Below, piece after piece: positions 1 to 64,000 of a stretch of DNA of 64,000 bases. Position 1 is the first letter of the stretch, and each line of letters begins with the position of its first letter. This stretch comes from Pristiophorus japonicus (Eukaryota). The notes beneath the pieces are model-generated. The model worked only from the letters and a program-made list of their open reading frames with translations. It ran no database searches and was not told the DNA's origin. The position numbers were made by a program, and so were the translations under genes. Location: NCBI RefSeq assembly GCF_044704955.1, contig NW_027252668.1, positions 2,728,001 through 2,792,000 on the forward strand, in the 5' to 3' direction.

Positions 1-556
1 GTACAGTTTTGGTCTCCTAACTTGAGGAAGGACATACTTGCTGTTGAGGGACTGCAGCGAAGATTCACCAGACTGATTCCCGGGATGGTGGGACTGACCT
101 ATCAAGAAAGACTGAATCAACTGGGCTTGTATTCACTGGAGTTCAGAAGAGTGAGAGGGGACCTCATAGAAACGTTTAAAATTCTGACGGGTTTGGACAG
201 GTTGGATGCAGGAAGAATGTTCCCAATGTTGGGGAAGTCCAGAACCAGGGGTCACAGTCTAAGGATAAGGGGTAAGCCATTTAGGACCGAGATAAGGAGA
301 AACTTCTTCACCCAGAGAGTGGTGAACCTGTGGAATTCTCTACCACGGGAAGTAGTTGAGGCCAATTCACTAAATATATTCAAAAGGGAGTTAGATGAAG
401 TCCTTACTACTCGGGGGATCAAGGGGTATGGCGTGAAAGCAGGAAGTGGGTACTGAAGTTTCATGTTCAGCCATGAACTCGTTGAATGGCGGTGCAGGCT
501 AGAAGGGCTGAATGGCCTGCTCCTGCACCTATTTTCTATGTTTCTATGTTTCTATG
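1..556 (+). mobile_element. CR1 LINE 3' end (ORF2 C-terminus, 3' UTR, TTTCTATG tail)
   Basis: ORF 22-456 has the CR1 ORF2 C-terminal signature (LEFRRVRGDLIETFKIL...RRNFFTQRVVNLWNSLP). The element ends in a (tttctatg)n 8-mer tail. Confidence 0.92.
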
Positions 557-1012
557 AAGGGATTGACTTATGAGAAGAGGTTGGGCCTCTACTCATTGGA
601 ATTCAGAAGAATGAATGAGAGGTGAGTTATTGAAATGTATAAGATTATGAGGGGGCTTGACAAGTTGAATGCAGAGAGAATGTTTTCACTGATAGGGGGG
701 ACTAGAACTAGGAGGCATAATCTTAGAATAAGGGGCTACCCATTTAAAACTGAGATGAGGAGGAATTTCTTCTCTCAGAGGGTTGTAAATCTGTGGAATT
801 CGCTGTCTCAGAGAGCTGTGGAAGCCGGGACATTGAATATATTTAAGATCGAGATAGACAGTTTATTAACCGATAAGGGAATAAGAGGTTATGGGGAGCA
901 GGCATGGAATTGGACCTGAGTCCATGATCGGATCAGTCATGATCGTATTAAATGGCGGAGCAGGCTCGAGGGGCCGTATGGCGTACTCCTGCTCCTATTT
1001 TTTATGTTCTTA
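557..1012 (+). mobile_element. CR1 LINE 3' fragment, second subfamily
   Basis: ORF 635-919 YKIMRGLDK...RRNFFSQRVVNLWNSL; tail ttatgttcttat. Confidence 0.9.
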
Positions 1013-1019
1013 TTTTTTT

Positions 1020-1497
1020 ATATTGTGGGTGTCTGGTATATGAATGTGGGTTGACTCTGTATCTGCCCATCTCTGGTATGTGGATGAGGGTTTTACTGTG
1101 TGTGTCAGTTTCTAATACGAGAGTGTGGGTTTTATCCTGTACCTATCAATTTCTGATAATTGCCTGTGGGTTTCATTCTGTATCTTTCCATTCCTGGTGT
1201 GTGAGTGTGTGTGTTTTGTGCTCTATCTGTCCATCTGTGTTATGTGAATGTGAGCTCTCCTTCATACCCGTCATTCTCCAGTATGTTAGTATTGTTTTAC
1301 TATGTACCACCAATTCCTGATAGGGTATTCGTTTTACTTTCTGTCAATTTTTGTTATGGAGGTGAGTGTTTATGCTGAATCTGTCAGTCTCTGGTAAATG
1401 AGTCTGAGTTTCACTCTGTATCTATCTGTCTCTGGTATGTGAGTGTGGGCCTTTCTCTGTATCTCTCCATTTCTGTTATGGGAGTCTGGGTTTTACA
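1020..1497 (+). repeat. Degenerate ~41-bp satellite, subfamily 1 (CTGGTATGTGAGTGTGGGTTTTACTCTGTACCTGTCAGTTT)
   Basis: Recurrent tctggtatgtgag/tgtgggtttta/ctgtacctgtcag motifs at ~41-nt spacing. Confidence 0.8.
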
Positions 1498-3183
1498 TCG
1501 AAACATAGAAAATAGGTGCAGGAGTAGGCCATTCGGCCCTTCTAGCCTGCACCGCCATTCAATGAGTTCATGGCTGAACATGCAACTTCAGTACCTCATT
1601 CCTGCTTTCTCACCATACTCCTTGATCCCCCTAGTAGTAAGGACTTCATCTAACTCCTTTTTGAATATATTTAATGAATTGGCCTCAACAACTTTCTGTG
1701 GTAGAGAATTCCACAGGTTCACCACTCTCTGGGTGAAGAAATTCCTCCTCATCTCCTAAATGGCTTACCCCTTATCCTTAGACTGTGTCCCCTGGTTCTG
1801 GACTTCCCCAACATTGGGAACATTCTTCCTGCATCTAACCTGTCTAACCCCGTCAGAATTTTAAACGTTTCTATGAGGTCCCCTCTCATTCTTCTGAACT
1901 CCAGTGAATACAAGCCCAGTTGATCCAGTCTTTCTTGATAGGTCAGTCCCGCCATCCCGGGAATCAGTCTGGTGAACCTTCGCTGCACTCCCGCAATAGC
2001 AAGAATGTCCTTCCTCAGGTTAGGAGACCAAAACTGTACACAATACTCCACGTGTGGCCTCACAAAGGCCCTGTACAACTTTAGCAACACCTCCCTGCCC
2101 CTGTACTCAAATCCCCTCGCGATGAAGGCCAACATGCCATTTGCTTTCTTAACCGCCTGCTGTACCTGCATGCCAACCTTCAATGACTGATGTACCATGA
2201 CACCCAGGTCTCTTTGCACCTCCCCTTTTCCTAATCTGTCACCATTCAGATAATAGTCTGTCTCTCTGTTTTTACCACCAAAGTGGATAAACTCACATTT
2301 ATCCACATTATACTTCATCTGCCATGCATTTGCCCACTCACCTAACCTATCCAAGTCGCTCTGCAGCCTCATAGCATCCTCCTCGCAGCTCACACTGCCA
2401 CCCAACTTAGTGTCATCCGCAAATTTGGAGATACTACATTTAATCCCCTCGTCTAAATCATTAATGTACAGTGTAAACAGCTGGGGCCCCAGCACAGAAC
2501 CTTGCGGTACCCCACTAGTCACTGCCTGCCATTCTGAAAAGTCCCCATTTACTCCTACTCTTTGCTTCCTGTCTGACAACCAGTTCTCAATCCATGTCAG
2601 CACACTATCCCCAATCCCATGTGCTTTAACTTTGCACATTAATCTCTTGTGTGGGACCTTGTCGAAAGCCTTCTGAAAGTCCAAATATACCACATCAACT
2701 GGTTCTCCCTTGTCCACTCTACTGGAAACATCCTCAAAAAATTCCAGAAGATTTGTCAAGCATGATTTCCCTTTCACAAATCCATGTTGACTTGGACCTC
2801 TCATGTCACCTCTTTCCAAATGCACTGCTATGACATCCTTAATAATTGATTCCATCATTTTACCCACTACTGATGTCAGGCTGACCGGTCTATAATTCCC
2901 TGTTATCTCTCTCCCTCCTTTTTTAAAAAGTGGGGTTACATTGGCTGCCCTCCACTCCATAGGAACTGATCCAGAGTCAATGGAATGTTGGAAAATGACT
3001 GTCAATGCATCCACTATTTCCAAGGCCACCTCCTTAAGTACTCTGGGATGCAGTCCATCAGGCCCTGGGGATTTATCAGCCTTCAATCCCATCAATTTCC
3101 CCAACACAATTTCCCGACTAATAAGGATTTCCCTCAGTTCCTCCTCCTTACTAGACCCTCCGACCCCTTTTATATCCGGAAGG
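1498..3183 (-). mobile_element. CR1 LINE, 5'-truncated young copy (RT domain and 3' end)
   Basis: ORF 1749-3200(-) contains [34 protein letters not shown] and KFADD; 3' tail near 1498. Confidence 0.95.
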
Positions 3184-4232
3184 TATTCTGTACCTGTCAA
3201 GTTCTGATATGTGATTGTGGGCCTTACTCTGTACCTGCCAGTTTCTGCTTAATTGAGAGTGGGCTTTTCTTTGTACCTGTCAGTTTCTGGTATGGAAGAG
3301 ATGTCTTTACTCTGTACCTGTCAAGTACTGATAAGTGAGTATGGCATTTCACTGTGTCTGTCAATTTATGTTATGGGAATGTGGATTTTAATATGTCAGC
3401 CTCTGATATGTGAGTGTGGGTTTTATACTTTCTCTCAGCCTCTGATATGTGAGTGTGGGTTTTATACTGTATCCTCAGTCTCTGATGTGCGAGTGTGTGT
3501 ATTATTCTGTACCCGTCAGGTTTTGGTATGTGTGTTGAGGTTTAATCTGTGCCTCTAAGTTTCTGCTATGTTGGTCTGGGTTTAATCTGTACCTATTTGT
3601 TCCTGCTACTTGATTGTGTGTTTTAGTCTGTACCTGTCAGTTTCTGCTGTGAGAGTGTGGAAATTACTCTGTATCTGGTATGTGAACGTGAGGATCAATT
3701 TTACTTTTTACCTGTATTTCTCTGATATGGGAGTGAAGATTTTGCCTTCTACCTGTCATTTTTCTGGTGTGTGCATGTGGGTTTTACTCTGCCCCTATCA
3801 GTTTCTGCGATGCAAGTACCAATTTTACTTACTGCCTTTCAGTTTTTGGATATGTGCACATGGGATTTACACTTTACCGGTCACTCTCTGGTGTGCAAGT
3901 GCGGATTTTATTCTGTTACTGTCACTTTCATGTATGTGTATGTGTGTGTTGTATACTGTATCTGTCAATCTATGGTACAGGAATGTGGGTTTTATTCTGC
4001 ACCTGTCATCTTCTGTTATGTTCTGGGGGTTAAATACTGAATCCGTCAGATTCTGAAACTTGAATATGGCTTTTGCTCTGTACCCATCAGCTTCTGATAT
4101 GAGAGTACGATTTATACTATCTATTTGTTATCTGTTCCGATAGGGGTTTTATTCTCTACCTGCCAGTTTCTGACAAGTGAGTGTGGGTGTTTAATGTACC
4201 TGCCAGTGTGGGGTGTTTAATGTACCTGCCAG
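3184..4232 (+). repeat. ~41-bp satellite, subfamily 1 (start of unit A)
   Basis: Same monomer motifs. Individual variant monomers align with 24.9-25.66 kb and 52.5-53.3 kb. Confidence 0.85.
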
Positions 4233-5019
4233 TGCGATCGGTTTCAATGGTGAAACAGCATCTGATTCTACTGCTCCACGTGGCTGTAAGATTCACAATG
4301 TAACTCTGCCACTTCGGATCACTGTGGGACTGACTGATTCTGCTGCCTGTGATAATAGGATTAGAGGCCAGTTCTGTGTCCCTACGCTCTGTGAGTGATA
4401 ATGTACTTACTGTGTGGGAGAAGGAGCTGCCTGAACTGTTCCTCGTGTTCCGGGTGGAGGAAAGCTCTCATTTGTTCTGGCTGGTTGAAGAATATTGCTC
4501 TGAGAATAATCATACAAGAACAATATTAGTCACAAGATGCAGGTGAAGATTATGATGGATCTGAGAGAGCAACAATGTATCTCTCGATCACCAGCAGTCA
4601 ATTGAGAAGTCAGTGCACCAGACAATATAACCAGTTTTAAAATATTTTCTCACACACTCCTCTCCTGCAATAGATGCACTTTGTGAAACTCCTCACATCC
4701 TCACTGCCAGGCTGTGTTTCCACTGTTCACTGTCCAAGAACAACAGACACGGTGAGATTGGAACTGAATCAGGAACATTCACTACTGATTTGGGGAAAGA
4801 AAGCAGCAACGATTTGAAAGAGCGAGGTGATTTACTTTCTCTGTTATCTTACACTGTCCACACACAGCCCGAGAATGGCCTCTGCCTCCCCCCACTCACT
4901 GACACTGGTTCTTGCTTCAATCATCCTCTTATACACAGCCCCCGGACTCAGTGCAGGTCTCTGAGCCCATCTGCGGACACGCTCCCAAAGCGCTGCACTG
5001 CTCTAAGGAGGCTGCTGCT

Positions 5020-5200
5020 CGCTGTCTTACCCCGGGGCCGCGGGCTCTCCATTTCCGGCTGTTTGAAACCATCTTCTTTCGCTCACTGAGTGAATGGTGA
5101 TCACAGGCAGGACTGGGGCAGGGGAGGGCGCATGCGCTCTTCTGCTCACTGGGACTCGACACAGGGGGTGGGGCTGAGCCGCGCATGCGCAGCTCTCTGC
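5020..5200 (-). promoter_or_regulatory. CpG-rich promoter with two NRF1 palindromes and a short first exon ending at a GTAAG donor (unit A)
   Basis: GCGCATGCGC at 5128-5137 and 5181-5190. Minus strand reads ATG GAG AGC CCG CGG CCC CGG G|GTAAGA (5052-5031). Confidence 0.6.
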
Positions 5201-5364
5201 AATAATTCAGCCTGTAAAAATCAAAGTGCACTTTTCACAATTTACTTTTTATCAGAATCTGAACAAAGGAACTGGGCCTGGGGGGAAAGGACAGAGAATG
5301 ATTAAAGCTGGGAGCCTTGTCCCTTGGAAATGCTCAATTTGGGATCATTCCGTGCAGGGTGTTT

Positions 5365-6127
5365 ACATAATATAAGAACATAAGAATTAGGAACATGAGT
5401 GGGCCATCTAGCCCCTCGAGCCTGTTCCGCCATTCAAAAAGATCATGGCTGATCTGGCCGTGGACTCAGCTCCACTTACCCGCCCGCTCCCCATAACCCT
5501 TAATTCCCTTATTGGTTAAAAATCTATCTAGCTGTGATTTGAATACATTCAATGAGCTAGTCTCAACTGCTTCCTTGGGCAGAGAATTCCACAGATTCAC
5601 AACCCTCTGGGAGAAGAAATTCCTTCTCAACTCAGCTTTAAATTGGCTCCCCCGTATTTTGAGGCTGTGCCCCCTAGTTCTAGTCTCCCTGACCAGTGGA
5701 AACAACCTCTCTGCCTCGATCTTGTCTATCCCTTTCATTATTTTAAATGTTTCTATAAGATCACCCCTCATCCTTCTGAACTCCAATGATTAAAGACCCA
5801 GTCTACTCAATCTATCATCATAAGGTAACCCCCTCATCTCCAGAATCAGCCTAGTGAATCATCTCTGTACCCTCTCCATGGCTAGTATATCCTTCCTTAA
5901 GTAAGGTGACCATAACTGCACGCAGTACTCCAGGTGCGGCCTCACCAATACCCTATACAGTTGCAGCAGGACCCTGCTTTTGTATTCCATCCCTCTCACA
6001 ATGAAGGCCAACATTCCATTCACCTTCCTGATTACCTGCTGCACCTCCAAACTAACTTTTTGGGATTCATGCACAAGGACCCCCAGGTCCCTCTGCACCG
6101 CAGCATGTTGTAATTTCTCCCCATTCA
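5365..6127 (-). mobile_element. CR1 LINE 3' fragment (unit A-specific insertion)
   Basis: ORFs 5466-5786 and 5859-6098(-) match the CR1 ORF2 C-terminus; tail ataagaacataagaa. Absent at the homologous sites ~28165 and ~55810. Confidence 0.9.
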
Positions 6128-6242
6128 GCCATCTTCACAAAGCAATCCTGCAAAAACATCGGAGGGGCGAGGGAGTGGGAGTTTTTGCTGGGACCGCGCA
6201 GGAGTTAATATCTGACATAAATAGTTTGAGATTAGTTTAGTT

Positions 6243-6495
6243 AGAAAAACTTCTTCACCCAGAGAGTGGTGAACCTGTGGAATTCTCTACCACAGAAAGT
6301 TGTTGAGGCCAATTCACTAAATATATTCAAAAAGGAGTTAGATGAAGTCCTTACTACTAGGGGGATCAAGGGGTATGGCGAGAAAGCAGGAATGGGATAC
6401 TGAAGTTGCATGTTCAGCCATGAACTCATTGAATGGCGGTGCAGGCTGGAGGGGCCGAATGGCCTACTCCTGCACCTATTTTCTATGTTTCTATT
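6243..6495 (+). mobile_element. Short CR1 3' fragment
   Basis: Starts at aacttcttcacccagagagtgg and ends in the tttctatg tail; absent in units B and C. Confidence 0.85.
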
Positions 6496-6509
6496 AGAGT
6501 CAAACACTC

Positions 6510-8515
6510 GGTCCCTGAGAGTAATATCGAAGTGGATAATCAAGAGGTTATATGTCGGGAGGAACTTAATACAATCACTATCACGAATGAAGTAGTACTC
6601 GGTGAAATAATGGGACGAAAGACGGACAAGTCACCTGGAATTGATAGCTTACATCCTGTGGTCTTATGAAATGTGGCTGTAGAGATGGTGGATGCATTGT
6701 TTGTAATCTACCAAAATTCCCTGGATTCTGGGGTGGTCCCAGCAGATTGGAAAACCGCAAATTTAACACCCTTATTTAAAAAAGGAGGCAGACAAAAAGC
6801 AGGAAACTATCACCCAGTTAACCTAACATCTATCATTGGGAAAATGCTGGAGTCCATTATTAAGGAAGCAGTAGCAGGACATTTGGAAAAGCATGATTCA
6901 ATCAAGCAGAGTCAGCATGGTTTTATGAAAGGGAAATCATGTTTGAAAAATTTGCTGGAGTTCTTTGAGGATGTAACGAGCAGGGTGGATAAGGGGGAAC
7001 CAGTGGATGTGGTGTATTTGGATTTTCAGAAGGCATACGATAAAGTGCCACATAAGAGGTTACTGCACAAGATAAAAGCTCACGGGATTGGGAATAATAT
7101 ATGCTTGGATAGAGGATTGACGAACGAACTGAAAACAGAGAGTCGAGATAAATGGGTCATTTTCCGGTTGGCAAACAGTAACTAGTGGGGTGTCGCAGGG
7201 ATTAGTGCTGGGTACTCAACTATTTACAATCAATATTAATGACCTGGATGACGGGATCGAGTTTAATTTAGCCAAGTTTGCTGATGATACAAAGATGGGT
7301 GGGAAAGCAAATTGTGAGGAAGACACAAAAAATCTGCAAAGGAATATAGACAGGCTAAGTGAGTGAGCATAAATGTGGCCCATAAGAACATAAGAAATAG
7401 GAGCAGGAGTAGGCCATATAGTCCCTCGAGCCTGGTCCGCTATTTAGTATGATCATGGCTAATCCGATCATGGACTTAGGTCCACTTCCAGATGGAGTAT
7501 AAAGTGGGAAAATGTGAGGTTATCCACTTTGGCAGAAATAATAGAAAAGCAAATTATAATTTAAATAAAGAAAAATTACAAAGTGCAGCAGTACAAAGCG
7601 ATCTGGGGATCCTTGTGCATGAAACACAAAAAGTTTGCATGCAGGTACATCAAGTGATCAGGAAGGCAAATGGAATGTTGGCCTTTATTGCAAGGGGGAT
7701 AGAGTATAAAAACAGAGAAGTCCTGCTACAACTGTACAGGGTATTGGTGAGGCCACATCTGGAGTACTGTGTACAGTTTTGGTCTCCGTATTTAAGGAAA
7801 GATATACTTGCATTGGAAGCTGTTCAGAGAAGGTTCACTCAGTTGATTCCGAAGATGAGGCAATTGACTTATGAGGATAGGTTTGAGTAGATTGGGCCTA
7901 AAAACAATGGAGTTCAGAAGAATAAGCGGTGATCTTATTAAAACTTATAAGATAATGAGGGGACTTGACAAGGTGGATACAGAGAGGATATTTCCACTCA
8001 TAGGGGCAACTAAAACTTGGGGACATAATCTTAGAATTAGGGGCTGCCCATTTAAAACTGGGAAGAGGAGGAATTTCTTCTCTCAGAGGGTTGTAAATCT
8101 ATGGAATTTTCTGCGCCAGAGAGCTGTGGTGCCTGGGTCATTGAATATATTTAAGGCGGAGATAGTCAGATTTTTGAGCGATAATCGAGTAAAGGTGTGT
8201 GTGGAGAAAGAGTCAGACTGAACACTGTGAGCTCAAAGTAAAGTGTGACCTTTGTCTTTGATTGCAGGTCTCCAGAGTGCCTCTCCAACCTGGGAAGCCT
8301 CCTTAAATACCTGTGCTCCCAAAGAATTATGGGATCCTTGGGACTCCAGGGGATGAGCCCTCTGGTGGATGTACAGAGTAAATACAAGTATACAGATATA
8401 ACAAAAGGGTTATGCGGAGCGGGCAGGGAAGTGGAGCTGAGTCCATGATCAGATCAGCCATGATTTTATTGAATGGCAGACCATGCTTGAGGGATCAAAT
8501 GGCCTACTCCTGCTC
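6510..8515 (+). mobile_element. Older CR1 LINE (RT to 3' UTR) carrying a nested reverse CR1 tail (7381-7490) and a solo LTR
   Basis: ORFs 6433-8221 give RT motifs with stops and frameshifts. Confidence 0.9.
8196..8403 (-). mobile_element. Solo LTR (Gypsy-like), 208 bp, with 5-bp TSD AAAGG
   Basis: TG...CA termini; AAAGG at 8191-8195 and 8404-8408. It interrupts CR1 sequence that is contiguous in units B and C. Confidence 0.8.
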
Positions 8516-8969
8516 TGATCACAGCCAAGCAAGTGATAAATGTGGGACACGGTTTCTCTCACTCTCTGACACTGTCCCGCAGTGTGGGATTCATAATGTG
8601 TCTGTCTCTGGTACAATATAGTGAGAGAGGAGACTTCATCTTCTGTCTCTCCAGAATAAAACGGGACTTCACAGGTCAGTCTGGAACTGATACTGTGCAT
8701 GTCTTTCTGTGTCTCACCGCCCGACCTCGCACTCTCCTGTCTCTCGCTCAGACCTCTCCCCTCTCTGTTGCTATCCGCTCTCTCTTGTACTGGTTGTGAA
8801 GGCGGGATACTGTTATTTAGCGTGATGTGGAAACACTGTTGGAAGTGCAAGACGGATAATGTCTCTGTTTCTCTCTCTGGTGCAATACGTGAAGGTGTAA
8901 CACTGTTACTGAGCGTATTATGGAGACACTGATACAAAGTGTAAAACTGATACTGTATCTGTCTGTGTC

Positions 8970-9533
8970 TGGGCGACCAACATCCTCAAGGTTGTGGCCG
9001 ATGGCAAGGATTGCAGGGGAATGTCCCTGGCCACGATAAAGAAGGCTCTGGCGGCCAAAAGCGTGGATGTGGAGAAGCGCGGGTCCCAGATCAGATTCAG
9101 TAATCAGAAGAATGTGATGAATGGCTCCCTGAAGCACATCAAGGGCACGGGCGCCTCGGGCTCCTTCAAAATCGCTAAGACGGATCCCCAGGAGAAAGTG
9201 GGAAAGAAGGTGAAGAAGCCAGCAGCCAAGAAATCTCCAGCAAAGAAAGCAACAGCCAAGAAATCTCCAGCAAAGAAAGCATCAGCCAAGAAATCTCCAG
9301 CAAAGAAAGCAGCAGCCAAGAAATCTCCAGCAAAGAAAGCAGCAGCCAAGAAAACGAGCACCAAGAAGGTGCCAACGGCAAAAAAGATAGCGAAAGGGCC
9401 GGCTGGGAAGAAGGCGGCGGTGAAGAAGCCCAAGAGCCCCAAGAAAGTGAAGGCGGCCAAAAAGGTGGAGAACCCGAGGGTCAAGGCCACGCCCAAATCA
9501 GCAAAGGCCAAGAAAGCAGCACCCAAAAAGTAA
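8970..9533 (+). pseudogene. H1: Histone H1, 5'-truncated (promoter, ATG and ~37 codons deleted)
   Basis: Near-identical to 59410-59975 but joined directly to the upstream spacer. Globular domain remnant ([11 protein letters not shown]) and KSPAKK repeats are present. Confidence 0.88.
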
Positions 9534-9566
9534 ATAAAAAGCAACTTCTAAATATTTAAACCCAAA

Positions 9567-9607
9567 GGCTCTTCTCAGAGCCACCCACGCCTCTCAGAAA
9601 AGAGCTG
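9567..9607 (+). promoter_or_regulatory. Histone 3' stem-loop (variant loop) and HDE of the truncated H1
   Basis: GGCTCTTCTCAGAGCC-ACCCA followed by purine-rich AAAAGAGCTG. Confidence 0.85.
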
Positions 9608-9699
9608 ATCCCGGAATCAAATAATCCCTGTCCCGGGCTCAGATTCCAGATAGAAATAATTGAAAATGACCCGTGGATCCCTCGTGACTCGTTGGCATT

Positions 9700-9845
9700 G
9701 GCTGCACCCATCCCCGCCCCCCTCAGTGTCTGCACCCGCCCCTCCCCCAGTGTCTGCACACCCCCCTCCCCCAGTGTCTGCACCCACCCCTTCCCCAGTG
9801 TCTGCACCCATCCCGTGTCTGCACACACCCCTCCCCCAGTGCCTA
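9700..9845. repeat. C-rich ~27-bp minisatellite (CCCCTCCCCCAGTGTCTGCAC...)
   Basis: About 5 tandem copies; homologue at 60140-60310. Confidence 0.8.
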
Positions 9846-10411
9846 CAATAAAACACAGAGAATGTGATGTCCGGCCCGGGCCTCACTGTAACTGGGGTTT
9901 GAGTCCGGCTCCAGTCTCAGTTCCTGGTCAGTCATTTCACAGATTCAAGGGGAAGAGTCTCTGTGAGACAGTGGGACTGGCGGCGATACCCCGCCTCACA
10001 ACTCAAACCCCAAACACCAGATTCTCCAAATCAGCTGGAATAAGGTGTTTGTAAAGTGCTGAACCGGTCTGTGAAAGGAGATGGAATAAGGTCTGAGATT
10101 GACAGCGAACGAACTATATAGGCGGGAATATTCCTGATTGTTAATTGTACCGGGACCTTATTTAACAGCTTCTGGTCCCTGGAAGCCTTGAATATGAATT
10201 CCGAGTCTGTAAGGGTTTGTGCAGAGCGCTGTGTATCGGTTGTATTGTGGAGAAAACAATTTGAAATTGGCGGTTGCAGAAAGCTGGAGGTGGAGCTGGA
10301 AGATCAGAGGCCGCGCTCTGCTGTCTCTCAATCTTGATTCTGTCTCCTCCCCTGCCGCGCTCTCTGTTTAATCTCTCACTCTGTCTCCTCCCCTTCCCGC
10401 CTCTCTCACTC

Positions 10412-10450
10412 TGCGCTTTCTCAGTCAGGTCGGGGCCGGCTCTATAAAAA
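10412..10450 (+). promoter_or_regulatory. H4 promoter: site II-like element and TATA box
   Basis: CTTTCTCAGTCAGGTCGG resembles the vertebrate H4 subtype element; TATAAAA at 10443. Confidence 0.6.
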
Positions 10451-10496
10451 AGGAGCCAGGAGCAGTTGGTTCGTCATTCAGCGACAGTTTGAGTGA

Positions 10497-10817
<321 letters not shown>

Positions 10818-10851
10818 ACAACTCCACCCTTTCCACCCAGCACAACACAAA

Positions 10852-10867
10852 GGCTCTTTTAAGAGCC
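10852..10867 (+). promoter_or_regulatory. Histone 3' stem-loop (H4)
   Basis: GGCTCTTTTAAGAGCC followed by ACCCA. Confidence 0.92.
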
Positions 10868-10962
10868 ACCCACCGCCTCACAGAGAGAGTAGTGACCTGG
10901 GGATGGCAGTGTGGAAAGTTTTGTTGGGAAATTATTTCAGCTATTTAATTAAAGGAAAGAAA

Positions 10963-11045
10963 CACTTGGATATATATAGTGCCTTACACGGCCATCGGAC
11001 TTCTCAAAGCCAATGAAGTACTTTTGCAGTGTAGTCGCTGTAGGA
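10963..11045 (-). mobile_element. DeuSINE 3'-tail remnant
   Basis: gccttacacggccatcggacttctcaaagccaatgaagtacttttg matches the tail of the SINEs at 14.36 kb and 33.65 kb; also present at ~61445-61515. Confidence 0.55.
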
Positions 11046-11581
11046 ATATGGAACTATGAAATATTTTCGAACAATAGTTTAATATGAGATCAGAAACTCC
11101 GGGTGTCCCGGTCACAATGAGCGGGCGGGAATACACAGTCTCCTTTACCCGACATTACAGTCTCCCCTCACAGATAATCCTGTCATGTTGTGAGCTTTGT
11201 GTGTGACAATCGGTGAAACGGGACGGCACTGGCGGGATGGATGCGGGACTTTGTGTTTACAGGATGCAGTGACCGGGGAATTATTCCCGCCCGGTACAGA
11301 CCCATCAGGGAATGGGACAGAATTCAAACCGGAATGTTAAAGAGAATGGGATTGGTGATTTATAATGGGGCACCATCGAGGTTATAAAGAGTCGAATTCT
11401 TAAATTGCTGGCGGGAAATTAGAGTTTCTTTAATCTCTGTTCGTTGAGACTCTGAAATTGGCGGGCTGTTTGAAATTGACGAACTGTCAGTTTCATTTCA
11501 GTCAATCATGGCCCAGTAATCCCCGCCCTTCCCTTTCGCTCTTGGTGATTGGTTGAAACATGATTGGCGGTCGGGTTATGA

Positions 11582-12085
<504 letters not shown>

Positions 12086-12130
12086 ACTCCCCCTGCCCGG
12101 GCTCCAAGTTTTAGCACCAAATGCAACAAC

Positions 12131-12146
12131 GGCTCTTTTCAGAGCC
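12131..12146 (+). promoter_or_regulatory. Histone 3' stem-loop (H3)
   Basis: GGCTCTTTTCAGAGCC followed by the HDE-like AAAGGAAAGAG. Confidence 0.92.
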
Positions 12147-12722
12147 ACCAAATCAGCAAAGGAAAGAGTTGCGACCGGCTCCACGCAAACTGTCCTGTGG
12201 ACACATCGTGCATGTCTTGTAGTGTTACGATAACTGGGGCTTTATACAATGTAGGCGGTGATTATTTGACGGTGTAGCGTTGCTCCAGGTTTTAATCTGA
12301 GTCAGATGCCCAGTATACCGACTGCACCCGCCCAATGTGTGTCGCGAACTATAAGTGGGAGATCTGATCGTGTATTGATCCCACTGCACATACTGGGACA
12401 GATTCCAGAGAGGGGACGAGCTGCCTGTAATCTCTCTCTCCCCTTTACGCAAATTTAAAAAAAGGGTAAAAGTTCGCATGGATCAATGTGTTCAAATGTA
12501 TATATTTCTCCCTGTGGAATTATTGCCCCAATAAAAGACTGAGCCCATCAACCGCTCATTCCTTTATACTCGGCTCTTATGATCGGTTTCATATTCGGCT
12601 GTGCCAACATGTTCAATGACTGGCGGTCTCACGTTCAGCTTCCATCTGTTTTGTATGAAATTAGATGAGGGTCAATTGTGATCCACAGAACAGAAAGCAG
12701 CCCTTTCACAGATATTGTGGGT

Positions 12723-12738
12723 GGCTCTGAAAAGAGCC
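12723..12738 (-). promoter_or_regulatory. Histone 3' stem-loop (H2A pseudogene)
   Basis: Reverse complement is GGCTCTTTTCAGAGCC. Confidence 0.9.
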
Positions 12739-12768
12739 TTTGTGTTATTAGATTAAATCCTGTCCGCT

Positions 12769-13144
12769 TTACTTCCTCTTGGGTGCACTGGCGGTTTTCT
12801 TGGGCAGCAGCACAGGCTGGATATTAGGCAGCACTCCGCCCTGAGCGATGGTCACCTTTCCCAGCAGCTTGTTGAGCTCCTCGTCGTTGCGGATGGCCAG
12901 CTGGAGGTGTCTGGGAATGATGCGGGTCTTCTTGTTGCCGGCCAGTTCCAGGATTTCAGCGGTCAGATACTCGAGCAGCACAGCAGCCATGTAGACCGGG
13001 GCTCCGGCACCCACACGGTCAGCGTAGTTGCCCTTTCGCAGGAGCCTGTGAACACGGCCCACAGGGAACTGCAGTCCGGCCCGGGAGGAGCGAGACTTGG
13101 CCTTGGCCCCGAACTTCACCGCCTGTTTTTCCTCTCTCAGACAT
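12769..13144 (-). pseudogene. H2A: Histone H2A pseudogene
   Basis: Compared with the intact copy at 31361-31747: +1 G frameshift near codon 12, one-codon insertion (AAVLL), and a 15-nt deletion removing AARDN. Confidence 0.92.
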
Positions 13145-14113
13145 TTCCACAATCCACACGTTCAGAGAAAGAATGAGAAACTCCTCCCACATCTGCCTTT
13201 CTTATACCTTCTGGAGGAATGCAGGGAGCGAATTTGTGATTGGTCGTTCGGTGGTGAATTTCATTGGTCTTTTCAGGTGACCAATCACAATCTGTTTATC
13301 CCACCAATGGAAGTAGGGCGGAAATTACTGTCTCCAACAGTCAGAATAACGATTTTAATTCAAAAACCCCGCCAAGAAATTTTAAAACAGCGGATTATGT
13401 TAATATAAATTCACCATTAGTCAAAGATTTCCCAACACGTTTTAATTAATTTTGTCTTTTACATATTCCCCTTGCAAGTTCCAGGCTGTTACAATCAGGA
13501 TTAAATTCGGGTACTATTTCAAACTGTCTAATGGGCGGAAATCAATCCCCACCGATTCTGTAACGGGACTTAATCTTTGTAAAAGTTGTGTTTCACAGAT
13601 TATCGATCGAGCCCCTGCAAAGGCGGGAGTGAACCCAGAACTGGGAGTCCTTCTGTGAAAAGAGAAGAGGGACAGAGTATTCAAACTGCCCCGGTTCTGA
13701 TCTCTGTAAGAACTCCCATTCTGGGTTGTTACACTGCGGGGAGTGTCGGCTGAATAAATGGACTGACCCGCAACAGGAATTGAAAAATAAACTTGAAAAG
13801 GGCTTACGAGAGAGAATGTGTGACTGAAATCTGAGTCTCTGCCCCAAAACAAGCTCTTAATTTGGCAGGCGGTGAAAATGAACGGGTCTGAGAGCATAGG
13901 GAATCAGCGACCAAGGACCGTATTTGTCGTTGGCGGAAAATTCCCGCGACGCTAAGGTGGAACCGGACAGTGAAACTGATATCTGAGAATTCAAAACTAA
14001 ATCTACAGTTGGAAATGTAAAAGTTCTCAAATATACTTGTTCAGGAAATAATTACAGTAAACAGAGTGTAAAGGGAGATGCGTTTGTGCAGCTCTTTCAG
14101 AGAGGTTGTGGGT

Positions 14114-14212
14114 GGCTCTTAAAAGAGCCGTTGTGTTTGGGGTTTGATCTGTCAGGACAGCGGGCAGTCTCACTTGGAGCTGGTGTACTTGGTCACCGCC
14201 TTTGTCCCTTCC
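14114..14212 (-). pseudogene. H2B: Histone H2B 3' remnant ([13 protein letters not shown]) with stem-loop
   Basis: Stem-loop at 14114-14129. Homology to unit B jumps from 32822 to ~33507, a ~685-bp deletion of the CDS and promoter. Confidence 0.9.
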
Positions 14213-14357
14213 ACTCGCTGCTCTGTTTGCCGATCTCGATTTCTACATGTTCAACAGACATTGACCGGTTTATACCCGAGATTGACTGAGGGTAACTTCT
14301 GGTCAGGAAACTCCCAGTTTATCAACCGTCGGGATTTAATATTAAGTAGAAAAATAC

Positions 14358-14780
14358 TGACTTGGATTTATATAGCGCCTTTCATGACCTGCTTCACATC
14401 CAATGAAATACTTTTTGAAGTGTCGGCACTGATGTAATGTAACGTGGCAGCCATTTTGGGAACAGCAAGCTCCCACAAACAGCAACATGATAATGGTCAA
14501 ATGATCTGTTGTGTTGTGTTGATCGAGGGATAAATATTGCCCAAGACACGCGATAACTCCCCATATTGCTATGAGATCTTTTGCGTCCAGCTGAGAGAGC
14601 AGATGGTGGCTCGCTTTAACGTCTTATCCGATCGATGTCACCTCCGACAATGTAGCGCTCCCTCAACACTGCACTGGAGTTTCAGCCTAGATTTTTCTGC
14701 TCAAGACCCTGGAGTGGGACTTGAACCCACAACTTTCTGACTCAAAAGTGAGGGTGCTCCCAACTGAAGCACAGCTGATA
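14358..14780 (-). mobile_element. tRNA-headed DeuSINE (SacSINE1-like)
   Basis: Minus-strand head with B box GGTTCAAGTCC, a central Deu-like domain, and tail GAAGGCGCTATATAAATCCAAGT. Family name is from recall. Confidence 0.7.
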
Positions 14781-14843
14781 AGATTGTGATCAATAGATCA
14801 GTTTCGTCAGACAGTAACCAGCCCTTTCACAGATAGAGTGGGT

Positions 14844-14955
14844 GGCTCTGAAAAGAACCAACGTGGTATTAGATTAAATCTTGTCCACTTTACTTGTTCT
14901 TGCTGAACCCAGCCTTGGATTTCTTTGTCAGAAGCACTGCCTGGATATTGGGCAG
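14844..14955 (-). pseudogene. H2A: 3' remnant of a second H2A isoform ([21 protein letters not shown]) with stem-loop
   Basis: Manual translation of 14955-14890; stem-loop GGTTCTTTTCAGAGCC at 14844-14859. Truncated by a CR1 tail. Confidence 0.8.
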
Positions 14956-15022
14956 TTTAGCCATGATCCTATTAAATTGTGGAGCAGGCTCCAGAGTCCT
15001 TTTGGCCTTCTCCTATTTCTTA

Positions 15023-15190
15023 GTTGGTGAGGCGTGAGTCCGGGGTCGGAGGCCTATAAAAGGCCGCGAGAGGCGTCGGGAGTTCGTTGGTGAGGCGTGA
15101 GTCCGGGGTCGGAGGCCTATAAAAGGCCGCGAGAGACGTCGGGAGTTCCTTGGTGAAGCGTGAGTCCGGGGATCAGCAGAGGCCTATAGA
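15023..15190 (+). repeat. 63-bp tandem monomers in the CR1 5' UTR
   Basis: Units start at 15023, 15086 and 15149; the first two contain GGCCTATAAAAGGCC. Confidence 0.88.
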
Positions 15191-15370
15191 ATACGTACTT
15201 GTGCAGCTACAGGGAGAAGGCAAAAAAGTAGAAAGAAACAGAAAGGTGACGTCACAGCCTAGGGGGTAAGTGATTGGCTGGTGATTGGTGAGTAATTTTT
15301 CTTTTTCTTTTTTATATTAGTAACTTTTAACATTGTTGTTGCCAATTTAAGTGTATCTAAGGGTTAAGTC

Positions 15371-16312
15371 ATGGCAGGAGAGCTCGGTCGAGTGTTATGC
15401 TCCTCCTGTACCATGTGGGAACTCAGGGACACTTCCGGTGTCCCTGACGACTACGTGTGCGGGAAGTGTATCCACCTCGAGCTCCTGACGGTCCGCGTTG
15501 TGGAATTGGAGCTGAGGGTGGATTCACTCTGGAGCATCCACGATGCTGAGAATGACGTGAGTATCACGTGTAGTGAGTTGGTCTTACCGCAGGAGAAGGG
15601 TCCACAGCCAGATAGGGAATGGAAGACCAGCAGGAAGAGCAGTGCAAGGAAGGTAGTGCAGGGGTCCCCTGTGGTCATCCCCCTGCAAAACAGATACACC
15701 GCTTTGAGTACTATTGGGGGGGATGACTCAGCAGGGGAGGGCAGCAGCAGCCAAGTTCATGGCACCGTGGCTGGCTCTGCTGCACAGGCGGGCAGGAAAA
15801 AGAGTGGGAGCGCAATAGTGATAGGGGATTCAATGGTGAGGGGAATAGATAGGCGTTTCTGCGGCTGCAACCGAGACTCCAGGATGGTATGTTGCCTCCC
15901 TGGTGCAAGGGTCAAGGATGTCTCGGAGCAGGTGCAGGACATTCTGAAATGGGAGGGAGAACAGCCAGTTGTCGTGGTGCACATTGGTACCAACGACATA
16001 GGTAAAAAAAGGGATGAGGTCCGACGGAACGAATTTAAGGAGCTAAATTAAAAAGTAGGACCTCAAAAGTAGTAATCTCGGGATTGCTACCAGTGCCATG
16101 TGCTAGTCAGAGTAGGAATCGCAAGATAGCGCAGATGAATACGTGGCTTGAGCAGTGGTGCAGCAGGGAGGGATTCAAATTTCTGGGGCATTGGAACCGC
16201 TTCTGGGGGAGGTGGGACCAGTACAAACCGGACGGTCTGCACCTGGGCAGGACCGGAACCAATGTCCTAGGGGGGAGTGTTTGCTAGTGCTGTTGGGGAG
16301 GAGTTAAACTAA
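15371..16312 (+). pseudogene. CR1 ORF1: zinc finger/leucine zipper plus SGNH esterase domain (frameshifted)
   Basis: CSSC..CGKC and a heptad Leu run; SGNH blocks IVIGDS, LPGA, HIGTND and DGLHL across ORFs 15371-16051 and 16084-16287. Confidence 0.88.
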
Positions 16313-19300
16313 TATGGCAGGGGGATGGGAGCCAATGCAGGGAGACAGAGGGAGACAAAAAGGAGGTAAAAGAAAAAGACAGAAAGGAGATGAGGAAAAG
16401 TGGAGGGCAGAGGAACCCAAGGCAAAGAACAAAGGGCCACTGTACAGCAAAATTCTAAAAGGACAAAGGGTGTTAAAAAAAAAAAGCGTGAAGGCTTTGT
16501 GTCTTAATGCAAGGTGTATCCGCAATAAGGTGGATGAATTAACTGCAAATAGATGTTAACAAATATGATGTGATTGGGATTACGGAGACGTGGCTCCAGG
16601 ATGATCAGGGCTGGGAACTCAACATCCAGGGGTATTCAACATTCAGGAAGGATAGAATAAAAGGAAAAGGAGGTGGGGTAACATTGCTGGTTAAAGAGGA
16701 GATTAATGCAATAGTTAGGAAAGACATTAGCTTGGATGATGTGGAATCTATATGGGTAGAGCTGCAGAACACCAAAGGGCAAAAAACGTTAGTGGGAGTT
16801 GTGTACAGACCTCCAAACAGTAGTAGTGATGCTGGGGAGGGCATCAAACAGGAAATTAGGGGTGCATGCAATAAAGGTGCAGCAGTTATAATGGGTGACT
16901 TTAATATGCACATAGATTGAGCTAGCCAAAGTGGAAGCAATACAGTGGAGGAGGATTTCCTGGAGTGCATAAGGGATGGTTTTCTAGACCAATATGTCGA
17001 GGAACCAACTAGGGGGGAGGCCATCTTAGACTGGGTGTTGTGTAATGAGAGAGGATTAATTAGCAATCTCATTGTGCGAGGCCCCTTGGGGAAGAGTGAC
17101 CCTAATATGGTGGAATTCTGCATTAGGATGGAGAATGAAACGGTTAATTCAGAGACCATGGTCCAGAACTTAAAGAAGGGTAACTTTGAAGGTATGAGGC
17201 GTGAATTGGCTAGGATAGATTGGCGAATGATACTGAAGGGGTTGACTGTGGATGGGCAATGGCAGACATTTAGAGACCGCAAGGATGAATTACAACAATT
17301 GTACATTCCTGTCTGGCGTAAAAATAAAAAAGGGAAGGTGGCTCAACCGTGGCTATCTAGGGAAATCAGGGATAGTATTAAAGCCAAGGAAGTGGCATAC
17401 AAATTGGCCAGAAATAGCAGCGAACCCGGGGACTGGGAGAAATTTAGAACTCAGCAGAGGAGGACAAAGGGTTTGATTAGGGCAGGGAAAATGGAGTACG
17501 AGAAGAAGCTTGCAGGGAACATTAAGGCGGATTGCAAAAGTTTCTATAGGTATGTAAAGAGAAAAAGGTTAGTAAAGACAAACGTAGGTCCCCTGCAGTC
17601 AGAATCAGGGGAAGTCATAACGGGGAACAAAGAAATGGCAGACCAATTGAACAATTACTTTGGTTCAGTATTCACTAAGGAGGACACAAACAACCTTCCG
17701 GATATAAAAGGGGTCAGAGGGTCTAGTAAGGAGGAGGAACTGAGGGAAATCTTTATTAGTCGGGAAATTGTGTTGGGGAAATTGATGGGATTGAAGGCCG
17801 ATAAATCCCCAGGGCCTGATGGACTGCATCGCAGAGTACTTAAGAAGGTGGCCTTGGAAATAGCGGATGCATTGACAGTCATTTTCCAACATTCCATTGA
17901 CTCTGGATCAGTTCCTATGGAGTGGAGGATAGCCAATGTAACCACACTTTTTAAAAAAAAGGAGGGAGAGAGAAAACAGGGAATTATAGACCGGTCAGCC
18001 TGACCTCAGTAGTGGGTAAAATGATGGAATCAATTATTAAGAATGTCATAGCAGCGCATTTGGAAAATGTTGACATGATAGGTCCAAGTCAGCATGGATG
18101 TGTGAAAGGGAAATCATGCTTGACAAATCTTCTGGAATTTTTTGAGGATGCTTCCAGTAAAGTGGACAAAGGAGAACCAGTTGATGTGGTATATTTGGAC
18201 TTTCAGAAGGCTTTCGACAAGGTCCCACACAAGAGATTAATGTGCAAAGTTAAAGCACATGGGATTGGGGGTAGTGTGCTGACGTGGATTGAGAACTGGT
18301 TGTCAGACAGGAAGCAAAGAGTAGGAGTAAATGGGGACTTTTCAGAATGGCAGGCAGTGACTAGTGGGGTACCGCAAGGTTCTGTGCTGGGGCCCCGGCT
18401 GTTTACATTGTACATTAATGATTTAGACGAGGGGATTAAATGTAGTATCTCCAAATTTGCGGATGACACTAAGTTGGGTGGCAGTGTGAGCTACGAGGAG
18501 GATGCTATGAGGCTGCAGAGTGACTTGGATAGGTTAGGTGAGTGGGCAAATGAATGGCAGATGAATTATAATGTGAGGTTATCCACTTTGGTGGTAAAAT
18601 CAGAGAGACAGACTATTATCTTAATGGTGACAGATTAGGAAAAGGGAAGGTGCAACGAGACCTGGGTATCATGGTACATCAGTCATTGAAGGTTGGCATG
18701 CAGGTACAGCAGGCGGTTAAGAAAGCAAATGGCATGTTGGCCTTCATAGCGAGGGGATTTGAGTACAGGGGCAGGGAGGTATTGCTACAGTTGTACAGGG
18801 CCTTGGAGTATTGTGTACAGTTTTGGTCTCCTAACTTGAGGAAGGACATTCTTGCTATTGAGGGAGTGCAGCGAAGGTTCACCAGACTGATTCGCAGGAT
18901 GGCGGGACTGACATATCAAGAAAGACTGGATCAACTGGGCTTGTATTCACTGGAGTTCAGAAGAATGAGAGGGGATCTCATAGAAACATTTAAAATTCTG
19001 ACGGGTTTAGACAGGTTAGATGCAGGAAGAATGTTCCCAATGTTGGGGAAGTCCAGAACCAGGGCTCGCAGTCCAAGGATAAGGGGTAATCCATTTAGGA
19101 CTGAGATGAGGAGAAACTTCTTCACCCAGAGAGTGGTGAACCTGTGGAATTCTCTACCACAGAAAGTTGTTGAGGCCAATTCACTAAATATATTCAAAAA
19201 GGAGTTAGATATAGTCCTTACTCCTCGGGGGATCAAGGGGTATGGCGAGAAAGCAGGAATGGGGTACTGAGATTGCATGTTCAGCCATGAACTCATTGAA

Positions 19301-19356
19301 TGGCGGTGCAGACTCTAAGGGCTGAATGGCCTACTCCTGCACCTATTTTCTGTGTT

Positions 19357-19622
19357 TCTGTATATCTGTCTCTGGTGTGTGAGGGTGGGATCTTCCCTGA
19401 ATATAATCGGTCTCTGGTGTGAGAGGGTGGGATTTTCCCTGTGTTTATCGGTCTCTGTTGTGAGAGGGTGGGATTTTCCCTGTGTTTATCGGTCTCTGGT
19501 GTGTGAGTTTGGGATTTTCTCTGTATATATGTCTCTGGTGTGTGAGGGTGGGATTTTCTCTGTATATACCTGTCTCTGGTATGTGAGTGTGGGTCTTCCT
19601 CTGTACCTAACAGTTTCTGCTT
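19357..19622 (+). repeat. 41-bp satellite, subfamily 4 (CTGGTGTGTGAGGGTGGGATTTTCCCTGTATATATCTGTCT)
   Basis: About 6 monomers at a 41-nt period; same variant as 63366-64000. Confidence 0.85.
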
Positions 19623-19967
19623 AATTGAGAATTGATGCCGCCTATCTCATACCGTTTAAATCAACACCTTTCTTGTCTGTCACTGCTGCTGTAACTACAT
19701 TCGTTGTTTTACTATTATCTTCACTTGGAGTATCCTTGGCACTATTTGGAACCCGAACTCTGCTCTTCACCCATTTTTTGGACATTTAACTACCATTTTT
19801 ACTATAGTTTTTCACTGAGTACTCATTTATTAGTTTGAAGTCCCTTTTAGTTTAATTTTGTTAATTTTAATTTACAAATGGGATTGGCAATTGTCTGGTT
19901 GTAAAATCCTGCTGCAAGATCCCATAATTCAGTTCTGACCTGCGACGGATATTAAAAGTACCTCGGT

Positions 19968-20039
19968 TGAGATGGCCAAGAATCGAACCTGGGTCAACTG
20001 CTTGAAAGGCAGCTATGCTCAGCAGTATACCACCATTGC
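19968..20039 (-). pseudogene. tRNA-Gly(TCC)-derived pseudogene, anticodon mutated to TTC
   Basis: 72 nt matching vertebrate tRNA-Gly-TCC (GGTGGTATA..GAGCATAGCTGC..GCAGTTGACC..GGTTCGATTC). Two acceptor-stem mismatches; T4 tract ~10 nt downstream. Confidence 0.8.
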
Positions 20040-20423
20040 CCACACAGCAGTCATTTTGTATTTGCAGACAAACTGCTTCTTACGGGTCTTCAGCGGGACA
20101 AATAAATTGCTGTGCAATCATTTTAATCAGAATGTAAGCACGGTGCTGGGACACTTTCCCTCCAATTACAAATGGTCACTGTCAATAGTAATCTTGCTTG
20201 GACTGAGCCCTCACCCCATTTATTAGTTTAAAGTCTGGACTGAGTCCTCACCCCAGTTACTTTTTCTTCAGTCCCCTCTAGATTAAACAATAGTTATCAC
20301 CAAAAATAAATGGATGATGAATGTGCTTTGTAAATGTTAGAGAAATGGCATTTGCTGGAAGGTACTCGTGTTCGGTTCTAAACTGCGACATGGTGACATA
20401 AACTGTATTAAATGGAGCCTGTT

Positions 20424-20495
20424 TGTGCTGGCCGAGAATGAAACCTGAGTCAACCCCTGGGAAGGCAGCTATGCTCAGCACTATAGCACCATCAC
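20424..20495 (-). pseudogene. tRNA-Gly pseudogene (degenerate)
   Basis: Reverse complement GTGATGGTGCTATAGTGCTGAGCATAGCTGCCTTCCCAGGGGTTGACTCAGGTTTCATTCTCGGCCAGCACA; anticodon stem and B box are damaged. Confidence 0.7.
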
Positions 20496-20728
20496 ACTAA
20501 GTTTAACATGTAAACCTCTGTATTGACAGACCACTCACCATGGGTCTTTGGAGCTTTAGTCAGGACTAACTGCAATCATTGTAATCTGAACGTAAACAAG
20601 GTGTTCAGGTTATTTGTCTCCAGCTTAAAACAGTTACTGATGAATGGTTATCTTGTTGTACTACTGGCTGGCAGCCAGAAGATGGCACCAACCTCCAATA
20701 GTTTGGCTGTTGTGGATTGTGTCCACAC

Positions 20729-20870
20729 CCAGACCGCTGTGAGTCTGGTGCTGCCCGGGGAGCTGGCCAAGCACGCCGTGTCGGAATGGGACAAAGGCGG
20801 TGACCATTGCAAATAAATTCACAACACAGGAAAAAGCATTAAAAAAGGCAACGGCTCTTTTAAGAGGAAA
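20729..20870 (+). pseudogene. H2B: Histone H2B C-terminal remnant with degenerate stem-loop
   Basis: [19 protein letters not shown], then a frameshift; CAACGGCTCTTTTAAGAGG downstream. Confidence 0.75.
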
Positions 20871-20939
20871 CCACAGTGTTAATTTAGTTGATTTATTCAT
20901 TCTGCTATCGCCCTTTTATAAAATAATGGTACAACACAG

Positions 20940-21642
20940 AGTGTGTGAGTTTCACTCTGTATCTATCTGTCTCTGATATGTGAGTGAGTTTCACTCTGCA
21001 CCAGTTCTGGTGTGTGAGTGCGTATTTTATTATGTACCAGCTGATTTCAGCGAAGTGGATATGTGGTTTACACTGTATGTATCAGTTTCTGTTTGCGAAT
21101 GTGGGACTTAATCTACCTGTCAGTTTCTGATATGCAAATCTGTGTTTTACTCTAACTGTCAGGTTGTGAAAAGTGAGAGTGGGTTTTACGCTGTAACTGT
21201 CAGTTTCTAGTTTGTGAATGTGGGTTCCACTCTGTACCTGTCAGTTTCTGATGTGTACCATTCATTTACCACTACATGAGTGTGGGTTTTCCTTTCTACC
21301 TGTCAATTTCTGCTGTGGAAGAGAGGGGTTTACGTGAGTGTGGGTTTTAGTCTTTATCCGTCAGTCCCTGCTTTGTGTGTGTGATTTTTTTTTTCAGTAT
21401 CTTCTCTTTCTGGTCTGTGAATGTGGGTTTTATTATGTACCAGTCAGTGTCTGAAATGAGAATGTGGGTTTTACTCTGTCCCTGTCTGTCTCTGGAATTA
21501 CATTTGTGGGTTTTATTCTGTAACTCTCATTTTCTGGTACGCGAGTGTGGGTATTACTCTGTATCTTTCAGGCTCTGAGATGTGAGTGTGGGTATTCCTC
21601 TGTATCTGCTAGTTTCTGGTATGAGTGGAGGTTTTACTTTAT
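20940..21642 (+). repeat. ~41-bp satellite, subfamily 1
   Basis: Monomer motifs at ~41-nt spacing. Confidence 0.8.
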
Positions 21643-22168
21643 ATGAATAGAAAACCAGAATATTGTTTAAAACCTGAGAGATTAGTAAATGTTGCAATTC
21701 AGGTGGACTTGAGTGCCATTGTACGCGAAACATTGAAAGTTAACATGTAGGTACAGCAAGCACTTAGGAAGGTGAAAGGTGTGGGTCTATACACTTGGAG
21801 ATGAGAAGAATGAGAGGTGATCTTATTGAAACATATAAGACCCTGAGGAGGATTGACAGGGTAAATGCTGAGAGGCTGCTTCCACTGGATGGACAGTCCA
21901 GAACTAGGAGTGTTAGACTCACAATAAGGGCTCAGCCATTTAGATCTTAGATGAGGAGAAATGTCTTCACTGAGAGGGTTGTGAATCTTTGGAATGCTCT
22001 ATCCCAGAGGGATGTGGATGCTCAGGTGATACGTGTATTCAAGACTGAGATTGACATTTTGTTTGATACTAAGGGAACCAAGGGATATGGGGATAGTGCG
22101 GGCAACGGGAGTTGAGGTAGAAGATCAGCCATGATCGAATTCAATGGCGGAGCAGGCTCGAGGGGCAA
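21643..22168 (+). mobile_element. Old degenerate CR1 3' fragment
   Basis: agaagaatgagaggtgatcttattgaaaca...gagggttgtgaatctttggaat; CR1 3' UTR. Confidence 0.75.
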
Positions 22169-23484
22169 ATCATAGAATCATAGAAATTTACAGCATGGAA
22201 GGAGGCCATTTTGGACCATTGCGTCCACGCCGGCCGACCAAGAGCTATCCTGCCTAATCCCATTTTCCAGCTCTTGGTCCCTAGTCCTGAAGGTTACGGC
22301 ACTTTTAAGTGCATATCCAAGTATTAAATGTAGTGAGGGTTTCTGCCTCTACCACCCTTTCGGGCAGTGTGTTCCAGACCCCCACTACCAGCTGGGTGAA
22401 GTCATTTCCCCTCGTATCCCCTCTAAACCTCCCCCCAATTACATTAAATCTATGTCCCCTGGCTGTTGACCCCTCTGCCAAGGGAAACAAGTCCTTCCTT
22501 TCCACTCTATCCAGAACCCTCATAATTTTATCCACCTCAATCAGGTCTCTCCTCAGCCTCCTCTCTCCAATTTTTCCTCATTGTCAATATTCTTCAGTCC
22601 AGGCAACATTCTTGTAAATCTCCTCTGCACCCTTTCCAGTGCCATCACACCTTACTGTAATGTGGTGACCAGAACTACACACAGTACTCCAGCTGCGGCC
22701 TAACCAGTGTTTTATACAGTTCAAGCACAACCTCCTTGGCTCTTGTATTCTATGCCTAGACTAATAAAGGCAAGTATTCCATATGCCTTCTTAACCACCT
22801 TATCTACCTGGCCTGCTACCTTCAGGGATCTGTGGAAATGTATTCCAAGTTCCCTTTGTTCCTCTACACTTTTCAGTGGTGTACCATTTAATGTGTATTC
22901 CCTTGCCTTGTTAGCCCTCCCCAAATGCATGACCTCACACTTCTCTGGATTGAATCCATTTGGCACTGTTCCACCCACCTGACCAGTACATTGATATCTT
23001 CCTGCAATCCACAGCTTTCTTCTTCATTATCAACCGCACAGCCTATTTTACTGTCAACTGTAAACTTCTTAATCATACCCACAACATTCCAGTCCAAGTC
23101 ATTGATATATACCACAAAAAGCAAGGAACCCAGCACTGAGCCCCTCGGAACCCCACTAGATACATCCTTCCAGTCACAAAAACACCTATCAACCATTACC
23201 CTTTGCTTTCTGCCTCTGAGCCAATTTTGGATCCAACTTGCCACTTTGTCCTGGATCCCATCGGCTTTTACTTTTGTGACCAGTTGGCCATGTTGGACCT
23301 TATCAAAAGCTTTGCTAAAATCCATATACACTACATCACATGCACTGCCCTCATCGATCCTCCTGGTTACCTCCTCGAAAAATTCAATCAAGTTAGTCAG
23401 ACATGACCTTCCTTTAACAAATCCATGCTGACTGTCCTTGATTAATCCCTGTCTTTCCAAATGAAGCTTTATCCTGTCCCTCAA
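22169..23484 (-). mobile_element. CR1 LINE (distinct subfamily), RT to 3' tail
   Basis: ORFs 22888-23484, 22721-22978 and 22305-22535(-) with SQHGFVKGRSCLTNL and YMDFSKAFD; tail atcatagaatcatagaa. Confidence 0.9.
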
Positions 23485-23519
23485 ATGGCCAACTCCTGCT
23501 CCAATTGCTTATGTTCTTA

Positions 23520-24262
23520 TATGAGTGCGAGTTCATTCTGCACCTATCTGTCTCTGGTATGTGAGTGGGAGTTCACACTGTATCTATCTGTCTCTGGTAT
23601 GTGAGTGTGAGTTCATTCTCTACCTATCTGTCTCTGGTATGTGAGTGTGAGTTCACACTGTATCTATCTGTCCCTGGTTTGTGAGTGTAAGTTAACTCTG
23701 TATCTATCTGTCCCTCGTATGTGAGTGAGAGTTTCACTCTGTATCAATCTGTCTCTGGTTTGTGAGTGTGAGTTCACTCTGTATCTATCTGTCTCTGGTA
23801 TGTGAGTGTGAGTTCATTCTGTACCTATCTGTCTCTGGTGTGTGAGTTCATTCTGTACCTATCTGTCTCTGGTATGTGAGTGTGAGTTCATTCTGTATCT
23901 ATCTGTCTCTGGTATTGAGTGGGAGTTCACTCTGTACCTATCTGTCTCTGGTATGTGAGTGAGAGTTCACACTGTATCTATCTGTCTCTGGTATGTGAGT
24001 GTGAGTTCATTCTGTATCTATCTGTCTCTGGTATGTAAGTGTGAGTTTCACTCTATCTATCTGTCTCTGGTATGTGAGTGTGAGTTTCACTCTGTATCTA
24101 TGTGTCTCTGGTATGTGAGTGTGAGTTCACTCTGTATCTATCTGTCTCTGGTATGTGAGTGAGAGTTCATTCTGTACCTATTTGTCTGTGGTCTGTGAGT
24201 GTGAGTTCATTCTGTATCTATCTGTCTCTGGTATGTGAGTGTGAGTTCACACTGCATCTGTC
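23520..24262 (+). repeat. Homogeneous 40-bp satellite, subfamily 2 (GTGAGTGTGAGTTCACTCTGTATCTATCTGTCTCTGGTAT)
   Basis: About 18 highly similar monomers. Confidence 0.92.
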
Positions 24263-25660
24263 TGGCTCTGGTATATGCGTATATGCTTTTCTCTATCTGT
24301 TATGTGAGTGTGGGTTTTACTTTGTACATGTCACTTTCTGGTATGTGATTGGGTACTTTATTCTGCACCTGTTGATTTCAAGTTAGTGGGTTAGTAATTT
24401 ACACTGTATGTATCTTTCGCTAGAACACGAATGTGGCATTTACTCTGTATCTGTCAGTATCTAAGTATAGGTTTTATTTTACCTGTCAGTTTCTGATATG
24501 TAAGATTCAATAGATGAGTGTGGTGCTTAATCTCTGCCAGTCAGTTTCTGATATATGAGGATGTGTTTTATTCTGTACTTATCAGTCTATTGTATGTGAA
24601 TGTGCGTTATGATCTGTACTTGTCAGTTTCTGGTATGTGAGAGTGGGGTTTATTCTGTACCTGTCAGTTTCTTATATCTGAGTGTGTGTTTTAATCTGTT
24701 CCTGTCAGTTTCTGGTATTTGAGTATTGTTTTAATCTGTACTGGTCAGTTTCTGGTATGTGATTGTGGATTTTATTCTGAACCTGTCAGTTTCTGATATG
24801 TGAGTGTTGGTTTAATCTGTACCCGTCAGTTTCTGGCTTACGAGTGGTAGTTTAACTTGTAACTGTCAGCTTTTATGTATGATACATGAATATGGGCTTT
24901 ATACTGTATGTGTCTTTCATATGCGAGTCTGTGTATATTTCTGTAACTGTCAGATTTAGGTATGTGTGTGGGGGTTAAATCTGTGCCTCTCAGTTTCTGG
25001 TGTGTTAGTCTGGGTTTAATCAGCACCTATTAGCTCCTGCAATTTGGGTGTATGTTTTAGACTGTACCTGTCAGTTCCTGCTATATGAGCGGGGATTTAC
25101 TCTGTATCTGCCCGTCTCTGGTATGTGAACGTGAATATCTGTTTTATGTTGTACCTGAATTTGTCTGATATGTGAGTAAAGGTTTTACCTTTCTGATAGG
25201 TGTGTGTGGGTTTCACTCTCCATCTGCCAGTTTATGAGATGGTAATATGTCTTTAGCTCAGAAACTGTCAGATTCTGCAATGCAAGTATCAGTTTTCCTT
25301 TTTATCTGTGTTTTCTGACGTGACTCTGGGATTTACACTCTACCTGTCACTCTCTGGTGTGGAGTTTACTCTGTGCGTGTCATTTTCATCTCTGTGGGTG
25401 TGGGTTGTATATTGTATCTGTCAGTCTATGGTTTTATTCTGCACCTGTCATTTTCTGGTATATTTGAGGTGGCTTAATACTGAATCGCTCCTTTCCTGAT
25501 ACGTGATTATTGCTTTTGCTCTGTACCCGTCAGCTTCTGATATGAGAGTATGGTTTTTACTTTCTAACTTATATATTAAGGTATGTGATTGTGTGTTTTA
25601 TTCTCTACCTGCCAGTCTCTGGCAAGTGAGTGCGGGTGTTTAATCTACATGTCAGTTTGA
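24263..25660 (+). repeat. ~41-bp satellite, subfamily 1 (start of unit B)
   Basis: Monomer motifs; near-identical to 52400-53320. Confidence 0.85.
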
Positions 25661-26879
25661 TCTGTTTCAATGGTGAAACAGCGTCTGATTCTACTGCTCC
25701 TTGTAAGATTCACAATGTAACTCTTGTACTGTGGATTACTGTGGGACTGACTGCTTCTGCTGCCTGTGATAATAGGATTGAGGCCAGTTCTGTGTCTCTG
25801 CGCTCTGTGAGTGATAATGTACTTACTGTGTGTGGGAAGGAGCTGCCTGCACTGGTTGACAGTCCGTGTATGCCAGCAGTGTGGATTGACACTATGTCAG
25901 TGTCTGTCTGTTCCTGTGTTTGTGAGTAAGTGAGTGAAAATGGATCTGTCTCTCAGTGCGATATGTTTGGACTTTGAAACAACATCTTATTGTACTGCTC
26001 CAAGTGACTCTGGGATTCATAATGTAACTCTGGAAATTCGGATCACTGTGGGACTGACTGCTTCTGCTGCCTATGACAATAGGATTGAGACCAGTTTTGT
26101 GTCTCTGTGCTCTGTAAGTGATAATATACTTACTGTGAGTGAGAAGGAGCTGACAGTACTGTTCCTTGTGTTCCGGGTGGAGTAAAGATCACATTTATTC
26201 AGGCTCAGTGAAGTACTTCTCTCTGAGAATAATAATACAAGAACAATATTAGTTATGATATGGACAGGTGAGTGGGAGAATATAAAAAGTAAAGTTATAA
26301 TTAACATGTTTGTTTATAATAAAGTAAAGTATCTGGAGAGGGGAAACCACGATACAAACAGCACTGGTCCATGAATAGGACCACCCGATTGGAACAGTTC
26401 AGGTTTATATCTCCCACTCCCATGGGACTACTTGTAAAATTCTGAATCTCTTCCTGGAATATAACCATAGTACCTGGGCTGTACAACACTTGTTTTCAGT
26501 CTTCTGAAACTGAGTTGAGGGCCTGTGTAGTTAACAGAATGTCACAGAGCCAGGATCCTGATGCATCTGAGGCAGCGACAGTCTCTCGATCACCAGCAAC
26601 AACGGTTCTGGACAACTCAATGCACCAAAACAAAATAACCGATGCTTGAAATGTCTTCTCCCACACTCCTCACCTGGTGTCTGCAATAGATACACTTTGT
26701 GAAACTCCTCACGTCCTCACCTTCAGGGTGTGTTTCCACTGTTCACTGTCCAAGAACAACAGACACGGTGAGATTGGGACTGAATCAGGAACATTCACTA
26801 CTGATTTGGGGAAAGAAAGCAGCAATGATTTGAAAGAGCGAGGTGATTTACTTTCACTGTTACCCCACACTGTATACAC

Positions 26880-27275
26880 AACTATTTTAGTAAAACAATA
26901 AATCAAGTACCCCCTTATTAAAGGGGCATTAAAACAGACAAATTAAACTTTGGCATTAAATGGATCAAATTAAAATTTGGTTCCTGGGGGTGATGATGCA
27001 CTCCAGTCCCTCTGGCGCCCATCTCTCACAGAAGGCCGCGAGCGTACCGGTGAACACCGCGTGCTCCATCTCCAGGGACACCCTGGCTCGAACATAACCG
27101 CGGAAGAGAGGCAGGCAGTCGGGCTGAACACCCCCTCGACCGCCCGTGGCCTGAACCGGTTAATGGCAACCTTGGTCATGCCCAGGAGCAGTCCGATGAG
27201 GAGACCTTCCGATCTGCCCGCTCCCCTCCACACAGGGGGCCCAAAGATCAGGAGCAGGGGACTGAAGTGCAAACG
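26880..27275 (-). mobile_element. Tx1/L1-clade LINE 3' fragment
   Basis: Minus-strand translation gives LLIFG..LLGMTKVAINR.. and, in a shifted frame, CLPLFRGYVRARVSLEMEHAV..AFRERWAPEGLECII, resembling the Tx1 ORF2 C-terminus. Confidence 0.6.
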
Positions 27276-27829
27276 ATTAACGAGTGTCATCCTTATGCAG
27301 GAGCCATCAAGCAAACTCTACCAAGTAACGTTCATTGGTTCATGTGCAACGGCCTGCGGAGAACCATGAGATGCTACTGTAAGTACTGCTTACAACCAGA
27401 ATCATCAGAGGACCATTTTATCCTCAAGTAGAAAGTAAGAGACTGTCCACACACAGCCCGAGAATGGCCTCTCCCTTCTCCCACTCACTCCATGTTCCGG
27501 AACTAGTTCCTGCTTCACTCTGCCTCTGACAAACAAACAGCCCCCGACGGAACTAAACCAGTAACGTTCACTCCTGGTTAGGAGAGAGAAAGCAGCAATG
27601 ATTGTAAACAGCAGATTCTGCCCATTCTGTCTCCCTTCCCCCTGGACACACACAGCCCGAGAATGGCCTCTCCCTCCCCCCACTCACACCACGCACTGAC
27701 ACTGGTTCTTGCTCCACTCCGCCCCTTGCACACAGCCCCCGACTCCCCCCGGACTCAGTGCCGGTCTCTGAGCCCATCTGCGGACACGCTCCCAAAGCGC
27801 TGCGCTGCTGTAAGGAGGCTGCTGCTCGC

Positions 27830-28005
27830 TGCCTTACCCCGGGGCCGCGGGCTCTCCATTCCGGGCTGTTTGAAACCATCTTCTTTCGCTCAGAGTGAAT
27901 GGCGATCAAAGGCAGGACTTGGGGAGGGGAGGGCGCATGCGCTCTTCTGCTCACTGGGAATCGACACAGGGGGCGGGGCTGAGCCGCGCATGCGCAGCTC
28001 TCTGC
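27830..28005 (-). promoter_or_regulatory. NRF1/GC-box promoter and first exon (unit B)
   Basis: GCGCATGCGC at 27933-27942 and 27986-27995; GGGGCGGGG; ATG at 27859 with a donor after 27838. Confidence 0.6.
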
Positions 28006-28299
28006 AATAATTCAGCCTGTAAAAATCAAAGTGCACCTTTCCCAATTTACTTTTATCAGAATCTGACAAAGGAACTGGGCCTGGGGGGAAAGGACAGAGA
28101 ATGATTAAAGCTGGGAGCCTTGTCCCTTGGAGATGCTCAATTTGGGATCATTCCGTGCAGGGTATTTCTCTCTCCATGAGCCCGTCTTCACAAAGCAATC
28201 CTGCAGAAACATCGGAGGGACGAGGGAGTGGGAGTGTTTGCTGGGACCGTGCAGGAGTTAATATCTGACAGAAAGAGTCCGAGATTAGTTTAAACACTC

Positions 28300-30105
28300 T
28301 CACTGTGAGTAATACCGAAGTGTACAATCAAGAGGTTATAGGTAGGGAGGAACTTATTACAATCACTGTCACTAATGAAGTAGTACTCGGTAAAATAATG
28401 GGACTAAAGACGGACAAGTCCCCTGGACCTGGTGGCTTACATCCTGTGGTCTTAAGAAATGTGGCTGTAGAGATAGTGGATGCATTGTTTGTAATCTACC
28501 AAAATTTCCTGGATTCTGGGGAGGTCCTAGCAGATTGGAAAATTGCAAATGTTCAAAAAAGGAGGCAGACAAAAAGCAGGAAACTATAGACCAGTTAGCC
28601 GAACATCTGTTGTTGTGAAAATGCTGGAGTCCATTACTAAGGAAGCAGTAGCAGGACATTTGGAAAAGCATGATTGAATCAAGCAGAGTCAGCATGGTTT
28701 TATGAAAGGGAAATCATGTTTGACAAATTTGCTGGAGGTCATTGACGATGTAACCAGTACGGTAGATAAGGGACAACCTGTGGATGTGGTGTATTTGGAT
28801 TTCCAGAAGGCATTCGATAAGGTGCCACATAAGAGGTTACTGCACAAGATTAAAGCTCATGAGATTGGGAGCAATATATCAGCATGGATAGAGAATTGGG
28901 TAACTAACAGAAAACAGAGAATCAGGATAAATGGGTCATTTTCCGGTTGGCAAACAGTGATGAGTTGGGTGCCACAGGGATCGGTGCTGGGTCGTCAACT
29001 ATTTACAATCAATACTAATGACTTGGATGAAGGGGCCAAGTTTAATTTAGCCAAGTTTGCTGATGATACAAAGATAGGTGGGAAAGCAAATTGTGATGAG
29101 GACACAGTAGATATGCAAAGGGATCTCGACAGGCTAAGTGAGTGTGCAAACATTTGGCAGATAATAACATAAGAACATAAGAAATAGGAGCAGGAGTAGG
29201 CCATATGGCCCCTCGAGCCTGCTCCGACATTTAATACAATCATGGCTGATCCGCTCATAGACTCAGGTCCACTTCCAGATGGAGTATAATGTGGGAAAAT
29301 GAGAGGTTATCCATTTTGGCAGAAATAATAGAAAAGAAAATTATAATTTAAATGGAGAAAAATTGCAATGTGCAGCAGTACAGAGAGCCTTGGGGGTCCT
29401 TGTGCATGAAACACAAAAAGTCAGTGTGCAGGTATAGCAAGTAATCAGTAACACAAATGGAACGTTGGATTTTATTGCAAGGGGGACATAGTATAAAAGC
29501 AGAGAAGTCCTGCTACAACTGTACAGGGTATTGGTAAGGCCACACCTGGAGTACTGTGTACAGTTTTGGTCTTCGTATTTAAGGAAGGATATAATTACAT
29601 TGGAGGCTGTTCAGAGAAGGTTCACTCGGTTGATTCCGGAGATGAGGGGGTTGATTTATGAGGAAAGGTTTGAGTAGGTTGGGTCTGTACACATTGGAGA
29701 TCAGAAGAATGAGAGGTGATCTTATTGAAACTTATAAGATAATGAGGGGGCTTGACAAGGTGGATGTAGAGAGGATATTTCCACAAAGGGGCAACTAAAA
29801 CTAGGTTACATAGTTTTAGAATAAAGGACCGCCCATTTAAAATTGGGATGAGGAGGAATTTCTTCTCGGAGGGCTGTAAATCTATGGAATTATCTGCCCC
29901 AGACAACTGTGGAGGCTGTGTCATTGAATATATTTAAGGCGGAGATAGTCAGATTTTTGAGCGATAAGGGAGTAAATGGTTATGGGGAGGGGGCAGAGAA
30001 GTGGAGCTGAGTCCATGATCAGATCAGCCATGATCTTATTGAATGGCAGAGCAGGCTCGAGGAGCCAAATGGCCTACTCCTGTTCCGATTTGTTATGTTC
30101 TTATG
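28300..30105 (+). mobile_element. Older CR1 LINE (unit B copy) with nested reverse CR1 tail at ~29165-29275
   Basis: RT motifs in ORFs 28305-29172; homologous to 6510-8515. Confidence 0.9.
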
Positions 30106-31314
30106 GCGCTGAGCTGCAAGATTGCAGAGAGTGCAACAGGCAAGCGAGTGATAAATGTGTGACATTGTTTCTCTCACTCTCTGACACTGGCCCGCAGTGT
30201 GGGATTAATAATGTGTCTGTCTCTGGTACAATATCAGTGAGAGAGGAGACTGCATCTTCTGTCTCTCCAATGGGATCTTTCAGAATAAAACGGGACTTCA
30301 CCGGTCAGTCTGGAACTGATACTGTGCATCTCTTTCTGTGTCTCATCGCCCTACCTCGCACTCTCCTGTCTCTCGCTCAGCCGTCTCCCCTCTCTCTGCC
30401 TCTCAGTTTCTATCCGCTCTCTCTTACTGTTTGTGAAGGCGGGATACTGTTATTTAGCGTGATGTTGAAACACTGTTGGAAGTGCAAGACTGATAATGTC
30501 TCTGTTTCTCTGTGGTGCGATACGTGAAGGTGTGACACTGTTACTGAGCGTATTATGGAGACACTGATACAAAGTGTAAAACTGATACTGTGTCTGTCTC
30601 TGTGTCTTTTCCGCTGGTGCTGTGCATGAATGTGCGATCATATGGAGACACAGTTCGGGAGTTTAAGACTGATACTGTGTCTGTCTCTCTATCGCTCTCT
30701 CTGATAGCCATCTCTGGGTGTGGAGTATGGGATGGATAAATTCCAGAGAGGGGACGAGCTGCCTGCAATCTGTATCTCACCTTTAACCCAGCTCTTAATG
30801 CGGGCACAGGTGGGATACTATTTGGGATATTTTGAATTAACCAAAGCTGGAATTCTGGTTCCCTCCAGAAAATTAAAAGGTTAAAGGTCTGCATGGATCA
30901 ATGTGTTCAGGATGTATATACTTCTCCCTTTTTGAATTATTGCCCGAATAGGAGACGGTGGGCCCATCAACCGCTCATTCCCTTTACACTTAGCTCTTAA
31001 CATCCGGTTCATATTCGGCTCTCCAACATGTTCAATGACTAACGGTCTCACGTTCAGCTTCCGTCTGTTCTGCATTTCTCGGAAGCCAGACCCCCTCTAT
31101 ATTAAATCGCTGATCAGAATATCGGCTAACAGCAAACATGCGGCACTGTTTGATGATCCGGACTTCTAGATGGTTATGCTTATAACTGAGAATGTCTGCG
31201 GCTCATTTCTGATCAGCAAACTCCCACCTTAATGACAGTATAGTATGTTAAATTAAATCTTGGACAATTATGTTCCACAGAACAGAAAGCAGCCCTTTCA
31301 CAGACAATGTGGGT

Positions 31315-31330
31315 GGCTCTGAAAAGAGCC
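31315..31330 (-). promoter_or_regulatory. Histone 3' stem-loop (H2A)
   Basis: Reverse complement GGCTCTTTTCAGAGCC-ACCCA. Confidence 0.92.
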
Positions 31331-31360
31331 TTTGGGTTATTAGATTAAATCCTGTCCGCT

Positions 31361-31804
<444 letters not shown>

Positions 31805-32722
31805 TTATACCTTCTGGAGGAATGCAGGGCGCGAATTTGTGATTGGTCGCTCGGTGGTGCATTTCATTGGTCTTTTCAGGTCACAGTCTGGTTCGCCCAC
31901 CAATGAAAGTAGGGCGGAAATTACTGTCTCCAACAGTCAGAATATCGATTTTTAATTCAAAAACCCCGCCAAGAAATTTTTAAATAGCGGATTATGTTAA
32001 TATAAATTCACCATTAGTCAAAGATTTCCCAACACGTTTTAATTCCTTTTGTCTTATTCCATATTTCCCTTGCAAGTTCCAGGCTGTTACAATCAGGATT
32101 AAATTCGGGTACTATTTCAAACTGTCTAATGGGCGGGAATCAATCCCCACCGATTCTGTAACGGGACACATTCCAACTCAATCTTTGTAAAAGTTGTGTT
32201 TCACAGATTATCGATCGATCCCCTGCAAAGGCGGAAAGTGAGTCGAGAACTGGGGGTCCTTCTGTGAAAAGAGAAGAGGGACAGAGTGTTCAAACTGCCC
32301 CGGTTCTGATCTCTGTAAGAACTCCCATTCTGGGTTGTTACACTGCGGGGGAGTGTCGGTTGAATAAACGGACTGACCCGCAACAGGAATTGAAAAATAA
32401 ACTTGAAAAGGGCTTGCGAGAGAGAATGTGTGACTGAAATCTGAGTCTCAGCCCCAAAACAAGCTCTTAATTTGGCAGGCGGTGAAAATGAACGGGTCTG
32501 AGAGCAAAGGGAAACAGCGACCAGGGACCGTGTTTGTAGTTGGCGGAAAATTCCAGCGACGCAAAGTGGAACCAGACAGTGAAACTGATATCTGAGAATT
32601 CAAAACTAAATCTACAACTGGAAGTGTAAAGGTTCTCAAATATACTTGTTCAGGAAATAATTACAGTAAACAGAGTGTAAAGGGAGATGCGTTTGTGCAG
32701 CTCGTTCAGAGAGGTTGTGGGT

Positions 32723-32738
32723 GGCTCTTAAAAGAGCC
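32723..32738 (-). promoter_or_regulatory. Histone 3' stem-loop (H2B)
   Basis: Reverse complement GGCTCTTTTAAGAGCC-ACCCA. Confidence 0.92.
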
Positions 32739-32779
32739 GTTGTGTTTGAGGTTTGATCTCTCAGGACAGCGGGGCAGTC

Positions 32780-33157
32780 TCACTTGGAGCTGGTGTATTT
32801 GGTCACCGCCTTTGTCCCTTCCGACACGGCGTGCTTGGCCAGCTCCCCGGGCAGCAGCAGGCGCACGGCGGTCTGGATTTCCCGGGAACTGATGGTGCGG
32901 CGCTTGTTGTAATGGGCCAGGCGGGAAGCCTCACCCGCGATGCGCTCGAAAATATCGCTCACAAACGAGTTCATGATGCCCATGGCCTTGGAGGAGATGC
33001 CGGTGTCGGGGTGAACCTGCTTCATCACTTTGTAGATGTAGATGGCGTAACTCTCCTTCCTCGACCTTCTGCGCCTCTTGCCGCTTTTCGCTGGGGTTTT
33101 CTTGATTACTTTCTTGGCGCCTTTCTTGGCGGGACCTGTTTTCTTTTTGTCAGCCAT
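32780..33157 (-). CDS. H2B: Histone H2B (intact, 125 aa)
   Basis: [26 protein letters not shown]...TKYTSSK. Confidence 0.96.
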
Positions 33158-33204
33158 CGTCTCGTTTCGTCAGGCGTAGATTTGGGGAAATTCTGCTCCG
33201 AACC

Positions 33205-33342
33205 CGCATTATATCGGCAGCCCCACACTCCGCCCACAGCCCTATGCTAATGAGGGATGGGGGAAGGCAATGGTTGTGATTGGCTTGTCAATATCCATTG
33301 TTCTGTATCTCTCTGATTGGATGTTTAAAGAGACCAATCAGA
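33205..33342 (-). promoter_or_regulatory. H2B promoter: TATA, octamer variant, CCAAT boxes
   Basis: TATAAT near 33209-33214; CTCATTAGCATAG (octamer-like ATTAGCAT at 33244-33251); three CCAAT/ATTGG motifs. Confidence 0.7.
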
Positions 33343-33649
33343 TTTGTTGCTCGCCATAATCTCAAATTCTTGAATGAGGTCATGTGTTGCAACACCTCCT
33401 GATTTATACTCTGTTCTTTGTGTGTTTCTGTTCTGTTAGCAGACAAAAATCTTATGAGCAAGGTTCATAAATCTTTTCGTATATATTCAATAATCTGAAC
33501 AGCAAACTCGCTGCTCTGTTTATCGATCTAGATTTTTACATGTTCAACAGACATTGACCGGTTTATAACCGAGATTGACTGAGGGTGACTTCTGGTCAGG
33601 AAACTCCCAGTTTATCAACCATAGGGATTTAATATCAAGTAGAGAAATA

Positions 33650-34105
33650 GTGACCTGGATTTATATTGCGCCTTTCACGACCATCGGACTTCTAAACATG
33701 CTTCGCAGCCAATGAAGTGCTTTTTGAAGTGTCGACACTGTAGTAATGTAGGAACGGCGGCAGAAATTTCACGCACAGCAAGCTCCCATAAACAGCAATG
33801 TGATAATGACCAGATAATCTGTTGTGTTGTATTGATCGAGGGATAAGTATTGGCCAGGACACCGGGGATAACTGACCTGCTCTTCTTCAAAATAGTGGCC
33901 GTGGTATCTATTACAACCACCTGAGAGCGCGACGGGCCTCGGTTTAACGTCTCTTCCTACAGATGGCACCTCCGACAGTGCAGCACTCCCTCATCACTGC
34001 ACTGGCATGTCAGCCTAGATTTTTGTGCTCAAGTCCCTGGAGTGGGACTTGAACCGACAACCTTCTGACTCAGAAGCGAGGGTGCTACCAACTGAAGCAC
34101 AGCTG
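33650..34105 (-). mobile_element. tRNA-headed DeuSINE (SacSINE1-like), unit B copy
   Basis: Homologous to 14358-14780 and more complete; B box GGTTCAAGTCC. Confidence 0.72.
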
Positions 34106-34171
34106 ATAAGATTGTGATCAATAGATCAGTTTCTTCAGACAGTAACCAGCCCTTTCACAGATAGAGTGCGT

Positions 34172-34280
34172 GGCTCTGAAAAGAACCAACGTGTTATTAG
34201 ATTAAATCTTGTCCACTTTACTTGCTCTTGCTGGGGCCAGCATTGGATTTCTTTGTCTGGAGCACCACGTGGATTTTTGG
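34172..34280 (-). pseudogene. H2A: 3' remnant of the second H2A isoform (IHVVLQTKKSNAGPSKSK*) with stem-loop
   Basis: Homologue of 14844-14955. Confidence 0.7.
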
Positions 34281-34947
34281 CTGTTCAGCCATGATCCTAT
34301 TGAATTGTGGAACAGGCTCGATGGGCCTTATGGCCTTCTCCTATTTCTTACAGATGTCAGTCTCTGGTATGTGAGTGTTGTTTTTTCTTCAGTTTCTGCT
34401 TGGCGAATTTGGGTTTCATTGTACACCTGTCAGCTTCGAGTATGTGAGTGTGATTTTCACAGTATCTCACTGTCCCTGGGATGTGTGTGTGGGTTTTATT
34501 CTGCACCTGTCAGTTTCTGTTATGCAAATGCGTGTTTTACTCTCTACCTGTAAGTTTCTGTTATGTGAGTGTGGGTTTTATTGTGTATTGTTCAGACTCT
34601 GAAGTGTGTGTGTGGATTTTATTTTATATGAATGTAACTAATCTTTTTTACAAAGAGAAAGACGAGTAAATGTTATTGAGTGGAATCTGAGTGTCCTTGT
34701 ACAAGAATCACAGAAAGTTAACATGCAGTTACAGCAAACAATTAGGAAGATAAATGATATGTTAGCCCTTAATCCAAATGGGTTGGAGTAAGGTAGCGTT
34801 GGTACAATGATATAGAACTGAGATTGGGAGAAATTTGTTCACTGAGGGTTGTGAATCACTGGAGTTGAGATTTTAACCTGCATCTTTCAGTTTCTTGTTT
34901 GTGAATCGTGGTGTTTTCTGGTTTTTTGTCAGTAATTTGTGGAGATT

Positions 34948-35010
34948 TACTTGGAGCTGGTGTGCTTGGCTAGCTCCCCGGGCAGTGCCAGACTAATGCC
35001 CGTCTCGATG
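34948..35010 (-). pseudogene. H2B: H2B C-terminal remnant with internal deletion ([19 protein letters not shown])
   Basis: Reverse complement ctgcccggggagctagccaagcacaccagctccaagtaa. Confidence 0.7.
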
Positions 35011-35394
35011 TGTGGACACAACCTGCACACTCCTAACTGTTAGAGGTTGCTGCCATCTCCTGGCTGAAAGCGAGTGCTGCAACAAGTGACAATCATTCAG
35101 CAGAACCCATTTTAAATTCCAGAAATTGTTCAGAACCATGTTTATGTTCAGCTTAAACTATTGCAAAGTATTTTATTGGTCCGGCTGAAAACTCCAAACA
35201 ACCATTAAAAGCAGTTGGAGGCGCTCATCCGATTCTAGTGTGAACAGTGGGGTTAATCACTGAGTGTGGGATAGACATTACTGGGCAATCCATTTCAACC
35301 AAACGTGCCTTTGCAGAGCCGTCTACTGTGCTGGGGTTAATCATCGAGTGTGGGACAGACACTGCCTCTGTCACTCAGGTGCTGTGTGCTATTG

Positions 35395-35600
35395 TGGGAT
35401 TCACTGGTCAGTGTAGGATAGATACTGTATCTGTCACTGTCTGGTACAGTGTGTCAATGTGGGATTGACTGGGGAGTATAGTAAAGACACTGTATCTGTC
35501 ACTGTCTGGTACAGTGTGTCAGTGTGGGATTGACTGGGAAGTATAGTAAAGACACTATCTGTCACTGTCTGGTACAGTGTGTCAGTGTGGGATTGACAGG
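35395..35600 (+). repeat. ~66-bp tandem repeat upstream of the tRNA pseudogene
   Basis: Three copies of GTGGGATTGACTGG..AGTATAGTAAAGACACT..CTGTCACTGTCTGGTACAGTGTGTCA; two copies at 38.9-39.03 kb. Confidence 0.75.
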
Positions 35601-35642
35601 CACGTGTAAAAGCAGAAAGGGATGCTGTCCCGCTTGATGCGT

Positions 35643-35715
35643 GTGATGGTGGTCGAGTGGTGAGCACAGCTGCCTTCCAAGCTAGTTGATCTGGGTTCAA
35701 TTCATGGCCGTAGGA
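35643..35715 (+). pseudogene. tRNA-Gly(TCC) pseudogene
   Basis: GTGATGGTGGTCGAGTGGTGAGCACAGCTGCCTTCCAAGCTAGTTGATCTGGGTTCAATTCATGGCC; extra base in the anticodon stem and a broken acceptor stem. Confidence 0.75.
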
Positions 35716-36029
35716 TCCAGTCAAATTTTAATCCACTTTCTGTTTGGGATATATTAGTGAGTGTTTTAATCAATACCTGTGAATTTCTGGTTTGTGAGTG
35801 TGGATTTTAATCTTTACACACATTCTCTGATTATTGTGGGGGGTTTCTATGTACTGTATTGGAACTGGGTTTGTGATTATGGACTTTATTCTGTATCAGC
35901 CCACCTCTGGTATGTGATTATGACTTTTACTCTGTATCTGTCAGTGTTTGATATGACGGTGTGTTTTATTCCGTACCAGTCTTGCTCCTATTTCTTATGT
36001 TCTTATGTTTATTATGATAGTCGAGTATA

Positions 36030-36238
36030 AAAGCAAAATACTGTGGATGCTGGAATCGGAAATAAAAACAGAAAATGCTGGAAATTTCAGCGGGTCAGGC
36101 AGCATCTGTGCAGAGAGAGAGAGAGAGAGAGAGTTAACGTTTTAGTTCGATGATAAAGGCTCATCCACCTGAAACATTAACTCTGTTCCTCTCTCCACTG
36201 ATGCTGCCTGACCCGGAGATTTACAGCATTTTCTTTGA
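36030..36238. mobile_element. Palindromic foldback element (possibly Penelope-derived or a MITE)
   Basis: Arm aaaatgctg..gggtcaggcagcatc..gagttaacgttt pairs with arm aaacattaactc..gatgctgcctgaccc..cagcatttt; internal (GA)n. Confidence 0.6.
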
Positions 36239-36544
36239 TATACCAGTATTCATTTTCCTTTCTACCGGTCAATTATTGATACAGAGTAGAGGGGAGTACT
36301 CTGTATCTATCATTTTCAGCTTTGCGATTGTGGGTTTTAGTCTGTTTCTCTCAGTCTCTGGTACGTGAGCGTGAGTTTCGCTCTGTATCTACCTGTCTCC
36401 GGTATGTGCGTGTGGGCTTTACTCTATATCTGGCAGTGTCTGTTATGGGAGTCTGGATTTTATTCTGTACTTGTCATCTTCTGATTTATTAGTCTGGGTC
36501 TTATCCATAACTGCCAGTTTCTTCCCAATTCAGAGATGGTTTTC

Positions 36545-37092
36545 CTTTCAATCTGTCAGTCTCTGGTATGGGAGTATGTATCTATCTGTGTGCCTGTCAG
36601 TGTCTTGTATGGGAGTATGTATCTATCGGTGTGTCTGTCAGTGCCTGGTATGGAAGAGAGGTTATTACCCTGTACATGGCAATTACTGGTAAGTGGGGTT
36701 GGTCTTTACTCTGTATCTGTCAGTTTTTGGTATGCGAGTGTGGGTTTTATTCTGTATGTGGTGATTTCAAGTCAGTGAGTAAGTAATTTACAATGTATGT
36801 GTCATTCGCTGGTTTTATTCTACCAGGCAGTTATTGTATGCAAGAGTCATTTTAATTTTGAATCTGTCAATGTCTGGTATGGGTGTATGTATCTGTCTCT
36901 GTGCCTGTCAGTCACTGGTATGGGAGCACGTATATATGTCTGCACCTGTCAGAAGCTGTTATGTAGTATGTATCCACCTCTGTGCCTGTCAGTGTCTGGT
37001 ATGCGAGTATGTATCTATCTGTGTGCCTGTCAATCTCTGGTATGGGAGTATGTATCTATCTCTGTGCCTGTCAGTCGCTGGTGTGGGAGTAT
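36545..37092 (+). repeat. 41-bp satellite, mostly subfamily 3 (CTGGTATGGGAGTATGTATCTATCTCTGTGCCTGTCAGTCT)
   Basis: Monomer motifs. Confidence 0.8.
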
Positions 37093-38328
37093 GGAAATAT
37101 AGAAAATAGGTGCAGGAGTAGGCCATTCGGACCTTCAAGCCTGCACCGCCATTCAATAAGATCATGGCTGATCATTGCTTCAGTACCCCTTTCCTGCTTT
37201 CTTTCTATACCCCTTGATCCCCTTAAACGTAAGGGCCATATCTAACTCCCTCTTGAATATATCCAATGAACTGGCATCAACAACTCTCTGCGGCAGGGAA
37301 TTCCACAGGTCAACAACTCTCTGAGTGAAGAAGTTTCTCCTCATCTCAGTCCTAAATGGCTTACCCCGTATCCCCTGGTTCTGGATTTCCCGAACATCGA
37401 GAACATTCTTCCCGCACCTAACCTGTCCAGCCCCGTCAGAATCTTATATGTTTCTATGAGATCACCTCTCATCCTTCGAAACGCCAGTGAATAAAGGCCC
37501 AGTTGATCCAGTCTCTCCTCATATGATAGCCCAGCCATCCCTGGAATCAGTCTGGTGAACCTTCGCTGCACTCCCTCAATAGCAAGAACATCCTTCCTCA
37601 GACTAGGAGACCAAAACCAAACACAATATTCCAGGTGAGGCCTCACTAAGGCCCTGTACAATTGCAGTAAGACCTCCCTGCTCCTATATTCAAATCCCCT
37701 AGCTATGAAGGCCAACATACCATTTGCCTTCTTTACCACCTGCTGCACCTGCGTGCCCACTTTCAGTGACTGATGAACCATGATACCCAGGTCTCGTTGC
37801 ACCTCCCCTTTTTCTAGTCTGCCGCCATTCAGATAATATTCTGCCTTCATGTTTTTGCCCCCAAAATGGATAACCTCACATTTATCCACATTATACTGCA
37901 TCTGCTATGTAGTTGCCCACTCATCTAATCTGTCCAAGTCACCCTGCAGCCTCTTAGCGTTCTCCTCACAGCTCACACCACCACCCAGTTTAGTCTCATC
38001 CGCAAACTTGGAGATATTACACTCTATTCCTTCATCCAAATTGTTAATGTATATTGTGAAGAGCTGGGGTCCCAGCACTGAGCCCTGCGGCACCCCACTA
38101 GTAACTGCCTGCCATTCTGAAAAGGACCCGTTTATCCTGACTCTCTGCTTCCTGTCTGCCAACCAGTTCTCTATCCACGTCAGTACATTACCCCCAATAC
38201 CATACGCTTTGATTTTGTACACCAATCTCTTGTGCGGGACCTTATCAAAAGCCTTTTGAAAGTCCAAATACACCACATCCACTGGTTCTCCCTTGTCCAC
38301 TCTACTAGTTACATCCTCAAAAAATTCC
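37093..38328 (-). mobile_element. CR1 LINE, 5'-truncated
   Basis: ORFs 37341-37901 and 37905-38336(-) carry RT motifs. Confidence 0.93.
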
Positions 38329-38337
38329 ACATACAAA

Positions 38338-39990
38338 AAATTTGTTCACTCAGAGGGTTGTGAATCACTGGAGTTGGGATTTTAACCTGCATCTGTCAGT
38401 TTCTTGTATGTGAATCGTGGTGTTTTCTGTTTTTTTGTCAGTAATTTGTGGAGATTTACTTCGAGCTGGTGTGCTTGGCCAGCTCCCCGGGCAGTGCCAG
38501 ACTAATGCCCGTCTAGATGTGTGGACACAACCTGCACACGCCTAACTGTTAGAGGTTGCTGCCATCTCCTGGTTGAAAGTCAGTGCTGCAACAAGTGACA
38601 ATCATTCAGCAGAACACATTTTAAATTCCAGAGATCGCTCAGAACCATGTTTATGTTCAGCTTAAACTATTGCAAAGTATTTTATTGGTCCGGCTGAAAA
38701 CTCCAATCATTAAAAGCAGGTGGAGGCGCTCACCCAATTCTAGTGTGAACAGTGGGGTTAATCACTGAAATGGATTGCCCAGTAATGTCTATCCAACACT
38801 CAACCAAACGTGCCTTTGCAGAGCGGTCTACTGTGCTGGGGTTAATCATCGAGTGTGGGACAGACACTGCCTCTGTCACTCAGGTTGTGTGTGCTAATGT
38901 GGGATTAACTGGTCAGTGTAGGATAGATACTGTATCTGTCACTCTCTGGTACAGTGTGTCAGTGTGGGATTGACTGGGAGTATAGTAAAGACACTATCAT
39001 CACTGTCTGGTACAGTGTGTCAGTGTGGGATTGACAGGCACGTGTAAAAACAGAAAGCGATGCTTTCCCGCTTGATGCGTGTGATGGTGGTAGAGTGGTG
39101 AGCACAGTTGCCTTCCAAGCTAGTTGATCTGGGTTCAATTCACGGCCATAGGATAGAGTCAAATTTTAATCCACTTTCTGGGGAGGGAGGGAGGGAGGGA
39201 GGGAGAGATGGAGTTCGATCGATGATAAAGGCTCATCCACTGAAACAGTAACTCTGTTCCTCTCTCCACTGATGCTGCCTGACCCGCTGAGATTTACAGC
39301 AATTTCTTTATGATATACCAGTATTCATTTTCCTTTCTAACCGTCAATTATTGATATGGAATTGAGGGGACTACTTTGTATCTACCATTTTCAGCTTTGC
39401 GATTGTGGGTTTTAGTCTGTTTCTCTCAGTCTCTGGTACGTGAGCGAGAGTGTCGCTCTGTATCTATCTGTCTCCGGTATGTGCGTGTGGGCTTTACTCA
39501 TATCTAGCAGTGTCTGTTATGGGAGTCTGGATTTTATTCTGTACTTATCAGCTTCTGATTTATTATTGTGGGTCTTATGCTATAACTGCCACTTTTGACC
39601 TAATTCTGAGATGGTTTTCCTTTGAATCTGTCAGTCCCTGTTATGGGAGTATGTATCTGTCTCTGTGCTGTCAGTCTCCGGTATGGGAGTATGTATCTAT
39701 CGGTGTGCCGGTCAGTGTCTGGTATGGAAGAGAAGTTATTACGCTGTGCATGTCAATTACTGGTAAGTGAGGTTGGTAGTTACTCTGTATCTGTCAGTAT
39801 CTGTTATGAGATTGTGGGATTTACTCTGTACCTGTCAGTTTTTGGTAGGAGTGTGGGTTTTATTCTGCATCTATTGATTTCAAGTAAGGGAGTTAGTAAT
39901 TTACACTGTCATTCGCTGGTTTTATTTTACCAGGCAGTTTCTGGTATGCGAGAGTTGTTTTTATTTTGAATCTGTCCGTGTCTGATATGG
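38338..39990. repeat. Local duplication, copy 2
   Basis: Collinear with 34830-36900; includes an H2B remnant at ~38456-38520. Confidence 0.85.
39081..39153 (+). pseudogene. tRNA-Gly(TCC) pseudogene
   Basis: GTGATGGTGGTAGAGTGGTGAGCACAGTTGCCTTCCAAGCTAGTTGATCTGGGTTCAATTCACGGCCATAGGA. Confidence 0.75.
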
Positions 39991-40340
39991 GAGTATGTAT
40001 CTATCTCTGTGCCGACAATCTCTGGTATGGGAGTATGTATCCAACTCTGCGCCCGTCAGTGCCTGGTATGGAAGTATATGTCTAACTCTGTCCCTGTCAG
40101 TCTCTGGTATGGGAGTATGTATCTATCTGTGCCAGTTTGTCTGGTAAGGATGTTTCCAACAGTGTGCCTGTCAATCTCTGGTATGGGACTACATATCTAT
40201 CTCTGCGCAGTCAGTCTCTGGTATGAGAATATGTATCTATCTGTGTGCCTTTCCGTCTCTGGTATGGGAGTATGTATCTATCTGTGGTGTCACTTTCTGG
40301 CATGGGAGTATGTATCTAACTGTGTGCCTGTCAATATGTA
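39965..40340 (+). repeat. 41-bp satellite, subfamily 3
   Basis: Monomer motifs. Confidence 0.85.
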
Positions 40341-42102
40341 CATAAAAACATAGAAAATAGGTGAAGGAGTCGGCCATTTGGCACTAAGAGCCTGGACTGC
40401 CATTCAATAAGATCATGGCTGATCATTCCCTCAGTACCCCTTTCCTGCTTTCTCTCCATATCCCTTGATCTCTTTAGCCGTAAGGGCCATATCTAACTCC
40501 CTCTTGAATATATTCAATGAACTGGCATCAACAACTCTCTGCGGCAGGGAATTCCACAGGTTAACAAGTCTGAGTGAAGAAGTTTCTCCTCATCTCAGTC
40601 CTAAATGGCCTACCCCTTATCCTAAGACTGTGTACCCTGGTTCTGGACTTCCCCAACATCGAGAACATTCTTCCCGCACCTAGCCTGTCCAGTCCCGTCA
40701 GAATCTTATACGTTTCTATGAGATCCCCTCTCATCCTTCTAAACTGCAGTGAATAAAGGACCAGTTAATGCAGTCCCTCCTCATAAGTCAGTCCAGCCAT
40801 CCCTGGAATCAGTCTGGTGAACCTTCGCTGCACTCCCTCAATAGCAAGAATGTCCTTCCTCAGATTAGGAGACCAAAACTAAACACAATATTCCAGGTGA
40901 GGCCTCACCAAGGCCCTGTACAACTGCAGTAAGACCTCCCTGCTCCTATACGCAAATCCCCTAGCTATGAATGCCAACATACCATTTGCCTTCTTCACCG
41001 ACTTCTGTAACTGCATGCCAACTTTCAATGACTGATGAACCATGACACCCAGGTCTCGTTGCACCTCCCCTTTTCCTAATCTGCCGCCATTCAGATAATA
41101 TTCTGCCTTCGTGCTTTTGTCCCCAAAATGGATAACCTCACATTTATCCACATTATACTGCATCTGCCATGCATTTGCCCACTTACCTAATCTGTCCAAG
41201 TCACAGCTCACACCACCACCCAGTTTAGTGTCATCAGCAAACTTGGAGATATTACACTCAATTCCTTCATCTAAATCGTTAATGTATATTGTAAAGAGCT
41301 GGGGTCCCAGCACTGAGCCCTGCGGCACTCCATTAGTCACTGCCTGCCATTCTGAAAAGGACCCGTTTATCCCAACTCTCTGCTTCCTATCTACCAACCA
41401 GTTCTCTATCCACGTCAATACATTACCCTCAATATCATGTGCTTTGATTTTGCACACCAATCTCTTGTGCGGCACCTTGTCAAAAGCCTTTTGAAAGTCC
41501 AAATACACCACATCCACTGGTTTTCCCTTGTCCACTCTACTCGTTACATCCTCAAAAAAGTCTTGAAGATTCGTCAAGCATGATTTCCCTTTCATAAATC
41601 CATGCTGACTTGGCCCGATCCTGTCACTGCTTTCCAAATGCGCTGCTATTTCATCCTTAATGATTGATTCCAACATTTTCCCCACCACCGACGTCAGGAT
41701 AACCAGTCTATAATTCCCTGTTTCCTCTTTCCCTCCTTTTTTAAAAAGTGGTGTTACATTAGCTACCCTCCAGTCTATAGGAACTGATCCAGAGTCAATA
41801 GAATGTTGGAAAATGATCACCATGCATCCACTATTTCTAGGGCTACTTCCTTAAGGACTCTGGGATGCAGACGATCAGGCCCCGGAGATTTATTGGCCTT
41901 TAATCCCATCAATTTCCCTAACACAATTTCCCGCCCAATAAGGATATCCTTCAGTTCCTCCTTCTCGCTAGCCCCACTATCCCCGAATACATTCGGAAGG
42001 TTATTTGTGTCTTCCTTCGTGAAGACAGAACCGAAGTATTTGTTCAATTGATCTGCCATTTCTTTGTTCCTCATTATAAATTCACCTGAATCCGACTGCA
42101 AG
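40341..42102 (-). mobile_element. CR1 LINE, 5'-truncated
   Basis: ORF 40879-41823(-) RT domain; 3' tail near 40345. Confidence 0.93.
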
Positions 42103-42917
42103 TAACTTTCTCTGTGCCTGTCAGTTGCTGGTATGGGAGTATGTAGCAATCTGTGTGCCTGACAGTGTCGGGTATGGGAGTTTGTATCTAACTCTGTGCC
42201 CGTCAGTCTCAGGTATGGGAGTATGCGTCTATCACTGTATCTGTCAGTCTCTGATATGGGACTGCGTAACTATCTCTGCGCTGTCAGTGTCTGGTATGGG
42301 AGTACATATGTGTCTCTGTGCCTACAATCTCTGGTATGGGAGTACGTATCTGTCTCTGTGCCTGCACGATCTGGTACGGGAGTACGTATCTGTCTCTGTG
42401 CCTGTCAGTGTCAAATGTGGGAGTATGTATCTATCTCTATGCTTGTCAGTGTCTGGTATGGGAGTATGTATCTATCGGTGTGCTGTCAGTCTCTGGTTTG
42501 GGAGTATCGCCCCAGAAGAGGCGAGGGCCCAGAGGCAGCACGGGCCAGCCCACACTGCGATATGTGTGCGCACGATGTCCTTGCAGCAGAGGCGGTTTCC
42601 AGTCGCCTTGGTTAATCCTTGCCACTAGACCAAGACCTAGCTCTGTCAAGTCCGTGTGGTGGCTGGTGTGTAACGGCCACCACACGATAAAAAATTCCAC
42701 GCACAGGCATCTTCCACCCTTCAAGATTTAGTTCAGGACCTGGAATATTAGGTCCTTCATTCAAACACCTGTGAACTTTATGGTGTGGAAGCAAGTCATC
42801 CTCGACTTCAGGGACTGCCTATGATGATGATGGGAGTATGTACCTATCTCTGTGCCTGTCAGTCTCTGGTATAGGAGTATGTACCTATCTCTGTGCCTGG
42901 CAGTCTCTGGTATGGGA
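42103..42917 (+). repeat. 41-bp satellite, subfamily 3, with an internal retroposon insertion
   Basis: Monomer motifs. Confidence 0.85.
42508..42830 (+). mobile_element. Unclassified non-LTR retroposon 3' end with (ATG)n tail and 9-bp TSD
   Basis: TGGGAGTAT at 42499-42507 and 42831-42839; tail gactgcctatgatgatga. Confidence 0.7.
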
Positions 42918-44445
42918 CTATAGAAACATAGAAAATAGGTGCAGGAGTCGGCCTTTCGGCCCGTCGAGCCTACACCACCATTCAATAAGATCATGGCTGA
43001 TCCTTCACCTCAGTACCCCTTTCCTGCTTTCTCTCCATACCCCTTGATTCCTTTAGCCGTAAGGGCCATATCTAACTCTCTCTTGAATATATCCAATGAA
43101 CTGGCATCAACAACTCTCTGCGGTAGGGAATTCCACAGGTCAACAACTCTCTGAGTGAAGAAGTTTCTCCTCATCTCAGTCCTAAATGGCCTACCCCTTA
43201 TCCTAAGACTATGTCCTCTGGTTCTGGACTTCCCCAGTCTCTGGTATGGGAGTATGTATCTATCTCTGTGCCTGTCAGTGTCTGGTATGGGAGTATGCAT
43301 CTATCTCTGGGCCTGTCAGTCTCTGGTACGGGACATCCCCAACATCGGAAACATTCCTTCTGCAGCTAACCTGTCCAGTCCAGTCCTGTCAGAATTTTAT
43401 ATGTTTCCATGAGATCCCCTCTCATCCTTCGAAACTCCAGTAAATACGGGCCCAGTCGATCCAGTCTCTCATAAGAACATAAGAATTAGGAACAGGAGTA
43501 GGCCATCTAGCCCCTGAAGCCTGCTCCGTCATTCAACAAGGTCATGGCTCCTCATATCAGTCCAGCCATCCTGGGAATCAGTCTGGTGAACCTTCGCTGC
43601 ACTCCCTCAATAGCAAGAATGTCCTTCCTCAGATTAGACCACCAAAACTGCACACAATATTCCAGGTGAGGCCTCACCAAGGCCCTATACAACTGCAGTA
43701 AGACCTCCCTGTTCCGATACTCAAAACCCCTAGCTACGAAGGCCAACATACCATTTGCCTTCTTCACCACTTGCTGTACCTGCATGCCAACTTTCAATGG
43801 CTGATGTACCATGACACCCAGCTCTCGTTGCACCTCTCCTTTTCCTAATCTGCCGCCATTCAGATAATATTCTGCCTTCGTGTTTTTGCCCCCAAAGTGG
43901 ATTACGTCACATTTATCCACGTTGTACTGCATCCGTCATGCATTTGCCCACTCACCTAACCTGTCCAAGTCACCCTGCAGCCTCTTAGCGTCCTCCTCAC
44001 AGCTCACACCGCCACCCAGTTTAGTGTCATCTGCAAACTTGGAAATATTACACTCAATTCCTTCATCTCAATCATTAATGTTAATAGCTGGGGTCCCAGC
44101 ACTGAGCCCTCCGGCACCCCACTAGTCACTGCCTGTCATCTGAAAAGGACCCGTTTATCCCAACTCTCTGCTTCCTGTCTGCCAACCAGTTCTCTATCCA
44201 TGTCAGTACATTACCCCCAATACCATGTGCTTTAATTTTGCACACCAATCTCTTGTGTGGGACCTTGTCAAAAGCCTTTTGAAAGTCCAAATACACCACA
44301 TCCACTGGTTCTCCCATGTCCACTCTACTAGTTACATCCTCAAAAAATTACAGACGATTTGTCAAGCATGATTTCCCTTTCATAAATCCATGCTGACTTG
44401 GACCGATTCTGTCACTGCTTTCCAAATGTGCTGCTATTTCATCTT
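42918..44445 (-). mobile_element. CR1 LINE, 5'-truncated, with an inserted satellite block (43237-43330) and a nested CR1 tail (~43470-43548)
   Basis: ORFs 43552-43932 and 44126-44323(-). Confidence 0.9.
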
Positions 44446-45665
44446 TATCTATGTATCTATCTGTGTGCTGTCAGTGTCCGGTATGGGTGTATGTATCGAT
44501 CTCTATGCCTGTCAATCTCTGGTATGGGAGTGTGTATCTTTCACTGTGCCTGTCAGTGTCTGGTGTGGGAGTATTTATCTATCTCTATGCCGGTCAGTCT
44601 CTGGTACGGGAGTACGTATCTATCTCTGTGCCTGCTATTCTCTGGTATGGGAATATGTATTTATCTGTGTGCCTGTCATTTTCTGGTATGGGAGTATGTA
44701 TCTATCTCTGTGCCAGTCAGTGTCTGGAATGAGCATATATATCTATCTCTGTGCCTGCCATTCTCTGGTATGGGATTATGTATCTATCTGTGTGCCTGTC
44801 AGTATGTATCTCTCTCTGTCCCTGCCAGTGCCTGGTATGGGATTAAGTATCTATCTGTGTGCCCATCAGTCTCCGGTATGGGAGTATGTATCAATCTCTG
44901 TGCATGTCAGTCTCTGGTATGGGGGAATGTATCTATCTGTGTCTTTCATTCTCTGGTCTGGGCGTATGTACCTTTCTGTTTGCCAGTCAGTGTCACATAT
45001 GGCAGTATGTATCTATCTCTATGCCTGTCAATCTCTGGTATGGGAGTACGTATCTATCTTTGTGTCTTCCATTCACTGGTATGGGAGTAAGTATCTATCT
45101 GTGTGCCTGTCAGTTTCTGGTATGGGAGTATGCATCTATCACTGTGCCTGTCAGTTTCTGGTACCCGAGTATGTATCTATCTGTGTGCAAGACAGTCTCT
45201 GGTTTGGGAGTATTGCCCCAGAAGAGGCGAGGGCCCAGGGGCAGCATGGGCCAGCCCACACTGCAATATGTGTGCTCAATATGTCTTTGCAGCAGAGCTG
45301 GTCTCCAGTCATCTTGCCACTGGACCAAGACCTAGCTCTGTCATGTCCGTGTGGTGGCTGGTGTGCAACGGTCACCAAACATTAAAAAAATCCACGCACA
45401 GCAATCTTTCACCTTTTAAGATTTAGTTCGGGACCTAGAATATTATGTCCTTCATTGAAACACCTTTGAAATTTTTGGTGTGGAAGCAAGTCATCCTCGA
45501 CTCGAGGGACTACCTATGACGATGATGGTAGTATGTATCTATCTCCATGCCTGTCAGTCTCTAGTATGGGAGTATGTATCTATCTGTGTGCCTGTCAGTG
45601 TCCGATATGGGAGTATGTGTCTATCATTGCGCCTCTCACTCTCTGGTATGGGAATAAGTATCTAT
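44446..45665 (+). repeat. 41-bp satellite, subfamily 3
   Basis: About 22 monomers, interrupted at 45214-45525. Confidence 0.9.
45214..45525 (+). mobile_element. Second copy of the (ATG)n-tailed retroposon fragment
   Basis: Same 5' truncation point and flanks as 42508-42830. Confidence 0.7.
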
Positions 45666-46850
45666 TTCAAAAGGCTTTTGACAAGGTCCCGCACAAGAGA
45701 TTGGTGTACAAAATCAAAGCGTATGGTATTGGGGGTAATGTACTGACGTGGATAGAGAACTGGTTGGCAGACAGGAAGCAGAGCGTCGGGATAAACGGGT
45801 CCTTTTCAGAACGGCAGGCAGTTACTCGTGGGGTGCTGCAGGGCTCAGTGCTGGGACCCCAGCTCTTTACAATATACATTAACGATTTGGATGAAGGAAT
45901 TGAGTGTAACATCTCCAAGTTTGCGGATGACACTAAACTGGGTGGCGGTGTGAGCTGTGAGGAGGACGCTAAGAGGCTGAAGGGTGACTTGGACAGATTA
46001 GGTGAGTGGGCAAATACATGGCAGATGCAGTATAATGTGGATAAATGTGAGGTTATCCATTTTGGGGGCAAAAACACAAAGGCAGAATATTATCTGAACG
46101 GCGGCAGACTAGAAAAATGGGAGGTGCAACGAGACCTGGATGTCATGGTTCATCGGTCACTGAAAGTGGGCACGCAGGTACAGCAGGCGATAAAGAAGGC
46201 AAATGGTATGTTGGCCTTCATAGCTTGGGAATTTTGAATATAGGAGCAGGGAGGTTTTACTGCAATTGTACAGGGCCTTAGTGAGGCCTCACTTGGAATA
46301 TTGTGTTCACTTTTGGTCTCCTAATCTGAGGAAGGACGTTCTTGCTGCTGAGGGAGTGCAGCAAAGGTTCACCAGACTGATTCCAGGGATGGCTGGGCTA
46401 TCATATGAGGAGAGACTGGATCAACTGGGCCTTTATTCACTGGCGTTTAGAAGGATGAGAGGGGATCTCATATAGAAACACATAAGGTTCGGACGGGACT
46501 GGACATGTTAGATGCGGGAAGAATGTTCTCGATGTTGGGGAAGTCCAGAACCAGGGGCCATATTCTTAGGATAAGGGGTAGGCCATTTAGGACTGAGATG
46601 AGAAGAAACTTCTTCACTCAGAGAGTTGTTGACCTGTGGAATTCCCTGCCGCAGAGAGTTGTTTATGCCAGTTCATTGGATATATTCAAGAGGGAGTTAG
46701 ATATGGCTCTTAGGGTTAAGGGGATCCAGGGGTATGGAGAGAAAGCAGGAAAGGGGTACTGAAGGAATGATCAGCCATGATCTTATTGAATGGCGGTGCA
46801 GGTTCGAAGGGCCGAATGGCCTACTCCTCCACCTATTTTCTATGTTTCTA
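45666..46850 (+). mobile_element. CR1 LINE, 5'-truncated
   Basis: [10 protein letters not shown]...KFADD...RRNFFTQRVV; tttctatg tail. Confidence 0.93.
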
Positions 46851-47712
46851 TCTCTGTGCCTGTCATTCTCTGGTCTGGGAGTATGTATCTATCTCTGTGC
46901 CAGTCAGTGTCGGGTGTGGGAGTATGTATCCATCTGTGTGCTGTCAGTCTCCGGTATGGGACTATGTATCTGTGCCAGTCAGTGTCTGGTATGAGAATAT
47001 GTATCTATCTCTGTGCAAGTCAGTGTCTGGTGTGGGACTATATATCTATCTGTGCCTGGTATGCAGACATGTATCTATCACTGTGCCTGTCAGTCTCTGG
47101 TATGGGAGTATGTATCTATCTGTGTGCCTGTCAGTCTCTTGTATGGGAGTATGTATCTAACTGTGTGCCTGGCAATCTCAGGTATGGGAGTTTGTATCTA
47201 TCTCTGTGCCCGTTATTCTCTGGTATAGGAGTATGTGTATATCTCTGTGCTGTCAGTCTCTGGTGTGGGAGAATGTAACTATGTGTGTGTCCGGTGGTGT
47301 CCAGTATGGGACTATGTATCTATCCATGTGCCGATCAGTTTCTGGTAGGGAGTATGTATCTATCTCTGTGCCAGTCAGTCTCTGGTATGCAAATCTGTAT
47401 CAATCAGTGCTGTCGAGTCTGCTATGGGAGTAATAATCTATTCTCCGTGCCAGTCAGAGTCGTGAATGGGAGTATGTATCAGTCACTGTGCTGTCAATCT
47501 CTGGTATGGGAGTATGTATCTATCTGTGTGCTGGTCAGTATGTATCTATCTCTATGCTTGTCATGGTATGGGAGTATGTATCTATCTCTTGGCCTGTCAG
47601 TCTCTGGTATGGGAATAGGTATCTATTTCTGTGCCCATCAGTGTCTACTACGGGAGTGTATATCTATCTCTGTGCAAGTCTGTCTCTGGTATGGGAGTGT
47701 GTATCTGTCTAC
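46851..47712 (+). repeat. 41-bp satellite, subfamily 3
   Basis: Monomer motifs. Confidence 0.88.
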
Positions 47713-50105
47713 CTAAGAAATAGGAGAAAGAGTAGGCCATACGGCCCCTCGAGCCTGCTCCACCATTTAATATGATCATGCTTGATCCGTTCATGGACTC
47801 AGCTTCACTTCCCTCCGCGTGTCCCATAATCCCTTATCGGTTAAGAAATTGTCTTAAATTTATTCAATGACCCAGCTTCCACAGCTCTCTGAAGCAATGA
47901 ATTTACAACCCTCTGATATGAGGAAATTCCTCATCTCAGTTTTAAATGGGCTGCCACTTATTCTACAATTATGCCTGTAATATCTCCAAGTTTACAGATG
48001 ACACTAAACTGGGTTGCAGTGTGAGCTGTGAGGGGGACACTAAGATGCTGCAGGGTGACTTAGACAGGTTAGGTGAGTGGGCAAATGCATGGCAGATGCA
48101 GTATAATGTGGATAAATGTGAGCTTATCCACTTTGGGGGCTAAAACGCAAAGACAGATTATCTGAATGGTGGCAGATTAGGAAAAGGGGAGATGCAACGA
48201 GACCTGGGTGTCATGGTTCATCAGTCATTGAAAGTTGGCATACAGGTGCAGCAGGTGGTAAAGAAGGCAAATGGTATGTTGGCCTTCATAGCGAGGGGAT
48301 TTGAGTATAGGAGCAGGGAGGTCTTACTGCAGTTGTACAGGGCCTTGGAGAAGTCTCACCTGGAATATTGTGTTCAATTTTGTTCTCCTAATCTGAGGAA
48401 GGACATTCTTGCTATTAAGGGAGTGCAGCAATGGTTCACCAGACTGATTCCCGGACTGACATATGAGGAGAGACTGGATCAACTGGTCCTTTATACATTG
48501 GAGTTTAGAAGGATGAGGGGGGGATCTCAGAAACATAAAAGATTCTGACGGGATGGGACGAGACAGGTTAGATGCGGGTAGATTGTTCCCGATGTTGGGG
48601 AAGTCCAGAACCAGGGGACACAGTCTTAGGATAATGGGTAGGCCATTTAGGACTGAGATGAGGAGAAACTTCTTCACTCACGAGTTGTTAACCTGTGGAA
48701 TTCCCTGCTGCAGAGAGTTGTTGATGCCAGTTCATTGAATATATTCAAGAGGGAGTTAGATATGGCCCTTACAGCTAAAGGGATCAAGGGGTATGGAGAG
48801 AAAGCAGGAAAGGGGTACTGAGGGAATGATCAGCCATCAGAATGGTGGTGCAGACTCGAATGGCCAAATGACCTACTCCTGCACCTATTTTCTGTTTCTA
48901 TGCCCCCAAGATCTAGTCTCCCCTATCAGTTGAAACATCCTCTCTGCATCCACCTTGTCAAGCCCCCTCATAATCTTATACATTTTGATAAGATCACCTC
49001 TCTTTCTTCTCAATTCCAAGGAGTAGAGGCCAACGTTCCCTCATCAGTCAACCCCCTCATCTCCAGAATCAACCTAGTGAACCTTCTCTGAACTGCCTCC
49101 AAAACTAGTATATCCTTTCTTAAATATGGAAACCAAAACTGTATGCAGTATTCCAGGTGTGGCTTCACCAATATAACTGCAGCAAGACTTCCCTGCTTTT
49201 ATACTCCATCCCCTTTGCAATAAAGGCCAACATTCCATTGGCCTTCCTGATTACTTGCTGTACCTGCATACTAACCTTTTGATTTCATGCACCAGGACCC
49301 CCAGTACTGCAGCACTATGCAATTTTTCTCCATTTAAATAAGAACTTGTTCTTCAATTTTTTTCTGCCAAAGTGCATAACCTCACACTTTCCAACATTAT
49401 ACTCCATCTGTCAAATTTTTGCCCAATCACTTAGCCTGTCTGTCCTTTTGCAGGTTTTTTGTGTACTTATCACACACATCTTTTCCTCCCAACTTTGTAT
49501 CGTCAGCAAACTTGACGATGTTCTACTCGGTCTCTTCTTCCAAGTCGTTAATATAGAGTGTAAATAGTGGGGTCCCAGCACTGATCCCTGTGGCACCCCA
49601 CTAGTTACTGGTTGCCAACCCGAGAATAAACCATTTATCCCGACTCTCTAGTTAGCCAATCCTCTATCCATGCTAATATATTATCCTCAACCCGGTGAAC
49701 TTTTATCTTGTGCGGTAATCTTTTATGCGGCACCTTGTCAAATGCCTTCTGGAAGTCCAAATACATCACATCCACTGGTTCCCCTTTACCATCCTGTTCG
49801 TTACATCCTCAAAGAATGCCAGCAAATTTTTCAAACATGAATTCCCCTTCATAAATCCATGCCTGACTGAATTATGCTTTTCCAAATGTCCTGCTACTGC
49901 TTCTTTAATAATGGGCTCCAACATTTTCCCAACCACTGATGTTCGGCTAACTGGTCTATAGCTTCCTGCTTTTTGTCTGCCTTTTTTTAAATAGGGACAT
50001 TAAATTTGCAGTTTTCCAATCTGCTGGGACCTCCCCAGAATCCAGGGAATTTTGGTAAATAACAACCAATGCATTCCACTATCCCTGTCGCTACTTCTCT
50101 TAAGA
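47713..50105 (-). mobile_element. Old CR1 LINE split by a younger opposite-strand CR1
   Basis: 3' part at 47713-47975 and RT part at 48905-50105. Confidence 0.85.
47976..48900 (+). mobile_element. CR1 LINE nested insertion, candidate TSD TATGCC
   Basis: ORFs 47946-48738; tatgcc at 47970-47975 and 48899-48904. Confidence 0.88.
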
Positions 50106-50299
50106 CTCAGTACCTGTCAGTTTCTGATGTAAGAGTGTGGGTTTTATTCTGCATCTCTCAGTTTCTGGTCGATAAGTGTGGTGCTCAATATGTACCTGTC
50201 AGTATCTGGTTTCTGAGTGTGGATTAAAGCTGTAACTGTCAGTAATTGGTATGTGAGTGTTGGTTATATTCTGTACCCGCCAGTCTCTAGCACTAGAGC

Positions 50300-50765
50300 A
50301 AGTGTCGGCTCCCTCTTCACCCCGCACCCCATCCCAGGACTCACCCTCAGCCCCCGGCCACGCTCCCTTCGCTTGCTTTCCGCCATTTTGATTTTTCCTG
50401 CACCAACCGTCAACATCCGGGGATCCGGGACATGCGCAGAGCGCGCTCAGCGAGTCAATCGTGATCCATCGCTGCTATTGGGTGCAAGCAGCTGATGAAC
50501 AGCTCACCGCCCCAATCGCGGCCCGGCACAGCTGGACAAGCGCCCCGCCCACTCCCACAGTCGGAGGCGGGGCCGCTCCCAGTCACGTGGCTCCCGATTT
50601 GAATCCGCGCCGCATTTTACCGGTCTGACCGCAAGTGACGTCCGTAACCCAGCAACGCCAGCTGTGTGACGTCGGTAACCTGGCAACCCGTCTGTGTGAC
50701 CTCACGTAAGCTGGCATCAGGGGCGGGGATGGCCGCGAGCCCACAGGATGATGGTTGGTGCGTTT
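50300..50765. promoter_or_regulatory. CpG island, putative bidirectional promoter with first exon(s)
   Basis: YY1 motif CCGCCATTTT (50380-50389), CCAAT, GC boxes, E-box TCACGTG and CRE-like TGACGT x2. Minus-strand ATG at 50386 runs to a GTGAGT donor after 50345. Confidence 0.7.
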
Positions 50766-51069
50766 ACCTGTGTGTGTGATATATGTCTGTGTACGGGCTG
50801 TGTGTGTGTTTGGGGGATGTCTCTACCTGTGTGTGTGATATATGTCTGTTATATATGTGTGTCTGTGTACACGTGTGTCTATATTTGTGTCTCTGTTGAT
50901 ATAAATATTGGTGATGGGCCCTTCTCCCTGTTGGTAATTGCAGCAATTACTTTGTATATAAAGATTAATGATACACCCCACTATTGTTGGTAATTCAGTA
51001 ATTGCCGTTTATGTAAAGTTTGGTAATGGGCCCACCTACCTGTTGGTAATTTTGGTAGTTACTTTTTAT

Positions 51070-51607
51070 ATAAGAACATAAGAAATAGGAGCAGGAGTAG
51101 GCCATACAGCCCCTCGAGCCTGCTCCGCCATTCAATAAGATCACGGCTGATCTGATCATGGACTCAGCTCCACTTCCCTGCCCGCTCCCCATAACCCTTT
51201 ATTCCCTTATCGCTCAAAAATCTGTCCAGCTCCGCCTTAAACATATTCAGTGTCCCAGCTTCCACAGCTCTCTGGGGCAGCGAATTCCACAGATTTGCAA
51301 CCCTGAGAGAGAAGAAATTCCTCATCTCAGTTTTAAATGAGCGGCCCCTTATTGTTTGACTATGTCCTCTGGTTTTATTTTCCCCTATGAGTGGAAATAT
51401 CGTCTCTGCATCCATCTTGTCGAGCCCCCTCATTATCTTACATGTTTCAATAAGATCACCTCTAATTCTTCTGAACTCCAATGAGTATAGGCCCAAACTA
51501 CTCAACCTATCTTCATAAGTCAACCCCTTGATCTCCGGAATCAACCGAAAGAACTCTGAACAGCCTCCAATGGAAGTATACCCTTCCTTAAATGCGGAGA
51601 CCAAAAC
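51070..51607 (-). mobile_element. CR1 LINE 3' fragment
   Basis: ORF 51164-51604(-) LEFRRIRGDLIE...; tail ataagaacataagaa. Confidence 0.9.
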
Positions 51608-51869
51608 TGTTGTGTATGTATAAAGTATGTACTGTAAGATTAGACCACTGAATGTATCTTCACACTGTATACACTATACCTGTACCACCAGAGGGTGCTA
51701 CTGGTGGAGACCGAAGGCTTACCTGCACACTGCAGGTAACCAACTATAAAAGGGAGCGCACCTCACTGTATCCTTACTCAGGAGCTACAATAAATGAACA
51801 AAGGTCACAACAGTTCAAGTACAATACCTTATCTTGTATTACCTTACTAGAGTGCTTACACACATAACA
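51608..51869 (+). mobile_element. Gypsy 5' LTR
   Basis: TGTT...AACA termini, TATAAAA at ~51744, AATAAA at ~51789; followed by a degenerate PBS and gag. Confidence 0.75.
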
Positions 51870-51903
51870 TCTCGCGAGCAGATTATGAATTTCCATGCAC
51901 AAA

Positions 51904-52397
51904 ATGGCTAACCTTAGCAACTTTCAACAATTCGCTGAGGGGGAAGATTGTGATGCCTTTGTGGAAAGGCTCGAACACGTTTTCATTACAAATGACCTGG
52001 CAGGAGACGACCCGATCTCGCTGGCTGATAAGCGCAGAGCTATCCCGCTCAGCAGTTGTGGGCCCACAGTCCATGGCCTCGTCAGGGACCTGCTAGCCCC
52101 AGTGAAGACGACAATCAAAATGCATGCAGAGCTTGTAACAATAATACAGGAACAGCTCAAACCTAAAGAGAGCATCCTCACAGCCATACATTTGTTCTAC
52201 ACCCACTGGTGGCCCGAAGGCCAAGAAACTGCAAAATATGCTGCAGACCCGAGACGAATGGCTGCACCATGTGATTTGGGCGACCATCTCACTGAAGCAC
52301 TGAGGGACATCTTTGTTAATGGAATCAGCCATGAGTGCCTCCTCTCTGTGGACACTACGGTCACACTGCAGAAGGCAATTAAAGTGAGCCAGGCGTT
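51904..52397 (+). pseudogene. Gypsy gag fragment, truncated by satellite
   Basis: FAEGEDCDAFVERLEHVFITND..KRRAIPLSSCG..LVRDLLAP..LRDIFVNGI resembles Ty3/Gypsy gag. Confidence 0.75.
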
Positions 52398-53320
52398 TCT
52401 GGTATGTGAGAGTGGATTTTATTCTGAACCTGTCAGTTTCTGATATGTGAGTGTTGATTTAATCTGTACCTGTCAGTTTCTGGCTTATGATTGGTAGTTT
52501 AACTTGTAACTGTCAGCTTTTATGTATGATACATGAATATGGGCTTTATACTGTATGTGTCTCTCATATGCGAGTCTGTGTATATTTCTGTAACTGTCAG
52601 ATTTAGGTATGTGTGTGGGGGTTTAATCTGTGCCTCTCAGTTTCTGGTGTGTTAGTCTGGGTTTAATCAGCACCTATTAGCTCCTGCAATTTAGGTGTAT
52701 GTTTTAGACTGTACATGTCAGTTCCTGCTATATGAGCGGTGATTTACTCTGTATCTGCCCAAGTCTGGTATGTGAACGTGAATATCTGTTTTATGTTCTA
52801 CCTGAATTTGTCTGACATGTGAGTAAAGGTTTTACCTTTCTGATAGGTGTGTGTGGGTTTCACTCTGCATCTGCCAGTTTATGAGATGGTAATATGTCTT
52901 TAGCTCAGAAACTGTCAGATTCTGCAATGCAAGTATCAGTTTTACTTTTTACCTCTGTTTTCTGACATGTGACTCTGGGATTTACACTCTACCTGTCACT
53001 CTCTGGTGTGGAGTTTACTCTGTGCGTGTCACTTTCATCTATGTGGGTGTGGGTTGTAGATTGTATCTGTCAGTCTATGGTACGGGAGTGTGGGTTTTAT
53101 TCTGCACCTGTCATTTTCTGGTATATTCGAGATGGCTTAATACTGAATCTTTCCTTTCCTGATATGTGATTATTGCTTTTGCTCTGTACCCGTCAGCTTC
53201 TTTTATGAGAGTATTGTTTTTACTTTCTAACTTATATATTAAGGTATGTGATTGTGTGTTTTATTCTCTACCTGCCAGTTTCTGGCAAGTGAGTGCAGGT
53301 GTTTAATCTACATGTCAGTT
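52398..53320 (+). repeat. ~41-bp satellite, subfamily 1
   Basis: Near-identical to 24.7-25.66 kb. Confidence 0.85.
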
Positions 53321-54520
53321 TGATCTGTTTCAATGGTGAAACAGCGTCTGATTCTACTGCTCCTTGTAAGATTCACAATGTAACTCTTGTACTGTGGATT
53401 ACTGTGGGACTGACTGCTTCTGCTGCCTGTGATAATAGGATTGAGGTCAGTTCTGTGTCTCTGCGCTCTGTGAGTGATAATGTACTTACTGTGTGTGGGA
53501 AGGACCTACCTGCACTGGTTGACAGTCAGTGTATGCCAGCAGTGTGGATTGACACTGTGTCAGTGTCTATCTGTTCCTGTGTTTGTGAGTAAGTGAGTTA
53601 AAATGGATCTGTCTCTCAGTGCGATATGTTTGCACTTTGAAACAACATCTTATTGTACTGCTCCAAGTGACTGTGGGATTCATAATGTAACTCTGGAAAT
53701 TCGGATCACTGTGGGACTGACAGCTTCTGCTGCCTATGACAATAGGATTGAGACCAGTTTTGTGTCTCTGTGCTCTGTAAGTGATAAGGAGCTGACAGCA
53801 CTGTTCCTTGTGTTCCGGGTGGAGGAAAGATCACATTTATTCAGGCTCAGTGAAATACTTCTCTCTGAGAATAATAATACGAGAACAATATTAGTTATGA
53901 TATGGACAGGTGAGTGGGAGACTATAAAAAGTAAAGTTATAATTAACATGTTTGTTTATAATAAAGTAAAGTATCTGGAGAGGGGAAACCACAATACAAA
54001 CAGCACTGGTCCATGAATAGGACCACCCGATTGGAACAGTCCAGGTTTATATCTCTCACTCCCATGGGACTATTTGTAAAATTCTGAATCTCTTCCTGGA
54101 ATATAACTATAGTACCTGGGCTGTACAACAATTGTTTTCAGACTTTTGAAACCGAGTTGAGGGCCTGTGTAGTTAACAGAATGTCACAGAGCCCGGATCC
54201 TGATGTATCTGAGGGAGCGACAGGCTCTCGATCACCAGCAACACGGTTCCGGACAACTCAATGCACCAAAACAAAATAACTGATGCTTGAAATGTCTTCT
54301 CCCACACTCCTCACCTGGTGCCTGCAATAGATACACTTTGTGAAACTCCTCACATCCTCACCGTCAGGATGTGTTTCCACTGTTCACTGTCGAAGAACAA
54401 CAGACACGGTGAGATTGGGACTGAATCAGGAACATTCACTACTGATTTGGGGAAAGAAAGCAGCAATGATTTGAAAGAGCGAGGTGATTTACTTTCACTG
54501 TTACCCCACACTGTATACAC

Positions 54521-54915
54521 AACTATTTTAGTAAAACAATAAATCAAGTGCCCCCTTATTAAAGGGGCATTAAAACAGACAAATTTAACTTTGGCATTAA
54601 ATGGATCAAATTAAAATTTGGTTCCCTGGGGTGATGATGCACTCCAGTCCCTCTGGCGCCCATCTCTCACGGAAGGCCACGAGCGTACCGGTGAACACCG
54701 CGTGCTCCATCTCCAGGGACACCCTGGCATGAACATAACCGTGGAAGAGAGGCAGGCAATCGGGCTGAACACCCGCTCGACCGCCCGTAGCCTGGACCGG
54801 TTAATGGCTACCTTGGCCATGACCAGGAGCAGTCCTACGAGGAGGCCTTCCGATCTGCCCGCTCCCCTCCGCACAGGGGGCCCAAAGATCAGGAGTGGGG
54901 GACTGAAGTGCAAAC
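54521..54915 (-). mobile_element. Tx1/L1-clade LINE 3' fragment (unit C)
   Basis: Homologue of 26880-27275. Confidence 0.6.
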
Positions 54916-55469
54916 GATTAATGAGTGTCATCCTTATGCAGGAGCTATCAAGCAAACTCTACCAAGTAACGTTCATTGGTTCATGTGCAACGGCCTGCGG
55001 AGAACCATGAGATGCTACTGTAAGTACTGCTTACAACCAGAGTCATCAGAGGACCATTTTATCCTCAAGTAGAAAGTAAGAGACTGTCCACACACAGCCC
55101 GAGAATGGCCTCTCCCTTCCCCCACTCACTCCATGTTCCGGAACTAGTTCCTGCTCCACTCTGCCTCTGACAAACAAACAGCCCCCGACGGAACTAAACC
55201 AGGAACGTTCAGTCCTGGTTAGGAGAGAGAAAGCAGCAATGATTGTAAACAGCAGATTCTACCCATTCTGTCTCCCTTCCCCCTGGACACACACAGCTCG
55301 AGAATGGCCTCTCCCTCCCCCGACTCACACCACGCACTGACACTGGTTCTTGCTCCACTCCGCCCCTTACACACAGCCCCCGACTCTCCCCGGACTCAGT
55401 GCCGGTCTCTGAGCCCATCTGCGGACACGCTCCCAAAGCGCTGCGCTGCTGTAAGGAGGCTGCTGCTCG

Positions 55470-55645
55470 CTGCCTTACCCCGGGGCCGCGGGCTCTCCAT
55501 TCCCGGCTGTTAGAAACCATCTTCTTCCGCTCACTGAGTGAATGGCGATCGCAGGCTGGACTTGGGGAGGAGACGGCGCATGCGCTCTTTTGCTCACTGG
55601 GAATCGACACAGGGGGCGGGGCTGAGCCGCGCATGCGCAGCTCTC
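55470..55645 (-). promoter_or_regulatory. NRF1/GC-box promoter and first exon (unit C)
   Basis: GCGCATGCGC at 55576-55585 and 55629-55638; ATG at 55500 with a donor after 55479. Confidence 0.6.
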
Positions 55646-55944
55646 TGCAATAATTCAGCCTGTAAAAATCAAAGTGCACCTTTCCCAATTTACTTTTATC
55701 AGAATCTGACAAAGGAACTGGGCCTGGGGGGAAAGGACAGATAATGATTAAAGCTGGGAGCCTTGTCCCTTGGAGATGCTCAATTTGGGATCATTCCGTG
55801 CAGGGTGTTTCTCTCTCCATGAGCCCGTCTTCACAAAGCAATCCTGCAGAAACATCGGAGGGACGAGGGTGTGGGAGTGTTTGCTGGGACCGTGCAGGAG
55901 TTAATATCTGACAGAAAAAGTCCGAGATTAGTTTAAACACTCTG

Positions 55945-57740
55945 ACAGTAATATCGAAGTGCACAATCAAGAGGTTATAGGTAGGGAGGAACTTATTACA
56001 ATCACTGTCACTAATGAAGTAGTACTCGGTAAAATAATGGGACTAAAGGCGGACAAGTCCCTTGGACCTGATGGCTTCCATCCTGTGGTCTTAAGAAATG
56101 TGGCTGTAGAGATAGTGGATGCATTGTTTGTAATCTACCAAAATTCCCTGGATTCTGGGGAGATCCTAGCAGATTGGAAAATTGCAAATGTTAAAAAAAG
56201 GAGGCAAACAAAAAGCAGGAAACTATAGACCAGTTAGCCGAACATCTGTTGTTGTGAAAATGCTGGAGTCCATTATTAAGGAAGCAGTAGCAGGACATTT
56301 GGAAAAGCATGATTCAATCAAACAGAGTCAGCATGGTTTTATGAAAGGGAAATCATGTTTGATAAATTTGCTGGAGGTCATTGAGGATGTAACAAGCACG
56401 GTAGATAAGGGGCAGCCTGTGGACGTGGTGTATTTGGATTTCCAGAAGGCATTCGATAAGGTGTCACATAAGAGGTTACTGCACAATATAAAAGCTCATG
56501 GGATTGGGAGCAATATATCAGCATGGATAGAGAATTGACTAACTAACAGCAAACAGAGAGTCAGGATAAATGGGTCATTTTCTGGTTGGCAAACAGTGAT
56601 GAGTTGGGTGACACAGGGATCGGTGCTGGGTCGTCAACTATTTACAATCAATACTAATGACTTGGATGAAGGGGCCAAGTTTAATTTAGCCAAGTTTGCT
56701 GATGATACAAAGATAGGTGGGAAAGCAAATTGTGATGAGGACACAGTAGATATGCAAAGGGATCTCGACAGGCTAAGTGAGTGTGCAAACATTTGGCAGA
56801 TAATAACATAAGAACATAAGAAATAGGAGCAGGAGTAGGCCATATGGCCCCTCGAGCCTGCTCCGACATTTAATACAATCATGGCTGATCCGCTCATAGA
56901 CTCAAGTCCACTTCCAGATGGAGTATAATGTGGGAAAATGAGAGGTTATCCATTTTGGCAGAAATAATAGAAAAGAAAATTATAATTTAAATGGAGAAAA
57001 ATTGCAACGTGCAGCAGTACAGAGAGCCCTGGGGGTCCTTGTACATGAAACACAAAAGGTTTGCATACAGGTACAGCAAGTAATCAGGAAATCAAATGGA
57101 ATATTGGCCTTTATTGCAAGAAGGATAGAGTCTAAAATCAGAGAAGTCCTGCTGTACAGGGTATTGGTAATGCCACACCTGGAGTACCGTGTCGAGTTTT
57201 GGTCTACGTATTTAAGGAAGTTTACACTTTCATTGGAGGCTGTTCAGAGAAGGTTCACTCGGTTGATTCCGGAGATGAGTGGGTTGAGTTATGAGGATAG
57301 GTTTGAGTAGGTTGGATCTGTACACATTGGAGATCAGAAGAATGAGAGGTGATCTTATTGAAACTTATAAGATAATAAGGGGGCTTGACAAGGTGGATGC
57401 AGAGAGGATATTTCCACATGGGGCAACTAAAACTAGGTTACATAGTCTTAAAATAAGGGGCCGCCCATTTAAAATTGGGATGAAGAGGAATTTCTTCTCT
57501 CAGAGGGTTGTCAACCTATGGAATTATCTGCCCCAGACAACTGTGAAGGCTGTGTCATTGAATATATTTAAGGCGGAGATAGACAGATTTTTGATCGATA
57601 AGGGAGTAAATGGTTATGGGGAGGGAGCAGGGAAGTGGAGCTGAGTCCATGATCAGATCAGCCGTGATCTTATTGAATGGCAGAGCAGGCTCGAGGAGCT
57701 AAATGGTCTACTCCTGTTCCGATTTGTTATGTTCTTATGG
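55945..57740 (+). mobile_element. Older CR1 LINE (unit C copy) with nested reverse tail
   Basis: ORFs 55959-57644 carry RT motifs. Confidence 0.9.
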
Positions 57741-59148
57741 CCCTGGGCTGCACGATTGCAGATAGTTCAACAGGCAAGCGAGTGATAAATGTGGGACATT
57801 GTTTCTCTCACTCTTTGACACTGTCCCGCAGTGTGGGATTAATAATGTGTCTGTCTCTGGTACAATATCAGTGAGAGAGGAGACTGCATCTTCTGTCTCT
57901 CCAATGGGAACTTTCAGAATAAAACGGGACTTCACAGGTCAGTCTGGAACTGATACTGTGCATGTCTTCTGTGTCTCACCGCCCTACCTCACACTCTCCT
58001 ATCTCTCGTACAGCCCTCTCCCCTCTCTCTGCCTCTCTGTTGCTATCCCTCTCTCTTGTACTTTTTGTGAAGGCGGGATACTGTTATTTAGCGTGATGTG
58101 GAAACACTGTTGGAAGTGCAAGACTGATAATGTCTCTGTTTCTCTCTGGTGCAATTCATGAAGGTGTGGCACTGTTACTGAGCGTATTATGGAGACACTG
58201 ATTCAAAGTGTAAAACTGATACTGTATCTGTCTCTGTCTTTTTCCGCTGGTGCTGTACATTAATGTGTGATAATATTATTGAGAGTAATATGGAGACACA
58301 GTTCGGTAGTTTAAGATTGATACTGTGTCTGTCTCTCTGTCGCTCTCTCTGATAGCCATCTCTGGGTGTTGAGTATGGGATGGATGGGGCACCAGTTACT
58401 GTTATATGTCCCTCATTTTCTGAGGAGAGAGAGACAAAGAGAGGCTGCAGGGGCGGTGAGCTCATAATTTGTATTTTCATGTTAGTCAAACATATTTCTG
58501 CATTACAACAATAACAACTTAAAAGCAGATATGGGTTAAGCCAGCCACAGCTGTGATTGGCTCCTGCCCCTGAATCTGGGAACAGACACTGTGAGGAGCG
58601 CCGGCCTCAGAGTGTTTAACACTTACTGAGCTGGGAAACGACAACTGACCCGAAAATCGGTAGCACAGCCGAGCGGAGAGTAAACCTGTGCTGGGAACTG
58701 TAAATCTGGGAACAGTTTGTGCTGTGAATGTGCAGATTTCAACATTGTGTGAGCGAGAGTGTGTTAAAGGGACGGGCGGGTTCGACGAATGTCACTGTGT
58801 TTGTGTGTCCGCTCTCATCGCCGGATTTCAGAGTCCCTCTTGTGTAAAATTCAAAGATTTCCCCGTCACAGGATCGCCCTGCTGCTCTGCTCAGGCCTGA
58901 AGTGGGAATGAATCAGAAAGTTTGATTTGATTTCAAATTTCAGTCAAAAAACAGAGAAAATATCCGCGATCGGGTGAGAGAGCGCGACCAGTGCAGCAAT
59001 GAAACGGGTTTAAATCGAAATTGCTGCCTTCAATTCGGATGGAACTTTCTCGGCAGCAAACATCCTGGTCTTCGGGACAGAAAGAGGCCAGTCTGGGAAT
59101 GTGGAGGGCCCGAGTTGAATTGGAATCGGAGAGTTAGTGAGGAGAGAG

Positions 59149-59225
59149 AAACACAGAGAGGCTGGAGGGGCCGGGAGCTGACAGCAGGATGTCTCCTCCC
59201 CGTCCGCTCGCTGCCTTTAAGTTGC
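59149..59225 (+). promoter_or_regulatory. H1 promoter: AC box and TATA-like element
   Basis: AAACACA (H1 box) at 59149-59155; TTTAAG at ~59216. Confidence 0.6.
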
Positions 59226-59297
59226 TCTGTGTCGCCGCCTCTCGTTTCATTTCTGACCCAGCTCTGACTGTTAGAGAGATTTTCCAGAGTCGCGGAC

Positions 59298-59975
59298 ATG
59301 ACTGATACTGCAGCCGCCGAAACGGCTCCTCCTGCCGCCGTCGCTCAAACCAAGGCTCCCAGCAAGAAGAAGAAGGCGACTCCCCGTTCCGGGCCAGCCG
59401 GTCCCAAGTTGGGCGACCAGATCCTCAAGGTTGTGGCTGATGGCAAGGATCGCAAGGGAACGTCCCTGGCCGCGATAAAGAAGGCTCTGGCGGCCAAAGG
59501 CGTCGATGTGGAGAAGCGCGGCTTCCAGATCAGGTCCAGTATCAAGAAGAATGTGATGAATGGTTCCCTGAAGCAGATCAAGGGCACGGGCGCCTCGGGC
59601 TCATTCAAAATCGCTAATACAGATCTCCAGGGGAAAGTGGGAAAGAAGGTGAAGAAGCCAGCAACCAAGAAATCTCCAGCAAAGAAAGCAGCAGCCAAGA
59701 AATCTCCAGCAAAGAAAGCAGCAGCCAAGAAATCTCCAGTAAAGAAAGCAACAGCCAAGAAATCTCCAGCAAAGAAAGCAACAGCCAAGAAAACGAGCAC
59801 CAAGAAGGCGTTAACGGCAAAAAAGACAGCGAAAGGGCCGGCTGGGAAGAAGGCGGCGGCGAAGAAGCCCAAGAGCCCCAAGAAAGTGAAGGCGGCCAAG
59901 AAGGTGGAGAACCCGAGGGTCAAGGCCACGTCCAAATCAGTAAAGGCCAAGAAAACAACACCCAAAAAAAAATGA
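59298..59975 (+). CDS. H1: Histone H1 (intact, 225 aa)
   Basis: [15 protein letters not shown]-terminus, globular domain ([20 protein letters not shown]), and a K/A/P-rich tail. Confidence 0.95.
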
Positions 59976-60005
59976 AAAGGCAACTTCTAAACATTTCAAC
60001 CCAAA

Positions 60006-60047
60006 GGCTCTTTTCAGAGCCACCCACGCCTCTCAGAAAAGAGCTGA
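60006..60047 (+). promoter_or_regulatory. Histone 3' stem-loop and HDE (H1)
   Basis: GGCTCTTTTCAGAGCC-ACCCA; AAAAGAGCTG. Confidence 0.92.
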
Positions 60048-60139
60048 TCCCGGAATCAAATAATCCCTGTCCCGGGCTCAGATTCCAGATAGAAATCATT
60101 AAAAATGACCCCGGGATCCCTGGTGCCTCGTTGGCATTG

Positions 60140-60310
60140 GCTGCACCCCACCCCTCCCTCAGTGTCTGCACCCACCCCTCCCCCAGTGTCTACACCCGCC
60201 CCTCCCTCTGTCTGCATCCACCCCTCCCCCAGTGTCTACACCCGCCCCTCCCTCAGTGTCTGCACCCACCCCTCCCCCAGTGTCTGCACACACCCCTCCC
60301 CCAGTGCCTA
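60140..60310. repeat. C-rich ~27-bp minisatellite
   Basis: About 6 copies. Confidence 0.8.
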
Positions 60311-60967
60311 CAATAAAACACAGAGAATGGGATGTCCGGCCCGGGCCTCACTGTAACTGGGGTTTGAGTCCGGCTCCAGTCTCAGTTCCTGGTCATTGTC
60401 ATTTCACAGATTCAGGGGGAAGAGTCTCTGTGAGACGATGGGACTGGCGGCGATATCTCGCCTCACAACTCAAACCCCAAACTCCAGATTCTCCAAATCA
60501 GCTGGAATAAGGTGTTTGTAAATTTGCTGAACCGGTCTGTGAGAGGAGATGGAATAAGGTCTGAGATTGACAGGGAACGGACTATATAGGCGGGAATATT
60601 CTTGATTGTTAATTGTACCAGGACCTTATTTAACAGCTTCTGGTCCCTGGAAGCCTTGAATATGAATTCCGAGTCTGTAAGGGTTTGTGCGGAGCGCTGT
60701 GTATCGGTTGTATTGTGGAGAAAACAATTTGAAATTGGCGGTTGCAGAAAGCTGGAGGTGGAGCTGGAAGATCAGAGGCGGCGCTCTGCTCTGTCTCTCA
60801 ATCTTGATTCTGTCTCATTCCCTGCCGCGCTCTCTGTTTAATCTCTCACTCTGTCTCCTCCCCTTCCCGCCTCTCTCACTCTGCGCTTTCTCAGTCAGGT
60901 CGGAGCCAGCTCTATAAAAAAAGGAGCCAGGAGGAGTTGGTTTCTCATTCAGCGACAGTTTGAGTGA

Positions 60968-61288
<321 letters not shown>

Positions 61289-62031
61289 ACAACTCCACCC
61301 TTTCCACCCAGCACAACACAAAGGCTCTTTTAAGAGCCACCCACCGCCTCACAGAGACAGCAATGATCTGGGGATGGGTGTTTGGACAATTTGGGTGGGA
61401 AATTATTTTAGTTATTTATTTAATGGAAAGTAACACGCCGAGTTATGTAGCGCCTTACACGGCAATCGGACTTCTCAAAGCCAATAAAGTACTTTTGCAG
61501 TGTAGTCGCTTTAGGAATATGGGAATTATTAAATATTTGAGAATAATCGTTTAATATGAGATCAGAAACTCCGGGTGCCCCGGTCACAATCAGCGGGCGG
61601 GGATACACAGTCTCCCCTCACAGATAATCCTATTATGTTGTGAGCTTTGTGTGAGAATCGGTGAAACGGGACGGCACTGGCGGGATGGATGCGGGACTTT
61701 GTGTTTCCAGGATGCAGTGACCGGGGAATTATTCCCGCCCGCTACCGACCCATCAGGGAATGGGACAGAATTCAAACCGGAATGTTAAAGAGAATAGGAT
61801 TGGTAATTTATAATGGGGCACCATCGAGGTTATAAAGAGCCGAATTCTTAAATTGCTGGCGGGAAATTAGAGTTTCTTTAATCTCTGTTCGTTGAGACTC
61901 TGAAATTGGCGGGCTGTTTGAAATTGACGAACTTGTCAGTTTCATTTCAGTCAATCATGGCCCAGTAATCCCCCGCCCTTCCCTTTCGATCTCGGTGATT
62001 GGTTGAAACATGATTGGCGGTCGGGTTATGA

Positions 62032-62535
<504 letters not shown>

Positions 62536-63365
62536 ACTCCTCCTGCCCGGGCTCCAAGCTTTAACACCAAGTGCAACAACGGCTCTTTTCAGAGCCACCA
62601 AATCAGCAAAGGAAAGAGCTGCAGCCGGCTCCACGCAAACTGTCCTGTGTACACCCCGTGCACGTCTTGTCTTGTTATAACTGGGGCTTTATGCAGTGCA
62701 GGCGGTGATTATCTGGCTTTGATCCAGGTATCAATGCGAGTCAGATGCCCAGTATACCGACTGCACCCGCCCAATGTGGGGCGCTAACTATAAGATCTGA
62801 TAGTGAATTGATCCCACTGCACAGACCGGAATAGATTCCAGAGAGGGGACGAGCTGCCTGCCTGTAATCTGTATCTCACCAGCTCTTAATGCGGGCACAG
62901 CTCGGATACTATTTGGGATATTTTAAATTAACCATGAGCTGGAGTTGCATCCTCCTGTACGCAAATTTTAAAAAAGGGTAAAAGTCCTCATGGATCAATG
63001 TGTTCAGAATGTATATATTTCTCCCTATGGAATTATTGCCCCTATAAAAGTCAGTGAGCTCATCAACCGCTCATTCCTTTATACTCGGCTCTTATCATCC
63101 GGTTCATATTCGGCTGTCCCAACATGTTCAATGACTAGCGGTCTGACGTTCAGCTTCCGTCTGTTTTGTATTAAATTAGATCAGGGACAATTGTGATCCA
63201 CAGAACAGAAAGAAGCCCTTTCACGGATAGTGTGACACTGTTACTGAGCGTATTATGGAGACATTGATACAAAGTGTAAAACTGATGCTGTGTCTGTCTC
63301 TGTGTCTTTTCCGCTGGTGCTGTGCATGAATGTGCGATAACATGGAGACACAGTTCGGGAGTTTA

Positions 63366-64000
63366 TTTTCTATATATCTGTCTCTGCTATGTGAAGGTGG
63401 GATTTTCCCTGTACATATGTCACTGGTATGTGAGGATGGGATTTTCTCTGTGCATATCTGTCCCTGGTATGTGATGGTGGGATGTTCCCTGTACATATCT
63501 GTCACTGGTGCGTGAGGTTGGGATTTTCCCTGTAGATATGCAGTCTCCGGTATTTGAGGGTGGGATTTTCCCTGAATATATCTGTCTCTGGTATGTGAGG
63601 GTGGGATTTGTCCTGTATGGAGCTGTCTCTGGTGTGTGAGGGTGGAAATTTCCCTGTATCTACCTGTCTCTGGTGTGTGAGGGTGGGATTTTCCCTGTAT
63701 ATATCTGTCTCTGGTATGTGAGGGCGAGATGTTCTCTCTGCATATGTCTCTGGTGTGCGGGAGTGGGATTTTCTCGATATATATCTGTCTCTGGTGTGTG
63801 AGGGTGGGATTTTCCCTGTATCGTTCTGTCTCTGGTGTGTCAGGGTGGGATTTATTCTCTATATATCTGTCTCTGCTATGTGAGGGTAGGATTTTTCTTG
63901 TACATATGTCACTGGTATGGAAGGATGGGATTTTCTCTGTGCATATCTGTCTCTGCTATGTGAGGGTGGGATTTTCCCTGTATATATCTGTCCCTGGTAT
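63366..64000 (+). repeat. 41-bp satellite, subfamily 4
   Basis: About 15 monomers of TGTGAGGGTGGGATTTTCCCTGTATATATCTGTCTCTGG. Confidence 0.92.

What the first reader, a model, noticed from the sequence alone, without database searches (positions are those of the whole stretch)
26674..27995. Cryptic spliced non-histone gene with a CxxC motif carried in each histone unit
Seen: all three units have a twin-NRF1 promoter and a 22-nt minus-strand coding exon ATG..G|GTAAG (MESPRPR; 5052-5031, 27859-27838, 55500-55479). A 65-nt candidate exon follows, bounded by AG and GTGAGG (26738-26674; 54379-54315; donor lost in the copy at ~4722-4665). The phases join to give MESPRPR-VETHPEGEDVRSFTKCIYCRHQ. The four differences between the B and C copies of this exon all fall at third codon positions (three synonymous, one E/D), and CIYC is kept in all three copies. 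The ORF track does not show this. Inference: an unannotated, possibly zinc-binding gene family oriented divergently from H1. Caveats: it needs the second of two nearby AGs, and I could not find a consistent third exon (candidates ~4500-4411 and ~26224-26135 have stops in different frames).
Basis: partly seen in the sequence, partly recalled or inferred. Interest (0 to 1): 0.7.

Follow-up and report, generated by a model that had tools for sequence, protein, structure and literature searches.

The report
Fossil leader of shark zinc-finger genes
This is the likely promoter and predicted first exons of a large family of zinc-finger genes in what is likely a shark; their reading frame likely once coded the front end of those proteins but now drifts like non-coding DNA, and two of the three copies here have no zinc-finger part behind them.

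Summary
The motifs are at the stated coordinates, but this is not a separate CxxC gene. The module has hundreds of copies. In 36 of 40 dispersed copies a C2H2 zinc-finger (ZNF) exon lies 4-18 kb downstream on the same strand; for window copy A it lies just outside the window. Copies B and C belong to a young subfamily of about 39 copies on one contig. Third-position bias vanishes with more copies (pN/pS 0.99; 19 of 39 intact). It is likely a fossil N-terminus, now 5' leader or uORF; the live ZNF frame starts at an ATG inside the last exon. No copy examined keeps the fusion. Splicing and expression are untested. The scan noted a similar fossil leader in another genome.

The parts
27933..27994 (-). 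Copy B: two NRF1-type palindromes (27985-27994, 27933-27942) with a GC box between; likely TATA-less promoter (motif names recalled)
   Evidence: local GC 0.64 and CpG o/e 0.72-0.74 at 27700-28000 against 0.45 for the window
27838..27879 (-).
26674..26738 (-).
26626..26673 (-). Copy B: 48-nt extension to the older donor (GT at 26625), giving the 113-nt exon 2 whose phase chains into exon 3
   Evidence: GT kept in 63 of 68 non-B copies; phase chain
26134..26222 (-). Copy B: predicted exon 3 (89 nt, AG..GTAAGT), containing AATAAA; a partial repeat follows near 25854
   Evidence: AATAAA is shared with the C9 subfamily (20 of 57 copies), so it is not a B novelty
5031..5189 (-). Copy A: twin NRF1-type sites (5180, 5128) and predicted exon 1 (ATG 5052, donor 5030)
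4619..4722 (-). Copy A: predicted exon 2 to the older donor position, shortened by small deletions
4411..4499 (-). Copy A: predicted exon 3. Its ZNF exon lies about 6 kb further on, outside the window (G000:C2056:2726350-2724978, minus strand; ATG at 2726243), with acceptor AG changed to AA and two premature stops
55479..55637 (-). Copy C: twin NRF1-type sites (55628, 55576) and predicted exon 1 (ATG 55500)
54315..54379 (-). Copy C: 65-nt exon 2 with GTGAGG donor
53775..53864 (-). Copy C: exon 3 remnant; its donor is removed by a 21-nt deletion
   Evidence: (L019)

Best explanation
The module is the 5' end of a large C2H2 zinc-finger gene family: a likely housekeeping-type promoter and three predicted exons that would splice onto a zinc-finger exon 4-18 kb downstream, with a reading frame that likely coded the family's ancestral N-terminus and now evolves without detectable protein constraint. 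Shown in sequence: the linkage, the phase chain (1, 0, 2) into the ZNF exon's old frame, the family-wide stop in finger 1, and the in-exon ATG. Inferred: transcription from the NRF1 sites, splicing, and translation of the ZNF protein from the in-exon ATG by leaky scanning or reinitiation past leader uORFs. Segmental duplication carried the unit into the histone array. There copy A kept a damaged ZNF exon, and the B/C subfamily lost it, gained a donor by a point change, and was amplified about 39-fold with the histone repeats as a passenger, giving at most a short non-coding or neutral transcript.
For: Same-strand ZNF exon downstream of 36 of 40 dispersed copies (24 within 8 kb; 12 more within 18 kb). 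No complete same-strand ZNF exon 2-12 kb upstream in 20 of those 40 (fragments in 8). Module within 10 kb upstream of 14 of 20 ZNF start sites. 3 of 3 A-type and 0 of 4 B-type modules in 264 kb have their own ZNF exon; 0 of 20 B-type within 10 kb. Majority frame open over 74 codons (shuffle P = 0.0165). In 11 of 20 copies where exon 1 was not located, exons 2-3-ZNF stay open to the first finger's CxxC. TGA in finger 1 in 95 of the 100 listed of 600 matches. 0 of 23 copies with all four exons give ATG-to-finger; 0 of 22 copies lacking one of the TGAs stay open through 4 fingers. pN/pS 0.99 (39 B copies), 1.22 (24 dispersed), 0.80 and 2.51 for shared variants of exons 2 and 3; exon 3 length is off-frame in 22 of 49. 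A basking-shark model starts at the homologous in-exon Met (P0007).
Against: No transcript data were seen, so promoter and exons are predictions. Splice dinucleotides (89-93% kept) are no better conserved than the average column (0.88-0.93). Linkage can reflect shared descent of one duplicated block: A-type units are 80-87% alike along their whole length. My constraint test is weak among these paralogues: the first 50 ZNF codons gave pN/pS 0.77, P = 0.20, though histones gave 0.03-0.06. One C9 copy has an NRF1-type site about 400 bp upstream of the ZNF exon, so some ZNF exons may have their own promoter. Only about 200 of some 900 candidate copies were read.
Confidence: 0.8

Rival explanations
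1. The B/C subfamily became a new three-exon microprotein gene: the gained donor joins exon 2 to exon 3, gives a 34-residue CxxC peptide, and ends at the AATAAA just behind the stop.
For: The 34-codon frame closes in exon 3, 5 nt before AATAAA. Exon 2 alone leans synonymous in B copies: pN/pS 0.46, P = 0.088 (30 copies); 0.63, P = 0.19 (39 copies); tree changes 6/8/14 by codon position, P = 0.057.
Against: Whole frame pN/pS 0.99, variants 13/15/15 by position, density 0.42 per site against 0.25-0.57 in intron windows; 19 of 39 copies intact; frameshifts and Cys-to-Phe changes are shared by several copies. An earlier out-of-frame ATG precedes it. An intron control frame gave pN/pS 0.48, P = 0.036. 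One CxxC alone supplies only half a zinc site (established knowledge).
Confidence: 0.06
2. The old frame is still used: as a translated uORF of about 130 residues ending at the finger-1 TGA that tunes ZNF output, or read through the TGA to give an N-terminally extended ZNF protein with a shark-specific effector domain.
For: Open 121-124 residues from exon 2 to the TGA in 12 C9-type copies. The TGA is near-fixed across about 600 copies. Sharks have many selenocysteine tRNA genes (10.1101/2025.06.08.657570, passages).
Against: No constraint on shared variants; A versus C9 majority exon 2 differs by 10 non-synonymous and 2 synonymous changes. The C9 type lacks the start ATG; 10 of the 11 C9 copies open to the CxxC lack AG at the ZNF acceptor. 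A second TGA sits in finger 3 (13 of 13). The stops are at Arg positions, not Cys positions, which fits CpG decay.
Confidence: 0.08
3. The module is an independent spliced non-coding gene, or inert duplicated DNA, that merely travels in the same block as the ZNF exon.
For: No excess conservation of splice sites; whole block homologous; B/C copies exist without ZNF; NRF1 sites are often degraded in dispersed copies (exact proximal site in 6 of 57).
Against: The three-junction phase chain into the ZNF frame is unlikely by chance. Order and strand are kept in two ZNF subfamilies whose spacers differ. No exact NRF1 site within 1.5 kb upstream of 24 ZNF exons.
Confidence: 0.06

Closest known systems
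FiNZ-ZNF genes of cyprinid fish (PMC10547256; 12 passages read)
   Same: Hundreds of lineage-specific C2H2 array genes with a shared upstream exon block and one array exon.
   Different: FiNZ is a conserved, translated 28-residue domain in one exon. Here three exons chain in phase but are cut off from the array by stops and frameshifts and show no constraint.
KRAB-ZNF genes of tetrapods (Pfam PF01352 plus PF00096)
   Same: Clustered family with small upstream exons and a last exon holding linker plus fingers; human KRAB-ZNF core promoters also share a long motif (PMC8415372, passages).
   Different: No KRAB similarity; the leader is not fused to the array.
Annotated shark ZNF models (P0007 basking shark; P0004 sawshark)
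   Same: P0007 starts at the homologous in-exon Met (68% identity). P0004 holds the linker start and an H2A piece, which suggests the same histone/ZNF interleaving.
   Different: Neither contains the leader peptide; P0004 looks like a chimeric prediction (RT + H2A + fingers).
Earlier scan note e1-8633488 (another genome; AI note, unreviewed)
   Same: Three-exon fossil frame of about 75 residues in a ZNF leader, with decayed first fingers.
   Different: Here the ZNF-less histone-array subfamily and the gained donor are added; that note's gene-conversion claim was not tested, and sequence look-ups did not link the two loci.

Membership tests
Tandem C2H2-ZNF gene (5' part of) | Array of C2H2 fingers with TGEKP-type linkers in one exon | tested here: met
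   Neighbouring A-type ORF of 449 aa: PF00096 E = 1.8e-92, 16 stretches
Tandem C2H2-ZNF gene (5' part of) | Leader lies upstream of the array on the same strand | tested here: met
   36 of 40 dispersed copies and window copy A; not true of B/C type (0 of 20 within 10 kb)
Tandem C2H2-ZNF gene (5' part of) | Spliced transcript joins leader to array | not testable with these tools
   No reads could be laid
KRAB-ZNF | KRAB-A box upstream of the array | tested here: not met
   No Pfam family at E up to 10; scores 17 against two KRAB boxes equal shuffles (P 0.45 and 0.68)
FiNZ-ZNF | Conserved N-terminal domain in frame with the array | tested here: not met
   0 of 23 four-exon copies reach a complete finger; no constraint
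FiNZ-ZNF | Sequence similarity to FiNZ | not tested
   No FiNZ sequence or profile was fetched
Protein-coding microprotein gene | Purifying selection on the frame | tested here: not met
   pN/pS 0.99 and 1.22; the test has limited power (ZNF control 0.77)
Protein-coding microprotein gene | Start codon and open exon 1 kept across copies | tested here: not met
   19 of 57 non-B copies have ATG, 22 nt and no stop (counted)
Protein-coding microprotein gene | Homologues in protein collections | tested here: inconclusive
   None among longer proteins (weak search); 4 low-identity repeat proteins of unrelated families
Bidirectional promoter with histone H1 | Head-to-head starts within about 1 kb (criterion recalled) | tested here: not met
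   About 3.7 kb in A and C; no adjacent H1 in B

The most novel reading that the evidence does not exclude
Shark C2H2-ZNF genes once carried their own three-exon N-terminal effector domain with a CxxC motif, a third solution beside KRAB and FiNZ. The family expanded to hundreds of copies after a fixed UGA cut it off, and the domain is still made, either as a regulatory upstream peptide or by UGA readthrough, with the histone-array subfamily releasing it as a stand-alone 34-residue protein.
Probability: 0.1. Interest if true: 0.65.

Novelty: new variant of a known kind. Interest (0 to 1): 0.27.

Why it matters
As it stands, this is mostly an annotation result: it explains a repeated module in shark histone arrays and warns against calling CxxC genes from two or three near-identical copies. 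The wider point is evolutionary. ZNF families in tetrapods and cyprinids pair arrays with an N-terminal effector and repress transposons (PMC10547256, abstract and passages). This family appears to have had a coding N-terminus, lost it, and still expanded, which raises the question of how these arrays act. The shared leader also offers one target for knocking down much of the family, as was done for FiNZ genes.

Tried and rejected
RNA runs: none was listed, so no reads were laid; this is no evidence either way. The ESM Atlas could not take the peptide. KRAB resemblance seen by eye from a recalled consensus: not supported. Parent host gene for exon 2: the own-genome search returned only family copies (150 scored of 893), and the representative search gave four repeat proteins at 29-34% identity with unrelated domains, taken as chance. 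AATAAA as a B-specific gain: rejected. Surviving full-length fusion: none in 23 four-exon copies or in 22 copies lacking one TGA. One search's four-exon ORF lengths used an acceptor one base off and were redone; its three-exon results stand. Exon 3 site labels were one base off; searches are used instead. The 40 copies were chosen by an exact exon-2 pattern and were not used for the per-copy exon-2 constraint tests (they do enter the A-versus-C9 majority comparison); 6 of 30 pattern-independent copies were dropped because they are rearranged after exon 2. No structure or complex was predicted: there is no evidence of a protein. Literature searches listed no paper on this leader; most were seen as listings only, and no supplements were read.

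Full report
Setting. The window is G000:C2056:2728001-2792000 in a 5.9-Gb genome. It holds replication-type histone genes with stem-loops, LINE pieces and simple repeats. The two closest matches to the neighbouring ZNF protein are shark models (81% and 68%), so a cartilaginous fish is inferred.

The observation. All coordinates, motifs and the four third-position differences check out. The histone framing does not: H1 is about 3.7 kb away in A and C, B is followed by H2A and H2B only, and 4 of 20 dispersed copies have histone genes 2-12 kb upstream. Its AAGATGG context could also be a YY1 core next to an ETS-type site (recalled, untested).

Copy number and neighbours. Exact patterns match 106 and 145 places; DNA and protein searches list about 900 candidates. 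In 264 kb around the window, the three A-type modules each have a same-strand C2H2 exon about 6-7 kb downstream, and the four B-type modules have none of their own. Copy A's exon lies just outside the window. It has a mutated acceptor and an ORF cut at 109 residues, while its two neighbours give 449 and 253 residues. Of 40 dispersed copies, 36 have a same-strand ZNF exon within 18 kb downstream; the other four have histones (2), an inverted array (1) or nothing (1). In 20 of the 40 I read 2-12 kb upstream and found no complete same-strand ZNF exon, only fragments in 8. Conversely, 14 of 20 ZNF start sites (of 152 matches) have the module within 10 kb upstream. None of 20 B-type copies has a ZNF exon within 10 kb.

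It is absent from 24 of 24 copies picked by an intronic pattern. All 36 exact matches lie on C2056. The 38 B rows form one side of a branch with 100/99 support and average 96% identity (106 of 131 rows kept; midpoint root only). A gain in B is the simpler reading, though no outgroup roots the tree. A GT 48 nt further on is kept in 63 of 68 non-B copies.

Coding constraint. In 30 B copies exon 2 leaned synonymous (pN/pS 0.46, P = 0.088; tree counts 6/8/14, P = 0.057). With 39 copies the full 34-codon frame gives 0.99, exon 2 alone 0.63 (P = 0.19), variant density equals intron density, and 19 of 39 copies are intact. Dispersed copies give 1.22. Shared variants give 0.80 (exon 2) and 2.51 (exon 3), and 22 of 49 exon 3 versions are off-frame. 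Controls: H4 and H3 give 0.06 and 0.03, but the first 50 ZNF codons give only 0.77 (P = 0.20). Many paralogues are probably dead (7 of 19 ZNF frames reach the family's last stop), so the test cannot exclude a few constrained copies.

The fossil frame. After reading scan note e1-8633488 I tested the older boundaries. Exons of 22, 113 and 89 nt chain in phases 1, 0 and 2. With a one-in-three phase match and a few splice choices I put the chance at about 1-2% (my estimate). In 11 of 20 copies where exon 1 was not located, all of the C9 type, exons 2-3-ZNF run open to the first finger's CxxC; 10 of these 11 lack AG at the ZNF acceptor. The frame ends at a TGA found in 95 of 100 listed matches of 600; a second TGA lies in finger 3 (13 of 13). 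Divergent copies on C20 have Arg at these sites, which fits CpG decay. In the A type, a stop and a 2-nt deletion separate the linker from the fingers, and 19 of 20 copies have a stop between acceptor and in-exon ATG. No copy gives ATG-to-finger (0 of 23), and none of 22 copies lacking one TGA is open through four fingers. A basking-shark model begins at the homologous in-exon Met. A weak in-frame AG inside the ZNF exon is a loophole I could not test.

Mechanism. Most likely (0.8): an ancestral ZNF gene coded an N-terminal segment in three small exons. Stops fixed before the family expanded turned them into 5' leader with uORFs, and translation moved to an ATG in the last exon. Blocks of 7-15 kb were duplicated hundreds of times. 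One entered the histone array with its ZNF exon (A type); another, closest to the C9 type, is there without it and was amplified about 39-fold (B/C type). Linkage, phases, stops and lack of constraint are shown; promoter activity, splicing and translation are inferred.

Comparison. The architecture resembles KRAB-ZNF and FiNZ-ZNF genes (PMC10547256, 12 passages read; the word 'shark' does not occur in its main text), but the leader is neither: no KRAB signal, no fusion, no constraint. FiNZ similarity was not tested. Histone and tRNA clustering and many tRNA-Sec genes are reported for elasmobranchs, with no mention of zinc-finger genes in the main text (10.1101/2025.06.08.657570, passages). PMC8415372 (5 passages) notes shared core-promoter motifs in human ZNF genes. 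Searches listed no description of this leader; subscription papers and supplements were not seen.

Verdict. Observation partly confirmed; separate living CxxC gene not supported; a real but modest finding about the 5' end of a shark ZNF family. Interest 0.27.

Noticed in passing
G000-wide; e.g. L061-L078 ZNF exons: About 600 ZNF exons share a TGA in finger 1 (95 of 100 listed) and, in the copies read, another in finger 3, while the Cys/His pattern of these dead fingers is largely kept. In six C9 copies printed, the usual downstream Met is Thr and no Met-started frame over 30 residues was found in the old frame.
   Followed up: partly
L104-L107, L113, L114 (C9:177.7-187.8 Mb): Six copies have an inverted second promoter/exon 1 joined directly behind exon 2.
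   Followed up: no
window 20729-20860, + strand: 78-bp H2B 3' fragment with a degraded stem-loop downstream of copy B; the same fragment occurs in 8 of 20 B-type units.
   Followed up: no
window 8970-9533, 12769-13147, 14170-14212, 62125-62535: Broken histone copies: 5'-truncated H1, frameshifted H2A, H2B reduced to its 3' end, H3 with a premature stop.
   Followed up: partly
window 19968-20039, - strand: tRNA-Glu(TTC) called by ARAGORN, with a 79% similar copy at 20406-20492.
   Followed up: no
P0004 (UniRef model): A public shark 'ZNF79-like' model joins RT, ZNF linker, H2A and fingers; likely a chimeric prediction across an interleaved histone/ZNF cluster.
   Followed up: partly
L239-L241 (C20:73.7-75.7 Mb): Divergent ZNF copies with Arg instead of the family TGAs, though broken elsewhere; useful as an outgroup.
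   Followed up: partly
window 25652-25854 and 25953-26161: The 3' half of exon 3 with its GTAAGT donor is tandemly duplicated (about 81% identity) in B-type copies.
   Followed up: no
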